A stretch of 64,000 nt of DNA from Solobacterium sp. GTDB taxonomy: Bacteria; Bacillota_I; Bacilli_A; Erysipelotrichales; Erysipelotrichaceae. Below, piece by piece: positions 1-64,000 of the stretch (positions are counted from its first letter, which is position 1; every line of letters begins with the position of its first letter). Under the pieces are notes generated by a model. It was given only the letters and a program-made list of their open reading frames with translations, was not told where the DNA came from and did not search any database. The stretch spans positions 19,005 to 83,004 of the forward strand of contig JAFWNG010000033.1 of NCBI GenBank assembly GCA_017510405.1, given 5' to 3'. The translations under genes and the position numbers were made by a program.

Positions 1-2
1 CG

Positions 3-635
3 CTTGCGGATATCGCGACCGAGATCATTCTGGGCAAGAGCCTGAAGGAACAGGGATTCTTCGATCTCTATCCGGATGAAAAGCAGCGTTATTATGTCAA
101 AGTCCCGGTCTTCTCCTTCAGCAAGATCAAGGGACTGGACGCATATCTGTCGCCGGAAATGAAGTCCACCGGTGAAGCGATCGGCTATGACGACCGTCTG
201 AACCGCGCGCTCTACAAGGCGCTGCAGGCATCCAGCATGAAGCTGCGCAACTACGGCACTGTCTTCGCGACGATCGCAGACGACGACAAGGAAGAAGCAC
301 TGCCGCTGATCCGCCGCTTCTATGACCTCGGCTTCAACATCGAAGCGACCAAGGGAACGGCAGAGTTCCTGAAGTCGCACGGCATCCGCACGCATATCCG
401 CAAAAAGATCAGCGAAGATCCGGATGATATCCCGTCCGCGATCCGGGCAGGCTATATCGCCTATGTGATCAATACGCGGAAGATCCAGTCGGCGGACGAA
501 GCCAATGACGGCGCGCATATCCGTATGTGTGCAGTTGAAAACAACACAACGATCTTTACTTCCCTGGATACAGTCAGAGCACTGCTCGACGTACTGGAAG
601 AGATCACGCTCAAGATCTCCACGATCGACGCATAA
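3..635 (+). CDS. carB: Carbamoyl-phosphate synthase large subunit, 3' part (5'-truncated by window edge; MGS domain)
   Basis: Frame open from base 3: VKVPVFSFSKIKGLDAYLSPEMKSTGE, then an MGS-like domain (ATKGT, YVINT). Confidence 0.95.
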   Translation, partial: LADIATEIILGKSLKEQGFFDLYPDEKQRYYVKVPVFSFSKIKGLDAYLSPEMKSTGEAIGYDDRLNRALYKALQASSMKLRNYGTVFATIADDDKEEALPLIRRFYDLGFNIEATKGTAEFLKSHGIRTHIRKKISEDPDDIPSAIRAGYIAYVINTRKIQSADEANDGAHIRMCAVENNTTIFTSLDTVRALLDVLEEITLKISTIDA

Positions 636-640
636 CAGAG

Positions 641-667
641 ACAGCGGCATGAATGCCGCTGTTTTTT
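641..667 (+). terminator. Intrinsic terminator after carB
   Basis: ACAGCGGCA-TGAA-TGCCGCTGT then T-run. Confidence 0.85.
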
Positions 668-704
668 CTCCCCGGGAGAAAAAGAAAACACGGTGGTGAC
701 CGTG

Positions 705-1049
705 TCAGTGAATGAAGAGAAACAGCACGCCTGCCAGGATCAGCAGGAGACATCCCGCCGGCAGCCAGGGATTCCTGGTACTGTGATAATTCTTCGTGAT
801 ATTTTTCAGATACTCCTGATCATTCCGCTTTTCCGCGCGCTTCCGGTCGGCGCGGTACCCGGTATATGCCGCCAGCTGACGGGAAACACCGATCAGACAG
901 ACGATGCACGCACCGACGAACATTCCCCACGGCAGATTCTTCAGAAAGGGCGGATTAATGGCGGCGTACGCAAAGCCGAAGGTCACCCACACAGCCGTTG
1001 TGGCAAGAGAATCCGGCGCCAGAATGTACTTTATGAATTTCCTGAACAT
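705..1049 (-). CDS. Small hypothetical membrane protein (about 3 TM helices)
   Basis: 114-aa ORF with three hydrophobic stretches; divergent from the M42 peptidase. Confidence 0.65.
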   Translation of the reverse strand: MFRKFIKYILAPDSLATTAVWVTFGFAYAAINPPFLKNLPWGMFVGACIVCLIGVSRQLAAYTGYRADRKRAEKRNDQEYLKNITKNYHSTRNPWLPAGCLLLILAGVLFLFIH

Positions 1050-1116
1050 GGCTTTATTTTAACCTATGTCCCATAATTGTAAATACGTATAATGGAAGGG
1101 ACAGGAGTAAAACAGT

Positions 1117-2175
1117 ATGAACGAAATTGAACGGATCATGGCACTATCCGACGCATTCGGACCATCCGGCTTTGAAGATGACGTCGCGGCGATCGTACGC
1201 GCGGAACTGCCGGAATATGAAACCTATACCGATCACATGACCAATGTACGCTGTGAGAAAGAACCGGACAGTGACAAGCCCCGCATCATGCTGGACGCGC
1301 ATCTCGATGAGACCGGTCTGATCGTTCAGGCGGTAAAGCCGAACGGCACACTGCGCTTTCTGCCGCTCGGCGGATGGGCAGCGTCGTCCTTCCCGACCAG
1401 CGCCTTTCAGATCCGCGCCAGAGACGGCAGGCTTGTGCCCGCAGTCGTGGCAAATAAGCCGCCGCACTTCATGAGCAGCGCCGAGCGGGATAAGATCCCG
1501 GAGATCGCGGATATGATCCTGGACTGCGGCAGTGTGTCCCGGGAGGAGACCGTTCAGCAGCTGAAGATCGGCATCGGGTCACCGGCCGTGCCGGACATTG
1601 CCTGCCGGTATGATGAAGACCGCCAGCTGTTCTTCGGCAAGGCATTCGATGACCGAATCGGCGTTGCTTGCGAAATTGAGACGCTGAAGCGGCTCTATGA
1701 CGAGGAACTGCCGTGCAATCTCATGGGAAGCTTCTCGGTGCAGGAAGAAGTAGGGGAACGCGGCGTGCGGGCGAATGCGGCGGCGCTGAAGCCGGACGCA
1801 GTGATCTGCTTTGAAGGCTGTCCCGCCGACGATACGTTCAGCGAAGATTATATGATCCAGGCCGCTCTGCGCAGAGGACCGATGCTGCGGCACATGGACA
1901 GGTCAATGATCACCAACTGGCGCTTCCAGAAGCTGGCGCTGGACACAGCGGCGGAAAACAATATTCCGGTACAGGAATCCGTCCGCTCGGGCGGCGGCCA
2001 GAACGGGGCGGCTGTATATGAAACATTCGGCATTCCCGCCATCGTCATCGGCGTGCCGGTCCGCTACATCCATTCCAGCAACTGCTGGTGTGCTCTGGAG
2101 GACTACGAAGCCGCCGTGGAACTGGCTGTGGAACTGTGCAGAAAGCTTGACCGGAGCACGGTAGAGAGCCTTTGA
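1117..2175 (+). CDS. M42 family metallo-aminopeptidase
   Basis: GPSGFE, DAHLDE, KAFDDRIG, VQEEVG and RYIHS metal-binding motifs; AGGAG RBS. Confidence 0.92.
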   Translation: MNEIERIMALSDAFGPSGFEDDVAAIVRAELPEYETYTDHMTNVRCEKEPDSDKPRIMLDAHLDETGLIVQAVKPNGTLRFLPLGGWAASSFPTSAFQIRARDGRLVPAVVANKPPHFMSSAERDKIPEIADMILDCGSVSREETVQQLKIGIGSPAVPDIACRYDEDRQLFFGKAFDDRIGVACEIETLKRLYDEELPCNLMGSFSVQEEVGERGVRANAAALKPDAVICFEGCPADDTFSEDYMIQAALRRGPMLRHMDRSMITNWRFQKLALDTAAENNIPVQESVRSGGGQNGAAVYETFGIPAIVIGVPVRYIHSSNCWCALEDYEAAVELAVELCRKLDRSTVESL

Positions 2176-2180
2176 GAACA

Positions 2181-2209
2181 TTGTCACAAATATGTTGAAA
2201 TGATATAAT
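2181..2209 (+). promoter_or_regulatory. Sigma-A promoter of the sepF operon
   Basis: TTGTCA-17 bp-TATAAT with TG extension. Confidence 0.75.
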
Positions 2210-2233
2210 AATGAAGATTATGGAGGTTTGATC

Positions 2234-2659
2234 ATGGCTTTTGAAAGACTGAAAAACTTTATCGCTCCGCCGGAGAACGAAGACGGATACGACGAACCCG
2301 AAACAAACGAAGTACAGGAGATCACATACCGCGAAAGCGAAGTGAAACCGGTCAGCACATATGAGTCCAAAAAGACCAATGTCGGAACGATTCCGAACAA
2401 TGCGCAGATGGTTCTGTTTGAACCGAGAAGCTTCGAGGAAGCCGAAGAGATCGCCGTACATCTGAAGAACAGACGCGCCTGCGTCGTCAATCTGCACCGT
2501 CTGCAGAGAGAATATTCCCAGAGAACGATCGACTTCCTGACAGGCGTCGTATTCGCTCTTGACGGAAAGATTCAGAAGATCGGACATAATGTCATCCTGT
2601 GCGCACCGCGCAACGTAGGCATTGACGGATCGATCTCACTGGAAAGTGACGAAGACTGA
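2234..2659 (+). CDS. sepF: Cell division protein SepF
   Basis: FEPRSFEEAEEIA...VVNL...RTIDFLTGVVFALDGKIQKIG; GGAGG RBS 7 nt before ATG 2234. Confidence 0.93.
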   Translation: MAFERLKNFIAPPENEDGYDEPETNEVQEITYRESEVKPVSTYESKKTNVGTIPNNAQMVLFEPRSFEEAEEIAVHLKNRRACVVNLHRLQREYSQRTIDFLTGVVFALDGKIQKIGHNVILCAPRNVGIDGSISLESDED

Positions 2660-3392
2660 AACAGCGGAATATGAGGCGCTTGCGGCACACCTTGCGGATC
2701 TGCAGGAAAAATGCGAACGCTGGCACAGAGCAACTGCCTCATATTTTTTAAATGAAGAAGAGCAGGCGGCGATGCAGAAGATCTTCCCCGCCTCTGCTTT
2801 TGTGCGCTATGACGGCGGCTATCCGGATGCCGGAAAGAAGAAGATCTTCTTTCTCTATGACGAGGAGGATGATCCTTCCGACATTGAATGTCTGACCGCT
2901 TCCTGCGATCAGCGTTTCCGGAAGATCGGTCACCGGGATATCCTCGGTGCGCTGATGCACCTGCAGATCGACCGGCACAGTTTCGGCGACTTCTGGATCG
3001 AGGACGACCGGATCTGGCTGTACACAGCCGGTTCCATGGCGCAGTTTCTGATCGACAACCTGACCCGTATCGGTCAGCTAACGGTTTCCTTTGAACGCAC
3101 GGATGAGCGTCCTTCCCGGCCGGTGAATACGCGCCGGTTTGATGCGGTGGTCGCCAGCGAGCGTCTGGATGCACTGGTGGCGGGCATATGTCACTGTTCG
3201 CGGAAACAGGCGAAAGAAATGATCCGTCAGGGGCTTGTTCAGGTGAATCATACGGTGCTTGAAGAGCCTGATGAAGTGTGCCATAATAACGTTACGATTT
3301 CGATTCGGGGAAACGGACGCTTCATATACAGAGGCATTCTGCGGGAAACACGCAACGGCCGCATATGTGCAGCGTTTGAACAGTTTATCTGA
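2646..3392 (+). CDS. ylmH: YlmH-like S4 RNA-binding protein
   Basis: HRDILGALM, GD, and C-terminal S4 domain (SERLDALV...SR..A...I..G.V.VN); position between sepF and divIVA; GTG start is inferred. Confidence 0.88.
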   Translation: MTKTETAEYEALAAHLADLQEKCERWHRATASYFLNEEEQAAMQKIFPASAFVRYDGGYPDAGKKKIFFLYDEEDDPSDIECLTASCDQRFRKIGHRDILGALMHLQIDRHSFGDFWIEDDRIWLYTAGSMAQFLIDNLTRIGQLTVSFERTDERPSRPVNTRRFDAVVASERLDALVAGICHCSRKQAKEMIRQGLVQVNHTVLEEPDEVCHNNVTISIRGNGRFIYRGILRETRNGRICAAFEQFI

Positions 3393-3403
3393 AGGGAGGC
3401 AGT

Positions 3404-3886
3404 ATGACATCGCAGAGACCGACGTTCCGGGTCATGAAAAACGGTTATGACCGCTTTGCGGTAGACGATGCCATGGAACGCTACGCATCCCGGGTAGATC
3501 AGCTGGAAAAGAAGATCGTACTCTACCAGGATCAGCTGGTGGAAACAACGAAGCAGCTGGAAGAGCTGCGGGAGAAATACCGGGATCTGTCAGATTCCAT
3601 GGATGCCCGCGAAAAGGCGGCGTCCGATATTGCGCGGCTGTCGATCCGTGAAGCAAACGAGATCATACGGACAGCGCAGAGAAACGCTGACGAGATCGTC
3701 CGTGAGGCACTGATCAGTGCCCGGATCATTCTGGTGGATCTCTCGAAATTATATGGAAACGCCGATGACGTCAAAGGAGAACTGGCGGACAAACTGGAAG
3801 AGCTGATGAAGGAACTGGAAAAGTTCCGGCTTCCCCAGATGCCGGATCTCAAATGGCTGGAAGAGGCCGGAAACAAACTGCAGTGA
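3404..3886 (+). CDS. divIVA: DivIVA-domain coiled-coil protein
   Basis: N-terminal F...KNGYD...VD motif then coiled coil; canonical sepF-ylmH-divIVA-ileS synteny. Confidence 0.85.
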   Translation: MTSQRPTFRVMKNGYDRFAVDDAMERYASRVDQLEKKIVLYQDQLVETTKQLEELREKYRDLSDSMDAREKAASDIARLSIREANEIIRTAQRNADEIVREALISARIILVDLSKLYGNADDVKGELADKLEELMKELEKFRLPQMPDLKWLEEAGNKLQ

Positions 3887-3897
3887 TCAGGACATGC

Positions 3898-4077
3898 TGC
3901 GATATGGAGAAACAAAGAGAGTCTGTGGGCGGTGGAAACAGACATGGCACATATCGTAAGATATCACCTGTGAGCAGACGTAATCCCTGCGTTAAAGGGA
4001 ATAAGAGTGCATCCTCCGGGATGAACTAAGGTGGTACCGCGTGACACACGTCCTTAGAAGTAAGGGCGTTTTATTTT
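3898..4077 (+). promoter_or_regulatory. T-box riboswitch (Ile) leader of ileS
   Basis: T-box AAGGTGGTACCGCG at 4028-4041; AGAGA and GGTGGAA stem I motifs; candidate ATC specifier 3963-3965; terminator CGTCCTTA-GAAG-TAAGGGCG-TTTT at 4049-4077. Confidence 0.9.
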
Positions 4078-4095
4078 GTGAGAGGAGAAAACGAT

Positions 4096-6825
4096 ATGGA
4101 CTACAAATCAACACTCCGGATGCCGAAGACAGACTTTGAGATGCGCGGCAATCTGGCAAAAAAGGAACAGGGTATTCTGGAAAACTGGGAAAAGAACGAT
4201 CACTACAATGCGATTATCTCCCGTCATAAAGGACAGAAAGCATTCATCCTGCATGACGGTCCGCCGTATGCAAACGGAAACCTGCATGCCGGCACGGCAA
4301 TGAACCGCGTGATCAAGGATTTCATTGTGCGTTCGCATGCAATGAGCGGCTATTACACACCGTTCTTCCCGGGCTGGGATACGCATGGTCTGCCGATCGA
4401 AAATGCCATCCAGAAACTGGGTGTTGACCGCAAATCCATGTCGCCGGCTGAATTCCGGAAGAAGTGCGAAGAATACGCGCACGGACAGATCGCCACACAG
4501 ATGTCCACAGAAAAGCGTCTGGGACAGATCGCCGACTATGAACATCCGTATGTCACACTGACAAAAGACTTCGAAGCGCGTCAGGTCAGAGCATTTGAAA
4601 AGATGGCTCTGGACGGATTGATCTTCCAGGGACTCAAGCCGATCTACTGGTCGCCTTACAATGAGACGGCTGTTGCGGACTCCGAGATCGTTTACCGCGA
4701 TGTCAAGGATACTACCATTTACCTGGCGTTCCAGGTAGCGGACGGCAAGGGCATCCTGGACAGCGATGACTACTTCGTGATCTGGACAACGACACCGTGG
4801 ACGATCCCGGCTAATGAAGCCGTTTCCCTCAATCCGGATCTGACCTATGCCGAAGTACAGACCGAAAAGGGCAAACTGATCTTCCTCGAATCGATGACCG
4901 ACAAACTGCTCGCAGAGTTCAAGCTGGAAAACCAGGGCGTCCTGCGTACATTCAAGGGAAAAGAACTGGAATTCATCACATATCACCACGTTGTTCTGCC
5001 GAAGGAATGCCCGGTCCTCGTCGGTGACCATGTCACAGACGAAGACGGTACCGGATGCGTACATACCGCCGGCGGCCACGGTCTGGATGACTACTATATC
5101 TGTGCGAAGTACGGTATTGCGCCGATCTGCACCGTTGACGAGCGCGGCTATATGAACGAAGAAGCAGGTCCGGAATGCCAGGGACTGACATTTGAGGACT
5201 GCTCGAAGAAGATCATCACGATGATGAACGAAAAGGGCTTCCTGCTGGCAGTCAATAAGATCGTTCACTCCTATCCGCACGATGACAGACTGAAGAAGAA
5301 GGTCATCTTCCGTGCCGCAAAACAGTGGTTCTGCTCCATCGAGAAGGTGCGTGAAGCTGTTCTGGATCAGATCCAGAACCATGTCACATGGCACAATGAA
5401 TGGGGTCAGATCCGTATGTACAACATGATCAAGGACAGAGGCGACTGGTGCATTTCCAGACAGCGTCTGTGGGGCGTTCCGATCCCGATCTTCTACTGTG
5501 AGGACGGCTCGCCGATCATGGAGAAGGAAGTCTTTGACCATGTCGCGGATCTGTTTGAGGAATACGGCTCCAACGTATGGTTCGAGCGCGAAGCGAAAGA
5601 CCTTCTGCCGGAAGGCTATACGAACGAGAAGTCTCCGAACGGCATCTTCACCAAGGAAACAGATATCATGGACGTCTGGTTCGACTCCGGTTCTTCCTGG
5701 AGCGAACTGGAAGCGCGCGGCGGCGAGTATCCGTGCGACCTGTACTTTGAAGGTTCTGACCAGTACAGAGGATGGTTCAACTCCTCCATGATCGTCGGTA
5801 CTGCGGTAAAGGGCGGCGCTCCGTACCGTGAAGTGCTCTCCCATGGCTATGTCTGCGACTCCAACGGTGAGAAGATGTCCAAGTCGGTCGGCAATGTTGT
5901 CAATCCGATGGATATCATCAATACCAACGGTGCCGACGTATTCCGTCTGTGGGCGATGAACGCGGACTACAAGCAGGATCTGAAGCTTGGTCCGACCAAT
6001 ATCAAGCAGGTCTCCGACCAGTACAGAAAGATCCGCAATACACTGCGCTTCCTGCTCGGCAACATCAATCCGGAAGACTTTGATCCGGCAAAAGACAAGG
6101 TCTCCTACGAGAATCTGGAAAAGGTCGACAAGTACATCATGGTCCGTCTGAATGACGTTGTCGCGGAGTACAGAAAGTCTGTTCTCGAATATGACTACCT
6201 GAATGCCAATAAGGTCCTGATGAACTTCATGGTCAATGAACTGAGTTCCTACTACTGTGATTTCACCAAGGATATCCTGTACTGCGATGAACCGGATGGA
6301 CTGCGCAGAAGACAGGTACAGAGCGTTTACTGGCAGTGCCTCGATGCTCTGGTCAAGATGTGGGCTCCGTTCTTATGCTATACAGCAGAAGAAGTCTGGA
6401 CACACTTCCACAGCAAGGAAGCCGATTCTGTGCACTATACGGAATATCCGGAAGTCAGGGAATACGCGGATGCGGATGAAGTACGTGAAAACGGCAGAAA
6501 ACTGCTGGAGATCCGCAGCGCTGTCCTGAAGGAACTGGAAGAAGCAAGAGCTGCCAAGACGATCGGTACGGCGCAGGAAGCACGTGTTGTCCTGAGCGCA
6601 CCGGCGGAAACGACTGCGCTGATCGACAGTGAATTCGGCAGCCAGACAGCCCAGTGGCTGATCGTTTCCCAGGTGGAACTGGCCGAAGCGGATGACCTGA
6701 AAGCCGATGTCTTCAAGGCGGAAGGCGTCAAGTGCCCGCGCTGCTGGAACTACAGCACAGAAGCGGATGAAAACGGTCTCTGCCCGCGCTGCCACAAAGT
6801 CATGGCAAAGTACGCTGAGAACTGA
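4096..6825 (+). CDS. ileS: Isoleucyl-tRNA synthetase (type 1)
   Basis: LHDGPPYANG, GWDTHGLP, WTTTPWT, DWCISRQR, KMSKS, C-terminal CPRCW...CPRC zinc finger. Confidence 0.98.
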   Translation: MDYKSTLRMPKTDFEMRGNLAKKEQGILENWEKNDHYNAIISRHKGQKAFILHDGPPYANGNLHAGTAMNRVIKDFIVRSHAMSGYYTPFFPGWDTHGLPIENAIQKLGVDRKSMSPAEFRKKCEEYAHGQIATQMSTEKRLGQIADYEHPYVTLTKDFEARQVRAFEKMALDGLIFQGLKPIYWSPYNETAVADSEIVYRDVKDTTIYLAFQVADGKGILDSDDYFVIWTTTPWTIPANEAVSLNPDLTYAEVQTEKGKLIFLESMTDKLLAEFKLENQGVLRTFKGKELEFITYHHVVLPKECPVLVGDHVTDEDGTGCVHTAGGHGLDDYYICAKYGIAPICTVDERGYMNEEAGPECQGLTFEDCSKKIITMMNEKGFLLAVNKIVHSYPHDDRLKKKVIFRAAKQWFCSIEKVREAVLDQIQNHVTWHNEWGQIRMYNMIKDRGDWCISRQRLWGVPIPIFYCEDGSPIMEKEVFDHVADLFEEYGSNVWFEREAKDLLPEGYTNEKSPNGIFTKETDIMDVWFDSGSSWSELEARGGEYPCDLYFEGSDQYRGWFNSSMIVGTAVKGGAPYREVLSHGYVCDSNGEKMSKSVGNVVNPMDIINTNGADVFRLWAMNADYKQDLKLGPTNIKQVSDQYRKIRNTLRFLLGNINPEDFDPAKDKVSYENLEKVDKYIMVRLNDVVAEYRKSVLEYDYLNANKVLMNFMVNELSSYYCDFTKDILYCDEPDGLRRRQVQSVYWQCLDALVKMWAPFLCYTAEEVWTHFHSKEADSVHYTEYPEVREYADADEVRENGRKLLEIRSAVLKELEEARAAKTIGTAQEARVVLSAPAETTALIDSEFGSQTAQWLIVSQVELAEADDLKADVFKAEGVKCPRCWNYSTEADENGLCPRCHKVMAKYAEN

Positions 6826-6837
6826 GAACTGCACAAC

Positions 6838-6864
6838 AGGGGATGCCGAACAGCATCCCTTTTT
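6838..6864 (+). terminator. Intrinsic terminator after ileS
   Basis: GGGATGC-CGAACA-GCATCCC then T-run. Confidence 0.8.
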
Positions 6865-6878
6865 CGAAAGGAGAACGT

Positions 6879-7444
6879 ATGGAGGAAAAAACAGGGTATT
6901 TCTACTTTGTGCGCCACGGTGAATCGAAGTGGAATGTGGAAAACAAGATCTGCGGTGTGACCGATATTCCCCTGACCGAACACGGGATCGAACAGGCGCA
7001 TGCTCTGGCGGAACAGATCCGGGAAGAGGGGCTCCGGATCGATCAGGTCCTCTGTTCGCCGCTTCTGCGGGCAAAGCGCACAGCCGAAGAGATCTGCGCA
7101 GTCAACGGACTGCCGCTGCGGGAGGAAGAACGGCTGAAAGAACAGAACTTCGGCCGCTACGAGTCCACGCCGCGCAACGGGGCGGAATTCCGGACTGCCA
7201 AGGAACATTTCATCGATTCCTATGATGCGGTGAAACGATGCTGAAAACAGCGCACCGCGTCTACAGCCTGCTGGACGAGATCACGTCGCAGAACGATACC
7301 GTGTATCTGCTGGCAGCGCACAACGGCATCTCACGGTTTATCGAATCGTATTTCCGCGATATGACCAACAGTGAGTTCGCCGCGTTCGGCATCGGCAACT
7401 GCGAGATCCGCAGATATGACTATGCCGTGAAGGAAAGTGAATAA
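6879..7444 (+). pseudogene. Histidine phosphatase (phosphoglycerate mutase-like) split by a 1-nt frameshift near 7227
   Basis: RHGES in 6879-7244; the AHNG-containing C-terminal half is in another frame (7238-7444); adding one G at 7227 gives YDGGETMLKTAHRV. Confidence 0.85.
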
Positions 7445-7466
7445 AAAAGCGAAGCTTTCACTTCGC

Positions 7467-8831
7467 TCAGAGTATTTCACCATTGCTGTGTATGACTGCT
7501 TTCAGCCATGCATAGCTTTTTTTCGGGACGCGCTTCATATCGCGCAGGTCATGGTTCGTACGGTTGACGTACACGACGCCGTAGCGCTTGCGCATGTCTC
7601 CCTGGGAACTCAGAATGTCGATCAGTCCCCAGCCGAGATAGCCGAGCACATCCACACCGTCCTCTTCGACAGCTGCCTGCATGGCCCGGATATGATCGCG
7701 GTGGTATTCGATGCGGTAATCGTCTTCGATCGTATGGATGCCGTCCCATTCCTCCTGCACGCCGATGCCGTTTTCGATCGGGAATACCGGCATCCGGTAA
7801 CGGCGGTACATCTTGTTCAACACATCCCGGAAGCCGTCCGGATCGATCTGCCAGTTCCACTCCGTCGCCTGAATATACGGATTGTTTACTGCCCCGTGAT
7901 CCAGCCAGTCATTGACCGGGGCATCTGCCGGGATCTTTTCGGCTGAGATCGTGTTGGAAGCGTAATAGGAGAAACTCAGGAAGTCCTCTTTGTGGGACGC
8001 GATGACGTTCCGCTCCTCTTCCGTTTCACCGGTATCGATCCCGTGCGTGCGGATGAACCGCTCCACCTGGGGCGAACGGTGTCCGAAGGCGAAGGTGTCC
8101 AGCAGATCGGTATTGATGAACTCATCCCACGCGGATGCCGCAAGGATATCTTTCGGGGAACAGGTGCGCGGATAGACTTCGCTGTATGCCAGCATTCCGC
8201 CGATCTTTGCATCGGTCTTCTCATGAATGTAATTACATACGGCACAGTGCGCGTACATGACGTTGTGAGCGATGCGGTACAGTTCTTCCGTGGTGCGTTC
8301 GCCCCTAGTATATCCGGAGATGCGGAACGCTGTGCGCGGCTGACAGTACAGGTTCTGTTCATTGAACGTGATCCACCAGTGAACGCGGTCGCTGTAGCGG
8401 TCAATGACGCACCTGGCAAAGCGCAGGAAGTATTCCACGGTCTTCTTTGACAGGAATCCGTTCTCCGTCTCAGCAAGGTACAGCGGCATATCAAAGTGAT
8501 ACAGGCAGATCATCGGTTCGATCCCGCGGGCGATGAGCGCGTCGATGAAGCGGTCGTAGTAGGCCAGGCCGGCTTCGTTGAACTCGCCGCAGCCATCCTT
8601 CACGCACCGTGACCAGGAGACCTGGAAACGGTACATGTTCATGCCGAGGTCTTTCATGAGATCCAGATCGGTCTCATATTCATGGTAGTTGTCATTGGCG
8701 AAATGCCAGTCGCTGCGGTGCTCGGCCGGCTCGACGATATCGTAGACGGACAGTGACTTGCCGTCTTCGTTCCAGCCGCCTTCCGTCTGCATGCTTGAAA
8801 CGGAGTTGCCCCAGAAGAATCCTTCTTTCAT
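7467..8831 (-). CDS. Glycoside hydrolase family 1 (6-phospho-beta-glucosidase-like)
   Basis: QTEG, YRFQVSWSR, TFNEQN acid/base, IENG nucleophile, KRYG. Confidence 0.95.
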   Translation of the reverse strand: MKEGFFWGNSVSSMQTEGGWNEDGKSLSVYDIVEPAEHRSDWHFANDNYHEYETDLDLMKDLGMNMYRFQVSWSRCVKDGCGEFNEAGLAYYDRFIDALIARGIEPMICLYHFDMPLYLAETENGFLSKKTVEYFLRFARCVIDRYSDRVHWWITFNEQNLYCQPRTAFRISGYTRGERTTEELYRIAHNVMYAHCAVCNYIHEKTDAKIGGMLAYSEVYPRTCSPKDILAASAWDEFINTDLLDTFAFGHRSPQVERFIRTHGIDTGETEEERNVIASHKEDFLSFSYYASNTISAEKIPADAPVNDWLDHGAVNNPYIQATEWNWQIDPDGFRDVLNKMYRRYRMPVFPIENGIGVQEEWDGIHTIEDDYRIEYHRDHIRAMQAAVEEDGVDVLGYLGWGLIDILSSQGDMRKRYGVVYVNRTNHDLRDMKRVPKKSYAWLKAVIHSNGEIL

Positions 8832-8841
8832 CTGCCGTTCC

Positions 8842-9933
8842 TCAGATCTCGATCTTCTTGAACTGTTCCCACGGCAGGTCTTTCTTGCCGAAATGGCCGT
8901 AGTTTGTTGTCGATGCGTAGATCGGACGCTTCAGGTCCAGCTCCTTGATAATATTGGAGACAAGGAAGTCAAAGTTCTTGCGGACGATCTTCTTCAGCTC
9001 CTGATCGGTGAAGCGGGAGGTACCGAAGGACTGTACATAGACGGATGTCGGCTCCGGCTTTCCGATGGCGTAGGATACCTGGATCTGGCACTTGCGGCAC
9101 AGTCCGTTGGCAACGAGGTTGCGGCATACATAGCGTGCGTAATAGGCAGCGGAGCGGTCGACCTTGGTCGGGTCCTTGGAAGAGAAGCAGCCGCCTCCGA
9201 TCGGAGCGTAGCCGCCGTAGCTGTCCACGACGATCTTTCTGCCGGTCGTGCCGGAGTCGCCCCAGCTTCCGCCGATCGTGAAGCTGCCGGACGGATTGAT
9301 CAGATATTTCGTATTCTCGTCGATATACTCAGACGGAATGACCGGCAGGATCACTTTCTCGATGATCAGATCGCGCAGTTCTTCCTGCGTGATATTCTCA
9401 CTGTGGCATGTCGAAACGACAACGGTATCAACACGCTTCAGTACGCCGTCAATGTACTGTGCCGTGACCTGTGTCTTTCCGTCCGGACGAAGCCGGTCAT
9501 CCTGGCGGCGGACTTCCTCCAGCCGCTCGGCAAGACGGTGCGCACAGTCGATCGCAAAGGGCATATACGACGGTGTTTCGTCGCAGGCAAAGCCGAACAT
9601 GATGCCCTGGTCGCCGGCGGAGATCTCGCCGCTGGTAACAGCACTGTTGATCTCCGGAGACTGGCGGTTGACCTTTACGTACACCTTGTAGTCTTCCGTA
9701 TAGCCGATCTTCTTCATCGTATCCAGAGCGATCTGCTCGTAGGGGATGACCGCCTTTGTGCCGGCTTCCCCGTAGATGAGGATGAGATCGTCTTTGATCG
9801 TTGCTTCGACAGCCATATGGCTGTCCGGATCCTGACGCAGCGCTTCATCCAGGATGGAATCCGCGATGAGATCGCATATTTTGTCCGGATGTCCGGATGT
9901 AACGGATTCGGATGTGAAATAGTATTTAGTCAT
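8842..9933 (-). CDS. metK: S-adenosylmethionine synthetase
   Basis: FTSESVTSGHPDK, GAGDQG-like SAGDQG, GDSGTTGRKIVVD, KDPTKVDRSAAY. Confidence 0.97.
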   Translation of the reverse strand: MTKYYFTSESVTSGHPDKICDLIADSILDEALRQDPDSHMAVEATIKDDLILIYGEAGTKAVIPYEQIALDTMKKIGYTEDYKVYVKVNRQSPEINSAVTSGEISAGDQGIMFGFACDETPSYMPFAIDCAHRLAERLEEVRRQDDRLRPDGKTQVTAQYIDGVLKRVDTVVVSTCHSENITQEELRDLIIEKVILPVIPSEYIDENTKYLINPSGSFTIGGSWGDSGTTGRKIVVDSYGGYAPIGGGCFSSKDPTKVDRSAAYYARYVCRNLVANGLCRKCQIQVSYAIGKPEPTSVYVQSFGTSRFTDQELKKIVRKNFDFLVSNIIKELDLKRPIYASTTNYGHFGKKDLPWEQFKKIEI

Positions 9934-10006
9934 AAAATAAAAGCTCCCTTCTGCTGTCTTTACGCATGACACCGAAAGAGAACCGATCGAAAGTATTCTG
10001 TTCTTT

Positions 10007-10094
10007 CTTTATCGATGTCAGCTGGTCCACCTTACATATCTGCAGGTTGGCATGGGGTCACAGAGCTGACTCTCTCACCCATTCTTGATAAAAG
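10007..10094 (-). promoter_or_regulatory. SAM-I (S-box) riboswitch upstream of metK
   Basis: Minus strand: TTTTATCAAGAAT GGGT GAGAGA GTCAGCTCT GTG ACCC ATGCCAACC...GGTGG ACCAGCTGAC ATC GATAAAG; P1, kink-turn P2, P3 AA/U pocket and pseudoknot all recognisable. Confidence 0.88.
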
Positions 10095-10219
10095 ACACAT
10101 GTATTTAAGCACAAGAGAATTTGCGTGTCAATGACAAATCCCTGCAATCACCCGCATTTGTCGAATATTCCGCACTCTGCAGACAGAAATGCTATAATAA
10201 ATATGTTTTGGAGAACGAT

Positions 10220-11359
10220 ATGAAATTCCTTCGCATGAAAGAAGAGTCACTGGAACTTGCAAAAGCCCTGACACTGGCGGGTACACTGATCGTACTGTTC
10301 TATATGATCATCCACTATATTCCCGTCTTTGCCGGTCTTCTGGGCAAGATCGTCAGTGCTCTTACTCCGTTTATATTCGGCTTCTGTATTGCCTTTATTC
10401 TGATCCGTCTGCGCCGGCGCATTGAGAGTACTCTTTTTGCCAAAGTGAATCTGAAAGCGCGCACGAAGCGTCTGCTGTCTTCCGGACTGTCGATCCTCGT
10501 GCTGATCCTGATCCTGGTCGTATTCTGCCTGATCCTCATCCCGCAGATCATCGACAGCATCAGTACGCTTTCCGGTTCGATGAACGGCTATATGACTGCC
10601 GTTCAGGAGATGATCGACAAGTACCTCGGCGATGACCAGCTTTCCGAGATCTTCCAGAAGGCTCTGAGCACGCTCGGCACGGAAGTGACGACATGGCTGA
10701 CCGGAGCAGGGGGAGGCCTGGAAAAGATCCTCGGCATGAGCGTTTCCGTCGTCAGTACGCTGTTTGACTTCCTGATCGGTCTGATCGTTGCCATGTATCT
10801 TCTGCTGGACGAAGAACTGTTCAAGCGGCAGTTCAACAAGCTGATGTACAGCATGTTCTCGCAGAAGATGGTATACCGGACAAACTATGTGCTCGGCCTG
10901 ATGGGATCCATGTTCAACCGGTTCATTGCCGGAAAGGCGCTGGATTCCCTGATCATCGGCTTCCTGTGCTGGATCTCCATGATCATCATGAATATGCCGT
11001 ACGCGCCTCTGATCGGCTTCGTCGTCGGCATTACGAATATGATCCCGGTATTCGGTCCGTTCCTGGGCGCGATCCCGTGTCTGCTGATCCTGCTGATCAT
11101 CAACCCGTGGAAAGCACTGGAGTTCGCGGTATTCATCCTGATCCTGCAGCAGATCGACGGCAATATCATCGGTCCGAAGATCCTGGGAGATTCCATGGGT
11201 CTGCCGACCCTGTGGATCATGTTCGCCATCATCATGGGCGGCGCGCTGTTCGGACTCATCGGAATGTTTATCGGCGTCCCGATCTTCTCCGTCATTTACA
11301 TGCTGTGCAAGACCTGGGTCGAGACCCGTCTCAAACAGCGGAACATACATATCGAATAA
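10220..11359 (+). CDS. AI-2E (PerM) family transporter
   Basis: Multiple TM helices; NMIPVFGPFLG, QQIDGNIIGPKILG, GGALFGLIGM.IGVP. Confidence 0.93.
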   Translation: MKFLRMKEESLELAKALTLAGTLIVLFYMIIHYIPVFAGLLGKIVSALTPFIFGFCIAFILIRLRRRIESTLFAKVNLKARTKRLLSSGLSILVLILILVVFCLILIPQIIDSISTLSGSMNGYMTAVQEMIDKYLGDDQLSEIFQKALSTLGTEVTTWLTGAGGGLEKILGMSVSVVSTLFDFLIGLIVAMYLLLDEELFKRQFNKLMYSMFSQKMVYRTNYVLGLMGSMFNRFIAGKALDSLIIGFLCWISMIIMNMPYAPLIGFVVGITNMIPVFGPFLGAIPCLLILLIINPWKALEFAVFILILQQIDGNIIGPKILGDSMGLPTLWIMFAIIMGGALFGLIGMFIGVPIFSVIYMLCKTWVETRLKQRNIHIE

Positions 11360-11365
11360 GCACAT

Positions 11366-11392
11366 GCCCGGTCCCGCAAAGACCGGGCTTTT
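11366..11392 (+). terminator. Intrinsic terminator
   Basis: GCCCGGTC-7 nt-GACCGGGC-TTTT. Confidence 0.8.
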
Positions 11393-11413
11393 AAAATCGT
11401 TCTTTGCATCTAT

Positions 11414-11434
11414 TGCATTATATGAAGTAATGCA
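11414..11434. promoter_or_regulatory. Candidate GntR operator
   Basis: Perfect inverted repeat TGCATTA-N7-TAATGCA 30 nt upstream of the GntR gene. Confidence 0.55.
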
Positions 11435-11464
11435 CTATATTCAAAGTGTAAGGAGGCTGCGCAT

Positions 11465-11836
11465 ATGATACTGAAGTTTGATTTTTCGGCCAGTGACCCT
11501 CTGTATATGCAGCTGCGCAACCAGATCGTGGTCGGCATCGCGGAGGGAAAACTGGCGCCGGGAGAACGTCTGCCGACGATCCGCGCGCTGGCGGATGAAT
11601 GCGGCATCAACATGATGACGGTATCCAAAGCTTACCAGCTGCTGAAGCAGGAAGGCTACATAGAGACTGACCGCCGTAGCGGAGCGTGCATTGCCCGCAA
11701 ACAGGGCGGCAGTGTCCCGGACGCGACGATGAAAACACTGCGGATCTGTATTTCCGAACTGCGTCTCGGCGGGATGCAGGAGGAGGAGATCGTCCGCTTA
11801 TGCCGGTCTATGTACCGGGAAGGAGAAAACAAATGA
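11465..11836 (+). CDS. GntR family regulator (YtrA subfamily)
   Basis: PLY.QL..QI...IA.G.L.PGERLPTIR.LA...IN.MTV.KAY; short 123 aa. Confidence 0.93.
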   Translation: MILKFDFSASDPLYMQLRNQIVVGIAEGKLAPGERLPTIRALADECGINMMTVSKAYQLLKQEGYIETDRRSGACIARKQGGSVPDATMKTLRICISELRLGGMQEEEIVRLCRSMYREGENK

Positions 11837-13149
11837 AGTGGATCCTGTGGGGAAGCGTAATATGGCTTCCTGCCTTAATGACATGGATGAACCTGAATGA
11901 AGCAAAGTTCAAGAAAAATATCGTACTCGGCGTCACTCTGCCGGCAGAGGCGCACGACGACGCGGAAGTGAATACGATCCTGCAGCGATTCCGCAGAAAT
12001 GCCGTCGCTGCGTGCGTGATCCTGACAGGAGCAGCAGTACTGTGTGCGCTGGTTTCCGAGCGCATGATGACTTTATGGATGCTGTGGATCGACTTTGTGA
12101 TCATCGTGCCGTATATCCCGTATGTGCTGGCCAACCGTTCCCTGAAGGAATTGAAGCAGAAGAGGGGATGGACCGCACAGCCGCGCATCGTATACGGAGA
12201 GACATCGGCCGAGCCGCTGAAGTATCTGGACTGGAAGCTGTTCATCCCGCCCGTACTGATCGCGCTTGCGCCGATCCTGATCGACCGGGAACTGACTGTC
12301 ATGTATGTGCTGAACGCAGTGATGTGCATTCTGTTCGCGGTGCTGTACCGGTATGCCTACCGCGAAAAGGCGGAGATGGTCGACAGCGACGTTTCCCGCA
12401 CGAACGCGCTGACGAGGGTGCGCCGGTACAACTGGGGAAAGATGTGGCTGATCACATCCTACACGATGTCCCTGATCAGTATTCTCTCCGGCATGATGAC
12501 GGAAAGGCCGGTGCTCGCGGTCCTTCTGCTCTTCGGAATCTGCGCGGTGATATGCTATGAGGCAGTTCACCTCGAAATGAAGACCCGCAGGATGCAGGAA
12601 AAAATGACGGCAGACAGCGGCACCGGATGGTACGTGGACGAAGACGATCACTGGATCGGCGGTCTCGTCTATTTCAATCCGGATGATAAAAACAGCATCA
12701 TCAACAGCCGCGTCGGTATGAATTCCTCTGTAAACATGGCGCGCCCGCTGGGAAAAGTCATGCTGGGAATGATGGTTCTTCTGATCGTCGGAATGCCGTT
12801 CCTCGGGATCGTTCTGGATGATCTCGGCACCAATCCCATCGTTCTTTCCGTCGAAGCGGATCAGCTGCATGCGGACAGCGGAATGAACCACTACACGGTA
12901 AATACGGACGACATTACTTCCGCTGAACTGCTGGAGGCGCTTCCGGAAAAGATGGCCAGGCGCTGGGGGACCGGCATGGAGCACTATATTCAGGGCACAT
13001 TCAGCAGTGACCGCGGTACTCTGAACGTGATGTGTGATCCTGCCTGTGCGCCTTACATTTATATCGAAACAACCGGCGGGAAGAAATATCTGTTTGCCAG
13101 CCGCGAAGCAGCGGAGACCGAAGCAATCTTCCGGATCCTGTCCAAATAA
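11833..13149 (+). CDS. Polytopic membrane protein with DUF5808-like motif and C-terminal PH-like domain
   Basis: About 7 TM helices; DEDDHWIGGLVYFNPDD...RVGMNSSVNMARP; ATGA-type overlap with gntR. Confidence 0.75.
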   Translation: MKWILWGSVIWLPALMTWMNLNEAKFKKNIVLGVTLPAEAHDDAEVNTILQRFRRNAVAACVILTGAAVLCALVSERMMTLWMLWIDFVIIVPYIPYVLANRSLKELKQKRGWTAQPRIVYGETSAEPLKYLDWKLFIPPVLIALAPILIDRELTVMYVLNAVMCILFAVLYRYAYREKAEMVDSDVSRTNALTRVRRYNWGKMWLITSYTMSLISILSGMMTERPVLAVLLLFGICAVICYEAVHLEMKTRRMQEKMTADSGTGWYVDEDDHWIGGLVYFNPDDKNSIINSRVGMNSSVNMARPLGKVMLGMMVLLIVGMPFLGIVLDDLGTNPIVLSVEADQLHADSGMNHYTVNTDDITSAELLEALPEKMARRWGTGMEHYIQGTFSSDRGTLNVMCDPACAPYIYIETTGGKKYLFASREAAETEAIFRILSK

Positions 13150-13152
13150 AAG

Positions 13153-13174
13153 AAAGCCCCGGCAGCGGGGCTTT
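13153..13174. terminator. Bidirectional terminator
   Basis: AAAGCCCCG-GCAG-CGGGGCTTT between convergent genes. Confidence 0.8.
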
Positions 13175-13179
13175 CGGAC

Positions 13180-15276
13180 TTACTGCAGACTGAACAGCAT
13201 ATCCTCATACAGAGGCAGGTGATAGAACTCTCTTGCGGCAACTGTCTCATAACGGTCGATCAGTGCCCGCAGGGCTTCCATCTTCGGATTTACTTTCGAA
13301 TACATTTCCAGTCCGGCAAGATATGGATTTGTCTCAGTGTCCACGGCTTCGTATGTTTCTTCGAGATCTTTGTACGCAAGATTCACGGCATCGGTCAGGG
13401 AACTGATGCTCTTGATCAGGTCGGTCAGATAGGCAGGGCAGAATTTGCCGGCAGAAGCAGCGGTCTCACTGCAGAATTTCAGCTGCGCAAGCATTGCCGG
13501 CAGTACTTCTTTCCGCGTCATTTCCAGCATCGTACGGACTTCAATGCCGACTTTCTTGATATAGAGTTCTTCGAGGATGCGGCGGTTCGCGGACAGCTCG
13601 ACTTTGGAATAGACATCCAGTTTTGTGAACAGCTCGATGACTTTCGGATCATCGAGTATTTTTGTGGATTCGATGAAAGAATTCACACACGGAAGACCGC
13701 GGCGCTTCGCTTCTTTGATCCATTCGTCGCTGTAGCCGTCGCCGGAGAACAGGATGCGCTTATGATCGTGAATGATCCCGCGGCAGATCTCCAGTGCCTT
13801 ATCGCGGACGTCCTGGATATATTTGATGCCTTCCAGCTGGTCGCTGATCTCGTTGAGCGATTCCGCTATGATGGAGTTCAGAACCGTATTCGGGAATGCG
13901 GCGCTCATCGATGCGCCAAGCATTCTGAACTCGAACTTATTGCCGGTGAATGCGATCGGGGAAGTGCGGTTGCGGTCGGAATTGTCATGCGGTACGTATG
14001 ACAGGTTGGTGACCGGATTGAACTCACCCTTGGTGCGGGTATTCTCGGAGCGTGCATTCTTATCCTTGTAAATACTGTACAGGATGGAATCGATATAGCT
14101 TCCCAGGTAAATGGAAATGATTGCGGGAGGCGCTTCATTTCCGCCGAGACGATGGTCGTTGCCGGTGCAGGAAGCACTCATGCGAAGCAGGGTGGGATAT
14201 GTATCCACTGCCTTGATGAAGGCGCAGATGAATGTCAGGAAACGGATATTCTCCGCCGGCTTGTCTCCGGGAGAGAACAGGTTCTGACCGTCATCCGTCA
14301 GGATCGAATAGTTGTTGTGTTTGCCGGAGCCGTTGATGCCGTCAAACGGTTTTTCATGAAGCAGGCACGCAAGACCGTGCTTCTCCGCTGTCTTGCGCAG
14401 GATATCCATCGTGAGCTGGTTCTGGTCAACGGCGATATTTGCGTCACAGAAGACCGGTGCCAGTTCAAACTGGCCGGGAGCCACTTCGTTGTGTTCCGTC
14501 TTGGCATAGATGCCCAGCTTCCACAGTTCCTGATTGACTTCTTTCATGAATGCGGCGACGCGCGTCGGGATCGATCCGAAGTAGTGATCATCCAGTTCCT
14601 GCCGCTTTGGCGCCGGACTGCCGAAGAGCGTGCGTCCCGTCAGACGCAGATCGATCCGCTGTTCAAAGTATTTCCGGTCGATCAGGAAATACTCCTGTTC
14701 CAGGCCGACGGACGGGTGGCAGGTACGCACATCCTTGTCGCCGAGCAGATTGACCAGGCGGACGGATGCGTCACTGATCGCCTTGATCGACTTTAACAGC
14801 GGGTCCTTGCGGTCCAGTGCCTCCCCGTTATAGGAAACAAAGATCGTCGGAATACACAGAACGTTGTCACGGATGAATGCCGGGCTGGTCAGATCCCAGT
14901 AGGTATATCCGCGTGCTTCAAATGTCGCGCGCAGGCCGCCGCTCGGGAAACTGGACGCGTCAGGTTCACCCTTTATCAGCATCTTGCCGGAGAAACGGAC
15001 GATCGGCTGGCCGTTACTGCCGGGTTCCAGGAACGTATCGTGCTTTTCAGCCGTACTTCCGGTCAGCGGCTGGAACCAGTGAGTGAAGTGCGTTGCGCCT
15101 TTTTCGATGGCCCAGAGCTTCATGGCATGGGCGATCGCGTCGGCGGTCACACGGTCCAGAGTACCTTCGTTGATGACAGTGCGCTTCCACGACTGATAGA
15201 CAGGGCGGGGAAGACGCTCTTCCATTTCGCTTTCACTGAAAACCATGGATCCGAAATCTTCATATGGTGTTTTCAT
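13180..15276 (-). CDS. glnA: Glutamine synthetase type III
   Basis: THFTHWFQPLTG.TAEKHD, GEPDASSFPSGGLRATFEARGYT, HNEVAP.QFE, LLHEKPF.G.NGSGKH, DRNRTSP.AFTGNKFEFR; TTGACA at 15329-15334 (minus strand). Confidence 0.97.
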   Translation of the reverse strand: MKTPYEDFGSMVFSESEMEERLPRPVYQSWKRTVINEGTLDRVTADAIAHAMKLWAIEKGATHFTHWFQPLTGSTAEKHDTFLEPGSNGQPIVRFSGKMLIKGEPDASSFPSGGLRATFEARGYTYWDLTSPAFIRDNVLCIPTIFVSYNGEALDRKDPLLKSIKAISDASVRLVNLLGDKDVRTCHPSVGLEQEYFLIDRKYFEQRIDLRLTGRTLFGSPAPKRQELDDHYFGSIPTRVAAFMKEVNQELWKLGIYAKTEHNEVAPGQFELAPVFCDANIAVDQNQLTMDILRKTAEKHGLACLLHEKPFDGINGSGKHNNYSILTDDGQNLFSPGDKPAENIRFLTFICAFIKAVDTYPTLLRMSASCTGNDHRLGGNEAPPAIISIYLGSYIDSILYSIYKDKNARSENTRTKGEFNPVTNLSYVPHDNSDRNRTSPIAFTGNKFEFRMLGASMSAAFPNTVLNSIIAESLNEISDQLEGIKYIQDVRDKALEICRGIIHDHKRILFSGDGYSDEWIKEAKRRGLPCVNSFIESTKILDDPKVIELFTKLDVYSKVELSANRRILEELYIKKVGIEVRTMLEMTRKEVLPAMLAQLKFCSETAASAGKFCPAYLTDLIKSISSLTDAVNLAYKDLEETYEAVDTETNPYLAGLEMYSKVNPKMEALRALIDRYETVAAREFYHLPLYEDMLFSLQ

Positions 15277-15474
15277 AACAGCCTCCTGTTTCTTTATATG
15301 CATATACGATATGAAAAAACACATGCAATGTCAAAGAAAATTCAAAAAATGAACGAATTCTAAAAAATATTCTGAAAATTCAAGAAAAAATCCGAAATCA
15401 CGGACGATTTACGGATTTCATGTTTCCTTTTTTGCGATTATTCACAAAAAAACACGGCGGACCGTGTTTTTTAC

Positions 15475-15807
15475 TCAGTAATAATACGGATACGGAGCTG
15501 TCTGCAGAAGCTGTACTTTCTTAACTTCCGGGACTTCGTCGATCAGCAGTGCTTCGATGCCGTCGGTCAGAGTCGTATCGATCGCCATACAGCCGGCGCA
15601 CGCACCGAGCATGGATACTGTAACGATACCGTCTTCGAAGCCGATCAGCTGGACATCGCCGCCGTCTGCCATGATATACGGACGGATCTTATTGATCGTA
15701 TGTTCGATCCGGCGCATGATATCTTCCAGTTCTTCTTTTTCCTTTTCCGTCAGTTCCGGCTTTTCGCTTTCTGCTGCTTCAGATACTGTCTTTTCTTCGT
15801 CTGCCAT
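15475..15807 (-). CDS. NifU/Nfu-like Fe-S scaffold domain protein
   Basis: IRPYIMADGGDVQL...GAC.GC. Confidence 0.9.
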   Translation of the reverse strand: MADEEKTVSEAAESEKPELTEKEKEELEDIMRRIEHTINKIRPYIMADGGDVQLIGFEDGIVTVSMLGACAGCMAIDTTLTDGIEALLIDEVPEVKKVQLLQTAPYPYYY

Positions 15808-15822
15808 ATATAATCTCACTTT

Positions 15823-16293
15823 CTATGCTCCGAGATGAAACAACAGAGCAATAACGCATCCCAGAAAGATGCCTCCCAGTACTTCAAACCATTTGTGACC
15901 CAGAACATCCTTGATCTTCTCATCGTAGATCGGCGCATCAAACTCTGTGTTCAGGCTTTCCTGGACGTCCTTCAGTAATTGTTGCGTAACTTTGATATTT
16001 TGTCCACTGTAATACCTCACATTGGCAGCGTCATATATTACAATAACGGCCAGGGCAAGGGTGACCGCGAAGATCGTGGAATTGAAGTTCTCCCGTATGC
16101 CTACCGAAAGAGCAAGCGCCGAGACCATGGCACTGTGGGAGGAAGGAAATCCGCCGCTTGAAGTGACCGTTCTCCAGTTCCATTTTTTTGTATGGAGGTA
16201 AAGAAAAAAAGGTTTCAGAAGCTGGGCGAGCACGACCGAGACGATTCCCGACCAGAACGGATACATTGCCTGAATTCCGTATGCTGTTCTCAT
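15823..16293 (-). CDS. Divergent PAP2 family membrane protein (DUF212-like)
   Basis: SGGFPSSHSA, YDAANVR, LGH...EV..G. Confidence 0.9.
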   Translation of the reverse strand: MRTAYGIQAMYPFWSGIVSVVLAQLLKPFFLYLHTKKWNWRTVTSSGGFPSSHSAMVSALALSVGIRENFNSTIFAVTLALAVIVIYDAANVRYYSGQNIKVTQQLLKDVQESLNTEFDAPIYDEKIKDVLGHKWFEVLGGIFLGCVIALLFHLGA

Positions 16294-16370
16294 AGTTCAC
16301 CTTCTTTCGTCCAAGATTATAGCACAAGTCGGAATGGTTCGTGCTATACTGGCAGGGCGAAGGAGAAAAT

Positions 16371-16742
16371 ATGACGTATAAAGCAGGTCAGATCGTGGAA
16401 GGAAAGATCACCGGCATCCAGCCGTACGGAGCGTTTGCGTCGCTGGACCGCTATACGACCGGTCTGATCCATATATCCGAGATCAGTGACGGATTTGTCC
16501 GTGATATCAGTAAATTCGTTACGGTCGGGGAGACCGTGCGGGTCAAGATCATCGATTTTGATCCGGTCACCAATCAGGCAAAGCTGTCGCTGAAAGCACT
16601 GCAGAAGCCGCATGCCAGAGCACGCCGCCGTCCCGCCGTCAATACGGCGTCGGTGCCGGTGAGCCGGATCGGATTCCAGTCGGTCGCGGCAAGCATGGAT
16701 CAGTGGATCGAAAACGCGAAAAAAGAAATACTTCATGAGTGA
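16371..16742 (+). CDS. S1 RNA-binding domain protein (YugI/GSP13-like)
   Basis: G.ITGIQPYGAF...GLIHISEIS..FV.DI. Confidence 0.9.
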   Translation: MTYKAGQIVEGKITGIQPYGAFASLDRYTTGLIHISEISDGFVRDISKFVTVGETVRVKIIDFDPVTNQAKLSLKALQKPHARARRRPAVNTASVPVSRIGFQSVAASMDQWIENAKKEILHE

Positions 16743-16922
16743 CCGGCATCCGGATGTGATGCCGGTTTTCTTTATGCGCATACCGCCGGGGCAGAAGATC
16801 CCATCCGTCCTTTTCTGCGGAATTCAGTTGGAAAACAGGCGCAAAAAATAATATGATTATATAAGAAAGAAAGTGCCTTCGGCATGCATGGAACAGATGC
16901 GGAAGGACCAGGAGGAACAGTA

Positions 16923-18503
16923 ATGATCAATTGGACAAATCTTGATGAACTCAAGGCATTTCAGGAACTGAAAGACTGCGCAAAGGTCGATCTGCCGGAA
17001 GTCATGGCGGGGGAAAACGGAGCTGATCGTGTAAAGAAATACAGCGTCCCGATGGCAGAAGGTCTGGTTTATAATTATGCGGCAAAGGCAGTAAACGATG
17101 ATATTCTGGAAGGCCTGAAGAAATTTGCGGAAGAAGCACAGCTGATCGACAAGTTTGCTCTTCTGTACAACGGTGAAGTTGTCAACACCGGTGAAAAGCG
17201 CCGTGTTCTGCACCAGCTGTGCAGAGGCCAGCTCGGTGACGCAGTCATCGCGGACGGCGTTGACAAGCGCGAATTCTATGTAAAGCAGCAGACACGCATT
17301 GCTGAATTTGCAAAAAAGGTACACAACGGTGAAGTGACGAACGCAGACGGCGAAAAGTTCACGACAGTCGTCCAGATCGGTATCGGCGGAAGTGATCTTG
17401 GTCCGCGCGCCATCTATCTCGCACTGGAGAACTGGGCAAAGGTCAACAACACACTGAAGATGAAGGCTGCCTTCATCTCCAACGTTGACCCGGACGATGC
17501 GGCCGGCGTTCTGAGCGGAATCGATGTCAAGCACTCTCTGTTCGTACTCGTTTCCAAGTCCGGAACAACACTGGAAACACTGACAAACGAATCCTTCGTC
17601 AAGAACGCGCTCAAAGAAGCAGGTCTTGACCCGGCAAAACACATGGTCGCAGTTACCAGTGAGACTTCGCCGCTGGCAAAGAACGAAGGCTACCTCGATG
17701 CATTCTATATGGATGACTACATCGGCGGCCGTTATTCCTCTTCTTCCGCAGTCGGCGGTGCCGTACTGTCACTGGCATTCGGTCCGGAAGTATTCGCGGA
17801 CTTCCTGAACGGCGCAGCTGAAGCAGACAAGCTCAGCAAGGAACCGGATGTACTGAAGAACGCAGCTCTGCTCGACGCTCTGATCGGCGTCTATGAGCGC
17901 AATGTTCTCGGCTATCAGAACACAGCTGTTCTGCCGTATTCGCAGGCTCTGAGCCGCTTCCCGGCACACCTCCAGCAGCTCGATATGGAATCCAACGGCA
18001 AGTCCGTCAACCGTTTCGGCGAGCCGGTCAGCTATGTCACAGGACCGATCATCTTCGGTGAACCGGGCACAAACGGACAGCACTCCTTCTATCAGCTGCT
18101 CCACCAGGGAACAGATATCGTTCCGATGCAGTTCATCGGATTCCGCAATTCCCAGATCGGCAGCGACGTCGACATCCAGGGCAGCACATCCCAGCAGAAA
18201 CTCTGCGCAAACGTTGTTGCTCAGATCGTTGCCTTCGCATCCGGCAAAGACGATGCAAACCCGAACAAGAAGTTCGACGGCGGCAGACCGTCCAGCATTA
18301 TCATCGGCGACAAACTGACGCCGCGTGCTCTCGGTGCTCTGCTTGCTCACTTTGAAAACAAAGTCATGTTCCAGGGCTTCGCATGGAACATCAACAGCTT
18401 TGACCAGGAAGGCGTACAGCTCGGCAAAGTACTTGCAAAGAAGGTACTGGCTCACGAAACAGACGGTGCACTCGCAGCCTACAGCGCACTGTTCAACATC
18501 TGA
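16923..18503 (+). CDS. pgi: Glucose-6-phosphate isomerase
   Basis: GIGGSDLGP, VSKSGTT.ET, GGRYS, QQLDMESNGK, GTNGQHSFYQLLHQG, FDQEGVQLGK. Confidence 0.97.
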   Translation: MINWTNLDELKAFQELKDCAKVDLPEVMAGENGADRVKKYSVPMAEGLVYNYAAKAVNDDILEGLKKFAEEAQLIDKFALLYNGEVVNTGEKRRVLHQLCRGQLGDAVIADGVDKREFYVKQQTRIAEFAKKVHNGEVTNADGEKFTTVVQIGIGGSDLGPRAIYLALENWAKVNNTLKMKAAFISNVDPDDAAGVLSGIDVKHSLFVLVSKSGTTLETLTNESFVKNALKEAGLDPAKHMVAVTSETSPLAKNEGYLDAFYMDDYIGGRYSSSSAVGGAVLSLAFGPEVFADFLNGAAEADKLSKEPDVLKNAALLDALIGVYERNVLGYQNTAVLPYSQALSRFPAHLQQLDMESNGKSVNRFGEPVSYVTGPIIFGEPGTNGQHSFYQLLHQGTDIVPMQFIGFRNSQIGSDVDIQGSTSQQKLCANVVAQIVAFASGKDDANPNKKFDGGRPSSIIIGDKLTPRALGALLAHFENKVMFQGFAWNINSFDQEGVQLGKVLAKKVLAHETDGALAAYSALFNI

Positions 18504-18571
18504 TTTTCAGGGCATCATACAGAAACAGGGGCTTCATGGGGACATGAAGCCCTTTTCACAGGGAGGAGATC

Positions 18572-19132
18572 ATGGACATCGTACAGCAGATCCGAAATTA
18601 CACGCCGTGCTGCGAGCAGGAGGAACGGGACCGGGAACTGATCCTGGAAATGCTGAAGCAGGACAATATCTTTACAAGGGACAACTGCGCGGCGCATATG
18701 ACCGCTTCGGCGTGGGTCGTATCCCCGGCACATGACCGTGTCCTCATGGCGTATCACAACATCTATCATTCCTGGTCGTGGCTCGGCGGGCACGCGGACG
18801 CGGAGCGGGATCTGCTGCAGGTTGCACTGCGCGAAGTGCGGGAGGAAAGCGGCCTGAAGGACATCCGCCCGGTATCGGAGGATATCTTCTCACTGGAGGT
18901 CCTGACGGTGGACGGCCACGTAAAAAACGGGAAGTACGTGTCTTCCCATCTTCATCTGAATGTGACATATCTGATCGAAGCGGATCCGGGCGACAGCATC
19001 CGCATCAAACCCGATGAGAACAGCCGGATCGGCTGGTTCACGCCCGAAGGCGCGGTCGAGAGTTCTACGGAACCGTGGTTCCGGGAACACATCTATTCCA
19101 AGCTGAACCGCAAACTGTTCTCACTTCAGTGA
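18572..19132 (+). CDS. NUDIX hydrolase
   Basis: Nudix box GGHAD......ALREVREESG. Confidence 0.9.
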   Translation: MDIVQQIRNYTPCCEQEERDRELILEMLKQDNIFTRDNCAAHMTASAWVVSPAHDRVLMAYHNIYHSWSWLGGHADAERDLLQVALREVREESGLKDIRPVSEDIFSLEVLTVDGHVKNGKYVSSHLHLNVTYLIEADPGDSIRIKPDENSRIGWFTPEGAVESSTEPWFREHIYSKLNRKLFSLQ

Positions 19133-20878
19133 GAAATTCTCCATGCGGTCCATGATGCCGTATAAAGGCAGATACGGATCGTCGATCAGCTGTACCGAAT
19201 CGCCGAGTTCCATCAGATGGTCGGATCCGGAATTGACCGGCCATTCCGGAGCCCCCTCGGCCTGCGGTACACCGGTCTTTGCGAAGGATGCCCAGTACGC
19301 CAGCATGATTCTGCTCAGGCGGCGGTCCTCTGCGTCATACAGCGAGGACTTTGCCGGGATCCTTCCGAATACGTACGGAAGCTCTCCGCTGTGCCAGTCG
19401 GAGAGTCTTTTATTTGTTTTGGAGAACAGGTAGGCATAGACCGGTTCCTGATTCTGCACAGCCAGCCGGTTGAGGGCGCTGTGGGAATAGCTGAAGAAGA
19501 TCGCTCCGTAGATCTCTGCCCAGTTTGCGGCGGCCTGTTTATCCGTGTAGGCAGGATAGAGCGCCAGTACGTCATCCGTATATTCGCCGAAGTACCGCCG
19601 GAGCTTTTCTTCGTAATTGGACAGATCGGTTTTGTCGAACAGGAGGAACGGACCGCTTTCGCCGGTATTGAAACCGTGCAGAAGCGCGCTCTCGTTGTGC
19701 ACGCCGCTTCTGCGCAGGATGTACGGATCGTCGGTGAATACATAGCCGTCCGGAGTGATGTGATGCTGGCTGTCCATTTCGCCGACCAGCTCCGCGGCAT
19801 CGATCTGCCGCAGTTCGTCAATAGAAGTACAGCCGTATCCCGCAAGAAGCTCTTTCCCGGAAGCCAGCGCCTTTTCCAGACTGCGGTAGGAATGCGGCGG
19901 GAAGGGGGAAGAGACCGTGCTGCTTTCCATCACGGCTTTTGTGAACAGACCGCGGGCAAGCGGGGAAACGCACAGAGCGTCGACACAGACTGCGCCGGCG
20001 GACTCGCCGATGATCGTGACGTTGGCCGGATCACCGCCGAACTGCGCAATATTGTCCCGCACCCATTCCAGCGCTTTGATCTGATCGAGCAGACCGTAGT
20101 TCCCGGTCGTTCCGTCTTCTTCCAGGAGGGACGCATCCGCCAGGAATCCGAAGACGCCGAGACGGTATCCCATATTCACGGTAATGACGCCGTTCTTCGC
20201 AAATGTTTCACCGCTGTAGTCGTCAAACCACGGCTGTCCCGTCTGCAGGGAACCGCCGTGTATATAAACGATGACCGGGAGACCTTCACAGATTCCCCGC
20301 GGCTTCCATACATTCACATACAGGCTGTCCTCACTGACCGGCGGCCGCCAGTTGTCCGACAGCGAGGCGGACAGGTTATGATAGCCGACGATCTGCGCAA
20401 GCGATGAGAACCACGGCGGCTGTACGGACTGCATCGACATCGGCGCAAACGCATCGCACATGCGGATCGAATGCCAGGGTTCGGGATCCTGCGGTGCTTT
20501 CCAACGCAGTTCGCCGACCGGCGGAGCGGCATACGGGATACCGGCAAATACCTCCGTTTCACCGTCTTCGCTGACAACGCCCATGACCGGACCGTCATTC
20601 AGATGGATCACACTGGTATATTCCGGCCTCTTAACGGAAACGGCCGGCACATTCCGTACCGGCGGCTGTGACACAAATATCACTGCACCGGTAAGGATCA
20701 GAAACAGGATCCAGGCTGTGAATCTTCTGCCGCCGCGCTGATTCCGGTATACCGGCGGAAAACCGACAGCGAGGACCGCAAACAGGATCCATCCGAGGAC
20801 GGTATTGTGATTCAGTTCAAGAAAAGTTAATGCAAGCAGTGTCAGGACTGCCCATATGATCCAGCTAAATACTTTCAT
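19121..20878 (-). CDS. Membrane-anchored type-B carboxylesterase
   Basis: GIPYAAPPVGELRW, SEDSLYVNVW, HGG, GESAG nucleophile, WHSGE; two N-terminal TM helices. Confidence 0.92.
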   Translation of the reverse strand: MKVFSWIIWAVLTLLALTFLELNHNTVLGWILFAVLAVGFPPVYRNQRGGRRFTAWILFLILTGAVIFVSQPPVRNVPAVSVKRPEYTSVIHLNDGPVMGVVSEDGETEVFAGIPYAAPPVGELRWKAPQDPEPWHSIRMCDAFAPMSMQSVQPPWFSSLAQIVGYHNLSASLSDNWRPPVSEDSLYVNVWKPRGICEGLPVIVYIHGGSLQTGQPWFDDYSGETFAKNGVITVNMGYRLGVFGFLADASLLEEDGTTGNYGLLDQIKALEWVRDNIAQFGGDPANVTIIGESAGAVCVDALCVSPLARGLFTKAVMESSTVSSPFPPHSYRSLEKALASGKELLAGYGCTSIDELRQIDAAELVGEMDSQHHITPDGYVFTDDPYILRRSGVHNESALLHGFNTGESGPFLLFDKTDLSNYEEKLRRYFGEYTDDVLALYPAYTDKQAAANWAEIYGAIFFSYSHSALNRLAVQNQEPVYAYLFSKTNKRLSDWHSGELPYVFGRIPAKSSLYDAEDRRLSRIMLAYWASFAKTGVPQAEGAPEWPVNSGSDHLMELGDSVQLIDDPYLPLYGIMDRMENFSLK

Positions 20879-21072
20879 GGCGATTCTCCGTGAACGTCTT
20901 TGTATTGTATGCGTTTGAACCTCTATGTTTCTATTCTGCACGAATCCGGCAGGACAGTCAAAACATTGACTCCGGGAGACATTTTCCGGCAGGAAAAAAC
21001 TGCAGAACCGGAGCGCCGGCTGTGTGTGACGGCTGTACATATGCTAAAATGAATATTAAGAAGAGAAGTACC

Positions 21073-22218
21073 ATGAAACTCATCATACATGATCTTTCGG
21101 CAGAACAATGGGAAAAGACTGCACCGGAGTACGAGGGATGGACGGTGATCGCGGATCACGGAAATATCCTCCCGTGCTGCGGCTGTTTTGGCTGCTGGAA
21201 CAAAGATCCCGGCCGCTGCGTCCTGAAAGACGGCTTTGAGAATATGGGGTATCTCATCCACCACGCGGAGGAGGTGACCGTCATCAGCCGTTATACGTAC
21301 GGCGGCTTCTCCGGATTCGTCAAGAATGTCTTTGACCGGTCGCTGGGCTATGTCCTGCCGCACTTTGAGATCGTCGGCGGGGAATCGCATCATCAGAAAC
21401 GATATGACGAGACCAGGGCATTTACGTTCATATTCTACGGCCATGATCTGAGCGAAGAAGAAAAGCTGAGTGCCCGCCGGTATGTCCGGGCGGTCACAGC
21501 AAATATGCGCACCCGCATCAAAGCGGTGATCTTCCGGGAAGTGGAAGAAGAGCCTGCTGCGGCGCGGAAACAGCAGGAAGAAAACGGCGGCCGGATCCTT
21601 CTGCTCAATGCCAGCATGCGCTGGAAAGACGGCAATTCCGCAAAACTGGCAGCCGTGCTTGCGGAGAAACTTGAACAGGAGTGTGACACCGTTCCGCTTG
21701 TGAAATACCGGCAGAATATGAGCGAACTTCTGCCGGTGATGGAGGAAGCGTCCGCTGTTGTCCTGTGCATGCCGCTGTATGTGGACGGCCTGCCGTCCCA
21801 GCTGATCCGGTTCATGGAACTGTGTGAGCGGGAATACCGCGGCGCGCCGAAGCGGATCTATGTACTGGCAAACATGGGATTATACGAAAGCAGACAGCTC
21901 GTTAATCTGTTTGAAGCCGTCCGGCAGTGGTGCGGCGCCATGGGATTTGCGTACTGCGGCGGACTGGGCGTCAGTGCCGGGGAACTGGTCGGCGCTCTGC
22001 TGGATGTGATCAGACCGGGCATATGGCCGACACGTCCGATCGTAAACGGTCTTTGTAAACTGGCCGGCGCGATCCGGACGAACAGCTGTACAGAGGATAC
22101 CTATACCGGACCGGACGGGTTCCCGCGTTCCCTGTACATCGCAATAGCAAACAGCGGATGGAAACGGATGGCAGTGAAAAACGGCATCCGTCCGCAGGAT
22201 CTGTTCCGCCGGCTCTGA
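21073..22218 (+). CDS. Tandem flavodoxin-like (NAD(P)H-dependent FMN reductase) protein
   Basis: C.GCFGCW...PG.C in first domain; second domain NAS.R...NS, PLYVDGLPS. Confidence 0.75.
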   Translation: MKLIIHDLSAEQWEKTAPEYEGWTVIADHGNILPCCGCFGCWNKDPGRCVLKDGFENMGYLIHHAEEVTVISRYTYGGFSGFVKNVFDRSLGYVLPHFEIVGGESHHQKRYDETRAFTFIFYGHDLSEEEKLSARRYVRAVTANMRTRIKAVIFREVEEEPAAARKQQEENGGRILLLNASMRWKDGNSAKLAAVLAEKLEQECDTVPLVKYRQNMSELLPVMEEASAVVLCMPLYVDGLPSQLIRFMELCEREYRGAPKRIYVLANMGLYESRQLVNLFEAVRQWCGAMGFAYCGGLGVSAGELVGALLDVIRPGIWPTRPIVNGLCKLAGAIRTNSCTEDTYTGPDGFPRSLYIAIANSGWKRMAVKNGIRPQDLFRRL

Positions 22219-22257
22219 AGACGGAACGCTGAGAATGAAATCGTTGAGGAGGGGATC

Positions 22258-22797
22258 ATGAAAATCGGAAAAACAGAGATCCGTATCGTAAAAGCGGACA
22301 TCACAAAACTGACAAATGTGGAAGCGATCGTTAACTCCGCCAGCAAGACCCTGCAGTCCGGCGGCGGTGTGAACGGCGCAATCCATAAGGCGGCAGGGGA
22401 CGGCCTTCTGCAGGAATGCCGGCGTCTGAAGGGATGCAGTACCGGAGAAGCGAAGATCACCCGGGCATATCGTCTTCCCTGCGTCTATGTGATCCATACC
22501 GTAGCGCCGGTATGGCATGGAGGAAGCTGGAACGAAGCGGAACAGCTGACATCGTGCTACCGGAACTGCCTGCGGCTGGCAAAAGAGAAGGGGATCCGCA
22601 GTATCGCGTTCCCGTCGCTTTCCACCGGCGTCAACGCCTATCCGGCAGACCAGGCAGCGGAGATCGCGATACGGGAAGTGATGCGCGTCATAAAGGAAGA
22701 TCCGGATGCCTTTGATCTGATCCAGTGGGCGCTGTTCGATCAGCGTACGAAGAATACCTATGACGCAGCGCTGCAGATCGTCAGTCTGCTGTCATAA
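22258..22797 (+). CDS. Macro domain protein (ADP-ribose/O-acetyl-ADP-ribose hydrolase)
   Basis: ADIT...AIVN.A...L..GGGVNGAIH.AAG, VIHTV.P, SIAFPSLSTGV. Confidence 0.93.
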   Translation: MKIGKTEIRIVKADITKLTNVEAIVNSASKTLQSGGGVNGAIHKAAGDGLLQECRRLKGCSTGEAKITRAYRLPCVYVIHTVAPVWHGGSWNEAEQLTSCYRNCLRLAKEKGIRSIAFPSLSTGVNAYPADQAAEIAIREVMRVIKEDPDAFDLIQWALFDQRTKNTYDAALQIVSLLS

Positions 22798-22900
22798 GCC
22801 CCAGACAGATATATACAGAATCTTTACTGCACACATTAAGAGGGGACTGCAAAAGCAGTTCCTTTTTTGCGTGCTTGCATATCGAGAGTAAAATCATAAA

Positions 22901-22963
22901 ATTTCGGTACCGAAATAATTGACGGCATAATGTGCACCTGCTATATTATGTTCGGTACCGAAC
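22901..22963 (+). promoter_or_regulatory. Promoter flanked by two palindromic operators (MarR autoregulation)
   Basis: ATTTCGGTACCGAAAT (22901-22916) and GTTCGGTACCGAAC (22950-22963) flank TTGACG-17-TATATT (22919-22947). Confidence 0.8.
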
Positions 22964-22989
22964 TAATACGGTACAGGAGGTACTAAAGA

Positions 22990-23517
22990 ATGGAATACAC
23001 AAAAGCTGTAAAACTGCATCGCAAGCTTGGACATATCGGCCGTGAACTGGCATCCGCCCGCGGAATGCGCCCGCATCGCAGACACGAAGAGGACGCAGAC
23101 AGGGGAATGAGAAGACCGTTTGCGGAAGACGGGATGCCCCGCCGCCCGGAGCACTGCCGGAAAAGAGGACACGGTCCGCGGATGCTGCCGCGTGAACGCA
23201 TCCTGCTGATCCTGGCCGGAGCACCGGAAGACGGGATCCACCAGAAGGATATTGCGGAACAGATCCGCATCAATCCTTCCTCCCTGTCCGAAGCGATCGA
23301 CAAGCTCGAATCCGACGGCTATGTCGTACGCGATGTTGATCCGGAAGACCGCAGATCCACAAAGATCCGCCTGACGGAGAAGGGCAGTGCGCGTGCCTGC
23401 GAGGTGGAGGACATGCACAAAGAGAGGATGGAGAAACTGTTCGCCAATCTGACCGATGAGGAACAGGACCAGCTTCTCACCCTGCTGGACAAGGCCTTTC
23501 CGGATCCGGAAGACTGA
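22990..23517 (+). CDS. MarR family regulator with Arg/His-rich N-terminal extension
   Basis: QKDIAE...I.PSSLSE.IDKLE..GYV.R..DPEDRR...IRLTEKG. Confidence 0.92.
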   Translation: MEYTKAVKLHRKLGHIGRELASARGMRPHRRHEEDADRGMRRPFAEDGMPRRPEHCRKRGHGPRMLPRERILLILAGAPEDGIHQKDIAEQIRINPSSLSEAIDKLESDGYVVRDVDPEDRRSTKIRLTEKGSARACEVEDMHKERMEKLFANLTDEEQDQLLTLLDKAFPDPED

Positions 23518-23586
23518 AAGACGACTCACCATCGTCTTTTTTCATCAGGCCGGAAATGATACAATAAATAAAACTGGGAGGCATTT

Positions 23587-24021
23587 ATGAAAATCCTGAA
23601 GAAAATAATCAACTGGGTCTCGGCAATACTGTTTTTCGGCGGCATCGGCCTGATGATCTTTGCCTATTATACGAATAAACCGTTTCTGAACTATATTTCC
23701 AGTCTTCTTTCCGACGCGAAGTTCGGAACGACGCTCAAGCAGATGCTGATCGGCGTGGCGATGCTGCTGCTGTCACTGCTGCTCTTCTCGGTCTCTCTGC
23801 GTGTCGGCGGAAAGATCAAACGTAAGGAAAAAGAGCGCGCAGCGGCGGAAAAAGCGCGTCTGCAGGAAGAAGAGAAGAAAAACAAGGAACTGCGCGAACA
23901 GGCAGAGCAGGCAAAGGCGGAAGCGGAAAAAATGCGTCAGGAAGCAGAGAAGGCACAGGCGCAGCTGCGCTCCATGGATACTGCTTCACTGGACACGACT
24001 GACGTTTCCAAAAGTGAATAA
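23587..24021 (+). CDS. Hypothetical membrane protein with C-terminal Lys/Glu/Ala coiled coil
   Basis: Two TM helices then KEKERAAAEKARLQEEEKK...; GGAGG RBS and downstream terminator. Confidence 0.75.
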   Translation: MKILKKIINWVSAILFFGGIGLMIFAYYTNKPFLNYISSLLSDAKFGTTLKQMLIGVAMLLLSLLLFSVSLRVGGKIKRKEKERAAAEKARLQEEEKKNKELREQAEQAKAEAEKMRQEAEKAQAQLRSMDTASLDTTDVSKSE

Positions 24022-24150
24022 TATCGATCGGACTGCATACAGGATCGCGGAAAGCTGACAGAGCGGATCTGTCAGTTTTTTTAGCGTTCTGCGGCGCTGA
24101 ATGAGGTCATGAAAACAGACATGCGGCACCTGTCGGAAAAGAGACTTTTC

Positions 24151-24164
24151 TGAAAGCGCTTACT
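24151..24164. promoter_or_regulatory. Possible cre (CcpA) site upstream of the Na/Pi cotransporter
   Basis: TGAAAGCGCTTACT, one mismatch to TGWAARCGYTWNCA. Confidence 0.4.
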
Positions 24165-24254
24165 TGAAAAAATGATGAATAAAGTACAGCAACTTACAGA
24201 CTTTTTACGCGGTTTTGATATATAATACCGACGGCTAAAAAGGAGATACACACT

Positions 24255-26069
24255 ATGAGTGTTTTTGATATCCTGACGCTTTTCGGAGGCCTGGCCCTGT
24301 TCCTGTACGGAATGCGGCTGATGGGAGACGGCTTGAAAGAGAGCGCTTCCGGCACGCTGAAGGTCGCCATGGAGCATGTGACGAACAACGCGTTCAAAGC
24401 CTTCCTGCTCGGACTCGGCGTGACAGCGCTGATCCAGTCGTCCACCGCGACGATCGTGATCACCGCCGGTCTTGTCGGTGCCGGCATCATTACGCTGAAA
24501 CAGTCACTCGGCATTATCGTCGGCGCCAACGTCGGTACGACCGTTACCGGACAGATCATCCGTCTTCTGGATATCGATTCCGGGTCGGCCGCATGGCTGC
24601 AGATCTTCAAGCCTTCGACGCTTGCGCCGGTCGCTCTGATCGCCGGAATTATCATTATCATGGGAATGAAATTCCGCAATTCCCGCGCCATCGGAAATAT
24701 CGCGATCGGCTTCGGTATTCTGTTCACCGGTCTGATCACGATGACCGACGCGGTGGATGTGCTGGCGGAAAGCGGTGCGCTCGGCAATCTGCTTGTTTCC
24801 TTCAGCAATAATCCGCTGTACGGCTTTTTGACCGGAACGGCAGTCTCATTCGTGCTGCAGAGTTCTTCCGCGGCAGTTGGTATTCTGCAGGCGTTCGCCG
24901 CCTCCGGAAAGCTGACATTCAGCGCGATCTACGCGGTGCTGGTCGGTATCTACCTCGGTGACTGCTCAACGACAGCCATCGTCGTCTGGATCGGTGCCAA
25001 GGCGGAGCCGCGCCGTGTCGCCGTCGTCAATATGCTGTTCAACTTCGGCAAGATGGCGCTGGTCATGATCGGCGTTGCCATCCTGAAGGCAGTGGGTGTT
25101 CTCGACGCGATCTGGAACGCTGCGGTCACATCCGGTTCGATCGCAAATACCAATACAATCTTCAACCTGGCATCCGCAGTCCTGCTGTTCCCGTTCCTCT
25201 CCATGATGGAAAAGGCGTCCTGCCGGATCGTCAAAGACGATGTCACAGACAGCGATACCTTCAAATACAAAGAAAAGATCGAAGCTCTCAACCCGGTATT
25301 CATTGATACGCCGGCGCTCGCACTGCGGAGCTGCTACGATCTTCTTATGACGATGTTCTACGCTGCCCGCAAGAATATCGAACGCGCCTTTGCTCTTCAG
25401 GTGGAATATGACGAGGTCGTCGTCAATAAGATCCGGGAAGAGGAAGACAACATCGACACGATGACCGACAGACTGTGCGTATATCTGCAGCAGCTGTCCT
25501 CCGGACTGACCGAAGAATCGCACGTACAGATCATGGACCAGTATTATAAAGTCGTGACGGAGTTTGAACGTCTCGGCGACTATGCCATGAATATCGCGGA
25601 GCTTTCGGAAGAACTGCACAGCCGGAATGTATCGTATTCCCGGCAGGCGCTTGCCGAGCTGAGCATTCTGAGCGATCTGATCAGCCGCATCCTCAATCTG
25701 ACGGAAGAGACTTTCCAGCACCGCAATGCCGAAGCCGCATATCAGATCGAACCGCTGGAAGAAGTTGTCGACAACTTCGTCGCGGAACTGCGCGCCCGTC
25801 ATCTGGACCGCCTGTACAAAGGCGAGTGCAACGTTTATGCCGGCAGCGCATTCATGGACCTGCTGAACGATATCGAACGTATCTCGGACATGTGCTCCGA
25901 CGTCGGTCTTGCGACGGTGGCGCGCGTTCACCAGGATCATGTTCTGCAGCCGCATGATTATATCGCTTTCCTGCACGCGGGCGAAGATGAAAACTTCAAC
26001 CGCCAGTACCAGGCAGCCTACAAAGAATACTTTGGCCGTCTGGGACAGCTGGACGCGTCTGAACTGTAA
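24255..26069 (+). CDS. Na+/Pi cotransporter family protein with PhoU-like C-terminus
   Basis: GGLALFLYGM, QSS.A repeats, GANVGTT, ERLGDYAMN, ERISDMC. Confidence 0.94.
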   Translation: MSVFDILTLFGGLALFLYGMRLMGDGLKESASGTLKVAMEHVTNNAFKAFLLGLGVTALIQSSTATIVITAGLVGAGIITLKQSLGIIVGANVGTTVTGQIIRLLDIDSGSAAWLQIFKPSTLAPVALIAGIIIIMGMKFRNSRAIGNIAIGFGILFTGLITMTDAVDVLAESGALGNLLVSFSNNPLYGFLTGTAVSFVLQSSSAAVGILQAFAASGKLTFSAIYAVLVGIYLGDCSTTAIVVWIGAKAEPRRVAVVNMLFNFGKMALVMIGVAILKAVGVLDAIWNAAVTSGSIANTNTIFNLASAVLLFPFLSMMEKASCRIVKDDVTDSDTFKYKEKIEALNPVFIDTPALALRSCYDLLMTMFYAARKNIERAFALQVEYDEVVVNKIREEEDNIDTMTDRLCVYLQQLSSGLTEESHVQIMDQYYKVVTEFERLGDYAMNIAELSEELHSRNVSYSRQALAELSILSDLISRILNLTEETFQHRNAEAAYQIEPLEEVVDNFVAELRARHLDRLYKGECNVYAGSAFMDLLNDIERISDMCSDVGLATVARVHQDHVLQPHDYIAFLHAGEDENFNRQYQAAYKEYFGRLGQLDASEL

Positions 26070-26074
26070 AACTG

Positions 26075-27166
26075 TTATCGTATCTCAAGGGCGGAGGCGA
26101 GATCCTCTGTGGCAATGATCCGGTAGGCGCCGCTTACCGTGCCTTCCCCCGTATATGCATCTTTATCAACGATCCATACCGCACCGGCTGACTGTCCGGT
26201 GCGTTTTTCATATTCCGCGAGGATCGCTTTTCCTTCTTCGATCGATACGGTGAAGAGGGCTGTGCTCAGTCCGTCCGCATAGGCAGAGTTCTCCGTGACG
26301 ATCGTTACGCTGTGATAGAGACAGGCCGGCATGCCGGTCTTCATATCGGTGATATGGCTGTAGCGCGTGCCTTCCGCATCGGTGTAGAAACGCTCGTAGT
26401 CGCCGCTTGTCACAAAGGAACAGGAACCGGGCAGGCGGATCCTGGCGGCTTCCGATCCGTCAGCGGCAGGAGAGGCTACGGCGATGACCCATGGGGCGTC
26501 AGAGGGCTTTGTGCCGATCGACCGTATATTGCGGCCGGCATTGACCATGGCGGTCTTGACGCCGGCTTTCTGCAGCAGCACAGCGAGCTTTTCCGCCGCG
26601 TATCCCTTGGCGATCCCGCCGGCATCCAGCGACATGTCGGGATCGTCGATATACACGGTCATCTGCTCTTCGTCGATCTGCACATGATCCCATCCCCGGT
26701 GCTGAAGCGCTTCTGTGATCTCTTCCTCGGAGGGCACTTTTCCGGGTCTTCCTTCGCTGTTTTCGCGGATGCCTTCTTCCCGGTATTCATGCCAGAGCCG
26801 CGTCACTGCGCCGGCGGTGATATCAAAGGCGCCGTCCGTCAGATCGTACAGTTCCCTGGCGTCTTTCAGCAGTTCTAAAACTTCTGCGTCTGTGCGCACC
26901 GGCTGTTTCCCGGCGGCTTCATTCACGGCTTTCAGGCCGTCCGGGGCAGTGTCTTCGCCATAGATGTCGAACAGACCGCTCAGCCGTTTCGCCGCTGTCA
27001 CGCTGCTTTCAAAATGCGCAGTAAAAGGATCCCGGCTGCCGGTATATTCCGTATAGGAAAAGACTGTGTCAAACCCGGCTTCAAGACTTGTATCGGTATA
27101 TGCTGTCACTGTTTCTGCGCAGCCGAGAAGGCAAACTGCCGCAAGCGCAGCCAGATGTATCTTCAT
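26075..27166 (-). CDS. apbE: FAD:protein FMN transferase lipoprotein
   Basis: Lipobox LLGC; GAFDIT.G, LDAGGIAKGY, TSGDYER, HI.D..TG, ADGLSTALF. Confidence 0.92.
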   Translation of the reverse strand: MKIHLAALAAVCLLGCAETVTAYTDTSLEAGFDTVFSYTEYTGSRDPFTAHFESSVTAAKRLSGLFDIYGEDTAPDGLKAVNEAAGKQPVRTDAEVLELLKDARELYDLTDGAFDITAGAVTRLWHEYREEGIRENSEGRPGKVPSEEEITEALQHRGWDHVQIDEEQMTVYIDDPDMSLDAGGIAKGYAAEKLAVLLQKAGVKTAMVNAGRNIRSIGTKPSDAPWVIAVASPAADGSEAARIRLPGSCSFVTSGDYERFYTDAEGTRYSHITDMKTGMPACLYHSVTIVTENSAYADGLSTALFTVSIEEGKAILAEYEKRTGQSAGAVWIVDKDAYTGEGTVSGAYRIIATEDLASALEIR

Positions 27167-27243
27167 GAAAAAAAGTATAGCATACCGGCATGGAAGCGGG
27201 GAATGCGCAAACGACCGGGTTATATAAACAGAAGGAGGGCAAC

Positions 27244-27996
27244 ATGAAACGTACGATCCTGTTCAAGGCAGCCGTGTGCATCGTATTCGCGGCGCTTCTT
27301 CTGGCAATGAATTATGTGCTGTTCACGGTATATGCCGCATACCGCATCGGCATGACGCCGGTATACCTGGCGGCGCGCGACCTGCCGCCCCGCACCCGCA
27401 TCGGCGAAGAAGATCTGATCGAGACTGAGATCCCCGCGGGATATATCCTGCCCGGCACCGTGACCGCAAAGGAACAGATCATTGGCATGATCACGGATAT
27501 ACAGGGGACGATACCCGCCGGCTCCCCGTTTTACGCATCGATGCTGGAAAAGCCGGAAGAGATCTGGGATTACGGCGTATCCCTGTTAAAAGAAGGGCAG
27601 ACCGCCTGCCGCCTGCTTCTCGATCCGGCGGAGCTGCGCACCCTGAGCGCCGGCATGCGGGCGGATGTCCACATCGTGATCGAACAGAAGGATCTGGCGC
27701 CGCTGACCGGCTGTATCCTGTCCCATGCCCGCATCCTTGTCCTGCGCGACCGGCAGGGGATACCGGTGGATGACCCGGAAAGCAGCGGCGTACCGTATCT
27801 TGCCGAGATTGCCGTCAACCGTGAGGATATCGATCTGCTGGCCGTGGCGGAAAGCGAGGGGACACTGCGTCTGTACGCTTCCGAAGGCACGTACCGGGGC
27901 ATGGAGGCAGCCCGCCCGGAGAACTCCGCAGCGCTCCGGTATCTGCTCTCACGCATGGAAAAAGCCGGTCCGCAGGGATCGGCTCAGGGTTCCTGA
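27244..27996 (+). CDS. SAF-domain / CpaB(RcpC)-like protein
   Basis: N-terminal TM; VYLAARDLPP.TRI.EEDL SAF motif; RcpC-like C-terminus (ARILVL...EIAV). Confidence 0.7.
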   Translation: MKRTILFKAAVCIVFAALLLAMNYVLFTVYAAYRIGMTPVYLAARDLPPRTRIGEEDLIETEIPAGYILPGTVTAKEQIIGMITDIQGTIPAGSPFYASMLEKPEEIWDYGVSLLKEGQTACRLLLDPAELRTLSAGMRADVHIVIEQKDLAPLTGCILSHARILVLRDRQGIPVDDPESSGVPYLAEIAVNREDIDLLAVAESEGTLRLYASEGTYRGMEAARPENSAALRYLLSRMEKAGPQGSAQGS

Positions 27997-29669
27997 CGGC
28001 GTACGAACGCCTGATAGAAATCGAGAATATCCTGATAGTATTTCCTTCGCGTATCGCTGTCCGCGTTGAATATCTCATGCTTGGAGGCGGGATAACGTAC
28101 GATCGTTGCGTACGGGCAGCGGGCACGGAAGATATCCTGTCCTTCATTTTTGACCATGTTGTCATGGCCTGCCTGACAGATGAGGACCGGTATATTCACT
28201 TTGTCCGCGTCTTTCTGTGCCCGTTCGGTGGCGTTATGCGCCGCTGACGCCCAGCCCCATGTACTTCCCCATGTCTGGTAATGCACATTCTGCCGGCGCT
28301 GTTCCAGCTGGTATTCATAGCGGTCTTCGTCCACGCACGAACTGTGCTCGAATATGTTTTCACCGGTGAACGGTCCCTGACCGGGAGCGTATTCGGTGTC
28401 CTTGTCGCGGATGCGGGAATACACCTTGACTGCATGCAGCGTCCAGTCCGGAAGATTGTGCACGTCCATCCGCAGCATCGGCGAACTCAGCACGGCGCAC
28501 CGGAAACCGGGATACTGTTCCATATACAGCGCGCCTGTCGCGCCGCCCATGGAGTGGGCGAACAGGAAGAGGCGCTTCGTATGCGAACGGGGCAGGACGA
28601 TCTGCTGTATGAAACTGTGCAGATCATTCACGTATTCGCTGAAGTCATCGACGTGAACACGCTGGTCTTCCGAATGATGCGTCCGGTCGGAGAGACCGTG
28701 TCCGCGCTGTTCGAGGAAGAACACGGAATAGCCGTTCTGATAGAACCGGTATGCCGTTTCATGGTATTTGCCGAAGAATTCGCAGAAACCGTGCACCATG
28801 ACGACCGCGGCTTTTTCCTGAGGATGTACCGCCTGGCAGAAATGAAGATTCAGTTCATCGTCACTGACCATCCAGCCGTCCTGCACACATTTGTCAAGCC
28901 ACGGCCTCACTTCGTGTTCGATGAAATACCGGAAAGACTCGCTCTCATACTGACGGCGGAATTCCAGCATTCTGTCGGGATAGTTCGTGATCATGGCGTC
29001 GATGCCCATGTCCAGGCAGATGCGGGCTTCTTCCTCGGTATTCACCGTCCAGGAATTGATCTTCAGCCCGAGATCGTCACATTCCTGTTTCAGGCGCGGA
29101 TAGCGCAGATTGCATACCCACGGGTGGATCGCATCCATGAGATGCTCGGCGGCGTATGCCGGCATATTGACCGGTCCGTCGGCGTACAGAAAGGCCGTAT
29201 GCGCTTTTGGACACAGTTCCTTGATCCTGAGCATGCTGTAGTGATTGAACGAGGAGTAGATGACCCGTTCGTTCATATCAAATTCCGCGGTAAGGGCAGT
29301 GATCTTCTCTTCAATGCCCGGATAGTCAAATACGCCGGTCTTCAGTTCGATATTAATGAGCAGACCGGTAGGCCTGATCAGTTCGAATACTTCCCGCATG
29401 GTCGGGATCTGTGCCGGACCGTGCTCCGGATGCAGGACGCTGAAGTCCAGTTCGCGGAGTTCTTCCAGCGTCATGTCTTTGATATACCCGGTGCCGCTGC
29501 TCGTGCGGTCGACCGTCTCATCGTGGCAGACGACGATCTCATTGTCTTTTGTCAGCTGGATGTCCAGTTCGATTCCCTGCGCACCCATGTCGGCGGCCGC
29601 CTGAAAAGCCGGCAGAGTGTTTTCCGGATATGTACCGCTCGCACCGCGGTGTCCCCATATTTCAGTCAT
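27984..29669 (-). CDS. Glycerophosphodiester phosphodiesterase fused to lysophospholipase-type alpha/beta hydrolase
   Basis: N-terminal WGHRGAS...PENT..AF, ELDIQLTKD, NIELK, TVN, ITNYP; C-terminal VHGF.EF, EQRGHGLS, AHSMGG, HE. Confidence 0.9.
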   Translation of the reverse strand: MTEIWGHRGASGTYPENTLPAFQAAADMGAQGIELDIQLTKDNEIVVCHDETVDRTSSGTGYIKDMTLEELRELDFSVLHPEHGPAQIPTMREVFELIRPTGLLINIELKTGVFDYPGIEEKITALTAEFDMNERVIYSSFNHYSMLRIKELCPKAHTAFLYADGPVNMPAYAAEHLMDAIHPWVCNLRYPRLKQECDDLGLKINSWTVNTEEEARICLDMGIDAMITNYPDRMLEFRRQYESESFRYFIEHEVRPWLDKCVQDGWMVSDDELNLHFCQAVHPQEKAAVVMVHGFCEFFGKYHETAYRFYQNGYSVFFLEQRGHGLSDRTHHSEDQRVHVDDFSEYVNDLHSFIQQIVLPRSHTKRLFLFAHSMGGATGALYMEQYPGFRCAVLSSPMLRMDVHNLPDWTLHAVKVYSRIRDKDTEYAPGQGPFTGENIFEHSSCVDEDRYEYQLEQRRQNVHYQTWGSTWGWASAAHNATERAQKDADKVNIPVLICQAGHDNMVKNEGQDIFRARCPYATIVRYPASKHEIFNADSDTRRKYYQDILDFYQAFVRRQEP

Positions 29670-29785
29670 ATTTAATTTCTCTTTTCTGTTACTACCATGA
29701 TAATCCAAAGAACCTGTTTATCGTGAAAAATGTTGCGATATCAGGCCGTATAACAGGTATAATAGACGCAAAGAGGGATAGAACA

Positions 29786-31021
29786 ATGTTCAAGAATTTT
29801 AATAAACTCGAAAAGTCATGGATCCTGTATGACATCGGCAATTCTGCTTTTACCATGATGGTATCTACGATCATTCCGCTCTGGTTCAACACACTGGCGA
29901 ATAATGCCGGCATGACGGACAGTCAGTATCTTGCGTACTGGAGCTACGGCACGTCCATTGCGACGATCCTGGTCGCGTTCCTGGGACCGGTCCTCGGAAC
30001 GATCTCGGACAACAAAGGATTTAAAAAGCCGATGTTCATGACCGTGCTGGTCATGGGCGTCATCGGCTGCGCGCTGCTCGGCGTAGCGCCGAACTGGCTG
30101 CTGTATCTTATTACGTATGTTGTCGCAAAAGTCTGCTATCAGTCCAGTCTTGTCTTATACGACTCGATGCTGACAGACGTCACGGAGCCGGAGAGAATGG
30201 ACCTGGTGTCCTCGCAGGGCTATGCCTGGGGATATATCGGCAGCTGCATCCCGTTCGTCGCTGCCCTGATCTTCTATGCGCTCGGCATGTACGAGATCAT
30301 GCCGATGCCCATCTGCATCACTATCGATTTCATCATCATTGCGGTATGGTGGGCATGTGTATCGGTTCCGCTGATCAAGTCCTATGAACAGAAATACTAT
30401 GTTGAAAGCACTGCCGGAAAGATCAAAGAGAGTTTCCGCCGTCTCGGCAGGACTCTGTCGCATCTGGCAAAACATGACCGGAAGGTCTTCTTCTTCCTGA
30501 TCGGTTTCTTCTTCTATATCGACGGAGTTTATACGATCATTGACGAAGCGGTCGCGATCGGACGATCCTTCGGCTTCGGCGATATGATCCTCCTTGTTGT
30601 GCTGCTTCTGACGCAGGTCGTCGCGTTTGCCTTTGCAACGCTGTTCGGCAAACTGAGTGAAAAGTACAGCAACTTCACGCTGATCACGGTATGTATCGCC
30701 GGCTATACATTTGTCGCACTGTTCGCACTGACGATGCATGCGGTGTGGCAGTTCGGCGTCATGGCATTCGTCGTCGGTATGTTCCAGGGTGCGATCCAGG
30801 CGCTGTCCCGTTCCTACTTTGCCCAGATCATTCCGGCGGACAACTCCGGTGAGTACTTCGGTCTCTATGATATCTGCGGAAAAGGCGCCGCGTTCATGGG
30901 TACGATGATGGTCGGTCTTACCGTACAGGCTACCAACAGCGTCAATATCGCAGTCGGCACGCTCGCCATCCTGTTCATCATCGGATACATCTTCCTGCGC
31001 CGTTCGGCAAAGATGCAGTAA
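29786..31021 (+). CDS. MFS transporter (UMF1/ATG22-like)
   Basis: W.LYD.GNSAF, S.GYA.GY.G, F.IDGV.TI, QALSRS, FGLYD..GK. Confidence 0.9.
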   Translation: MFKNFNKLEKSWILYDIGNSAFTMMVSTIIPLWFNTLANNAGMTDSQYLAYWSYGTSIATILVAFLGPVLGTISDNKGFKKPMFMTVLVMGVIGCALLGVAPNWLLYLITYVVAKVCYQSSLVLYDSMLTDVTEPERMDLVSSQGYAWGYIGSCIPFVAALIFYALGMYEIMPMPICITIDFIIIAVWWACVSVPLIKSYEQKYYVESTAGKIKESFRRLGRTLSHLAKHDRKVFFFLIGFFFYIDGVYTIIDEAVAIGRSFGFGDMILLVVLLLTQVVAFAFATLFGKLSEKYSNFTLITVCIAGYTFVALFALTMHAVWQFGVMAFVVGMFQGAIQALSRSYFAQIIPADNSGEYFGLYDICGKGAAFMGTMMVGLTVQATNSVNIAVGTLAILFIIGYIFLRRSAKMQ

Positions 31022-31112
31022 TTTCATAACTTCATTCAGAAGGGGATCCTGCGGGATTTCCTTTTTTTATTCATCGGATATAATATGTAAAACAATGAAA
31101 GGAAGAACGCAT

Positions 31113-31616
31113 ATGAAAAAGACGCTTCAGAAAGTCAGTCTCATATTTCTCTTTCTACTGGCTGCCTGTTCTGCAGGGAAGGATATGAAAACAGACTGGT
31201 TTACACTGCATGTTCCAAACGGTATTGCCTTTACAGAATCCGATCCCGCCGCGGCGGTGCATGAACTGAAAACAGAGACTGTCCGATATCTGGCGATGGA
31301 TCAGGATAATGCAGTCATGATCTGGTTTGTAAAGGCTTCTCCGTCAGAGATCGAGGAAGTGTACGATATGTTCGCGGTCGTCATGAACAAGATGAAACTG
31401 GAACTGTCGGAGAAAAAAGAGACGGATCCATCCATGGTCTATGTGTATACGCCGGTCATGGCAAACGGGAAGCCGCTTGTCGAACAGTACCAGCTTTACG
31501 CAGTCTGCAGAGACAAAGAAGAATCCTGGCTGGTATCACTCACAGCTCCGTACAGCCGGATCGGCGACAAAGACAAGTTCATCAAAATGCTTTCCACGAT
31601 CGAGTTTGCCGGATAA
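31113..31616 (+). CDS. Hypothetical lipoprotein
   Basis: Signal peptide with LAAC lipobox; ends ML.TIEF. Confidence 0.75.
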   Translation: MKKTLQKVSLIFLFLLAACSAGKDMKTDWFTLHVPNGIAFTESDPAAAVHELKTETVRYLAMDQDNAVMIWFVKASPSEIEEVYDMFAVVMNKMKLELSEKKETDPSMVYVYTPVMANGKPLVEQYQLYAVCRDKEESWLVSLTAPYSRIGDKDKFIKMLSTIEFAG

Positions 31617-31677
31617 TCAGCAGACAGTGAACCGGAAAATAAAGAGCGCCCGCTTTATCAGCGGACGCCTTTTCTGT

Positions 31678-32370
31678 TCAGAAACGTATCATCCGGTAGC
31701 CGATGCCGATTCTTGTCTCGATCAGCTGTTCACCGTCACCGCTCAGCCGCAGTTTCTTGCGCAGGGCGGTCATGTATACACGCAGGGAAACGATATCGGA
31801 TTCCACGCCGTTTCCCCAGATCTGGTCAATGATATAGGAATGGGTGAGCACTTTGCCGGCGTTGCGCGCCAGCAGACACAGGATCTTGTATTCCAGTGCG
31901 GTCAGATGCACTTCCTGTCCTTCGAGCGTAACGATGCCGGAGGCGTAATCGATCGCCAGGGCGCCGTTCTTGAATACGGTCTCTTCTTCCGATGTGCGGA
32001 CAAAGGCAAGCCGGCGCTGGCAGGCACGGATGCGCGCCATCATTTCGTCCACGGAGAACGGCTTGGTCAGATAGTCGTCGGCGCCGGTGTCGAGCGCGAG
32101 GATCTTGTCGGCGTCCTCGTCGCGGGCGCTGATGACAATGATCGGGATCTGCGACCATGTGCGTATGCGCGCAATGACGTCAATGCCGTCCAGATCCGGC
32201 AGTCCCAGATCCAGCAGGATCAGATCGGGATTGTGGGAAGCGCACTGTGTGATCGCGGCGTTCCCGCTGCCGGCGCAGATATAGGAATACCCGTTGATCT
32301 TCAGCGTTGTCATGATCAGATTCATGATCGAGCGGTCATCTTCCGCTATCAGGATCTGAAAGTTCTTCAT
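31678..32370 (-). CDS. kdpE: KdpE-type response regulator
   Basis: LDLGLPDLDG..VI..IR.WSQ.PIIVISAR, LDTGADDYLTKPF, LRVYM..LRKKL, IETRIGIGYR. Confidence 0.9.
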   Translation of the reverse strand: MKNFQILIAEDDRSIMNLIMTTLKINGYSYICAGSGNAAITQCASHNPDLILLDLGLPDLDGIDVIARIRTWSQIPIIVISARDEDADKILALDTGADDYLTKPFSVDEMMARIRACQRRLAFVRTSEEETVFKNGALAIDYASGIVTLEGQEVHLTALEYKILCLLARNAGKVLTHSYIIDQIWGNGVESDIVSLRVYMTALRKKLRLSGDGEQLIETRIGIGYRMIRF

Positions 32371-34303
32371 GATTCGTTACCTCCTCCGTTTTCAGATAAA
32401 ACCGGAACACGGCGCCGTGGGGCACATTGTCCGCTGCTTCCAGCGTTTCACCATGCGCCTTCAGGATCGCCATACAGAGATTCAGTCCGATCCCCATACT
32501 GCGGAAACTGTCCGCCGCGGTATGTGCACCGGTGTAATACAGTTCAAATATATGCTCTTTGTCGCAGTCCGGGATGCCCGGTCCGTCATCCGCCACCGTA
32601 ACGCATACACGGCTGCCTTCCTTATGGTAGGAGATGGTCACCGTGGATCCTTCCGGCGTGTATTTCAGGGCATTGCCCACCAGGTTGACAAGCACCAGCA
32701 TGATCATCTTGGCGTCCATGACGGCGAATACTGTTTCCGTACTGCGCTCAAAGACGATCGTATGGCCGTCTGCCGGCTGATACAGGTGCTTCAGGCTTTC
32801 CTCGATCACGTCTTCGACATTCTCGGCGCTCATGCGGAGCGGCGTATCATTTTCGAGCCGCGTCATGGACAGGATGTTTTCCATCTGTCCGGCCAGCCAC
32901 GAAGCGTTTTCCTGAAGATCGGCATAGAGTTTCCGGCGGTCTTCCTCGCTTAATACGGCGCTGTTGGCGGAAAGATGCGCGGCGTTTCCGCAGATCGCTG
33001 TCAGCGGGGTGCGCAGATCATGGGAAATGGACCGCAGCAGACCGGCGCGCAGATGTTCTTTCTCCGCTTCGATCTGTGTTTCCTGTTTTTCCCGGTTTAC
33101 CCGCGCTGTGTTGAGCGAGAGGGTAAACTCACTGATCACGGACAGCAGAAGCGTTCTTTCCAGTTCGCTCAGCTGTCCCTGTTTCATATCGATGCCAAGG
33201 ATGCCGTAGCTGTATTCCTCGGAATGGATGCTGTACCAGCGCCGGTCAATATCCGCATACTGCTTTGTCAGGGCACCGGAATGCGTTCTGTTCTCAGCGG
33301 TCCAGAGAAGTGCTGCTGTGTCGCGTTCACTGAGTGCCCGGCGGTCTTCGGAACGGATCAGACAGGAGTACTGTTCTGTCACCTCACCGTCCCGGATCGT
33401 GAAGAACCAGACCGAACGGTGCAGCAGACCGGACAGCTGCCGGCAGATGATCGCCGACATCTCAAGGCTGTCCTGCGCTTTTTCCAGCTGCTCGGACGTG
33501 TTCAGCAGGATCTTTGCCTGGGCGGCGTTTTCTTCCGCGATATTGACCGCTTCCTTCATCTTTGCGGCAAGCGAGCCGGTAAGCAGGGCAGCGATCAGCG
33601 ATACGAAATAGGTCACCAGGTAGGTGGAATCGTATACGAGCAGGGTGAACCGCGGCTCAATAAACAGAAAGTTGAAAAGCAGTATATACAGGATGGCTGC
33701 GATCAGCCCGTAGATCCGCTGCGAAGTCACGATGGAAGTGACGAGCACTGCCAGGATATAGATCGTAACGATGTTGGAATTGCTGAAAGAGGAACGGTCG
33801 AACAGAAATGACAGGAACGTCGCCGCCGCCATGATCAGCACCACCGTCAGGATGTCCGATGCCGGTCTGTCCGCCGTTATCCGCCGGTTCAGCGTACCGG
33901 CATATTTGGACGCTTTCCGGTCCGGAATAATATATACGTCCACTTCCGGCAGAAGCTGTACCAGCTGTTCCGGTATGGAACGCTTCTGCACGCTGGATCC
34001 GCCCGGACTGTAACCGATGTAGAGATCTGTTACCGACAGCGAGCGCGCGGTCTCCGCAATGGAACCGGCGATATCCTTGCCGGTGATCACATGGACGGAT
34101 GCCCCGGCTTCTTCGGCCAGACGGATATTTTCCCGCAGACTGTGATCGGTCTCTGCTTCAGATTCCGATCTGCCGATATATACCGCCTCCAGACGGCTTT
34201 CCGGAGTCATCTGCTTCTGCGCTGTCTGTATGACCTTTGCGTTGCTTGGAGAGGATGACAGACAGATCAGTATGATCCTTTCTTTCTGTGTGAGAGCTTC
34301 CAT
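32336..34303 (-). CDS. kdpD: KdpD-type sensor kinase lacking the N-terminal KdpD domain
   Basis: Starts at USP domain (ICLSSSPSNAKVI); DUF4118 TM block (NFLFIEPRFTL); GAF; LLRSISHDLRTPLT; N/G boxes. Confidence 0.9.
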   Translation of the reverse strand: MEALTQKERIILICLSSSPSNAKVIQTAQKQMTPESRLEAVYIGRSESEAETDHSLRENIRLAEEAGASVHVITGKDIAGSIAETARSLSVTDLYIGYSPGGSSVQKRSIPEQLVQLLPEVDVYIIPDRKASKYAGTLNRRITADRPASDILTVVLIMAAATFLSFLFDRSSFSNSNIVTIYILAVLVTSIVTSQRIYGLIAAILYILLFNFLFIEPRFTLLVYDSTYLVTYFVSLIAALLTGSLAAKMKEAVNIAEENAAQAKILLNTSEQLEKAQDSLEMSAIICRQLSGLLHRSVWFFTIRDGEVTEQYSCLIRSEDRRALSERDTAALLWTAENRTHSGALTKQYADIDRRWYSIHSEEYSYGILGIDMKQGQLSELERTLLLSVISEFTLSLNTARVNREKQETQIEAEKEHLRAGLLRSISHDLRTPLTAICGNAAHLSANSAVLSEEDRRKLYADLQENASWLAGQMENILSMTRLENDTPLRMSAENVEDVIEESLKHLYQPADGHTIVFERSTETVFAVMDAKMIMLVLVNLVGNALKYTPEGSTVTISYHKEGSRVCVTVADDGPGIPDCDKEHIFELYYTGAHTAADSFRSMGIGLNLCMAILKAHGETLEAADNVPHGAVFRFYLKTEEVTNHEELSDPDSGR

Positions 34304-34484
34304 AATGGTCCTTTCTCTGGCGTATGATCCTGCGGATCAGACGGGAACGGCTGACCGGCTTTTTCTTCCGTCCTGCATTTTTATAGACTGTATCAAAAAA
34401 ACGGTCCATTGCAAAGCAGATCAGCAGAGCACAGGCGAGAAACCCGACAATGCACGTTATATCAACAAGTAATTCTGTACTCAT
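34158..34484 (-). CDS. Small membrane protein between trkA and kdpD
   Basis: AGGAGG RBS 7 nt before ATG; one hydrophobic helix then basic stretch; 3' part overlaps kdpD. Confidence 0.55.
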   Translation of the reverse strand: MSTELLVDITCIVGFLACALLICFAMDRFFDTVYKNAGRKKKPVSRSRLIRRIIRQRKDHYGSSHTERKDHTDLSVILSKQRKGHTDSAEADDSGKPSGGGIYRQIGI

Positions 34485-34495
34485 CTTACTGCCTC

Positions 34496-35140
34496 CTACA
34501 GATAGAAGATCTTCTGAATGTTTTCTGTCAGGCCGAGAACAAGTACGGTCTGCCCCTGTTCCAGAACGGTATCCACACCGATATTCATATTCATGTGTCC
34601 GTTCTTGACGCCGAGGATATTAATGCCGTAGCGGTTGCGCAGGTCGAGTTCGCCCAGCTTTTTCCTGTGCCATTTCGCCGGCACGGCAAGCTCGAAGATG
34701 GAATAGCCGTCCATCAGTTCGATATAGTTGGAAATGTTGTCGGAGCTGAAGCGGATCGCTGTCCAGCTTCCCAGCTGTCTTTCCGGATAGACCACGGCCA
34801 TGGCGCCGTTGCGAAGCAGGAATTTTTCCTGCGAACCGGTGGTTGCCCGGGCAACGATCCTGGTGGCGCCCAGTTCTTCCAGCAGGGACGTGGTTTCCAG
34901 CGAACCGAGGAAGTCGTCTCCGATCGCCACGATGCAAAGATCAAAGTCACGGATGCCGAGCTGCGACATGAACGAACTGTCCGTACTGTCGCCGATCTGG
35001 GCATTCGTTACATAAGGCAGGATCTTGCGCACTCTTTCCTCATTCCTGTCCACCATCATGACCTGATGCCCCATATCATGAAGCTTCATACATGTATATG
35101 TGCCGAATCTTCCGGCGCCTACGACTAATACGTTTTTCAT
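34496..35140 (-). CDS. trkA: TrkA/KtrA RCK regulatory subunit
   Basis: VVGAGRFG, RCK_N and RCK_C domains. Confidence 0.9.
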   Translation of the reverse strand: MKNVLVVGAGRFGTYTCMKLHDMGHQVMMVDRNEERVRKILPYVTNAQIGDSTDSSFMSQLGIRDFDLCIVAIGDDFLGSLETTSLLEELGATRIVARATTGSQEKFLLRNGAMAVVYPERQLGSWTAIRFSSDNISNYIELMDGYSIFELAVPAKWHRKKLGELDLRNRYGINILGVKNGHMNMNIGVDTVLEQGQTVLVLGLTENIQKIFYL

Positions 35141-35148
35141 GGATCCTC

Positions 35149-36489
35149 CTAACTGACCGCGACCCGTTCGGCCGGGTATCTTTTATTGGTGTATTTATGC
35201 AGAGAGACAGATGCATAGGCAAATGTGAGGGCGCCAACGCGTCCGAAGAACATGAACGCGATCAGCAGGACGCGGGAAGCACTTCCCAGTGCCGGTGTGA
35301 TGCCGGTCGTAAGGCCGACCGTTCCAAGCGCCGAAGCGCATTCGAACAGGCAGGACAGGATCGGCAGTCCTTCAATGTCGGAAACAAATATCGCACCTGT
35401 CAGAAGCAGGAAACCGTAAAGAATAAGGATGGTGAACGCGTTGCGGATCTGGTCGGCTTCGATCCTGCGGCCGAAACAGTTGACGTCGTCCGCACGCCTC
35501 ATACAGGCGGAGGAAGCCGCTGCCAGCAGGAATACCGTCGTTACTTTTATACCGCCGGCAGTAGATCCCGGCGCACCGCCGATCAGCATCAGCAGGATCG
35601 TGATCAGCTTGCCGGATTCCGACATGGTACCGTAATCACAGGTGTTGAAGCCGGCAGTACGCGGCGTAACGGAAGCGAACAGCGACATCAGGACGCGCTC
35701 TTTCATCGGATGATCCGCGAACTCGAACAGGAAGAAATAGACTGCCGGAACGAGCAGAAGGACCGCCGTGGACGCCAGGATGATCTTTGTCTGCAGGCGC
35801 AGGCGCTGAAACCGGAACCCGGACCGGAAGAGATCCTGCCAGGTGAGAAAACCGATCCCGCCTGTTACGATCAGAGTCATGATCACGCCGGTAACGAACG
35901 GATCGGACGCGTATGCCGTTAAAGAGGAATAGGCTTCCCGGATGCCGAGCAGATCGAAGCCGGCATTGCAGAACGCGGAAACGGAATGGAATACCGAGAA
36001 CATAAACGCCCGGGAGAACCCGAAGTCCCGGTAAAAAGAAGGAAACAGAAGCAGTGCTCCGAGTGTTTCCGCGATCAGTGTTACTTTCAGTATGAACAGC
36101 GTGAACCGGATGATCCCGCCGAGCGTAGGAGCAGACACCGCGTCCATCATGGTGGTCCGCTGCAGGATGCCGATCCGCTTTCCGGTGACGATCAGAGTGG
36201 CGACGGCAACGGTGATGATGCCGAGGCCGCCAGCCTGTATGAGAAGAAGGATCACGCACTTGCCGAACGACGACCAGTGCGTTGCGGTATTCTGTACGAC
36301 CAGTCCCGTCACGCACGATGCCGAAGCCGAAGTGAACAGCGCGTCCAGAAACGGTGTAGCTTCATGCGAAGCGGAGGCGGCGGGAAGAGAGAGCAGTGCA
36401 GCTCCCGCCATGATCAAAAGAAAGAATCCCAGCAGTATCGACCGGAACGAATTCATTGTGTCCTGGATCCATATTCGTATCTTACGCAT
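35149..36489 (-). CDS. trkH: TrkH/KtrB K+ uptake membrane subunit
   Basis: Four pore loops: SASCVTGL, SAFCNAGF, RTAGF, GTVGLTTG. Confidence 0.93.
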   Translation of the reverse strand: MRKIRIWIQDTMNSFRSILLGFFLLIMAGAALLSLPAASASHEATPFLDALFTSASASCVTGLVVQNTATHWSSFGKCVILLLIQAGGLGIITVAVATLIVTGKRIGILQRTTMMDAVSAPTLGGIIRFTLFILKVTLIAETLGALLLFPSFYRDFGFSRAFMFSVFHSVSAFCNAGFDLLGIREAYSSLTAYASDPFVTGVIMTLIVTGGIGFLTWQDLFRSGFRFQRLRLQTKIILASTAVLLLVPAVYFFLFEFADHPMKERVLMSLFASVTPRTAGFNTCDYGTMSESGKLITILLMLIGGAPGSTAGGIKVTTVFLLAAASSACMRRADDVNCFGRRIEADQIRNAFTILILYGFLLLTGAIFVSDIEGLPILSCLFECASALGTVGLTTGITPALGSASRVLLIAFMFFGRVGALTFAYASVSLHKYTNKRYPAERVAVS

Positions 36490-36548
36490 TGTATTCTCTC
36501 CTGTTCTTATCCAAAGTGTAGAAAATCCGGGATTAAGATAGGGTTAAT

Positions 36549-36579
36549 ATTATGCTTTAACGCATTAAAATCGCATTAA
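36549..36579 (-). promoter_or_regulatory. Candidate trkH promoter with 11-bp-spaced direct repeats
   Basis: CGCATTAA at 36561-36568 and 36572-36579; -10-like CATAAT (minus strand) at 36549-36554; no good -35. Confidence 0.45.
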
Positions 36580-36658
36580 TGCGAAGGGAGAGACTGCCGG
36601 AACATAAATGATGGAAATACAAAAAAAGCCAGTCCTTTCAGACTGACTCATACCTGCG

Positions 36659-36733
36659 GGCGACTAGTGGGACTCGAACCCACGAGTGCTGGAGCCACAA
36701 TCCAGTGTGTTGACCAACTTCACCATAGCCGCC
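36659..36733 (-). tRNA. tRNA-His (GTG), CCA not encoded
   Basis: GGCGGCTATGGTGAAGTTGGTCAACACACTGGATTGTGGCTCCAG...GGTTCGAGTCC...TAGTCGCC; G-1 and C73 identity elements. Confidence 0.95.
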
Positions 36734-36788
36734 GTGAAGCAAGAAGAATAATACAGTAGAAATGAAAAAAATACAAGTATAAAATGGG

Positions 36789-37496
36789 ATGATGATGGAA
36801 AAGACACTGGACCTTGTACTGAATAACGAAACGCTGCACATTACGGTGATCCGGAAAAAGCAGAATAAACGCATGTATCTGCGGCTGAAAAACGGCCAGC
36901 CGGTCATTACCTGTCCGATGCGCTGCAGCGACCGTGCAGTCCTGGAGTTCGTAGGAAAACAGGAAGCGTGGATCCGCCGCCAGCGGGCAAAGGAAGCGGC
37001 CGCAAAGCTGCGGCACCAGGGGGAAAACGGGGAGCGCATGTACTGGCTGGGAAAGCCGTATGACGTATCCGTCGAGCCCGCGTCCCGCAGCCGGATGGTC
37101 TTTGACGGCGAGAAGATCGTATTTTATCTGAAGGAAGATACCGAGGCGGAGCGGAAAGCCGCGTTCCGCAGCGCAGCCGAAAAACAGATGCAGATGTTCA
37201 TCGATCATTACCGCGGCGAGTGGGATGAAAAGATATGCGATGCTTCGCGCATTCCGCATCCGGTGATCAGAATGCGGGATATGAGCAGCCGCTGGGGATC
37301 GTGCTCCAGACACAAAGGGGAGATCCATATGTCGGTGCAGCTGATGCATTATCCGCCGGTGTGCACCAATGCCGTTCTTCTGCACGAGTACGCGCATCTG
37401 CTGGTGTCGGATCACTCTCCGGCGTTCTATGCGGTCGTCCTGCGGCATATGCCGGAATACCGGGACATCCACCGTCTGCTGAAGCAGAACCTGTAG
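36789..37496 (+). CDS. M48/YgjP-like metallopeptidase
   Basis: SRWGSCS, LLHEYAHL...HS..FY. Confidence 0.9.
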   Translation: MMMEKTLDLVLNNETLHITVIRKKQNKRMYLRLKNGQPVITCPMRCSDRAVLEFVGKQEAWIRRQRAKEAAAKLRHQGENGERMYWLGKPYDVSVEPASRSRMVFDGEKIVFYLKEDTEAERKAAFRSAAEKQMQMFIDHYRGEWDEKICDASRIPHPVIRMRDMSSRWGSCSRHKGEIHMSVQLMHYPPVCTNAVLLHEYAHLLVSDHSPAFYAVVLRHMPEYRDIHRLLKQNL

Positions 37497-37589
37497 GGTC
37501 TTGCGGAAAACACATGTATTTATGAAAATGCTTTCATGAAAATTTGTATACGGTTTCACTCTTTTCAGCCAGTTTCCACATATGTTCTA

Positions 37590-37617
37590 TTGAAGAATTC
37601 AGTGAATTCGTTACAAT
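37590..37617 (+). promoter_or_regulatory. Sigma-A promoter with a palindrome in the spacer
   Basis: TTGAAG-16-TACAAT; GAATTCA-G-TGAATTC at 37595-37609. Confidence 0.6.
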
Positions 37618-37653
37618 ATGGGTAGAAATCGACTGTTGGATTAGGAGTTAATA

Positions 37654-37752
37654 ATGATTCGCTTCACGACTGCACCTGGACACAAAGTGAATAGTTTTAC
37701 GGAGAAGAATCTTTTACCTGTGCCTGTCGGACAGTTTCGTAAAGTCATTTAA
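37654..37752 (+). CDS. 32-aa small ORF / possible leader peptide (MIRFTTAPGHKVNSFTEKNLLPVPVGQFRKVI)
   Basis: AGGAG RBS at 37643-37647; own promoter; stop codon overlaps the terminator arm; below the ORF-track cutoff. Confidence 0.55.
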   Translation: MIRFTTAPGHKVNSFTEKNLLPVPVGQFRKVI

Positions 37753-37780
37753 GATGGATACTTTGCGTCCATCTTTTTTG
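37751..37780 (+). terminator. Intrinsic terminator / possible attenuator before the ankyrin-EF-G operon
   Basis: AAGATGGA-9 nt-TCCATCTT-TTTT. Confidence 0.8.
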
Positions 37781-37819
37781 TCACATATTTCTATTTCAAA
37801 TACATAGGAGGAAACAAAT

Positions 37820-38488
37820 ATGGATCAGAAAAATGTTGAATTCTTTGAGGCAGCTGCCAGAGGAGATTTCGCAAAAGTCTGTGCGGAAGCAGCGAAAGGC
37901 GCCGACATCAACGTCAAGAACGGCGACGGACGCACGGCTCTGATGCGGAGTGCGAAGCGCGGCTATACGGAGATCGTCCGCTACCTGCTGGATAACGGCG
38001 CTGATGTAAGAGCCAGAGACAACAACAATAAAACCGCTCTGATGGGCGCTGCAAAGAAAGGACATGTCGATATCTGCCGCATGCTCGTACATGCCGGTGC
38101 GGATGTCAATTCCCACGATAACAGAGGGCGTACGGCACTGATGCGCGCGGCGCTGCTCGGACAGGATGACGTCGTTGAATATCTGGTATCCAAGGGTGCC
38201 GATGTAAACGCAAGAGACGATCAGGGACGTACTGCTCTGATGGAAGCCACCACATCCTATAAGATGTACATCATCCAGTATCTGCTTGATCACGGTGCGG
38301 ATATCAACCAGACAGACAGCCGCGGCTGCACAGCTTTGATGAGAGCTGCCTACATCGGATATCCGGAACTGGTAAAGTTCTTATTGAACAACGGCGCGGA
38401 TAAGGATATAAAAGATTACAGTGGCAACATTGCCATTCATTATGTACGCAAAGAGTGCTTGCAGGATCTGAAAGATATTTTGAAATAA
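37820..38488 (+). CDS. Ankyrin repeat protein (5 full repeats plus caps)
   Basis: Five 33-aa units of the form D..G.TALM.A...G...V..L...GAD. Confidence 0.95.
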   Translation: MDQKNVEFFEAAARGDFAKVCAEAAKGADINVKNGDGRTALMRSAKRGYTEIVRYLLDNGADVRARDNNNKTALMGAAKKGHVDICRMLVHAGADVNSHDNRGRTALMRAALLGQDDVVEYLVSKGADVNARDDQGRTALMEATTSYKMYIIQYLLDHGADINQTDSRGCTALMRAAYIGYPELVKFLLNNGADKDIKDYSGNIAIHYVRKECLQDLKDILK

Positions 38489-38506
38489 GTTGGAGGGAAA
38501 ATTAGT

Positions 38507-40576
38507 ATGCGAGATTATTTGGCGAACGAAGTTCGGAACGTCGTTGTACTGGGACATTCCGGTGCCGGCAAGAGTACTGTAGTGGAAGCCTGCCTCTATG
38601 AGACAAAGGCGATTGAGCGTTTCGGCAAGGCAAATGACGGAACAAGTGCAATGAACTTTGATCCGGAAGAAGGCAAGAGAGGACTGTCCTGCTACTGCCA
38701 TCTGGCACCGGTCGAATGGAAAAACAAGAAGATCAACTTCATTGATACTCCAGGCTACATGGACTATGAAGGTGAAGAAGTTACAGGTCTGGCAGTCGGC
38801 GACAACGCCCTGATCGTCATTGACGGCAAGGAAGGCATCGAAGCCGGCACAGAGCGCGCATGGAAGGAATCTTCCAAGAGAAAGCTCCCGACACTGTTCT
38901 TCATTAATAAAATTGATGATGAGCACGCTCATTTTGATCAGGTAGTATCTGCTCTCCGCGATAAGTTCGGACCGTCGGTCATCCCGTTTGAGATGCCGAT
39001 CATGGAAGGCGGAAAAGTCGTTGGTTCCGTCAATATCCTGCGGAAGAAGGCATGGTACTACAACAACAAGACAGAACCGAAGGAAGTACCGGCCAACCTC
39101 GCTGACCAGGTGGAAGAATACTATGCAATGATCGCCGAGGCGATCGCCAGCACAGACGATGAGCTCATGGAAAAGTTCTTCATGGAAGAACCGTTCGACG
39201 AGCATGAGATCGCCAAGGGACTCCGCATCGGTGTCCGCGGCGGCGACATCCGTCCGATCTACTGCGGCAGCGCTATCAACATGACCGGCATCGTCCGTCT
39301 CATGGACCTCATCACAGAATACTTCCCGAGTTATGCAGAAAAGGGAACGATCAAGGCAAAAGACGCAAAAGGCAACCAGGTCGATATGGAAACGAACGAG
39401 AACGAAGCACTGTCTGTGTTCATTTTCAAGACCAACGTTGACCCATTCGTCGGAAAGATCTCCTATCTGAAGGTCATGTCCGGTGTTCTGAGCAGTGATT
39501 CCCAGGTCTACAACGCCAACAAAGACACAAACGAAAAGATCAGCCAGATCTACGTTATCAACGGCAAATATCAGATCGGTGTCGGCAAACTGTTCACCGG
39601 CGATATCGGCGCAGTTGTAAAGCTTTCCTCTACTGAAACAAACGATACACTGTGCACAAAGGCAAAAGCAGTCACATATGACAAGATCGAATATCCGGAG
39701 CCGATGCTCGGATTCGCGATCCGTCCGAAGACAAAGGCTGACGAAGACAAGCTGACCGGCGGCATCCGCAACATGATGCAGGAAGACGCAACGATCCGTC
39801 TCGTCAACAACCAGGAAACACATGAGCAGGTCCTCTACGGACTGGGCGACCAGCATATCGACCTGATCCTCTCCAAACTCAAGAGCAAGTACAAGATCGA
39901 AGTTGAAACATCCACTCCGACTGTTCAGTACCGTGAAACGATCCGCGGCACAGCATCCGCACAGGGTAAATACAAGAAGCAGAACGGCGGTGCCGGCCAG
40001 TACGGTGACGTCCATGTACGTTTCGAACCGTGCGACAGCGAGCGCATGGAATTCGCCGAGGAAGTTGTCGGCGGTGCTGTTCCGAAGCAGTACTTCCCGC
40101 CGGTAGAGCAGGGTCTGCGCGACTGTATGGAACACGGCGTTCTTGCCGGATTCAAAGTTGTCGGCGTCAAGGCTGTCCTGTTTGACGGTTCCTACCATCC
40201 GGTAGACTCCAAGGAAGTTGCCTTCAAGGAAGCCGCAAGACTTGCCTTCAACAAAGCTATGCCGAATGCGAAGCCGGTCCTGCTGGAACCGATCGGCAAA
40301 GTTACAGTCATCGCTCCGGAAGAATACACCGGTACACTGATGGGCGACTTCCCGAAGAGAAGAGGCCTCATCATGGGTATCACGGCAAACGAAGACGGCG
40401 ACCAGGTCATCGAAGCAGAAGCACCGATGTCCGAGATGCTGACATATGCAACGGAACTGCGTTCCATGACACAGGGCCGCGGCAAATACATTCTGAAGTT
40501 TGACCGCTATGAACCGGCTCCGGGCAATGTCGCTGAAAAGGTCATTGCCGAAGCAAAGGCGAAGAAAGAAGCATAA
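38507..40576 (+). CDS. Elongation factor G paralog (EF-G2/fusA2-like)
   Basis: GHSGAGKS, DTPGYMDY, NKID, KKQNGGAGQYGDV, YHPVDS.E.AF, MTQGRG; switch I RGLS; not in an rpsL-rpsG-fusA-tuf context. Confidence 0.9.
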   Translation: MRDYLANEVRNVVVLGHSGAGKSTVVEACLYETKAIERFGKANDGTSAMNFDPEEGKRGLSCYCHLAPVEWKNKKINFIDTPGYMDYEGEEVTGLAVGDNALIVIDGKEGIEAGTERAWKESSKRKLPTLFFINKIDDEHAHFDQVVSALRDKFGPSVIPFEMPIMEGGKVVGSVNILRKKAWYYNNKTEPKEVPANLADQVEEYYAMIAEAIASTDDELMEKFFMEEPFDEHEIAKGLRIGVRGGDIRPIYCGSAINMTGIVRLMDLITEYFPSYAEKGTIKAKDAKGNQVDMETNENEALSVFIFKTNVDPFVGKISYLKVMSGVLSSDSQVYNANKDTNEKISQIYVINGKYQIGVGKLFTGDIGAVVKLSSTETNDTLCTKAKAVTYDKIEYPEPMLGFAIRPKTKADEDKLTGGIRNMMQEDATIRLVNNQETHEQVLYGLGDQHIDLILSKLKSKYKIEVETSTPTVQYRETIRGTASAQGKYKKQNGGAGQYGDVHVRFEPCDSERMEFAEEVVGGAVPKQYFPPVEQGLRDCMEHGVLAGFKVVGVKAVLFDGSYHPVDSKEVAFKEAARLAFNKAMPNAKPVLLEPIGKVTVIAPEEYTGTLMGDFPKRRGLIMGITANEDGDQVIEAEAPMSEMLTYATELRSMTQGRGKYILKFDRYEPAPGNVAEKVIAEAKAKKEA

Positions 40577-40600
40577 TCTTTCCCGAAACACAGAAGAAAT

Positions 40601-40624
40601 GAAAGACCGGGCAGCCGGTCTTTC
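40601..40624 (+). terminator. Intrinsic terminator after the EF-G paralog
   Basis: GAAAGACCGG-GCAG-CCGGTCTTTC. Confidence 0.75.
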
Positions 40625-40692
40625 ATTATTTTTACGGGTCAGGGCATTCCGTACTGTAGCGGAATGTTTTTTTATCATGGTACTATTGAGGC

Positions 40693-42126
40693 ATGAGGAG
40701 TATAAATCTCAGAAATCATATACAGGCGCTGCAGGTTCTGGAAGACGCGGAAATGGCGGTCTACGCGAAAGCAGAGGCGGCCGAAGCGGGAAAAGTAACG
40801 AAGACGCAGGAAGAACAGGATCTTTCCGCTTTTACCGAGCGTCTTTCCGGATATCTGGAGGAAGGGGAGCGCTACAGTGCGGTTGACTGCTTTTTCCTCG
40901 GCTACTGTATTCCCCGGATTGGCAAGGAATTCGATCTGCTGCGCTTTTCGGAGCATATATGCGTCAATATCGAACTGAAAAACCGCAGTACGGAAGAAAC
41001 GGTCCTGCGGCAGCTGCTGCGGAACCGCTACTATCTGCGTGCGCTCGACCGGACGCTGTACCTGTTTACGTATATCGCCACGGAGGACCGCCTCTATACG
41101 CTGAAAAACGGCGCTCTGGCGGAAGGCTCGTGGGAGGAACTGGCGTCGCTGCTGCGTCTGCCGCCGGAAACGGAAGTGAAAGATCCCGACCTGCTGTTCC
41201 GGCCGGAGCGGTATCTGATCTCACCGGTGTATACGCCGAACCGGTTCCTGACCGGTGAATACTTTCTGACCGGACACCAGGAAGCGATCCGTACGGAGAT
41301 CATGCAGTCGGATGACCGGCTGATCGGCATCGAGGGACGCTCCGGCACCGGCAAGACGCTTCTGCTGTACGATCTGTACCGGCAGTGGATCCGCTCGGGA
41401 ACGTATTCGAAACGGGAAGCTGCCGTCGTGCAGTGCGGCGGCATGCACTACGGACACGAGATCCTTCTGCGGAGCGGGATACGCATCGTGCCCTTTGAAC
41501 AGGCGCAGAATCTGCCGGACGATCCGGCGCTGAAGATCCTGCTGTTTGACGAGATCCAGTATCTCAGCACAGAGCAGATGCAGAAACTGCTGGAACACAT
41601 TGCCGAAACAGGAATACGCGCGGTGTTCGCGTGGGATCCGCTCTGGGCGGGATGCGATCCGGAAGCGGGGAAGACCGTGGCGATGCTGCGGGAACAGGAA
41701 TCCCTGGTGCGCTTCAAACTGACCGCGAAGATCCGGACAAACAGCGATACGGCGGTATTTACCGAATGCCTGTTTGATCTTTCCCGGCACAAGGCGCCGC
41801 TGATGTACGATCATGTGCGCGTCATCTATACGGACAGCGAAGCGGACAGTGCGATGGTGACCGGCCTGTACCGCGCCAAGGGATATCTGCGGGTCACCAG
41901 CGATGACAGCTTCCTGCTGAATTTCCTGGAGGAAGAACCGGACAGCGCCGTGTTCGTGCTGGATGAGAACTTCTGCTACGACGAACAGGGGCATCTTTCC
42001 GCGAAGGACGGCAGCCGCAGCGTGCAGACGCTCCAGCGCCGCATCAGCCGGGTACGCCGCCGGATGTGCGTGATCGTACAGAACAATCCGGAACTCTTTT
42101 CTGTTCTTATATCACTGTTTGCCTGA
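40693..42126 (+). CDS. PD-(D/E)xK-type nuclease fused to P-loop helicase-like domain (DUF2075/Nhi-like)
   Basis: GY.IP.IGKEFDLLRF...VNIELK; Walker A GRSGTGKT; Walker B LLFDEIQ; FKLTAKIRTN; C-terminal SRVRRRMCVIVQNN. Confidence 0.7.
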   Translation: MRSINLRNHIQALQVLEDAEMAVYAKAEAAEAGKVTKTQEEQDLSAFTERLSGYLEEGERYSAVDCFFLGYCIPRIGKEFDLLRFSEHICVNIELKNRSTEETVLRQLLRNRYYLRALDRTLYLFTYIATEDRLYTLKNGALAEGSWEELASLLRLPPETEVKDPDLLFRPERYLISPVYTPNRFLTGEYFLTGHQEAIRTEIMQSDDRLIGIEGRSGTGKTLLLYDLYRQWIRSGTYSKREAAVVQCGGMHYGHEILLRSGIRIVPFEQAQNLPDDPALKILLFDEIQYLSTEQMQKLLEHIAETGIRAVFAWDPLWAGCDPEAGKTVAMLREQESLVRFKLTAKIRTNSDTAVFTECLFDLSRHKAPLMYDHVRVIYTDSEADSAMVTGLYRAKGYLRVTSDDSFLLNFLEEEPDSAVFVLDENFCYDEQGHLSAKDGSRSVQTLQRRISRVRRRMCVIVQNNPELFSVLISLFA

Positions 42127-42183
42127 GGGCATATACGCAAGAGCGGAAAATTTAGTATAATAAATGATTGATACGGAGGCAGT

Positions 42184-42825
42184 ATGACTATGAAAAAACA
42201 GATACTGAAAACGGTATGCGCTGTAACAGCGGCAGCGATGTGCGGATGCGCGTCCATCCAGCAGAATATGAGTGATTTCAACGGCCATATTTACGGCAAT
42301 ACATATACGATCGATACGTTTGACAACTTCGGCAAGAAAGTCCTGACAACGCACGGCGACCGCATCGACGTGCACGGAAACGTCGTCCGCGAGGAAACCT
42401 ACAATTCCACGGACAACCAGGCGTCCGGCTATGTCAATACGCTGAGCAGCGTCATTTCCCTGACCATCGACGGTCACGAGATGCTTTCCTGCGGCGACAC
42501 ATGCATCTTCTATGAAGACGGCCTGGTGCCGGACTATGAGTTCTATCTGGATAATATCTATTCCGAAAGCAGCTCGATCATGGAATCCACGCTGATCTCC
42601 GGCATTGTCAATTCCGTCAAGAACAAGTTCGGAAAAGCAGTTGTCGTCGTTATAAAGTCCCAGACCGGTGCTCCGATCTATGCCTTCTCCGGCCGAAAAG
42701 TGACCTGGTCCATCCCGGCAGACCTGCCGAAATTCACCAAACTGATGGTCGACGGCAAAGCTCTGTACCTCCATCGCGCGAACTTCCAGATCCTTGACAA
42801 GGAACTGATCGACGATGCGAAGTAG
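42184..42825 (+). CDS. Conserved lipoprotein (DUF5052-like)
   Basis: Lipobox MCGC; TIDG.E..SCGDTCIF; KLMVDGKALYLHRANFQILD; family named from memory. Confidence 0.7.
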   Translation: MTMKKQILKTVCAVTAAAMCGCASIQQNMSDFNGHIYGNTYTIDTFDNFGKKVLTTHGDRIDVHGNVVREETYNSTDNQASGYVNTLSSVISLTIDGHEMLSCGDTCIFYEDGLVPDYEFYLDNIYSESSSIMESTLISGIVNSVKNKFGKAVVVVIKSQTGAPIYAFSGRKVTWSIPADLPKFTKLMVDGKALYLHRANFQILDKELIDDAK

Positions 42826-42861
42826 GCGGCTGCCGTACCGCAATGAAAGGAGGGTATTTCC

Positions 42862-44322
42862 TTGCATCTGCTGAATTTTACTTTCACGCTTGAGAATATA
42901 CGGAATGTGCTGGTCACGTTCCTGGATATATTCATCATGTGGCTGATCCTGTACTACGTACTGAGGATCGTCCGCAACAATTCCCGTACCGTCCAGATCT
43001 TCAAGGGAATCGTTTTCGTTATTATCGCCGACAGTATCGCCAAGGTGCTCGGCCTGAAGACCATCGAATATGTCACGGACATGTTCATCAACTGGGGATT
43101 CCTTGCCATCATTATCATCTTCCAGCCGGAGATCCGCTCCCTGCTGGAGAAGATGGGCAAATCCGGCGTCTTCAGCCGCATTACGACGCTGACCGGCAAT
43201 GAGAAGGAAAATCTCGTAGACCAGATCGTTACCGCTGTGATGCTGCTGAGCAAGGATCAGACCGGTGCGCTGATCTCCATCGAACAGTCGCATTCCCTGG
43301 AAGACTATGTAGCGACCGGTACGCGTCTGAACTCAGATGTCAGCGCCGAACTGCTGACGTCGATCTTTGTGACGTCCACGCCGCTTCATGACGGCGCCGT
43401 CATCATCCAGGGCGACAAGATCGCCTGCGCCAGCGCGTACTTCCCGCCGACCAATCTCGAACTGCCGTCCCGCTTCGGCGCCCGCCACAGAGCTGCCATC
43501 GGAATCAGTGAGATCACTGACGCGGTCACCATCGTTGTATCCGAAGAAACCGGCACGGTATCCATTGCCCAGTCCGGAAAGATCTTCCACGTTGACCGCC
43601 GCCAGCTGCGCAACTTCCTGATGCGCATCATCATCGGCGAAGTCACCGAGCTGCGTTCTTCTTCCTATCGCGAAGACGCGCAGCGGGCACGCCGACCTGT
43701 ACCGGAAACGGGCAGGGAAGAGATCCCGGTCCCGAAAGAGGCAAAAGTAAGCAGGGAAAAGATCGAGATCGAAGAGATCAAACCGGCTGCCTCGGACGAA
43801 AAGATCGTGATCACGCCGAAACCGGAGGAATCCCGCGAATCCGCGAAGAAACCGCGCCGCCGGCGCAAGATATCGATCTTCCCGAAAGACAGCAGTATTG
43901 TCAGTGAAGAAGAGAAAATGCAGGAACTCGATCAGGAGGCTTCCGACATAAAACTTCCGCATAAGAAGAAACGCGCGAAGCCGAGTTATCCGGACCAGGC
44001 GGCGAATGCACCGGCGGAAACACCGGCAGAAGAGAAGCCGGCACAGCCGGAAGCCGCTCCGAAGCCGGCACCGAGTACAAAACAGCGCCTGACAGCGGAA
44101 GATGTCGAGCGTCTGCGCCAGGAACAGATCCGAAAGCTTTCCCGTGAAGTGACCGCTGAGCAGGAAGCTGCCCGTGAGGAAGATATTTCCCGCTTCGATA
44201 CGACAAAGATCGATATCAGTGGAATCGTCGGCTTCACCAATGAGCTGGACAGCCAGTTTGAGATGATCGACAACCTGGATGTGCCTTCCGACAGTGACAG
44301 TACTTCAGGAGGTGATGCATAA
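42862..44322 (+). CDS. cdaA: Membrane diadenylate cyclase CdaA with long C-terminal tail
   Basis: Three TM helices, IFQPEIR..LE, LHDGAVII, GARHRAAIG, VSEETG; TTG start with GGAGG RBS. Confidence 0.93.
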   Translation: MHLLNFTFTLENIRNVLVTFLDIFIMWLILYYVLRIVRNNSRTVQIFKGIVFVIIADSIAKVLGLKTIEYVTDMFINWGFLAIIIIFQPEIRSLLEKMGKSGVFSRITTLTGNEKENLVDQIVTAVMLLSKDQTGALISIEQSHSLEDYVATGTRLNSDVSAELLTSIFVTSTPLHDGAVIIQGDKIACASAYFPPTNLELPSRFGARHRAAIGISEITDAVTIVVSEETGTVSIAQSGKIFHVDRRQLRNFLMRIIIGEVTELRSSSYREDAQRARRPVPETGREEIPVPKEAKVSREKIEIEEIKPAASDEKIVITPKPEESRESAKKPRRRRKISIFPKDSSIVSEEEKMQELDQEASDIKLPHKKKRAKPSYPDQAANAPAETPAEEKPAQPEAAPKPAPSTKQRLTAEDVERLRQEQIRKLSREVTAEQEAAREEDISRFDTTKIDISGIVGFTNELDSQFEMIDNLDVPSDSDSTSGGDA

Positions 44323-45740
44323 TGGCTGAAAAGAAACCGCGGAATGACGATGCAAAGAAGGACAACAAGACCGAACTGGCCAACCGCATCGCCGAACAGT
44401 CGCAGAAAGTCGCCAGAACCTATGCAAATGTGGAAGACGGCGTGATCCGTCTCATCCGGTTCGTTTCTTCCGGCATCGACCGGATCCTGTTCAACCGCAA
44501 ATACGGAAAACTCGTAGCGCTGGTACTGGCGGTATTAATGTACTTTGTAGTAAACTACAATACTGTATCCTCGCTGTATACCAGTTCCCTGCGGACGGCC
44601 AAAGACCTCAATGATGTTCCGGTCATGGTCAAATACAACTCCGATACATTTGAACTGTCCGGTGTTCCGGACCATGTGGATATTACCATCAGCGGCGACG
44701 CTTCCAACGTGACCAGCGCCGCCAATTCCGGCGGACGCATCGTGGCAGATCTGGAAGGTCTGACCGAAGGCGTCCACGATGTGCGTCTGACAACGGACGG
44801 CTTCGGCGACAATGTCAATATCAAGATCGACCCGTCCAGTGTCCGTCTCACGCTGAAGAAGAAGACGACACAGCAGTTCGATCTGTCCTATGACTTTATC
44901 AATCAGGATAAGATGGACAGCGTATTCAGTGTCGGCACGCCGGTATTCGAATACAACAAAGTCAATGTCCGGGCATCCCGCGACACGCTGGATTCCATTG
45001 CCTTTATCAAGGCACTGATCGACGTATCCGGCAAGGATTCCTCCTTCACGCAGGAGGCGCGTCTGATCGCGTATGCGGCGGACGGCAATCCCGTAAGCGT
45101 TGATATCGTTCCGGATACCGTGCATGTGGAAGTGCCTGTCACATCGCCGAACAAGACCGTGAATATCGAGGTCGAAGTGACCGGCGAAGTGCCGGACGGA
45201 AAGGCAATCGAATCCATTACGATCGACCAGCAGACCGTTACCATATACGGCTCGGAAACAGCGCTGAGCTCCGTGGACCGCGTTGTCGTAACGCTGAACG
45301 CATCCTCGATCACGAAGGATTCCACGATCCTACGTCCGGTGGTGCTGCCTGCCGGCGTCAACAGTTCAAATATCAATCAGGTCACTCTGACCGTCAAACT
45401 GGGCGAGCAGTCCAGCCGGACGATCGATGACGTCAAGCTCCGTTTCAAGAACAATGTAAACAACTACAAAGTCTCGCATCCGGAGAATAAGACGACGACA
45501 AGCGTGACCGTATTCGGAACCGAGGAAAACATCGCAAAGATCAGTGCGGCGGACATCAATGTATACATCGATATGCTGGATGCGCGCCCGGGACTCATGG
45601 AGTTCCCGCTGCAGGTCGATCAGCCGACCAGCGGTCTGGTCCGATTCTCTCTGACAGAATCCACGTACGAACTGAACGTACTGGGTGAGACCAATGACGA
45701 AACAGACAACAATAAAGGAGCAGATGTAAACAATGAGTAA
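44322..45740 (+). CDS. cdaR: CdaR (YbbR-repeat) regulator
   Basis: One TM helix then three to four YbbR-like beta repeats; cdaA-cdaR-glmM synteny. Confidence 0.9.
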   Translation: MAEKKPRNDDAKKDNKTELANRIAEQSQKVARTYANVEDGVIRLIRFVSSGIDRILFNRKYGKLVALVLAVLMYFVVNYNTVSSLYTSSLRTAKDLNDVPVMVKYNSDTFELSGVPDHVDITISGDASNVTSAANSGGRIVADLEGLTEGVHDVRLTTDGFGDNVNIKIDPSSVRLTLKKKTTQQFDLSYDFINQDKMDSVFSVGTPVFEYNKVNVRASRDTLDSIAFIKALIDVSGKDSSFTQEARLIAYAADGNPVSVDIVPDTVHVEVPVTSPNKTVNIEVEVTGEVPDGKAIESITIDQQTVTIYGSETALSSVDRVVVTLNASSITKDSTILRPVVLPAGVNSSNINQVTLTVKLGEQSSRTIDDVKLRFKNNVNNYKVSHPENKTTTSVTVFGTEENIAKISAADINVYIDMLDARPGLMEFPLQVDQPTSGLVRFSLTESTYELNVLGETNDETDNNKGADVNNE

Positions 45741-47070
45741 ATATTTCGGAACGGATGGAATCCGCGGAAAAGCAAATGTAGAACTCGACGCCCGCAAGGC
45801 TTTCCTTGTCGGCAGCTATCTCGGTTACTGGTTCAGCCGCAGCGGCCGCCAGAAGATCGTGATTGGAAAAGATACCCGTCTTTCTTCGGATATGCTGGAA
45901 AACGCTCTGGCATCCGGTATTGCGGCATACGGCTGCGACGCCTACCTGGTCGGCTTCTGCCCGACGCCGGTCATTTCCTATCTGACGCGGACAAAAGATT
46001 TCGCGTGCGGCGCAATGATCTCCGCTTCCCATAATCCGTATTATGACAACGGCATCAAGATCTTCTCTGTGGAAGGCATCAAGATGAGCAGTGATGTCGA
46101 AGATCAGATCGAAGAATATATTGACGGAAAGGTCACTCTGGAATACAAGACAGGCGATGCCATCGGCCGCGTCATCCGCTATGAAGAAGGTCTGGACGAC
46201 TACATCGACTGGATCACGAAAGAATATCCGATCGATCTTACCGGCATGCGGATTGCCATGGACTGCGCCAACGGAGCTGCCTGCTACACGGCAGAGCGCA
46301 CGTTAAAGCGTCTCGGCGCCGAGTGCACAGCAGTGAACAATACACCGGACGGCCTCAACATCAATACAAAGTGCGGTTCCACGCATCCGGAAGCGTTCTG
46401 CGAATTTATGAAGAACGGTTCCTTCGACATCGGTCTGACGTTTGACGGCGATGCCGACCGGCAGATCCTGGTCACCCCGCAGGGTGAACTGGTCAACGGT
46501 GACTATATGCTGTATATCTGCGGCATCTACTACCGCGACAAAGGCGTGCTGACAAACAATACCGTCGTAACGACGGTCATGGCCAACCTCGGTCTGTTCA
46601 AGGCAATGGAGCGCGAGGGGATCGAAGTCGTGCAGACAGCTGTCGGCGATAAATACGTATACGAAGAAATGGCAAAGAAAAATGATGTTGTCGGCGGCGA
46701 ACAGTCCGGACATATCATCTTCCTGCGTCACGCTGTGACCGGTGACGGTCTGATGACGGCGCTTGCCATGCTGAAGATCATCAAGGATACCGGCAAGACC
46801 ATCTGTGAGCTCATGGAAGGCCTGCGCATCTATCCGCAGCTGCTTGTCAATGTCAAGGTAACAGACAAGAACGCTGTGCTCAAAGACGATGAGATCAATG
46901 AGCTGATCAAGGAAGTCACCGCTTCGCTGAACGGCAACGGCCGTATTCTCGTACGTCCGAGCGGCACCGAACCGCTGCTGCGCGTTATGGCAGAGGCAGA
47001 GACAGACGAGATCTGCGCGAATGTCGTACACCGCATCGCTGACCGCATCCGGGAGAAATACGGCGCATGA
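45733..47070 (+). CDS. glmM: Phosphoglucosamine mutase
   Basis: KYFGTDGIRG, ISASHNP, FDGDADR, GGEQSGH, RPSGTEPL.RVM. Confidence 0.97.
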   Translation: MSKYFGTDGIRGKANVELDARKAFLVGSYLGYWFSRSGRQKIVIGKDTRLSSDMLENALASGIAAYGCDAYLVGFCPTPVISYLTRTKDFACGAMISASHNPYYDNGIKIFSVEGIKMSSDVEDQIEEYIDGKVTLEYKTGDAIGRVIRYEEGLDDYIDWITKEYPIDLTGMRIAMDCANGAACYTAERTLKRLGAECTAVNNTPDGLNINTKCGSTHPEAFCEFMKNGSFDIGLTFDGDADRQILVTPQGELVNGDYMLYICGIYYRDKGVLTNNTVVTTVMANLGLFKAMEREGIEVVQTAVGDKYVYEEMAKKNDVVGGEQSGHIIFLRHAVTGDGLMTALAMLKIIKDTGKTICELMEGLRIYPQLLVNVKVTDKNAVLKDDEINELIKEVTASLNGNGRILVRPSGTEPLLRVMAEAETDEICANVVHRIADRIREKYGA

Positions 47071-47696
47071 AAAAGCTGATCCTTGCCGCCGCAGCATTCC
47101 TGATGGTGCTTTCGGGATGCTACGTTTCCAACAGAGAACAGCTGGAGCGAGAATACGCAGAGACGCAGGCAGCGCTGGAAGGGCCGGAAGTGACCCTCGA
47201 AGGCCTGCACCATGCGGAGATCTATATTAAGGATTACGGCATCGTAGCGGTCGAACTGGATGCCGATACAGCTCCGATCACAGTGTCCAACTTTGTCGAT
47301 CTGGCAAATAAGGGCTTCTATGACGGCACGAAGTTCCACCGGATCATGGAAGGCTTCGTCGTACAGGGCGGTGCTCCGCGTACCGACTGGACCGAACCGG
47401 TGGGCCGCATCAAAGGGGAATTCTCCGACAACGGCATTGAAAACAACATTTCCCATACGGAAGGCGTGCTGTCCATGGCGCGCATGTCCAACAGCTTCAA
47501 CAGCGCATCTTCGCAGTTCTTCATCATGGTCGGCGACAATACGTATCTCGACGGACAGTACGCTGCGTTCGGACATGTGACCGACGGCTATGACATCGTA
47601 AAGAAGATCTCCGAAGACGCAAGACCGACTGACAGCAACGGTACGATCAGACCGGAAGAGCAGCCGGTGATCGAAAAGATCGTCATACTGGACTAA
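47067..47696 (+). CDS. Cyclophilin-type peptidyl-prolyl isomerase lipoprotein
   Basis: Lipobox LSGC; APITV.NF, FHRI..GF.VQGG, SMAR, SQFFI. Confidence 0.92.
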   Translation: MKKLILAAAAFLMVLSGCYVSNREQLEREYAETQAALEGPEVTLEGLHHAEIYIKDYGIVAVELDADTAPITVSNFVDLANKGFYDGTKFHRIMEGFVVQGGAPRTDWTEPVGRIKGEFSDNGIENNISHTEGVLSMARMSNSFNSASSQFFIMVGDNTYLDGQYAAFGHVTDGYDIVKKISEDARPTDSNGTIRPEEQPVIEKIVILD

Positions 47697-47759
47697 CAGG
47701 CGTACTGCCTGTTTTTCCGGTCATACCGGACATGGTAAAATAAACACGGTGGAATTCAT

Positions 47760-48419
47760 ATGAAAAAAGTAATCAATATCGTAGAAGATGAAAAAGACCT
47801 CAATGAGCTGGTCAAGCGCTATCTGGAGAAGGAAGGCTACGAAGTCCGTTCCTATCTCAATTTTGATGAAGCGAGCATGCACACTGAGGATATGGATGTA
47901 CATCTGTGGATCCTCGACATCATGCTCGGCAATAAGAGCGGATTTGACCTGATTGAAGAGATCCGCAGTTTCAATCCGAACGTACCGGTCATCTTCATGT
48001 CCGCGCGCGACAAGGAATTTGACCGCATTATCGGTCTCGAGAAGGGAAGCGACGACTATATCACAAAGCCGTTCTCCCCGAAGGAACTCGTACTGCGCGT
48101 AAACAATATCATCCGCCGTACATACCGGAGCGACGATGAACGCATCCAGGTGGACGGCTATACGATCGATGAAACACAGCGGGCAGTCTATACCGAGAAC
48201 GAACAGATCGAACTGACCACGAAGGAATTCGAACTGCTCATGCTGTTTGTCAATCACCGCGGCAAGGCGTTCTCACGGGAACAGATCCTGAAGGCTTTGT
48301 GGGAAGAAAACTACTACGGCAGCGACCGTGTCGTGGATGATACGCTGCGCAGACTGCGCAAGAAAATGCCGAATCTCAGCATTCACACGATCTATGCCTT
48401 CGGCTACAGGTTAGGATAA
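47760..48419 (+). CDS. OmpR-family response regulator (CssR-like)
   Basis: ILDIML, KPFSPKEL, RVVDD..RRLRKK, TIY.FGYR. Confidence 0.92.
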   Translation: MKKVINIVEDEKDLNELVKRYLEKEGYEVRSYLNFDEASMHTEDMDVHLWILDIMLGNKSGFDLIEEIRSFNPNVPVIFMSARDKEFDRIIGLEKGSDDYITKPFSPKELVLRVNNIIRRTYRSDDERIQVDGYTIDETQRAVYTENEQIELTTKEFELLMLFVNHRGKAFSREQILKALWEENYYGSDRVVDDTLRRLRKKMPNLSIHTIYAFGYRLG

Positions 48420-49831
48420 TGAAACGGTTCCGGATCTGGCTGCGTGAAATGACGCTGACCCAGCAGCTGCTGGCGATCATCGTACTGTTCATTACGATAT
48501 TTGCGTTTTTTCTGCTGGTATTTCTTTCTCCTCAGATCGATCTGTTTTCGCATGAGGAAATGTACCGTCTTCTGCACAGTTCGCAGGAGAACCTGATCTA
48601 TTACCTGAACCACAACCCCAAAATGACGCCGGTGCTGGAAAGCGGCGCCGAAATGTCGGTGTCGCATATCGTTTATTCGGCCGAAGACGACACGTTCGTT
48701 TATATTGCCGGCGCACCGGTTCCGGAGGAACTGAAGACGGATATCCTCAGTCACATCAGCGAGGATTTCTCCGGAACCCGGGACTATAAGTTCGTGCCGG
48801 CGGATGAAAAGGAAAGAAACGATACCGAGATCCTGTACTGCATGACGGCACTCAACAACAGCCGTTGGCTGATCTCCGTCATCTCCAACGAGATCCCGGA
48901 ACAGTTCCGCAAATCTCTGACCAATACGATCGTCAACCTGAATGTGCTGGTCGTCTTCCTGCTCTTCCTGCTGCTTCTGGCCTGGGTGAGTACGCTTATC
49001 CTGCCGCTCGGGCAGATCAAGAACTACATTACCCGCATCAAGAACGATGAACCGGCAACGCTGAATATTTCCCGCCGTGATGAGATCGGCGAAGTGGCGG
49101 AGGCGCTGGTCGATATGGAACAGCAGCTTTCCGCGCAGTCGCGGGAAAAAGAAGAGATGATCCAGAATATCTCGCATGATCTCAAGACACCGATCGCGAC
49201 GATCAAATCGTACGGAGAAAGCATCAAGGACGGCATCTATCCGTATGACACGCTGGAGAAATCCGTCGACGTCATTATCGAGCACGCTGACCGTCTGGAA
49301 AAGAAAGTACACAGCCTGATCCTTCTGAACAAGATGGGATATCTCCTGGATGACTGTCCGGAAGGGGATACGCTGGATATGAACAGTATTATCGACAAGG
49401 TCCTGCTGTCCCTGAAGGTCGTGCGGCCGGAGATCGAATTCAAAACGGAGATCGATCCGGGCGTACTGTTCCACGGGGAAGAGGAACCGTGGCGCATCAC
49501 AGTCGAAAACCTGATCGAAAACGCTCTGCGCTATGCCCGCACGACGATCCGCATCACCCTTCATGAGCGGGAACTGTGTGTGATCAACGACGGCCGCCCG
49601 ATCGGGGAAGACGTGATCAATACGCTGTTCCGTCCGTATGAGAAGGGACAGGACGGCAAGTTCGGTCTTGGTCTTTCCATCGTGCATAAAGTGTGCACGA
49701 CGTACGGATACAAGGTGACCGCAGAGAACCTGGCGGACGGCGTATGTTTCCGGATCTGGAAGGAACCCGGACGCAGGGAAGTGCGCAAGAAAGCAAAACG
49801 GGAACGCACAAACCGTAAAAACAGTGCGTAG
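48419..49831 (+). CDS. Sensor histidine kinase (CssS-like)
   Basis: Two TM helices, HAMP, SHDLKTP, ENA.RYA, G.FGLGL. Confidence 0.92.
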   Translation: MKRFRIWLREMTLTQQLLAIIVLFITIFAFFLLVFLSPQIDLFSHEEMYRLLHSSQENLIYYLNHNPKMTPVLESGAEMSVSHIVYSAEDDTFVYIAGAPVPEELKTDILSHISEDFSGTRDYKFVPADEKERNDTEILYCMTALNNSRWLISVISNEIPEQFRKSLTNTIVNLNVLVVFLLFLLLLAWVSTLILPLGQIKNYITRIKNDEPATLNISRRDEIGEVAEALVDMEQQLSAQSREKEEMIQNISHDLKTPIATIKSYGESIKDGIYPYDTLEKSVDVIIEHADRLEKKVHSLILLNKMGYLLDDCPEGDTLDMNSIIDKVLLSLKVVRPEIEFKTEIDPGVLFHGEEEPWRITVENLIENALRYARTTIRITLHERELCVINDGRPIGEDVINTLFRPYEKGQDGKFGLGLSIVHKVCTTYGYKVTAENLADGVCFRIWKEPGRREVRKKAKRERTNRKNSA

Positions 49832-49848
49832 AACCGGAAGATCTGAAT

Positions 49849-50607
49849 ATGACAGAATACAGAACGATACATGGTGTGAAGACCGCTTACTGTGAAGAAG
49901 GAACCGGCAGAGATATGGTCCTTCTGCACGGCTGGGGACAGAATAAGGAAATGATGGGACAGATCTTTGAACACTTCAAAGACCGCTTCCATGTTTTCAG
50001 TCTGGACTTCCCGGGATTCGGCGAAAGCGATGCGCCGGCAGAAGTCTGGGGCGTTCCCGAATATGCGGAATTCCTGGCGGATTTTATTCAGGAATTCTCT
50101 CTGGAAGAACCGATCCTCATCGGCCATTCCTTCGGCTGCCGTGTCGCGATCCGCTATGCGGCTGTGCATCCGGTACGGAAAATGTGCCTGACCGGAGCGG
50201 CCGGGATCCGTCCGAAACACGATCTCGGATGGCATGTACGCACAAAAACATACAAAGCGGGGAAATGGCTGCTGAAAGTGACAGGCAATAAGGAAAAACT
50301 GGAGGAACTGCAGAAGAACTCCGGATCGGAAGACTACCGGAACGCGCAGGGGATCATGCGTCAGATCTTTGTCAAAGTCGTAAATGACGATGTCAGCGGT
50401 ATTCTCAAGGATGTGAAGTGTCCTGTACTTCTTGTATGGGGAGAGTTCGACGATGCCGTCCCGCTCTGGATGGGAAAGCAGATGGAAAAGGAAATGCCCG
50501 ATGCCGGTCTTGCCGTATTTGAGGGAGACGATCACTGGGCATACTGGCACCAGGCGGCCCGCTTCAATACCGTTCTGGATATATTTCTGAAAGAGGATGT
50601 ACGATGA
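49849..50607 (+). CDS. Alpha/beta hydrolase
   Basis: LHGWG, D.PGFG.S, GHSFG, D and H triad candidates. Confidence 0.9.
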   Translation: MTEYRTIHGVKTAYCEEGTGRDMVLLHGWGQNKEMMGQIFEHFKDRFHVFSLDFPGFGESDAPAEVWGVPEYAEFLADFIQEFSLEEPILIGHSFGCRVAIRYAAVHPVRKMCLTGAAGIRPKHDLGWHVRTKTYKAGKWLLKVTGNKEKLEELQKNSGSEDYRNAQGIMRQIFVKVVNDDVSGILKDVKCPVLLVWGEFDDAVPLWMGKQMEKEMPDAGLAVFEGDDHWAYWHQAARFNTVLDIFLKEDVR

Positions 50608-52172
50608 TGAGAACAGTTACAGCCTGCGTCGTTTTGTGCGCGATGCTGTTTACGGCCAAAAAAGCACTGCATATGTTTCAGCAGAACCGCTATGAAACGG
50701 GACGGCTGAACGGATGGATCAAAGGCAGTCCGAAGGAAGTATTCTCCGTTCCGGGCATCGTTCTTTCGCTTGCCGGCATCGCCGCAGCGTTCCTGCTGAA
50801 GGAACCGGTATCACTCTTCGTGATCATCGCGCTGTCAGCGGTATGGCTTGCCCTGGAGGCGATGCGTGAAAAGCTGGCTTCCTACATCAAGCCGCTGGTA
50901 TATACTGCCCGCGTCAAACGGCAGATCGCTGTGCTGGCTGTGCTGGCTTGTGCTGTGCTGTGTCTTGTGATCTTTGTGAAGCAGGCGTGGACAGCCGCGC
51001 TCTGCGTGCCGTTTGCGGTATTCGGACCGTGGCTTCTGCTGTATCCGATGGCGCTGATCACATCTCCGATCGAAGCGGCAGTGAGGAAACACTATCTCGA
51101 TCAGGCAAAAAACATCCTGAAAGAACGTCCGGACCTGATCAGGATCGGCATCACCGGCAGTTTCGGAAAGACAACGACAAAGAATATCATGCAGGCGATG
51201 GTATCCGAGCAGTACAACTCTCTGATGACGCCGGCTTCCTACAATACGCCGATGGGCATTACCATCACGATCCGTACGATGCTGAAGCCGCTCCATCAGG
51301 TATTTGTATGCGAAATGGGTGCGGATCATGTCGGTGATATCACCGAGCTGATGGAATTCGTTCATCCGACGATCGGCGTCGTGACGTCCATCGGTCCCCA
51401 GCATCTGAATACATTCGGATCCCAGGAAAACATCACGCATGAAAAGATGCAGATGATCGAACTGCTTCCGGCAGACGGCTTCGGCATCCTGAACGCGGAC
51501 AATGAATTCATCCGTTCCTACCGGATCCAGAATCCGGTAAAGACAGTCACGTACGCGATCCATCATGACGCGGACTACCGTGCCGAAGACATCCGCTACA
51601 CACCGACCGGTTCGTCCTTTACCGTTGTATGCGGGGAAGAACGCATTCCGATGGAAACAAAACTGCTGGGCGAACTGAATATCCTGAATATTCTTTCGGC
51701 TGTTGCGGCGGCCCGCCATCTCGGCATCGACTGGGCTGTGATCCGCAGAGCTGTCCGTTCCATGCCGCAGGTGGAGCACCGTCTGGAACTTAAAAAGATC
51801 AACGGACTGCGCTTTATCGACGACGCATTCAATGCCAATCCGGTCGGATCGGCAATGGCTCTTGAGGTGCTCGGCATGATGCCGAATACCCGTACGATCG
51901 TTACTCCGGGCATGATCGACCTCGGCGCAAAGCAGGAAGAGATCAACCATGCATTCGGCGAAAAGATGAAGGGGAAGGCGGATATCGTCATCCTTGTCGG
52001 CGAAGTGCAGACGAAGCCGATCTATGAAGGACTGAAGGACTCCGGCTTTGCCATGGAGAACGTGCTTGTCATGAAGACGGTAAAAGACGCGTTCGCATGG
52101 CTCTGGGCTAACGCGGATCCAAACGGAACCATCCTGCTGGAAAACGATCTTCCGGACGCATTCAATCACTAG
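50604..52172 (+). CDS. murF: MurF-like Mur ligase with N-terminal TM helices
   Basis: GITGSFGKTTTK, S.NT.MG, EMGA, DDAFNANP, LLENDLPD. Confidence 0.8.
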   Translation: MMRTVTACVVLCAMLFTAKKALHMFQQNRYETGRLNGWIKGSPKEVFSVPGIVLSLAGIAAAFLLKEPVSLFVIIALSAVWLALEAMREKLASYIKPLVYTARVKRQIAVLAVLACAVLCLVIFVKQAWTAALCVPFAVFGPWLLLYPMALITSPIEAAVRKHYLDQAKNILKERPDLIRIGITGSFGKTTTKNIMQAMVSEQYNSLMTPASYNTPMGITITIRTMLKPLHQVFVCEMGADHVGDITELMEFVHPTIGVVTSIGPQHLNTFGSQENITHEKMQMIELLPADGFGILNADNEFIRSYRIQNPVKTVTYAIHHDADYRAEDIRYTPTGSSFTVVCGEERIPMETKLLGELNILNILSAVAAARHLGIDWAVIRRAVRSMPQVEHRLELKKINGLRFIDDAFNANPVGSAMALEVLGMMPNTRTIVTPGMIDLGAKQEEINHAFGEKMKGKADIVILVGEVQTKPIYEGLKDSGFAMENVLVMKTVKDAFAWLWANADPNGTILLENDLPDAFNH

Positions 52173-52186
52173 GGGACAGACTGCAT

Positions 52187-53092
52187 ATGAAATGGGCAGT
52201 GATCGGAACATGGAAAATGGCGTATGACGGCGTCTGTAAAGCTGCAGAGATCCTGCGCAGCGGCGGGACTGCAGCAGAAGCGGTGCTTGCCGGCTGTGCT
52301 GACGGAGAGGACAATCCCGATTATCATTCCGTCGGACTGGGCGGGCGTCCCGACCGTGACGGACGCGTCTTTCTTGACGGCGCGTTCATGGACGGAGATA
52401 CGCTTCGTTTCGGCGCGGTTGCCGGTCTGGAAGGCTTCCGCTCCCCGTCCCGCATCGCGTATGCCCTGAAAGACGAGGACGCCAACAACTTCCTCGCCGG
52501 TCCCGGGGCAGCCCTGTATGCGCGGGCACACGGTTTTGAAGAGCGCGACAATCTCACGCCGGAAGGCCTTGCCATTTACGAAAAAGAAAAAGACCGCCGG
52601 AAGAAGCTTTCCGCCTACGACGGTCACGATACGATCTGCTTTACCGCTCTCGATATGTACGGAAGCATCTGTACGGCAGTATCGACGTCCGGTCTCTTCA
52701 TGAAGGAACCGGGCAGAGTGGGGGACAGCCCTGTCGCCGGCTGCGGTTTCTATGCCGATTCGGAGATCGGCGGGGCAGCCGCCACCGGTATGGGAGAAGA
52801 GATCATGAAGGGGTCTCTGAGCTTTCTGACCTGCCGTCTGATGGAGGAAGGGAAAAGCCCGGCCGAAGCGGCAGATGAAGCGGTATGGCGTCTTGACCGG
52901 CGTCTCAGCCGGAACGGCGGGACATGCCGGCCGATGTCCGTGATCTGCCTGGATCATAACGGTGTCTGCGGCGCGGGAACCAATATCCTGTTTCCGTTCG
53001 CATATGCCAGCGACGAGCAGGAACCGGCATTGTATATCGCGGAGCCGAAAGAGGGGAAAACAGTCATTCGGAAAAGTTTTGAGATTTTTTGA
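52187..53092 (+). CDS. Isoaspartyl peptidase / N4-(beta-GlcNAc)-asparaginase (Ntn hydrolase)
   Basis: SVGLGG.PD..G...LDGA.MDG, HDT cleavage site, STSG, GRVGDSP..G.G.YAD, TG.GE. Confidence 0.9.
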   Translation: MKWAVIGTWKMAYDGVCKAAEILRSGGTAAEAVLAGCADGEDNPDYHSVGLGGRPDRDGRVFLDGAFMDGDTLRFGAVAGLEGFRSPSRIAYALKDEDANNFLAGPGAALYARAHGFEERDNLTPEGLAIYEKEKDRRKKLSAYDGHDTICFTALDMYGSICTAVSTSGLFMKEPGRVGDSPVAGCGFYADSEIGGAAATGMGEEIMKGSLSFLTCRLMEEGKSPAEAADEAVWRLDRRLSRNGGTCRPMSVICLDHNGVCGAGTNILFPFAYASDEQEPALYIAEPKEGKTVIRKSFEIF

Positions 53093-53101
53093 AAAAAGAT
53101 G

Positions 53102-53130
53102 TTGCAAAACCTGAGACCGGATGTTATATT
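53102..53130 (+). promoter_or_regulatory. Promoter of the tRNA operon
   Basis: TTGCAA-17-TATATT with TG extension. Confidence 0.7.
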
Positions 53131-53166
53131 GAATAAGCGCTGAACAACAAATGAACTTGGCAGAAC

Positions 53167-53257
53167 GAGGAAATACTCAAGAGGCCGAAGAGGTGCCCCT
53201 GCTAAGGGCATAGGTCGGGAAACCGGCGCGAGGGTTCAAATCCCTCTTTCCTCGCCA
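53167..53257 (+). tRNA. tRNA-Ser (GCT)
   Basis: Acceptor GAGGAAA/TTTCCTC, G73, CCA; anticodon arm TGCCC-CTGCTAA-GGGCA; long variable arm. Confidence 0.95.
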
Positions 53258-53262
53258 TACAT

Positions 53263-53339
53263 GGTCCTGTGGAGTAGCGGTTCATCTCGTCTCCCTGTCA
53301 CGGAGAAGATCGCGAGTTCGAATCTCGTCAGGACCGCCA
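53263..53339 (+). tRNA. tRNA-Asp (GTC)
   Basis: GGTCCTG/CAGGACC acceptor; TCTCC-CTGTCAC-GGAGA; TTCGAAT; CCA. Confidence 0.95.
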
Positions 53340-53343
53340 TTAT

Positions 53344-53414
53344 GCGAGTGTAGTTCAATGGTAGAACGCCACCTTGCCAAGGTGGACACGGCGGTTCAAT
53401 TCCGCTCACTCGCT
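53344..53414 (+). tRNA. tRNA-Gly (GCC), full CCA not encoded
   Basis: GCGAGTG/CACTCGC acceptor; CCACC-TTGCCAA-GGTGG; U73, followed by CCT. Confidence 0.95.
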
Positions 53415-53421
53415 CCTGCAG

Positions 53422-53447
53422 AAAAGTCCTTGAAAAAGGGCTTTTTT
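53422..53447 (+). terminator. Terminator after the tRNA operon
   Basis: AAAAGTCCTT-GAAA-AAGGGCTTTTTT. Confidence 0.75.
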
Positions 53448-53499
53448 GTTTCTGTAAGCACATGTCGATATATAATGAATTAAAGGAGCTTTACGGAAT

Positions 53500-54336
53500 A
53501 TGATCACACAGCTCAGAGTACTGCTGGCGGATATCGACGGTACGCTGGTAGAAAAAGGGGAAGCGATGATGCCGAGGACGCGCAATGCGATCATACGGCT
53601 TCATGAGGAAGGTGTGCTTTTCGGCCTGGCAACGGGAAGAAAGATCACGCAGAAAATGTTTGAACGCAGATATACATGGGATCTCCCGTTTGATTTTGAC
53701 GTCATGATCGGCATGAACGGCGGCCAGCTGTGGGATAAGTTTCATAAAGAGACCGAAGAATATCATCTTCTTACGCCGGATACCATGCGTGAGATCCTTG
53801 AGGTGATGTCGCCCCTGCATCTGAACTGCTCGATCTATGAGGAAGATCATATGGTATCGCTGTATATGGATGAGATGATGCACAGTTCGATGAAGCGCAA
53901 CGGCATCAAAGTGATCCTTACCAATGGCGATACGGAACGGCTGTGCATCCGGCCGAATTTCAATCTCATATTCCGCTTTGAACCGGAACAGCAGGAGAAA
54001 GTCCTGGCACACGCGCGAAAAGTATCCAATGACCGCTATATCGGCGTCGTAACGTCGCCCGGCATCGTGGAGTTCATGGATCCCCGCATCAACAAGGGAC
54101 TGGCAGTGCGCAAGTTCAGCGAACGGAATAATATCCCGCTGGATACGATCATGGCATTCGGAGATCAGGACAATGACTGCGGACTGGTCAGAGAAGCAGG
54201 ATGGGGCGTATGCCTGCTGAACGGCAGTGATCTGACAAAATCCGCAGCCGACGCAGTCACGGAATATCCGTGCGACGAAGATGGAATGGGCCGGTACCTG
54301 GAAGAATACTGGCTGAAGCCTCATGGTCTCCTTTAA
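53500..54336 (+). CDS. Cof-type HAD hydrolase
   Basis: DIDGTL, ATGR, NG, KG, FGDQDND. Confidence 0.92.
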   Translation: MITQLRVLLADIDGTLVEKGEAMMPRTRNAIIRLHEEGVLFGLATGRKITQKMFERRYTWDLPFDFDVMIGMNGGQLWDKFHKETEEYHLLTPDTMREILEVMSPLHLNCSIYEEDHMVSLYMDEMMHSSMKRNGIKVILTNGDTERLCIRPNFNLIFRFEPEQQEKVLAHARKVSNDRYIGVVTSPGIVEFMDPRINKGLAVRKFSERNNIPLDTIMAFGDQDNDCGLVREAGWGVCLLNGSDLTKSAADAVTEYPCDEDGMGRYLEEYWLKPHGLL

Positions 54337-54943
54337 GAAGTACAGACGCCGCGCTGCTGTGAACGCGGCAATCGCTGTTCTCGTGCCGGTATGCTGGTTC
54401 TGGCTGGCGTTCCGCATCAAAGGAGACGGGTTTATGGCAGGCGGACTGCGTACGCTCAAATACTTCACAGTACTGTCCAATCTTACCGCCGGCGCTGCGG
54501 CGGTCCTCTGGCTGCTGTATCCGGAAAGCCGAGGCGTGCAGCGGCTGAAGCTGGCTGCGGCGGTCGGAGTAACGATCACCTGTCTTGTTGTCATAGGATT
54601 TCTCGGATGGATCTACGGCTTTCCGATGATGTATGAAGGACCCAGTCTCTGGCTTCATCTGCTCATTCCGCTGTTATGCATGGCAGATGCGGTAATACTG
54701 GAAAACAGGCAGTATGACCGCACGGATATCCTGTGCGCCGGGATCCCGGTGCTCGTCTACGGAACCGGATATATCACAAATATTCTGCTGAACGGAGCAG
54801 AAGGAAACGACTGGTACGCATTCGCTGCGTGGGGAATATTCCCGGTCGGTCTCATCATCTTCGCGGCACTGATCCTGCTGAGCTGCGGCATCGGCGCCGC
54901 TATGGCATATTTACAGAAAAAAACGGTTAGAAAGAAGGTATAG
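54323..54943 (+). CDS. Pr6Pr-like integral membrane protein
   Basis: YFTVLSN and LH..P motifs; about 6 TM helices. Confidence 0.6.
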   Translation: MVSFKKYRRRAAVNAAIAVLVPVCWFWLAFRIKGDGFMAGGLRTLKYFTVLSNLTAGAAAVLWLLYPESRGVQRLKLAAAVGVTITCLVVIGFLGWIYGFPMMYEGPSLWLHLLIPLLCMADAVILENRQYDRTDILCAGIPVLVYGTGYITNILLNGAEGNDWYAFAAWGIFPVGLIIFAALILLSCGIGAAMAYLQKKTVRKKV

Positions 54944-54944
54944 T

Positions 54945-55307
54945 ATGGGAACTCTGAAAGGAATACTGGATCCGGCGATCTACTGGATCCCGCTGGCGAT
55001 CCTGGCATTTTCCTGCCCGGTCTTCAGCATCGTGCGCTTTTACAATAAGCAGTACCGCGGCTGGCAGCTGCTGACATTCCTTTCTCTGATCTTCGGAACG
55101 CTGGTCATGCTGGAAGAATATCTGATGGTCAACAACTGGGTGCTTGCGGAAGACTACAAGACACTGAAAAACACTGTTCCGGGCATGGCTCTTCTTCTGG
55201 TCGTCTTCGTACTGTTCGGCATTGCCCTGAATGTATACAACTGGTATATCCACCAGAAAGAGATCATTGAGCGAAGGGGGAAACGCGGACGTAATGGGAA
55301 TGTATAA
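54945..55307 (+). CDS. Hypothetical membrane protein
   Basis: 120 aa, three hydrophobic helices, tightly packed in the operon. Confidence 0.65.
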   Translation: MGTLKGILDPAIYWIPLAILAFSCPVFSIVRFYNKQYRGWQLLTFLSLIFGTLVMLEEYLMVNNWVLAEDYKTLKNTVPGMALLLVVFVLFGIALNVYNWYIHQKEIIERRGKRGRNGNV

Positions 55308-55322
55308 ACAGGGGGACTTGAA

Positions 55323-56963
55323 ATGAACTATTCTCTGCGTCCGTATCAGAAAGAAGCGATCCTGAACACGGTCCATGAATGGCGGGACGGCAACCGGAAG
55401 ACCCTGCTTGTGCTTCCGACCGGAACGGGAAAGACCGTATGCTTCGCAAATGTGGCAAAGATCTGTGCCGAACACGGACAGCGCGTGCTCATTCTTGCCC
55501 ATCGGTGGGAACTGCTCCAGCAGGCGAAGGAAAAGATCGAAGCCGTAACCGGTCTTGAATGCGCGATGGAAAAGGCGGAAATGCACGCCAGTAACAGCGA
55601 TGCGATGATCGTGATCGCGTCCATGCAGACACTGACCCAGGACAGCCGGCTTCAGGAATACGCTCCGGACGCGTTTCAGGCGGTCATACTGGATGAAGCG
55701 CATCATGCCCTGAGTCCGTCCTACCGCAGAATACTTGACCGGTTTTCCGATGCGTTTGTGCTCGGGGTCACCGCTACGGCGGAGAGGGGCGACAAACAGC
55801 AGCTGGGAACCGTTTTTGATTCCATCGCCTATGAATACACCATGAAGCAGGCGGTGCTGGATAACTATCTGGTGCCGATCAAGGCGATGACCATCCCGCT
55901 GAAGCTGGATATACGCAATGTAAAGATCCAGGACGGAGACTTTCAGCCGACCGCTCTCAGCGAAGCGCTGGAACCGTATCTCGAAAAGATCGCGGAAGAG
56001 ATGGAAAAAGTATGCAGGGACCGACGGACGGTCGTTTTCCTGCCGCTGATCCGCATCTCCGAGCTGTTCTGCGAATGCCTGCGGAAGCACGGCTTCCGGG
56101 CTGCCGAGGTCAACGGCCGCTCCAAAGACCGTACCGAGATCCTGGAAGCGTTCGAACAGGGGGAATACGATGTCCTGTGCAACAGCATGCTTCTGACGGA
56201 GGGCTGGGACTGTCCGCCGGTCGACTGCATCGTTGTTCTGCGGCCGACGAAAGTGCGCGGTCTGTACCAGCAGATGGTAGGACGCGGCACCCGTCCGTAC
56301 CAGGGAAAGGAAGATCTTCTGCTTCTTGACTTTCTGTGGCTGACGGAAAAACACGAACTGTGTCATCCGGCGGTATTATTCGCACCGACGGAAGAGATCA
56401 GCGAACAGATGACGCTGCGTCTGGAAAGCGGTCAGGCGGAAGACCTGATGGACTGCGCCGAGGCAGTGGAAGAAGACATCATACATAAGCGCAAGGAAGC
56501 ACTTGCCCGCCAGCTGAAAGAACAGCGCGACCGCCAGAGACGCGTACTGGATCTTCTGGAAGTCGGCTATCTTCTGCAGGATACCGAGATCCTCGACTAT
56601 GAACCGACGTTCCGCTACGAATCCGAGCCGGCGACCGAAAAGCAGCTTGCGGCACTGGACCGGTTCGGCGTGGATACTGCTTCCATCACGACAAAAGGAC
56701 AGGCCAATATCCTGCTGAAGAAACTCATTGCCCGCAGTGAGAAGAACCTGTCAACGATCAAACAGACACGCTTCCTGGAAAGCCGGGATTTTGAAAATGT
56801 CAGTAAGTGGACATTCGAAGAGGCGGCGCAGATGACAGACCGGATCGCCAGGAACCGCTGGCAGGTCCCTTCGGATATCGATCCGAAGACCTACATACCG
56901 CCATCGCTGAAAGGAAAGCGGCGCCGTAAGCGGAAGATCTCCAGAAAAGAGGATAACGCATGA
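55323..56963 (+). CDS. SF2 DEAD/DEAH-like helicase (phage-replication type)
   Basis: LRPYQ, LPTGTGKT, DEAHH, TAT, LTEGWDCP, QMVGRGTR; C-terminal ATEKQL...KQ..FLE..W.F..A...I..N.W. Confidence 0.9.
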   Translation: MNYSLRPYQKEAILNTVHEWRDGNRKTLLVLPTGTGKTVCFANVAKICAEHGQRVLILAHRWELLQQAKEKIEAVTGLECAMEKAEMHASNSDAMIVIASMQTLTQDSRLQEYAPDAFQAVILDEAHHALSPSYRRILDRFSDAFVLGVTATAERGDKQQLGTVFDSIAYEYTMKQAVLDNYLVPIKAMTIPLKLDIRNVKIQDGDFQPTALSEALEPYLEKIAEEMEKVCRDRRTVVFLPLIRISELFCECLRKHGFRAAEVNGRSKDRTEILEAFEQGEYDVLCNSMLLTEGWDCPPVDCIVVLRPTKVRGLYQQMVGRGTRPYQGKEDLLLLDFLWLTEKHELCHPAVLFAPTEEISEQMTLRLESGQAEDLMDCAEAVEEDIIHKRKEALARQLKEQRDRQRRVLDLLEVGYLLQDTEILDYEPTFRYESEPATEKQLAALDRFGVDTASITTKGQANILLKKLIARSEKNLSTIKQTRFLESRDFENVSKWTFEEAAQMTDRIARNRWQVPSDIDPKTYIPPSLKGKRRRKRKISRKEDNA

Positions 56964-57976
56964 AGACTGAGATATTCGGTACACTGGGACCGGCCTGTGA
57001 CAGCACGGATCTCCTGTATGAAATGTTCCGGCGCGGCATGACCGGCATGCGTCTGAACCTGTCCCATACGTCTCTGCAGGAAAGCAGGGACAGCATTGCC
57101 CGCTTCCATGAAGCCGCTCAGCGTGCCGGCAGGCGCGGGGAACTGCTCATTGACATGCAGGGACCGGAACTGCGGGTCGGACGCCTGAAACAGCCGCTGC
57201 AGCTGAAAGACGGCGACAACGTGCATCTTGCCATAGATGCCGGCATTCCAATACCGGAAAGCGTGCTGAACGCACTGGAAGCCGGTGACATCCTGCTGTT
57301 TGACGACGGCCGTCTGGAAGTGAAAATACGTTCCTGCACGGAACAGGGCGCTGAAGCGGTCGTGGAGCGGGGCGGTCAACTGAAAGGCCGCAAGAGCGTC
57401 AAGATCGTGAATAAAACGGTCAGCGGACCGGTGCTGACGGAACAGGATATTGCCAATATCCGCCAGGCCAGGGAATACGGCGTAACGGCACTGATGCAGC
57501 CGTTTGTACATGACGGCAGCCAGCTTCAGTATGTACGCAGCGTACTGGATGAAGAGGGCTGCAGGGACATCCGCATCTTTGCCAAGATCGAAGACCGTAC
57601 GGGCATGGAACATCTCGAAGAGATCGTGCCGTATGCCGATATGATCGTGATCGCCCGCGGTGATCTCGGCAATGATATGCCGCTGTGGGAACTGCCCGCT
57701 GCCTGCCGCCGGATCGAATCGGTATGCCGGCAGTACGGAAGACCGTTCCTGACGGTCACCCAGATGCTTTACACAATGATCGAATCCCCGGTGCCTACGC
57801 GGGCCGAGGTCAGCGATATATTCCATGCGGTGCTGGAAGGCGCTTCCGCCGTCATGGTCACAAATGAGACCGCAGCCGGAAAGTTCCCGGCAGAAGTCAT
57901 ACGCTATCTTGCAAATACCGCCGAGAGCGCGGAAACAGTCCGGAAGGAGGAAGAACATGCAGGTCAATCTATATGA
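56960..57976 (+). CDS. Short pyruvate kinase-like protein lacking the C-terminal allosteric domain
   Basis: TLGPA, RLNLSH, D..GPELR, AKIE, ARGDLG, TQML..M...P.PTRAEVSD; only 338 aa. Confidence 0.85.
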   Translation: MKTEIFGTLGPACDSTDLLYEMFRRGMTGMRLNLSHTSLQESRDSIARFHEAAQRAGRRGELLIDMQGPELRVGRLKQPLQLKDGDNVHLAIDAGIPIPESVLNALEAGDILLFDDGRLEVKIRSCTEQGAEAVVERGGQLKGRKSVKIVNKTVSGPVLTEQDIANIRQAREYGVTALMQPFVHDGSQLQYVRSVLDEEGCRDIRIFAKIEDRTGMEHLEEIVPYADMIVIARGDLGNDMPLWELPAACRRIESVCRQYGRPFLTVTQMLYTMIESPVPTRAEVSDIFHAVLEGASAVMVTNETAAGKFPAEVIRYLANTAESAETVRKEEEHAGQSI

Positions 57977-58943
57977 TGTTATCGATGCACTGGAAAACAA
58001 TATCGAGGGTAATGAATGGTATTACTACATTCCCGCCCAGAAGATCATCGGCAGGAACAGCGACGGATTCTACGGGGAGGGCATCGCCAAGGAACTCCCA
58101 ATGAAAGACGTCATCGCGCTGCCGGATCACCGTGCCGTCAATGATTACGGAAACATGGAACGGTTCATCGAATACGAAGTGAAAGGCGAAGCACAGGAAT
58201 GGCTGCGCAACAGCATCCGGGGACGCGGAGCGTTCCGCCGTTTCCGCGGCACTCTGGAACGGTTCCTTCTGACGGAAGACTGGTACGATTATCTGTTTGA
58301 ATGCCACCGCAACACAGCGATCGACTGGTGCGAACAGAACGGCATCGTCTATACCGAAGAAGAACCGGAGGAACCGGAAGACGACTATTACGATGAGGAC
58401 GAAGGGTATGAGGAGGAACCGCAGCCGGCGCCGCGGCAGACGATCGTACGCACAGAGCCTCTCCGCGTCGTGCAGGTCACAGAGCAGAATCTTCTCAATG
58501 TCGTTTTCCCGGCTGCAAAGTTCGCGGTATTCCTCGGCCGGCTGACCGGCAGAAAGATCAAGGAAGATACCGATCTTGCCGAAGAACATCTCCGTGAAGC
58601 GCTCGATGACGGAAAGGCAGTCTATGCCGTCAGTGACCGCGGACGCTTCGTGGCATACTGCGTGCTGTCCCTCAGCCGCAGCGGCATCACGGTGGAAGAA
58701 CTGTATACTGTTGAGAACTTCCGCCGCCGCACAGCCGCCACACTGCTTCTGAAAAAGGCAGAGGAACTGGCAGAAGAGGAAGAGGTTCCCGGCGTTCGTT
58801 TCCTGATCCTGCCGCAGAATACGGAAATGACAGCTTTCCTCGCGGCAAACGGCTACCGGACACTGAAGCACATTGAGATCGTAAAGGACACCGGTACGGA
58901 TCAGAAGATCACAGTCGGTGACAGCGAGTATTATTCCTTCTGA
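57957..58943 (+). CDS. UPF0158-like domain fused to GNAT acetyltransferase
   Basis: L..SIRGRGAFRRFR...W N-domain; acidic linker; LYTVENFRRRTAAT GNAT motif A. Confidence 0.7.
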   Translation: MQVNLYDVIDALENNIEGNEWYYYIPAQKIIGRNSDGFYGEGIAKELPMKDVIALPDHRAVNDYGNMERFIEYEVKGEAQEWLRNSIRGRGAFRRFRGTLERFLLTEDWYDYLFECHRNTAIDWCEQNGIVYTEEEPEEPEDDYYDEDEGYEEEPQPAPRQTIVRTEPLRVVQVTEQNLLNVVFPAAKFAVFLGRLTGRKIKEDTDLAEEHLREALDDGKAVYAVSDRGRFVAYCVLSLSRSGITVEELYTVENFRRRTAATLLLKKAEELAEEEEVPGVRFLILPQNTEMTAFLAANGYRTLKHIEIVKDTGTDQKITVGDSEYYSF

Positions 58944-58947
58944 CTTC

Positions 58948-59072
58948 TGGACAGGGATGTACGGAATACAGTATAATCTTACTGACATCTGAATACGCGC
59001 ACACAGAAAGAAAAGCAGAAAGACAGACCCCGGAGCGTACGCAGCTCAGCAGTTCTGTTTTCTGCTTTTTTC
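58948..59072 (+). other. Promoter plus long hairpin (candidate sRNA or structured leader/terminator)
   Basis: TGGACA-18-TATAAT (58948-58977); stem AAAAGCAGAAA(G)ACAGA/TCTGTTTTCTGCTTTT (59011-59069) with inner GAGC/GCTC hairpin. Confidence 0.45.
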
Positions 59073-59167
59073 ATTTCATGACCGATTTTGTGTGGTTTGA
59101 TTCCCTGTATCGGTCTACATACACTTTCCGTGAGAGGATATTCAGACATCGGCAAGAGGAATCAAAT

Positions 59168-59779
59168 ATGAGTATTTATGGCTATATCCGGGTCAGCTCC
59201 CGGGATCAGAATGAAGACCGTCAGCTGATCGCCCAGAAAGAACTGAATATACCGCTTTCCAATATTTACATCGATAAACAGTCCGGAAAAGATTTTGACC
59301 GTCCCCAGTACCGAAAGCTGATCCGGAAACTGAAAAAAGACGACATCCTGTATGTCAAAAGCATTGACCGTCTCGGCCGGAATTACGAAGAGATCCAGGA
59401 ACAGTGGCGCTACATTACCAAAGAGAAACAGTCTGATATCGTTGTGCTGGATATGCCGCTGCTGGACACAAGGCAGTGCAAGGACCTGCTGGGCACGTTT
59501 ATCAGCGATATCGTTCTGCAGCTGCTTTCCTTCGTGGCGGAGAACGAACGCATCAATATACACACACGCCAGGCAGAGGGGATCGCCGCCGCAAAACTGC
59601 GCGGTGTCCGCTTCGGACGTCCGGAAAAAGACCTTCCCGACCGGTTCGAAGAAGCCTATGCCCTCTGGCTCGGCAATGAATTATCCATGCGCAGGGCAGC
59701 CGACTACTGCGGCATGCCTCTGACAACATTTCGCTCCAAAGTACTGAAACGGAAAGACGGCCGCGGACCGTCTGTCTGA
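59168..59779 (+). CDS. Serine recombinase (resolvase/DNA invertase, Pin/Hin-like)
   Basis: YGYIRVSS (catalytic Ser), DQN.DRQ, SGK.F.RP, SIDRLGRN, ER..I..RQ.EGI..AK..G..FGRP, C-terminal HTH. Confidence 0.95.
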   Translation: MSIYGYIRVSSRDQNEDRQLIAQKELNIPLSNIYIDKQSGKDFDRPQYRKLIRKLKKDDILYVKSIDRLGRNYEEIQEQWRYITKEKQSDIVVLDMPLLDTRQCKDLLGTFISDIVLQLLSFVAENERINIHTRQAEGIAAAKLRGVRFGRPEKDLPDRFEEAYALWLGNELSMRRAADYCGMPLTTFRSKVLKRKDGRGPSV

Positions 59780-59784
59780 TTCGT

Positions 59785-59952
59785 AAAGTGTACGTTTCCG
59801 CATGAGCCTCCGTTCCGGCTGTGTTTTTTCATCATATCACAGTTGTTTTCGACATGTTCCGAAGCAAGAAAAAAAGCGGGATCTTTCCGGCTTCAGACAG
59901 GTTTTATCACAGGAGTTGTTGAGAGGATATCCTTATCGGAAACGTACACTTT
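59785..59952. mobile_element. Candidate invertible DNA segment bounded by perfect 16-bp inverted repeats
   Basis: AAAGTGTACGTTTCCG (59785-59800) and CGGAAACGTACACTTT (59937-59952); 5 nt downstream of the recombinase stop; internal TGTGATATGAT on the minus strand (59831-59841). Confidence 0.75.
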
Positions 59953-59997
59953 CCCGATCACCTCCCCGTACGGTGCCGTGGACAGAGGTGGTCTATC

Positions 59998-60600
59998 ATG
60001 ATAACAGAGGAAAAGAGCAGAGGCTTCCGGCTCTGCATATGCAGGGAATGCTTCAATTACTATCTGCAGAGACCGGCATGCGAAGGAAGAGATATCCTGT
60101 ATGAAGCATACGGGAAACTGAAGGACAGTGAGGAAGTATCGCTGAAGGTGACTTCACCGGCAGAGGAAAGATACCGGTATGACGCATCCAATGCATATGA
60201 AGCAGAACATATACTGACACTTACAGCGCAGCGTTTTCGCCGAAGCAGGAACGGGAATGAAGTAATCACACGACTGCACTTCCGCCGCGGGGATGCTTAT
60301 GAGAAGACAGCCGTAACAGACAGGGACTGTCCGTACTGCGGCAGTGATCTCAGGCAGTATGTTTCAGAGAAAGACAGACACACAGAAGAAGCTGTGATAC
60401 GGGCTTCCGACATGTACCGGAAAGCGGTACAGAAGCAGTATGACAGCAGGAAAGAAACCAGTACAGAACCGGATACGGCGCTGCGGACAGCGTATGCATA
60501 CCGGGATGACGTAAGAAGCGGTCTGGCTGAAAAATGGGCCGCATACATGATAACGGAAGATCCTGCATTCTGCCCGTACCGGCAGGATCAGGAAGAATAA
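59998..60600 (+). CDS. Hypothetical protein with two CxxC motifs
   Basis: GAGGTGG RBS; CREC near the N-terminus and CPYC mid-protein. Confidence 0.7.
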   Translation: MITEEKSRGFRLCICRECFNYYLQRPACEGRDILYEAYGKLKDSEEVSLKVTSPAEERYRYDASNAYEAEHILTLTAQRFRRSRNGNEVITRLHFRRGDAYEKTAVTDRDCPYCGSDLRQYVSEKDRHTEEAVIRASDMYRKAVQKQYDSRKETSTEPDTALRTAYAYRDDVRSGLAEKWAAYMITEDPAFCPYRQDQEE

Positions 60601-60672
60601 AGAAGGAGGAAGAAGATGACAGTTGTTCTTGACGGATTATAGCAGCCTGCATAAGGCAGAAAGGAAACTGCT

Positions 60673-61224
60673 GTGAAAAAAGATCCGAAAAGAAACTACG
60701 AAGTCTATGTGTTCGAAGACGGGGAATTCCGCCTTTTCCGCAGGTGCGGATACGAGGCGGATCTGATCCGTCTGATCGCCCGCTATGATGATCCGGGATC
60801 CAATGGGATATATGAAAACCGATTTCTGGACGATTACAACATGACCGGAAATGATCGTGACCGGAAAGGCGGTATCCGCCGTTACCGTGTGCTGGACGGC
60901 ACCGGACATCCGGTGGATGTACGCAGATGGGAACAGAAGATCCGCAGCGAGACCGGAAGAATGTACGCGCGGTACGGGGACAGATGTGCCTACCGTCATC
61001 GGAACGATCCTGCGCCGCACACAGGCGGATGGAGCGGAACCAGATATTTCCGTCGTGTACGCTGCTGGGCAAATGCCTACCGCCAGGACCGTATTCCGGA
61101 GTATCGCCGCTATGTCCGCAAAAAGGGCATGGTTCCGAATGCGTGGGATACCGAACCGTTCCGTCCGTACAGCCGCAGCTGGAAGGACTGCACAAAGAAA
61201 CGCCGTCAGTGGGAACGGAAGTAA
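60673..61224 (+). CDS. Basic Arg/Trp-rich hypothetical protein
   Basis: GTG start with AAGGA RBS; C-terminal P.P.TG...VR.K...P.AWD...RSWK...KKRRQW; followed by terminator. Confidence 0.7.
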   Translation: MKKDPKRNYEVYVFEDGEFRLFRRCGYEADLIRLIARYDDPGSNGIYENRFLDDYNMTGNDRDRKGGIRRYRVLDGTGHPVDVRRWEQKIRSETGRMYARYGDRCAYRHRNDPAPHTGGWSGTRYFRRVRCWANAYRQDRIPEYRRYVRKKGMVPNAWDTEPFRPYSRSWKDCTKKRRQWERK

Positions 61225-61225
61225 G

Positions 61226-61248
61226 ACAGGAAACGATTCCTGTTTTTT
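61226..61248 (+). terminator. Terminator closing the two-gene unit
   Basis: ACAGGAA-ACGA-TTCCTGT-TTTTT. Confidence 0.8.
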
Positions 61249-61302
61249 CTTTTTGCAGGCAGGAGGGAACAGGGCAGTGTGAAAATGTGATAGGCTAGAG
61301 GC

Positions 61303-62136
61303 ATGGCAGTAATTATCGCGACGATCGCTACAGTGCTGCTGGCTTTCTACGGCGTGCTGTACAGCCTTCTGGCATATAATATGCGTTTTCATGACTGGAT
61401 CGCGGAATATATGACGGATAAGGCAAATGTCAGAAATATGAAAGAAGAACGGGAACTGCAGGGCAGGCGTTTTTATGTGCCGCGGAAAAACAAGCGGGAC
61501 GTACGCGTCAATCTGTATGAATACGAACAGGAAAAGCCTGTGCCGATGCTGTTTGTCGCCCATGACAGCAGTTTTACCGACGGCGACGCGGACGATATCG
61601 ACGAGCTGTGCGCTGCTCTGCGGGATGAGCTGCATGTGACAGTCATCAGTATCAATTATTCCAAACTGGCCGTACATGTTTCGACCTATCCGCAGGATGA
61701 GATCCAGGATACGGTTCTGTATTTTGTTCTTCATGCCGGGGAGTTCCATCTGGATCCGGACCGGTATGTGCTGGCCGGAGCCGGTGCCGGAGGGTATCTC
61801 ACAATGATCGCAGGCGTTGCCATGACGCAGAAAAGCCTGTTTCCCAACGGCTTTATCCTCATCAATCCGTATCTCGATTACGTCGCGCTGAGTTTTGCCC
61901 AGGTGGAGATCCATCCGGGACCGCTGGCACTGGTATTTACCGGTGAACCGGACGCGAAGCAGGAAGAATATGAATATGACCTGGATCATACTGATCTGGT
62001 GATCAATATACGAAGATACCGGAATGCCCCGCGTGATTTCCTGCGCATTCCGGACTGTGATGAACGCAGACACTTTATTCACTGGATCCGGGATGAACTG
62101 GATTACTTCTACAGCAGGGAAAGGACAGGCAAATGA
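61303..62136 (+). CDS. Membrane-anchored alpha/beta hydrolase-fold protein, nucleophile apparently missing
   Basis: N-terminal TM; HSL-like layout but AHDSSF replaces HGGGF and GAGAGG replaces GDSAGG. Confidence 0.65.
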   Translation: MAVIIATIATVLLAFYGVLYSLLAYNMRFHDWIAEYMTDKANVRNMKEERELQGRRFYVPRKNKRDVRVNLYEYEQEKPVPMLFVAHDSSFTDGDADDIDELCAALRDELHVTVISINYSKLAVHVSTYPQDEIQDTVLYFVLHAGEFHLDPDRYVLAGAGAGGYLTMIAGVAMTQKSLFPNGFILINPYLDYVALSFAQVEIHPGPLALVFTGEPDAKQEEYEYDLDHTDLVINIRRYRNAPRDFLRIPDCDERRHFIHWIRDELDYFYSRERTGK

Positions 62137-64000
62137 GAACGACATCGATACAGGATATTGCAAAGATCCGGTGCGCAAACCGGATCCTGCTGAACGAAGC
62201 GGAGACGCTTGCGGCGTACTGTGTATTCGAACCGGATGAAAAGACGGGCGGCTATCAGAAAACGGTGTGGCTGGCGGATATGGCGACCTATGCCGTCAAA
62301 CAGCTGACACAGCAGGGGAATGACGGCTGGTTTATCTGGGATGACAATGAGACGCTTCTGCTGAACGGTTTCCGCGGGAAAGAAAAAGAAAAGAACAGCA
62401 CGGTGTACTACCGGATGCCGGTCAACGGCGGCGAACCGAAGCAGGCATTTACGATCCCGCTCAATGTCACGGAGATGAAGAAGCTGTCTGCCGGAAGATA
62501 CATCGTACGGGCACTGGAAAAACCGGAAGAGGAAGAGAATGTGCATGTATTTGAAGAAGCGCCGTTCTGGACGGACGGCTCCGGTTTTACAGCGGGAAAC
62601 CGCAGCCATCTCTATGTATACGAGGAAAGCGGCGGCATCCTGACCAGGATCACCGACGGAAACTGTGACGTGGGATATTTCACCGTGCAGAACGGACAGG
62701 CAGCGTTCATCGCGTGCACATGGCAGAACGTACAGCCGGAGACGAACGGTCTGTACCTGTATGACGATGCGGCAGGCATCGTGCATACGGTCCGGAAAGA
62801 GGGAGAGGTGCACATTGCCCAGGTGACATTCTGCGGAAAAGATCTGGTCTATACTGCGAGTGATCTGAAAAAGTGGGGAACCGGACAGCTTCATGACTTC
62901 TGGATCTGGTATGCGGAAAACGAAGAGAATGTACTGTTTGCGAAGAATGACCAGGAGATCGCAATCGGAGATACGCCGTATTCGGATACCATACGGATGG
63001 GCGGAACGATGTTCCGGGCAGCCGGAAGGATCGTGTACTTCACCGGCATGCGCGGCTTTACGACCGGCGTCTGGTCACTGGATCCGTACGGCAATATCCG
63101 GCGCATGCTGGAGGTGCCGCAGGGCGTGATCAGCTGCTTTGATGCCGGCGATTCCGCTTTTGTGTTCATTGCGGCGGAACCGGGACGCACCCAGGCTGTA
63201 TATACTGTCGATGAGACCGACACGGTCTACTGCATCGACGACCTGAACAAAGAGTATCTGGAAGAGACCGTGGTCTCCCCGCCGGAATATGTTCCGTTTG
63301 AATCGGAAGACGGCAGTACCGTGGACGGCTGGGTCATCTATCCGGCGGATTACGAGGAAGGGAAACAGTATCCCGGCATTCTGGAGATCCATGGCGGACC
63401 GCGCGGTGCGTACGGGACGGTGTACTATCACGAGATGCAGTCGATGGCCGCAGCCGGATACTTTGTCTTCTACTGCAATCCCCACGGATCGGAAGGGTAT
63501 GGCGAACGCTTTGCCGATCTGCGCGGCAAATACGGAGAGATCGATTACCGGGATCTGATGACGTTTACGGATCATGTGCTGGAACAGTATCCGATGATCG
63601 ATCCGAAGCGGATCTGTGCCAGCGGCGGTTCCTACGGCGGCTTTATGTGCAACTGGATCGAAGGACATACCGACCGCTTTGCGGCGATCGCAGCGCAGCG
63701 TTCTGTTTCCAACTGGGTGTCGGATATGGGTACGAGCCAGATCGGACTGTCCTTTGATATGAATGAAATGGGCACAGACCCATGGAAAGACGCAGGGGAA
63801 TACTGGCGTGCCTCGCCGCTCAGATACGCGGATCAGGCATCCACGCCGCTGCTTCTGCTGCATTCCACCGGGGACTACAACTGCTTCATCGACCAGGCTG
63901 CGCAGATGTTCTCAGCGATGAAATACCACGGCGTGCCGGCCCGCATGGTCGTCTTTGACGGAGAAAGCCATGCGCTCTCCCGCAGCGGCAGTGTACCGCT
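62133..64000 (+). CDS. S9 (acylaminoacyl/prolyl oligopeptidase family) peptidase, 3'-truncated by window edge
   Basis: Open frame from ATG 62133 to the window end (absent from the ORF track because it has no stop); EIHGGP, NPHGSEGYG, GGSYGG nucleophile, DYNC, GESHALSRSG. Confidence 0.93.
   Translation, partial: MRTTSIQDIAKIRCANRILLNEAETLAAYCVFEPDEKTGGYQKTVWLADMATYAVKQLTQQGNDGWFIWDDNETLLLNGFRGKEKEKNSTVYYRMPVNGGEPKQAFTIPLNVTEMKKLSAGRYIVRALEKPEEEENVHVFEEAPFWTDGSGFTAGNRSHLYVYEESGGILTRITDGNCDVGYFTVQNGQAAFIACTWQNVQPETNGLYLYDDAAGIVHTVRKEGEVHIAQVTFCGKDLVYTASDLKKWGTGQLHDFWIWYAENEENVLFAKNDQEIAIGDTPYSDTIRMGGTMFRAAGRIVYFTGMRGFTTGVWSLDPYGNIRRMLEVPQGVISCFDAGDSAFVFIAAEPGRTQAVYTVDETDTVYCIDDLNKEYLEETVVSPPEYVPFESEDGSTVDGWVIYPADYEEGKQYPGILEIHGGPRGAYGTVYYHEMQSMAAAGYFVFYCNPHGSEGYGERFADLRGKYGEIDYRDLMTFTDHVLEQYPMIDPKRICASGGSYGGFMCNWIEGHTDRFAAIAAQRSVSNWVSDMGTSQIGLSFDMNEMGTDPWKDAGEYWRASPLRYADQASTPLLLLHSTGDYNCFIDQAAQMFSAMKYHGVPARMVVFDGESHALSRSGSVP

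Follow-up and report, generated by a model that had tools for sequence, protein, structure and literature searches.

A candidate ribosome-operated attenuator upstream of an ankyrin/EF-G2 operon in Erysipelotrichaceae

In Escherichia coli, expression of pyrBI (through its leader pyrL) and of rph-pyrE depends on a ribosome that directly opposes an intrinsic terminator, with no antiterminator fold and with an ORF ending at or near the hairpin. Upstream U-rich tracts slow RNA polymerase, the ribosome closes up on it, and these attenuators, which control pyrimidine biosynthesis, read UTP. In tnaC-tnaA, also of E. coli, a ribosome arrested at a stop codon prevents transcription termination. Expression of pyrE has been found to depend on how far the rph stop codon lies from the attenuator (PMC2784333). 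With the tR2 terminator in E. coli, termination was observed to be ~90% when a stop codon lay 28 bp upstream and <10% when it lay 5 bp upstream, and removing translation restored it (Li et al., 2016; PMC4824070). The intrinsic terminator of msrDL-msrD is disabled as long as a ribosome is retained at the UAA stop codon; MsrD, an ABC-F factor, lowers its own induction once induced (PMC10314930). With respect to alternative translocases, fusA2 (EF-G2) of Bacteroides encodes an EF-G described as enabling GTP-independent translation and as strongly induced on carbon limitation and controlled by the transcription factor BT4338/Cur, with no ankyrin partner or leader ORF described (PMC10294740).

The window analyzed here, a stretch of 64,000 nucleotides from a Solobacterium sp. 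of the Erysipelotrichaceae (the host group being Solobacterium/Bulleidia-like rumen MAGs), contains a short leader ORF whose stop codon lies on the foot of an intrinsic terminator, followed by genes for an ankyrin-repeat protein and an EF-G paralog, or EF-G2. We read this leader, with a probability of about 0.7, as a translation-dependent transcription attenuator of the direct ribosome-occlusion type that would control the ankyrin/EF-G2 operon. The element appears undescribed, since a literature search found no description of the leader itself; nor did the search find an ankyrin/EF-G operon or pairing in Erysipelotrichaceae.

In architecture the leader is, judged by comparison, like pyrBI/pyrE, and in logic it could be like msrDL-msrD. 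It shares with pyrBI/pyrE the ORF end at the hairpin and the U-rich tracts, and would share direct occlusion and the importance of stop codon distance, the last as documented for pyrE (PMC2784333); it differs in its cargo of an ankyrin protein and an EF-G paralog, in a Bacillota host with an apparently pro-pausing NusG, and in a cre-like operator. The msrDL-msrD system likewise has a TTNTTT pause site in its leader and a translation-factor gene with self-feedback (PMC10314930), but the msrDL ORF is 6 codons long, encodes a conserved drug-specific peptide, and favors UAA, whereas the present leaders have ~31 codons, a nearly unconstrained peptide, and any stop codon. As in the stop-codon arrest class (msrDL, tnaC), a ribosome at the stop codon would cover the termination signal; the conserved peptide and stop preference of that class are absent. 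Unlike the present leader, tnaC acts against Rho loading, not against an intrinsic hairpin, and it depends on a conserved peptide and free tryptophan. The tR2 study resembles this case in that the ribosome can suppress termination when the stop codon stands a few bp ahead of the hairpin; that construct was synthetic and used the end of a long gene, whereas here a natural, dedicated leader is concerned (Li et al., 2016; PMC4824070). The trp/his-type attenuators likewise combine a leader peptide with a terminator and set ribosome against polymerase in a race; the 2:3 and 3:4 pairings and tandem regulatory codons on which they rely are absent here. Overall, the leader is not a trp-type attenuator, is not a conserved arrest-peptide leader, and belongs to no Rfam family. 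Compared with Bacteroides fusA2, the paralog here lacks the catalytic His and many of its promoters carry cre-like sites, but it belongs to another EF-G subfamily.

The leader and its operon in the window

The elements of the locus are as follows, in window coordinates.

37523-37536, no strand assigned: putative cre-like (LacI/CcpA-type) operator, a 14-bp pseudo-palindrome TGAAAATGCTTTCA centered ~95 nt 5' of the predicted transcription start
37590-37617, + strand: sigma-70-type promoter with -35 TTGAAG (37590-37595), a 16-nt spacer, and -10 TACAAT (37612-37617); 9/12 matches
37643-37647, + strand: Shine-Dalgarno (SD) sequence AGGAG of the leader ORF, 6 nt 5' of the ATG at 37654
37654-37752, + strand: leader ORF of 32 codons plus TAA, product MIRFTTAPGHKVNSFTEKNLLPVPVGQFRKVI
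37712-37715, + strand: internal T4 tract at -39 to -36 from the hairpin base, a candidate RNA polymerase pause signal
37751-37781, + strand: intrinsic terminator with stem AAGATGGAT / GTCCATCTT, a 7-nt loop, and a T-tract
37806-37811, + strand: strong SD AGGAGG of the ankyrin gene
37820-38488, + strand: ankyrin-repeat protein of 222 aa (Pfam Ank families, E ~1e-48)
38507-40576, + strand: EF-G paralog of 689 aa, with DTPGY replacing DTPGH and RGLSCY in switch I
40598-40627, + strand: 13-bp terminator ending the operon

From the position of the promoter, transcription is predicted to start near 37624. The stop codon TAA (37750-37752) overlaps the terminator, its two A's opening the stem of a 9-bp hairpin (37751-37775) that runs into T6 at 37774-37779. 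The hairpin energy is -12 kcal/mol (z = -4.0 versus shuffled sequences), an equally good fold being obtained in 1 of 200 shuffles. The ankyrin gene begins with an ATG at 37820, ~40 nt past the T-tract of the terminator, and the EF-G paralog starts 18 nt past the ankyrin gene. No promoter-like site was found between the terminator and the ankyrin gene in a scan covering sigma-70-like promoters.

The promoter, the AGGAG site, the 32-aa ORF, and the TAA on the terminator arm had all been placed by the earlier note exactly where they are found here, and its statement that no convincing second promoter precedes the ankyrin gene agrees with the scan and with the ~40-nt gap. Its description of the ORF as unannotated is apt in that the product carries no name; the exact 32-aa sequence, however, has already been predicted as a hypothetical protein by automatic gene callers in public assemblies. 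Pfam and NCBIfam contain no family for the window peptide or for the peptides of four more typical relatives, and leader-peptide families gave no match. Rfam covariance models run over 36000-41000, with E up to 10, returned nothing within the leader (37590-37820).

Three further candidates in this region were rejected. A weak promoter candidate at 37761-37789 (TTGCGT, 17 nt, CATATT) has 7/12 matches and is not conserved. An ATG/GTG within the 5' arm, considered as the start of a second ORF, is incidental to the hairpin sequence. A prfB-like +1 shift at UUU-UAA-G through the hairpin was attributed to chance, the end points of the +1 frame being inconsistent among relatives.

The 689-aa protein scores above the cut-off of NF009381 (860.9 bits) and below that of TIGR00484 (619 bits). 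It remains far under the 775-bit cut-off of the tet_protect model (301 bits) and under the 1000-bit cut-off of the EFG2_Bacteroid model (579 bits). A canonical fusA is present on another contig of the same genome, and alignment with the EF-G encoded there shows DTPGY and RGLSCY in the paralog against DTPGH and RGITIT; the catalytic His is therefore absent from the paralog.

The partnership with the ankyrin gene is constant in the material sampled. An ankyrin orthologue is found in 24/24 same-genus genomes, and the ankyrin/EF-G2 pair in 29/29 loci of one sample and in 29/29 family-f1 loci of another, with ankyrin identity down to 48%; at every family-f1 locus examined, the ankyrin gene lies directly 5' of the EF-G paralog. 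In a neighboring family of the same order, EF-G2-like genes (43-46% identity) occur without the ankyrin gene and without the leader.

Conservation of the layout across the family

Whether the ORF is conserved upstream of orthologous operons, a check proposed in the earlier note, was addressed with 92 non-identical leaders (upstream regions) from across the Erysipelotrichaceae; these share descent, and the counts below therefore overstate independence. An SD-preceded ATG ORF of 18-37 codons (median 31), with its first in-frame stop codon at -14 to +14 nt from the hairpin base, was found in 85/92, so that frame and end position are kept and the peptide is not. The stop falls at -2 to +1 of the hairpin base in 54 of these 85, and exactly at -1, as in the window, in 44. 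The ORF almost never extends beyond the hairpin; stops 6-14 nt 5' of it, or inside the loop, are tolerated. The alternative frames are open in just 5 and 10 of the 85 and contain ~2.2 stops each. The recurrence of this ORF-on-terminator layout is not due to chance.

The surrounding signals recur as well. In relatives, a GGAG/GAGG-type SD lies 4-11 nt 5' of the leader ATG, a TACAAT/TAAAAT -10 element is found at a constant distance from that ATG, and the ankyrin SD AGGAGG is present in 76/92. The spacer between the terminator and the ankyrin gene measures 26-105 nt (median 40) and has no conserved -35/-10, and a TTTGA motif recurs between the terminator and the ankyrin SD in 40/92 leaders. The leader has been lost in a few lineages (L061, L083, and L143).

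The hairpin itself shows two levels of conservation. Every stem position is still paired in 56 relatives, with exchange among A-T, G-C, and G-T at one position, and the sequence AAGRTGGA...TCCAYCTT is conserved across several Solobacterium/Bulleidia-like genera, beyond what is usual for an ordinary terminator. In genera with 48-60% ankyrin identity, hairpins and peptides are unrelated (for example, AACTGGAATG...CGTTCCAGTT and GACACAAAG...CTTTGTGTC), and the stop codon still lies at the foot, in the 5' arm, or in the loop.

When the genome of the window was scanned strictly for small ORFs that end on a terminator before a gene, only this locus, rpmH-rnpA, and one false hit were returned; the false hit, on contig C41, is a gene tail followed by an ordinary terminator and a promoter, and was rejected. 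The design is unique within this genome apart from rpmH-rnpA.

The peptide encoded by the leader varies freely in comparison with the gene next to it. Comparison of 13 close pairs whose leader ORFs are equal in length gives pS 0.26 and pN 0.17 (pN/pS ~0.67) for the leader, and pS 0.46 and pN 0.03 (pN/pS ~0.07) for the adjacent ankyrin gene; synonymous sites are under tighter constraint in the leader than in the ankyrin gene. Indeed, 15 of the first 26 residues of the window peptide differ from those in a species with a 96% identical ankyrin protein. A free peptide with constrained synonymous sites suggests that translation of the leader ORF matters and its product does not.

The same picture is given by codon use. 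Stop codons comprise TAA 43, TGA 23, and TAG 19 in the 85 leaders, and no family-wide C-terminal arrest-peptide motif was found among them. TTT occurs 42 times as the last sense codon and TTC once, compared with 106 TTT and 61 TTC among internal Phe codons, and the frequent final Phe, nearly always TTT, reads as a nucleotide-level signal. The peptides are rich in Val, Phe, and Gly, and tandem runs of one codon were not found in the leaders. A weak pattern, VFxVQN...VLFxGV...F, is seen in the closer genera, much of it at the nucleotide level, and the window peptide is without VFxV. As a separate observation, this pattern and the hairpin sequence are more conserved in Solobacterium/Bulleidia-like genera than pure occlusion would need.

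No antiterminator was detected: duplexes between the 5' arm and the upstream leader have a mean z of +0.39 versus shuffles, with 1% below -2, and the best such duplex averages -5.1 kcal/mol compared with -10.6 for the hairpin. The whole-leader fold likewise shows no extra stability versus shuffles (z = -0.45).

Probable ribosome occlusion, candidate pausing, and spacing

The translated ORF ending at the hairpin, the missing antiterminator, and the upstream U/T-rich tracts are the features expected of an occlusion-type attenuator, and all three are found in these leaders. Under this reading, transcription from ~37624 would by default end at the 37751-37781 terminator, giving a ~158-nt leader RNA, while the leader would be translated from the ATG at 37654. 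Once the first ribosome reached the last codons and the TAA, its mRNA channel would enclose all of the hairpin's 5' arm; if the ribosome stood there while the polymerase transcribed the 3' arm and U-tract, the hairpin would be blocked and the polymerase would continue into the ankyrin and EF-G2 genes. Neither an alternative RNA structure nor a particular leader peptide would be needed. The quantity measured would be kinetic—that is, whether the ribosome keeps up to the end of a frame of ~31 codons, and how long it dwells there—with pauses at T-tracts giving it time to catch up with the polymerase. A cre-like operator at or near the promoter would add control by carbon status.

The distribution of T-tracts is consistent with such pausing. 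Tracts of T>=4 peak at -5 to -1 from the hairpin base, in 64-68% of leaders, with further peaks at -39 to -36 (30-35%) and -84 to -70 (13-23%) over a background of 1-5%, and the commonest spacing between successive tracts is 35 nt. In distant leaders, a T-tract lies within 20 nt 5' of the hairpin in 19/26, compared with 1-4 for other 20-nt windows. The leader of the window has its T4 at 37712-37715, yet a plain TTT beside the stop.

In Bacillus subtilis and many other bacteria, NusG reads TTNTTT at -11 to -6 on the non-template strand, and pauses of this type serve the tlrB, vmlR, and msrD leaders. The NusG of the window's genome retains the RNTPGV motif, including N81/T82, by which TTNTTT is recognized, and by this motif the host lineage's NusG is assigned to the pro-pausing type. 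As an explanation of the T-tracts, the full TTNTTT was rejected, being present at the hairpin-proximal site in just ~15% of leaders; most carry plain T4-T6. Given that low share and the TTT of the window, it is therefore by inference that the leader T-tracts, chiefly the hairpin-proximal one, probably pause RNA polymerase. Bacillota have been reported to transcribe ahead of translation, in which case the first ribosome may seldom arrive in time without strong pausing.

The spacing between stop codon and terminator is also suggestive. From the P-site codon of a ribosome with the stop in its A site to the release point, estimated as stem end + 7, the distance has a median of 35 nt (interquartile 33-36) and is 35 in the window. 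In E. coli structures, which may differ from this Bacillota host, 34 nt separate the P site from the active site in the collided expressome and 38 nt in the NusG-coupled form, so that a ribosome that had caught up would press against the polymerase exactly at the termination point.

The signal that may operate the switch

Control at the promoter offers one clue to the conditions involved. The cre-like site of the window has one mismatch, a central TG for CG, to TGNNARCGNWWWCA, the cre core pattern used in the upstream scan. Sites with <=1 mismatch to it occur upstream of 46/85 leaders, compared with 1.5% of shuffles, and are perfect in 15. In many other genera the site overlaps the -10 (TGATAGCGTTTACAAT) or -35 element, and in the window's genus it lies ~95 nt 5' of the start. 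The published consensus TGWAANCGNTNWCA, applied in the genome count only, has 22 occurrences in the genome versus 5.9 expected, an approximately four-fold enrichment, and the best CcpA-like LacI-family protein encoded there scores 237 bits, below the 442-bit equivalog cut-off. These sites suggest promoter control by carbon status, with the ribosome-gated terminator as a second layer. Such an arrangement fits an operon meant for energy-poor states, without proving that role.

Several signals could act through an occlusion attenuator. A sensor of coupling, similar to pyrBI/pyrE, may have the operon on when the ribosome keeps pace, for example when low NTP or long pauses hold the polymerase back; a sensor of lead-ribosome closeness of this type fits the sequence data at least as well as a signal from recycling or fusidic acid. 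In an extended form, which we put forward only tentatively, a kinetic pace sensor with a U-tract register of ~35 nt would form an AND gate with the cre-like operator, so that EF-G2 and the ankyrin protein are made only when carbon and nucleotide energy are both low, or alternatively when post-termination ribosomes linger. In its low-energy variant, a slow polymerase would allow the ribosome to catch up. If this form is true, a spare translocase would be placed under a natural gauge of transcription-translation coupling or of ribosome recycling.

The earlier note proposed instead a ribosome-operated attenuator that senses ribosome dwell at the stop codon, and here its two parts have to be separated. 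The core idea, a stop-codon ribosome masking the 5' arm, is supported by the conserved frame and end, the lack of an antiterminator and of a second promoter, the ~35-nt spacing, and the msrDL-msrD precedent; nothing in the sequences singles out EF-G/RRF or fusidic acid as the signal. In detail, quick release and recycling would normally let the hairpin form during the U-tract pause, and slow termination or slow RRF/EF-G recycling, from factor shortage or fusidic acid, would leave a lingering ribosome and more read-through, with the ankyrin protein and EF-G2 restoring recycling in a homeostatic loop. Some EF-G paralogs, in Borrelia and in mitochondria, are recycling specialists. A parked ribosome would account for the stop codons at -2 to +1 in 54/85 leaders with ORFs rarely running beyond the hairpin, and the 35-nt spacing would set it against the polymerase at the release point. 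The msrDL-msrD system operates likewise, with feedback by the product, and is therefore a precedent for the proposed feedback logic, the product here being an EF-G paralog. On the other hand, neither a single stop codon nor a single release factor is favored (TAA 43, TGA 23, TAG 19), the leaders share no family-wide C-terminal arrest motif and their final Phe TTT is at the nucleotide level, and stops 6-14 nt before the hairpin or in the loop are tolerated. Moreover, GTP-driven ribosome splitting is not an obvious role for EF-G2, whose catalytic His is missing. We regard this reading of the signal as unlikely.

A drug-sensing arrest leader of the erm, msrD, vmlR, hflXr, and tet(M) type, in which ribosomes stalled by a ribosome-targeting antibiotic at a specific nascent peptide induce a ribosome-protection module, might be suspected from the downstream gene, a member of the EF-G/Tet(M) superfamily, and from TTNTTT-type tracts shared with the tlrB, vmlR, and msrD leaders; the VFxV motif of the closer genera is likewise reminiscent of IFVI in ErmCL. 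The peptide, however, is near neutral (pN/pS ~0.67) and has no family-wide motif, with VFxV absent from the window peptide; a stall at internal motifs would leave the hairpin free, there being no antiterminator to favor; and the operon is core to the whole family rather than mobile, with leader-peptide families unmatched. Because all stop codons are used, no C-terminal motif exists, stop offsets are tolerated, and no antiterminator is found, a leader of this type is very improbable.

Equally remote is a trans-acting factor—the ankyrin protein, EF-G2, a ribosomal protein, or a small RNA—that binds the hairpin/T-tract region and modulates termination, with the ORF being secondary. It would draw on the AAGRTGGA...TCCAYCTT sequence, conserved over several genera beyond an ordinary terminator, on the constrained synonymous sites of the leader, and on the TTTGA motif in 40/92, but distant genera keep the layout with entirely different hairpins, and the conserved frame and stop position would be left unexplained. 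That there is no regulator at all, but a small independent gene with its own terminator and ankyrin/EF-G2 expression from an unrecognized promoter or constitutive leak, would agree with the hypothetical protein listed by gene callers and with a scan limited to sigma-70-like promoters, and is extremely improbable in view of a peptide nearly without amino-acid constraint, a 26-105-nt gap (median 40) without conserved -35/-10, and the family-wide occurrence of the three parts together.

Occlusion by a ribosome at the end of the leader ORF, the reading preferred here, would bring the translation machinery itself under direct ribosome occlusion of a terminator, a mode of control so far associated with pyrimidine genes and one drug-resistance factor. 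The leader would also provide a natural, sequence-simple reporter of ribosome-polymerase closeness in Bacillota, where coupling is debated. EF-G2-type paralogs are widespread and poorly understood, and an ankyrin partner together with a ribosome-operated switch would give a handle on when the pair is needed. The linkage of ankyrin protein, EF-G2, and switch spans a family of gut, rumen, and oral bacteria.

Leader ORFs, T-tracts, and the TTTGA motif

In roughly one-tenth of the leaders (L015, L021, L022, L040, L044–L046, L050, L065, and L082), the leader ORF extends three to four codons into the terminator hairpin, with its stop codon lying in the loop (FKMD-stop, FKVD-stop, and FRMDI-stop). 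In at least one such case, that of L082 compared with L081, the extended ORF results from a TAG to AAG substitution, without a frameshift. Tracts of at least four T residues are found across the leaders of the related loci (L009–L171) at approximately −78, −38, and −3 from the hairpin base—that is, the first base of the terminator stem—in addition to the terminator U-tract (+28), with 35 nt being the commonest spacing between tracts. This spacing equals the P site-to-active site distance of a ribosome with a collided RNA polymerase. It could reflect Phe codons whose spacing has been inherited, or it could serve to hold the ribosome and RNA polymerase in register.

Downstream of the terminator, TTTGA (often GTTTGA) was observed in 40 of the 92 non-identical leaders, 20–28 nt before the ankyrin ATG, and the window contains a variant of this motif:
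37793–37800: ATTTCAAA, variant of the TTTGA motif, between the terminator and the ankyrin SD
The motif lies too near the SD to serve as a promoter.

Besides the ankyrin/EF-G2 leader, the sole further locus in the same genome where a small ORF ends at a terminator ahead of a gene is rpmH (ribosomal protein L34), whose stop codon lies 3 nt before the hairpin (contig C23, minus strand, 31187–31366; outside the window); the gene after this hairpin comprises 114 codons and is, by position, presumably rnpA. Within the window, a tRNA gene is flanked by the Trk operon and a YgjP-like metallopeptidase gene:
36659–36732, minus strand: tRNA gene (Rfam, 61 bits)

The EF-G paralog and its relatives

The EF-G paralog (EF-G2; window 38507–40576) contains DTPGY in place of the DTPGH of fusA, the canonical EF-G gene of the same genome, with Tyr replacing the catalytic His, and RGLSCY rather than RGITIT in switch I. 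As judged from its sequence, the paralog is probably GTPase-deficient. A plain promoter and SD (AAAGGAGCGTGAT) precede the EF-G2-like genes (43–46% identity) of a neighboring family of the same order (L160–L170), and neither the ankyrin gene nor the leader is present at these loci. By this comparison, the leader is an element that goes together with the ankyrin gene.

A putative cre-like operator near the operon promoter

Scanning with a cre core pattern, distinct from the published consensus, identified a candidate site in the window:
37523–37536: cre-like (CcpA/LacI-type) operator
With at most one mismatch to the scanned pattern, such an operator occurs near the operon promoter in 46 of 85 relatives (for example, in the upstream regions of L045, L058, and L148), as opposed to 1.5% of shuffles. 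The operator overlaps the −10 or −35 element in many genera, and in the window's genus is located ~95 nt upstream of the transcription start. Its association with the promoter in these relatives suggests that carbon status may control the ankyrin/EF-G2 operon via this putative operator.

Follow-up and report, generated by a model that had tools for sequence, protein, structure and literature searches.

Inversion of a promoter by a serine invertase is a textbook principle. In the Hin/hix, Gin/gix, Cin and Pin systems the enzyme is a small serine recombinase with a C-terminal helix-turn-helix (HTH), the hix and gix sites are inverted 26-bp elements of 12-2-12 architecture with an asymmetric 2-bp core, and inversion needs a recombinational enhancer bound by Fis, a protein that, to our knowledge, Firmicutes do not have. 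The segment inverted by Hin carries an outward promoter, which places adjacent genes under ON/OFF control, and in Gin, Cin and Pin the recombinase gene lies beside the segment, not inside it. These segments measure roughly 1–4 kb. In Bacteroides fragilis the master serine invertase Mpi serves many loci in trans, where it flips promoter-only segments of ∼ 200 bp before surface-structure genes. Sin (Tn552/pI9789) and the β recombinase (pSM19035) are small serine resolvases/invertases of Gram-positive bacteria that work on plasmid and transposon DNA, at composite res/six sites with accessory sites, and act over short distances with the DNA-bending HU/Hbsu in place of Fis. In Clostridia, short invertible regulatory segments lie upstream of surface and signalling genes: the cwpV, flgB, cmrRST and pdcB switches of Clostridioides difficile are turned by the tyrosine recombinase RecV (PMC5903667, PMC11892184), and inverton group 139 of the hCom2 community has been linked to a tyrosine-type family (PMC11892184).

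Here we describe a locus in a 64,000-nucleotide stretch of DNA from Solobacterium sp. (the window) in which a serine recombinase gene is followed by a 156-bp piece that is very probably a flip switch for two genes. With the Hin and Gin systems it shares the small serine recombinase (the HTH is here predicted), the inverted 26-bp 12-2-12 sites with an asymmetric 2-bp core, a perfect repeat that comprises the core plus the inner half-site and a segment whose outward promoter would control adjacent genes, and with Gin, Cin and Pin the position of the recombinase gene beside the segment. It differs from them in an enzyme that is closer to Sin/Bin3, in the length of the segment (156 bp here, 89–229 bp in the family described below), in spacings that fall into helical-turn classes and in a core that is GT within GTGTAC, not AA; no enhancer was identified here. 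Like Mpi, it combines a serine recombinase with a short promoter-only segment, but one recombinase serves one site pair in cis and the site sequence is another. Unlike Sin and β, of which Sin/Bin3 are the closest solved relatives of the enzyme, it would act in chromosomal gene regulation, and no accessory subsite was found. The resemblance to the RecV switches and to group 139 lies in the short segment and its place, not in the enzyme or the site. The literature that we searched holds no description of such a Sin-like serine invertase family and none of GTGTAC-core serine invertons, though Jiang et al. 2019 may list such loci.

Results

A serine recombinase gene followed by an inverted repeat

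The elements of the locus are listed below in window coordinates.

59098–59126, plus strand: predicted recombinase promoter TTGATT-17-TACACT (score 11.2 with a position weight matrix, PWM; above the 90th percentile of the window background)
59107–59132, plus strand: third site TATCGG-N7-ACACTTTCC, degenerate and directly oriented with respect to the right site; lies across the predicted recombinase promoter
59168–59779, plus strand: gene of a small serine recombinase of 203 aa (PF00239, E = 1e-25; phrog_125 'DNA invertase', E = 4e-47)
59778–59803, plus strand: predicted left 26-bp site GATTCGTAAAGT-GT-ACGTTTCCGCAT, with core GT at 59790–59791; holds the repeat arm 59785–59800
59792–59945, no strand: predicted invertible segment between the crossover cores, 156 bp from centre to centre, ∼ 15 helical turns
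59831–59841, minus strand: putative extended −10 promoter TGTG-A-TATGAT (TRTG-type), aimed at the recombinase as sequenced
59850–59905, minus strand: terminator-like hairpin and T7 run upstream of the switch promoter (A7 at 59869–59875 on the plus strand)
59920–59930, plus strand: motif TGAGAGGATAT, with a second copy at 59131–59141, just past the predicted recombinase promoter
59934–59959, minus-strand reading: predicted right 26-bp site GATCGGGAAAGT-GT-ACGTTTCCGATA, with core at 59946–59947; holds the repeat arm 59937–59952
59998–60600, plus strand: orfA, first cargo gene, an orphan of 200 aa with CxxC ... CPYC, a split four-Cys, zinc-ribbon-like arrangement
60673–61224, plus strand: orfB, second cargo gene, 183 aa, basic (pI 10), of the phage family phrog_12793
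61223–61246, plus strand: intrinsic terminator that closes the orfA–orfB unit, a 10-pair stem followed by a T run

The PF00239 match spans residues 3–147 of the recombinase. All its catalytic residues (R8, S10, D67, R68 and R71) are present, and the stretches that hold them, YGYIRVSSRDQ (R8, S10) and SIDRLGRN (D67, R68, R71), are invariant in an alignment of 12 recombinase sequences. The predicted C-terminal HTH gives a sub-threshold match to HTH_psq (E = 0.0018, 18.4 bits versus a cut-off of 20.4), and the alignments of phrog_125 and Gin to the protein extend to residues 187–193. An earlier reading made from the letters of the window alone, the sequence-only reading, had called the enzyme Pin/Hin-type. 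It is indeed a serine recombinase by PF00239 and phrog_125, but a search of the PDB returned Sin/Bin3 as its best solved relative (E = 4e-26), with γδ/Tn3 resolvase at ∼ 1e-16 and Gin at 1.5e-12; Hin and Gin are not its nearest sequence kin, and we do not assign it to the Hin/Gin/Cin/Pin subfamily. A score of 42.3 bits with the NCBIfam model of Mpi (NF009949, equivalog cut-off 272) also places it outside the Mpi family. The gene is the sole member of the Resolvase family in the 3.27-Mb assembly, and its dN/dS of 0.026 against L122, a locus of sister species 2, denotes strong purifying selection.

The predicted recombinase promoter is kept in L122 as TTGAAT-17-TACACT. The degenerate third site that lies over it matches the right site, there read as TATCGG-N6-ACACTTTCC, in two exact blocks of 6 and 9 nt, with one additional nucleotide of spacing and a G-to-A change in the core. 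It was rejected as a family trait (0 of 42 loci versus 2 of 38 controls); it could be left over from an older arrangement or serve as a binding site in autoregulation. At both places equivalent to the two copies of TGAGAGGATAT, the congeneric genome G004 holds GAGAGAATAC(T/C)CAC. Directly past the GNAT stop codon lies a near-consensus promoter TGGACA-18-TATAAT (11/12), then ∼ 25 nt that are conserved, then a strong hairpin terminator and its T6 run; this layout (58948–59075) is kept in sister species 2 and G004 and is a candidate for a ∼ 90-nt small RNA or an attenuating leader before the recombinase gene. An Rfam search of 58900–61300 returned no match. The last recombinase codons contain a perfect palindromic hairpin, AGACGGCCGCGGACCGTCT (59755–59773), terminator-like on the minus strand, which in the OFF orientation could halt antisense transcription that starts at the switch promoter; the hairpin is not kept in G004.

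Starting 6 bp past the stop of the recombinase ORF, a perfect 16-bp inverted repeat (AAAGTGTACGTTTCCG, arms 59785–59800 and 59937–59952) encloses 136 bp, as the sequence-only reading had it. The repeat grows to 24 bp with 88% identity. Among perfect inverted repeats that measure ≥ 14 bp and whose loop is ≤ 300 bp, it is the only one in the 64-kb window, and in 30 shuffles of the window the mean expectation was 0.03 seeds.

A family of related switches defines the site

A profile made from aligned sequences of the recombinase and its relatives was run against the GTDB representative genomes, one for each species, and returned at least 592 related genes, nearly all of them in Clostridia (e.g. 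Oscillospiraceae and Lachnospiraceae). The closest 80 loci were analysed. A GTGTAC-centred inverted site pair is present at 43 of these, where it starts 30–60 nt past the recombinase gene and has its centres 89–229 bp apart. Stacked from outer to inner side, the 86 sites yield the 12-2-12 dyad consensus TTnCAAAAAnGT-GT-ACnTTTTTGnAA, and mirror conservation extends to positions that had not been selected for (T2/A25, Y4/R23 and AAA7–9/TTT18–20).

This dyad decides where the crossover core of the window sites is to be placed. The core had first been set at AA (59785–59786), in an arrangement likened to hixL/hixR of Salmonella. We dropped AA in favour of GT at 59790–59791 on the strength of the 86-site family dyad and the better half-site symmetry: centred on GT, 9 of 12 positions of the right site and 5 of 12 of the left are symmetric, versus 4 and 2 of 12 when centred on AA. 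The predicted recombination sites are thus hix/gix-like 26-bp 12-2-12 dyads with an asymmetric GT centre within GTGTAC. The left site overlaps the end of the recombinase stop codon (59779), with its GT core 11 bp beyond, and the core of the right site reads AC on the plus strand (59946–59947). Scored with the PWM of the family, the left site reaches 18.6 and the right site 16.9, both inside the family range (7.2–36.3) and under its median (28.7). Scores above 14 occur at just these two sites across the 3.27-Mb genome. The family site model matches nowhere else in this genome, in which a single recombinase is predicted to serve a single switch in cis.

Among 51 switches, the spacing between site centres falls into classes of 89, 105–106, 113–117, 125–127, 134–138, 145–148 and 156–157 bp; one locus, at 141 bp, lies off these classes. 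The spacing period is 10.4–10.5 bp (Rayleigh R = 0.63 versus a maximum of 0.43 in 2,000 random sets, related loci not being fully independent) and the mean phase is near a whole number of helical turns. The 156 bp of the window belong to the 156–157 class, in common with G004, L122 and L018. In 27 of 46 family segments, an A/T run of ≥ 5 lies at most 10 bp from the centre, which is no more than suggestive, since the segments are AT-rich. The A7 tract of the window (59869–59875) sits 3.5 bp off the segment centre, and the A7-G run is unchanged in four species.

When 52 segments of the family were scored with a simple matrix for sigma-A promoters, most of them showed one strong promoter with TTGAAA or TTGACT, a 17-nt spacer and TATAAT, often with TRTG upstream. 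Its −10 begins ∼ 32 nt from one segment end. In 34 of the 52 segments this promoter is directed at the recombinase gene and in 8 at the cargo, the remaining 10 being ambiguous; recombinase-facing promoters thus make up 34 of the 42 confident calls. The segments of two pairs of loci (L050/L060 and L055/L089) are alike in reverse orientation only. The cargo is co-oriented throughout and begins 30–100 nt past the right site. It comprises lipoproteins, secreted proteins, zinc-ribbon membrane proteins, a C5 methyltransferase, SPFH-like proteins and sugar transferases, and is typical of phase variation.

Some members of the family depart from the common layout. One congeneric genome has a further switch, L028 (G020:C45), whose recombinase gene is frameshifted and whose TRTG-extended promoter faces the cargo, a zinc-ribbon protein; this second switch is a candidate locked-ON copy. 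In L014, L016 and L018 the recombinase frame continues through the left site into the segment, so that inversion would alter the C-terminal tail of the enzyme.

The segment carries a putative promoter that faces the recombinase

The extended −10 promoter TGTG-A-TATGAT, reported by the sequence-only reading at 59831–59841 on the minus strand and aimed at the recombinase, was recovered by us with the same motif at the same position. The form TGTGnTATnAT is common to the window, sister species 2 and G004, with variation in the flanking bases. Moreover, the element (TGTGATATGAT) occupies the place typical of the family: in the 129-nt interior its position is 98, which is 32 nt from the end. It has no −35 and is weaker than the family norm, with a PWM score of 6.4 versus a background median of 5.6 per 350 nt. 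We therefore assign 59831–59841 as a putative promoter on account of its position, its conservation and the extended −10; the PWM score alone is near background.

Upstream of this promoter, the minus strand of 59850–59905 is predicted to fold as RNA with −19.1 kcal/mol (z = −3.97), and G004 has a canonical hairpin and T7 run at the equivalent place. The search for a rightward promoter gave the same result as before: none better is found within 59650–59998. As the promoter faces the 3′ end of the recombinase gene, the orfA–orfB cargo reads as OFF in the sequenced orientation. On the plus strand, no terminator lies between the recombinase gene and orfA, so that some read-through into the cargo would be possible in the OFF state. 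Mirroring the segment about its cores moves the −10 to 59901–59906, ∼ 85 nt before the ATG of orfA at 59998, in agreement with the distance first proposed for the inverted state.

Evidence for and against inversion

Both orientations can be traced in G004, whose recombinase is 90% identical at the protein level. The locus is syntenic and split over two contigs, with GNAT and the recombinase on C34 and the orfA homologue and the hydrolase on C28; the hydrolase orthologues found in relatives within the genus lack the GNAT neighbour and so gave no information on the boundaries of the island. C34 runs from the recombinase flank through a 13-bp site (AAAGTGTACTTTT) into segment end A, where the contig ends. 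At the start of C28, 109 nt that are a perfect reverse complement of the orfA flank are attached to one segment end; the contig then crosses the segment and, past its other end, enters that orfA flank again. Because a 13-bp repeat is too short to fold the assembly back, the orfA flank would have been joined to both ends in the reads. Judged by this assembly structure, both segment orientations must have been in the G004 sample.

The family provides a second line of evidence, in that the promoter is found in either orientation and that the segments of L050/L060 and of L055/L089 are alike only when one is reversed. A third line comes from sister species 2. Between L122 and the window, the left site is identical at 24 of 26 positions and the right site at all 26, versus 76% identity in the segment interior and 74% in the spacer before orfA. 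Together with the low dN/dS of the recombinase, this is what a functioning recombination system would show, and a relic would not.

All assemblies of the window's species, which amount to ≥ 10 contigs drawn from ≥ 12 samples (L002–L010, L035), contain the sequenced orientation alone. The same is true of sister species 2 (L038, L040, L122) and sister species 3 (L041), so that at least 14 assemblies of three species, the window's own and two sisters, display a single orientation. Contigs L007, L008, L039, L040 and L041 end at or inside the switch; such breaks hint at mixed orientations and prove nothing. A search of the window's own genome for a contig in the alternative orientation gave self matches only, as did one of the L054 genome, which has a contig that ends inside its switch. 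In JGI metagenomes, where the lineage itself is missing, there were 0 matches to the two-arm pattern in either orientation and 0 to the flipped left junction GATTCGTAAAGTGTACGTTTCCGATA. The flipped allele that the first reading proposed to look for in relatives is therefore present in G004, by its assembly junctions, and absent from the contigs of its own species and the two sister species. The single orientation weakens the case for active flipping and does not overturn it, because consensus assemblies show the majority state and the family majority is also recombinase-facing.

A switch that is locked, or flips very rarely, in this lineage would account for the single orientation of these ≥ 14 assemblies, which are independent and come from three sister species. 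Sites and recombinase would persist while the segment is in effect fixed with its promoter towards the recombinase, and any expression of orfA–orfB would stem from read-through that starts at the recombinase promoter; the weak segment promoter, the lack of a terminator between the recombinase gene and orfA and the poor dyad symmetry of the left site (5/12) are consistent with this. However, the low dN/dS of the recombinase and near-invariant sites amid drifting DNA are unexpected if the system is dead, and G004 has the same locus in both orientations. Moreover, minority orientations are hidden in consensus assemblies, and in 34 of the 42 family loci called with confidence the assembled promoter also faces the recombinase. 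We consider a locked switch unlikely.

The segment could, instead, invert mainly to act on the recombinase itself, with antisense RNA, made across the recombinase gene in the sequenced orientation, damping the switching and control of orfA–orfB secondary or absent. Most family members have a recombinase-facing promoter, the palindromic hairpin at 59755–59773, near the 3′ terminus of the recombinase ORF, resembles a minus-strand terminator, and the degenerate third site over the recombinase promoter hints at autoregulation. This hairpin, however, is not kept in G004, eight family loci have a promoter that faces the cargo at an equal distance from the exit site, and the cargo is always co-oriented, 30–100 nt past the right site and of the surface or restriction-modification type. 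An effect on the recombinase as the main output is, to our mind, quite improbable. That the repeat is a chance or structural feature (e.g. a long-range hairpin or a terminator) unrelated to recombination has nothing in its favour beyond the fact that inversion was not directly observed here, and is effectively refuted by a repeat that is unique in 64 kb (expectation 0.03), a site model that matches nowhere else in the 3.27-Mb genome and the same architecture at 43 of 80 related loci.

The genes behind the switch

The payload of 59998–61224 had been described as uncharacterized, and this proved correct for both genes. The orfA protein has four invariant cysteines, with CxxC and CPYC ∼ 95 residues apart. 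Its close homologues are confined to three sister species, in each of which the gene lies behind the same switch. A profile search of 1.84 billion representative proteins gave four matches, two of them longer proteins with the N-terminal 120 residues in common, and scans of Pfam, NCBIfam, PADLOC and PHROG returned nothing significant. The AlphaFold2 (AF2) models of orfA (pLDDT 50) and orfB (pLDDT 40) are of low confidence. A fusion of a sigma factor with orfA (P0004/L037) was discarded as a probable assembly chimera: the lone 1.4-kb contig (ERZ28654247 scaffold_143702) begins with 322 nt foreign to the genome and has a sigma-70 region-2 N-terminus in frame with the last 56 residues of orfA, joined at ∼ 60429.

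orfB belongs to phrog_12793, a family to which no function is assigned. Its residues 55–180 are 30–37% identical to ORFs on four IMG/VR phage contigs of 18–130 kb (L124–L127), and orfB and these phage relatives, which are ∼ 190 aa long, share the C-terminal SWKDCTKKRRQW. On L124 the relative adjoins a GIY-YIG/HNH homing endonuclease gene. No orfA-like gene lies near the relatives on L124–L127. Compared with the sister species, orfB has a dN/dS of 0.27; the gene is missing at the G004 locus.

orfA and orfB are predicted to be co-transcribed up to the terminator at 61223–61246. The spacer between them (60601–60672) is 93% identical between sister species, versus 78–85% for the flanking genes. 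It holds an 8-codon mini-ORF, MTVVLDGL (ATG 60616 to TAG 60642), preceded by a perfect AAGGAGG ribosome-binding site, as well as 18 nt that match the switch promoter region with 83% identity.

Discussion

The recurrence of the architecture in the family, the junctions in G004 and the conservation of the sites support the view, put forward by the sequence-only reading, of an invertible promoter switch that is OFF for 59998–61224. We think it likely that this is a phase-variation switch in which the recombinase inverts the 156-bp promoter segment to control orfA–orfB. Dimers of the recombinase would bind the two 26-bp dyad sites in inverted orientation, and the sites would synapse across a tight DNA loop of ∼ 15 helical turns. 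Cleavage would take place at the asymmetric central GT/AC dinucleotide, and subunit rotation would then leave the 156-bp segment inverted. The segment is predicted to hold one outward promoter of the sigma-A type, with the extended −10, preceded by the terminator-like hairpin and the A-tract. In the sequenced state, transcription from the promoter would enter the recombinase gene at its 3′ end and would leave the cargo OFF. In the inverted state transcripts would start ∼ 85 nt upstream of orfA and run through orfA–orfB to the terminator at 61223–61246, and the cargo would be ON. The copy of the window's species presumably flips today.

The short and helically phased segments argue for a route to synapsis other than the Fis-bound enhancer. 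We infer that a tight loop, phased and probably bent by a protein, brings the sites together, and not a distant enhancer. Bending of the HU/Hbsu type would suit a phased loop of 9–15 turns with a central A-tract. At its furthest, the proposal would be of a Sin-like serine invertase family without a Fis-type enhancer, in which the 9–15-turn loop is bent at the A-tract, probably by HU, and which here gates a phage-derived module of the four-cysteine orphan and the phrog_12793 protein for phage–host conflict, e.g. phase-variable exclusion or defence. We offer this combination as speculation and regard it as doubtful.

The locus is a real, well-formed but conventional switch of a common, little-described family of the Clostridia. 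It provides a clean and compact example of phase variation in cis in an uncultured gut or rumen organism. For a very widespread family of switches, it has allowed us to define the site architecture (12-2-12 round GT in GTGTAC) and a helical-phase rule, with which such switches are easy to find and to orient in metagenomes. Two genes to which no function is assigned, one of them shared with large phages, stand under this ON/OFF switch, which suggests that they encode a costly, conditionally useful trait, and their placement behind the switch provides a handle for testing it.
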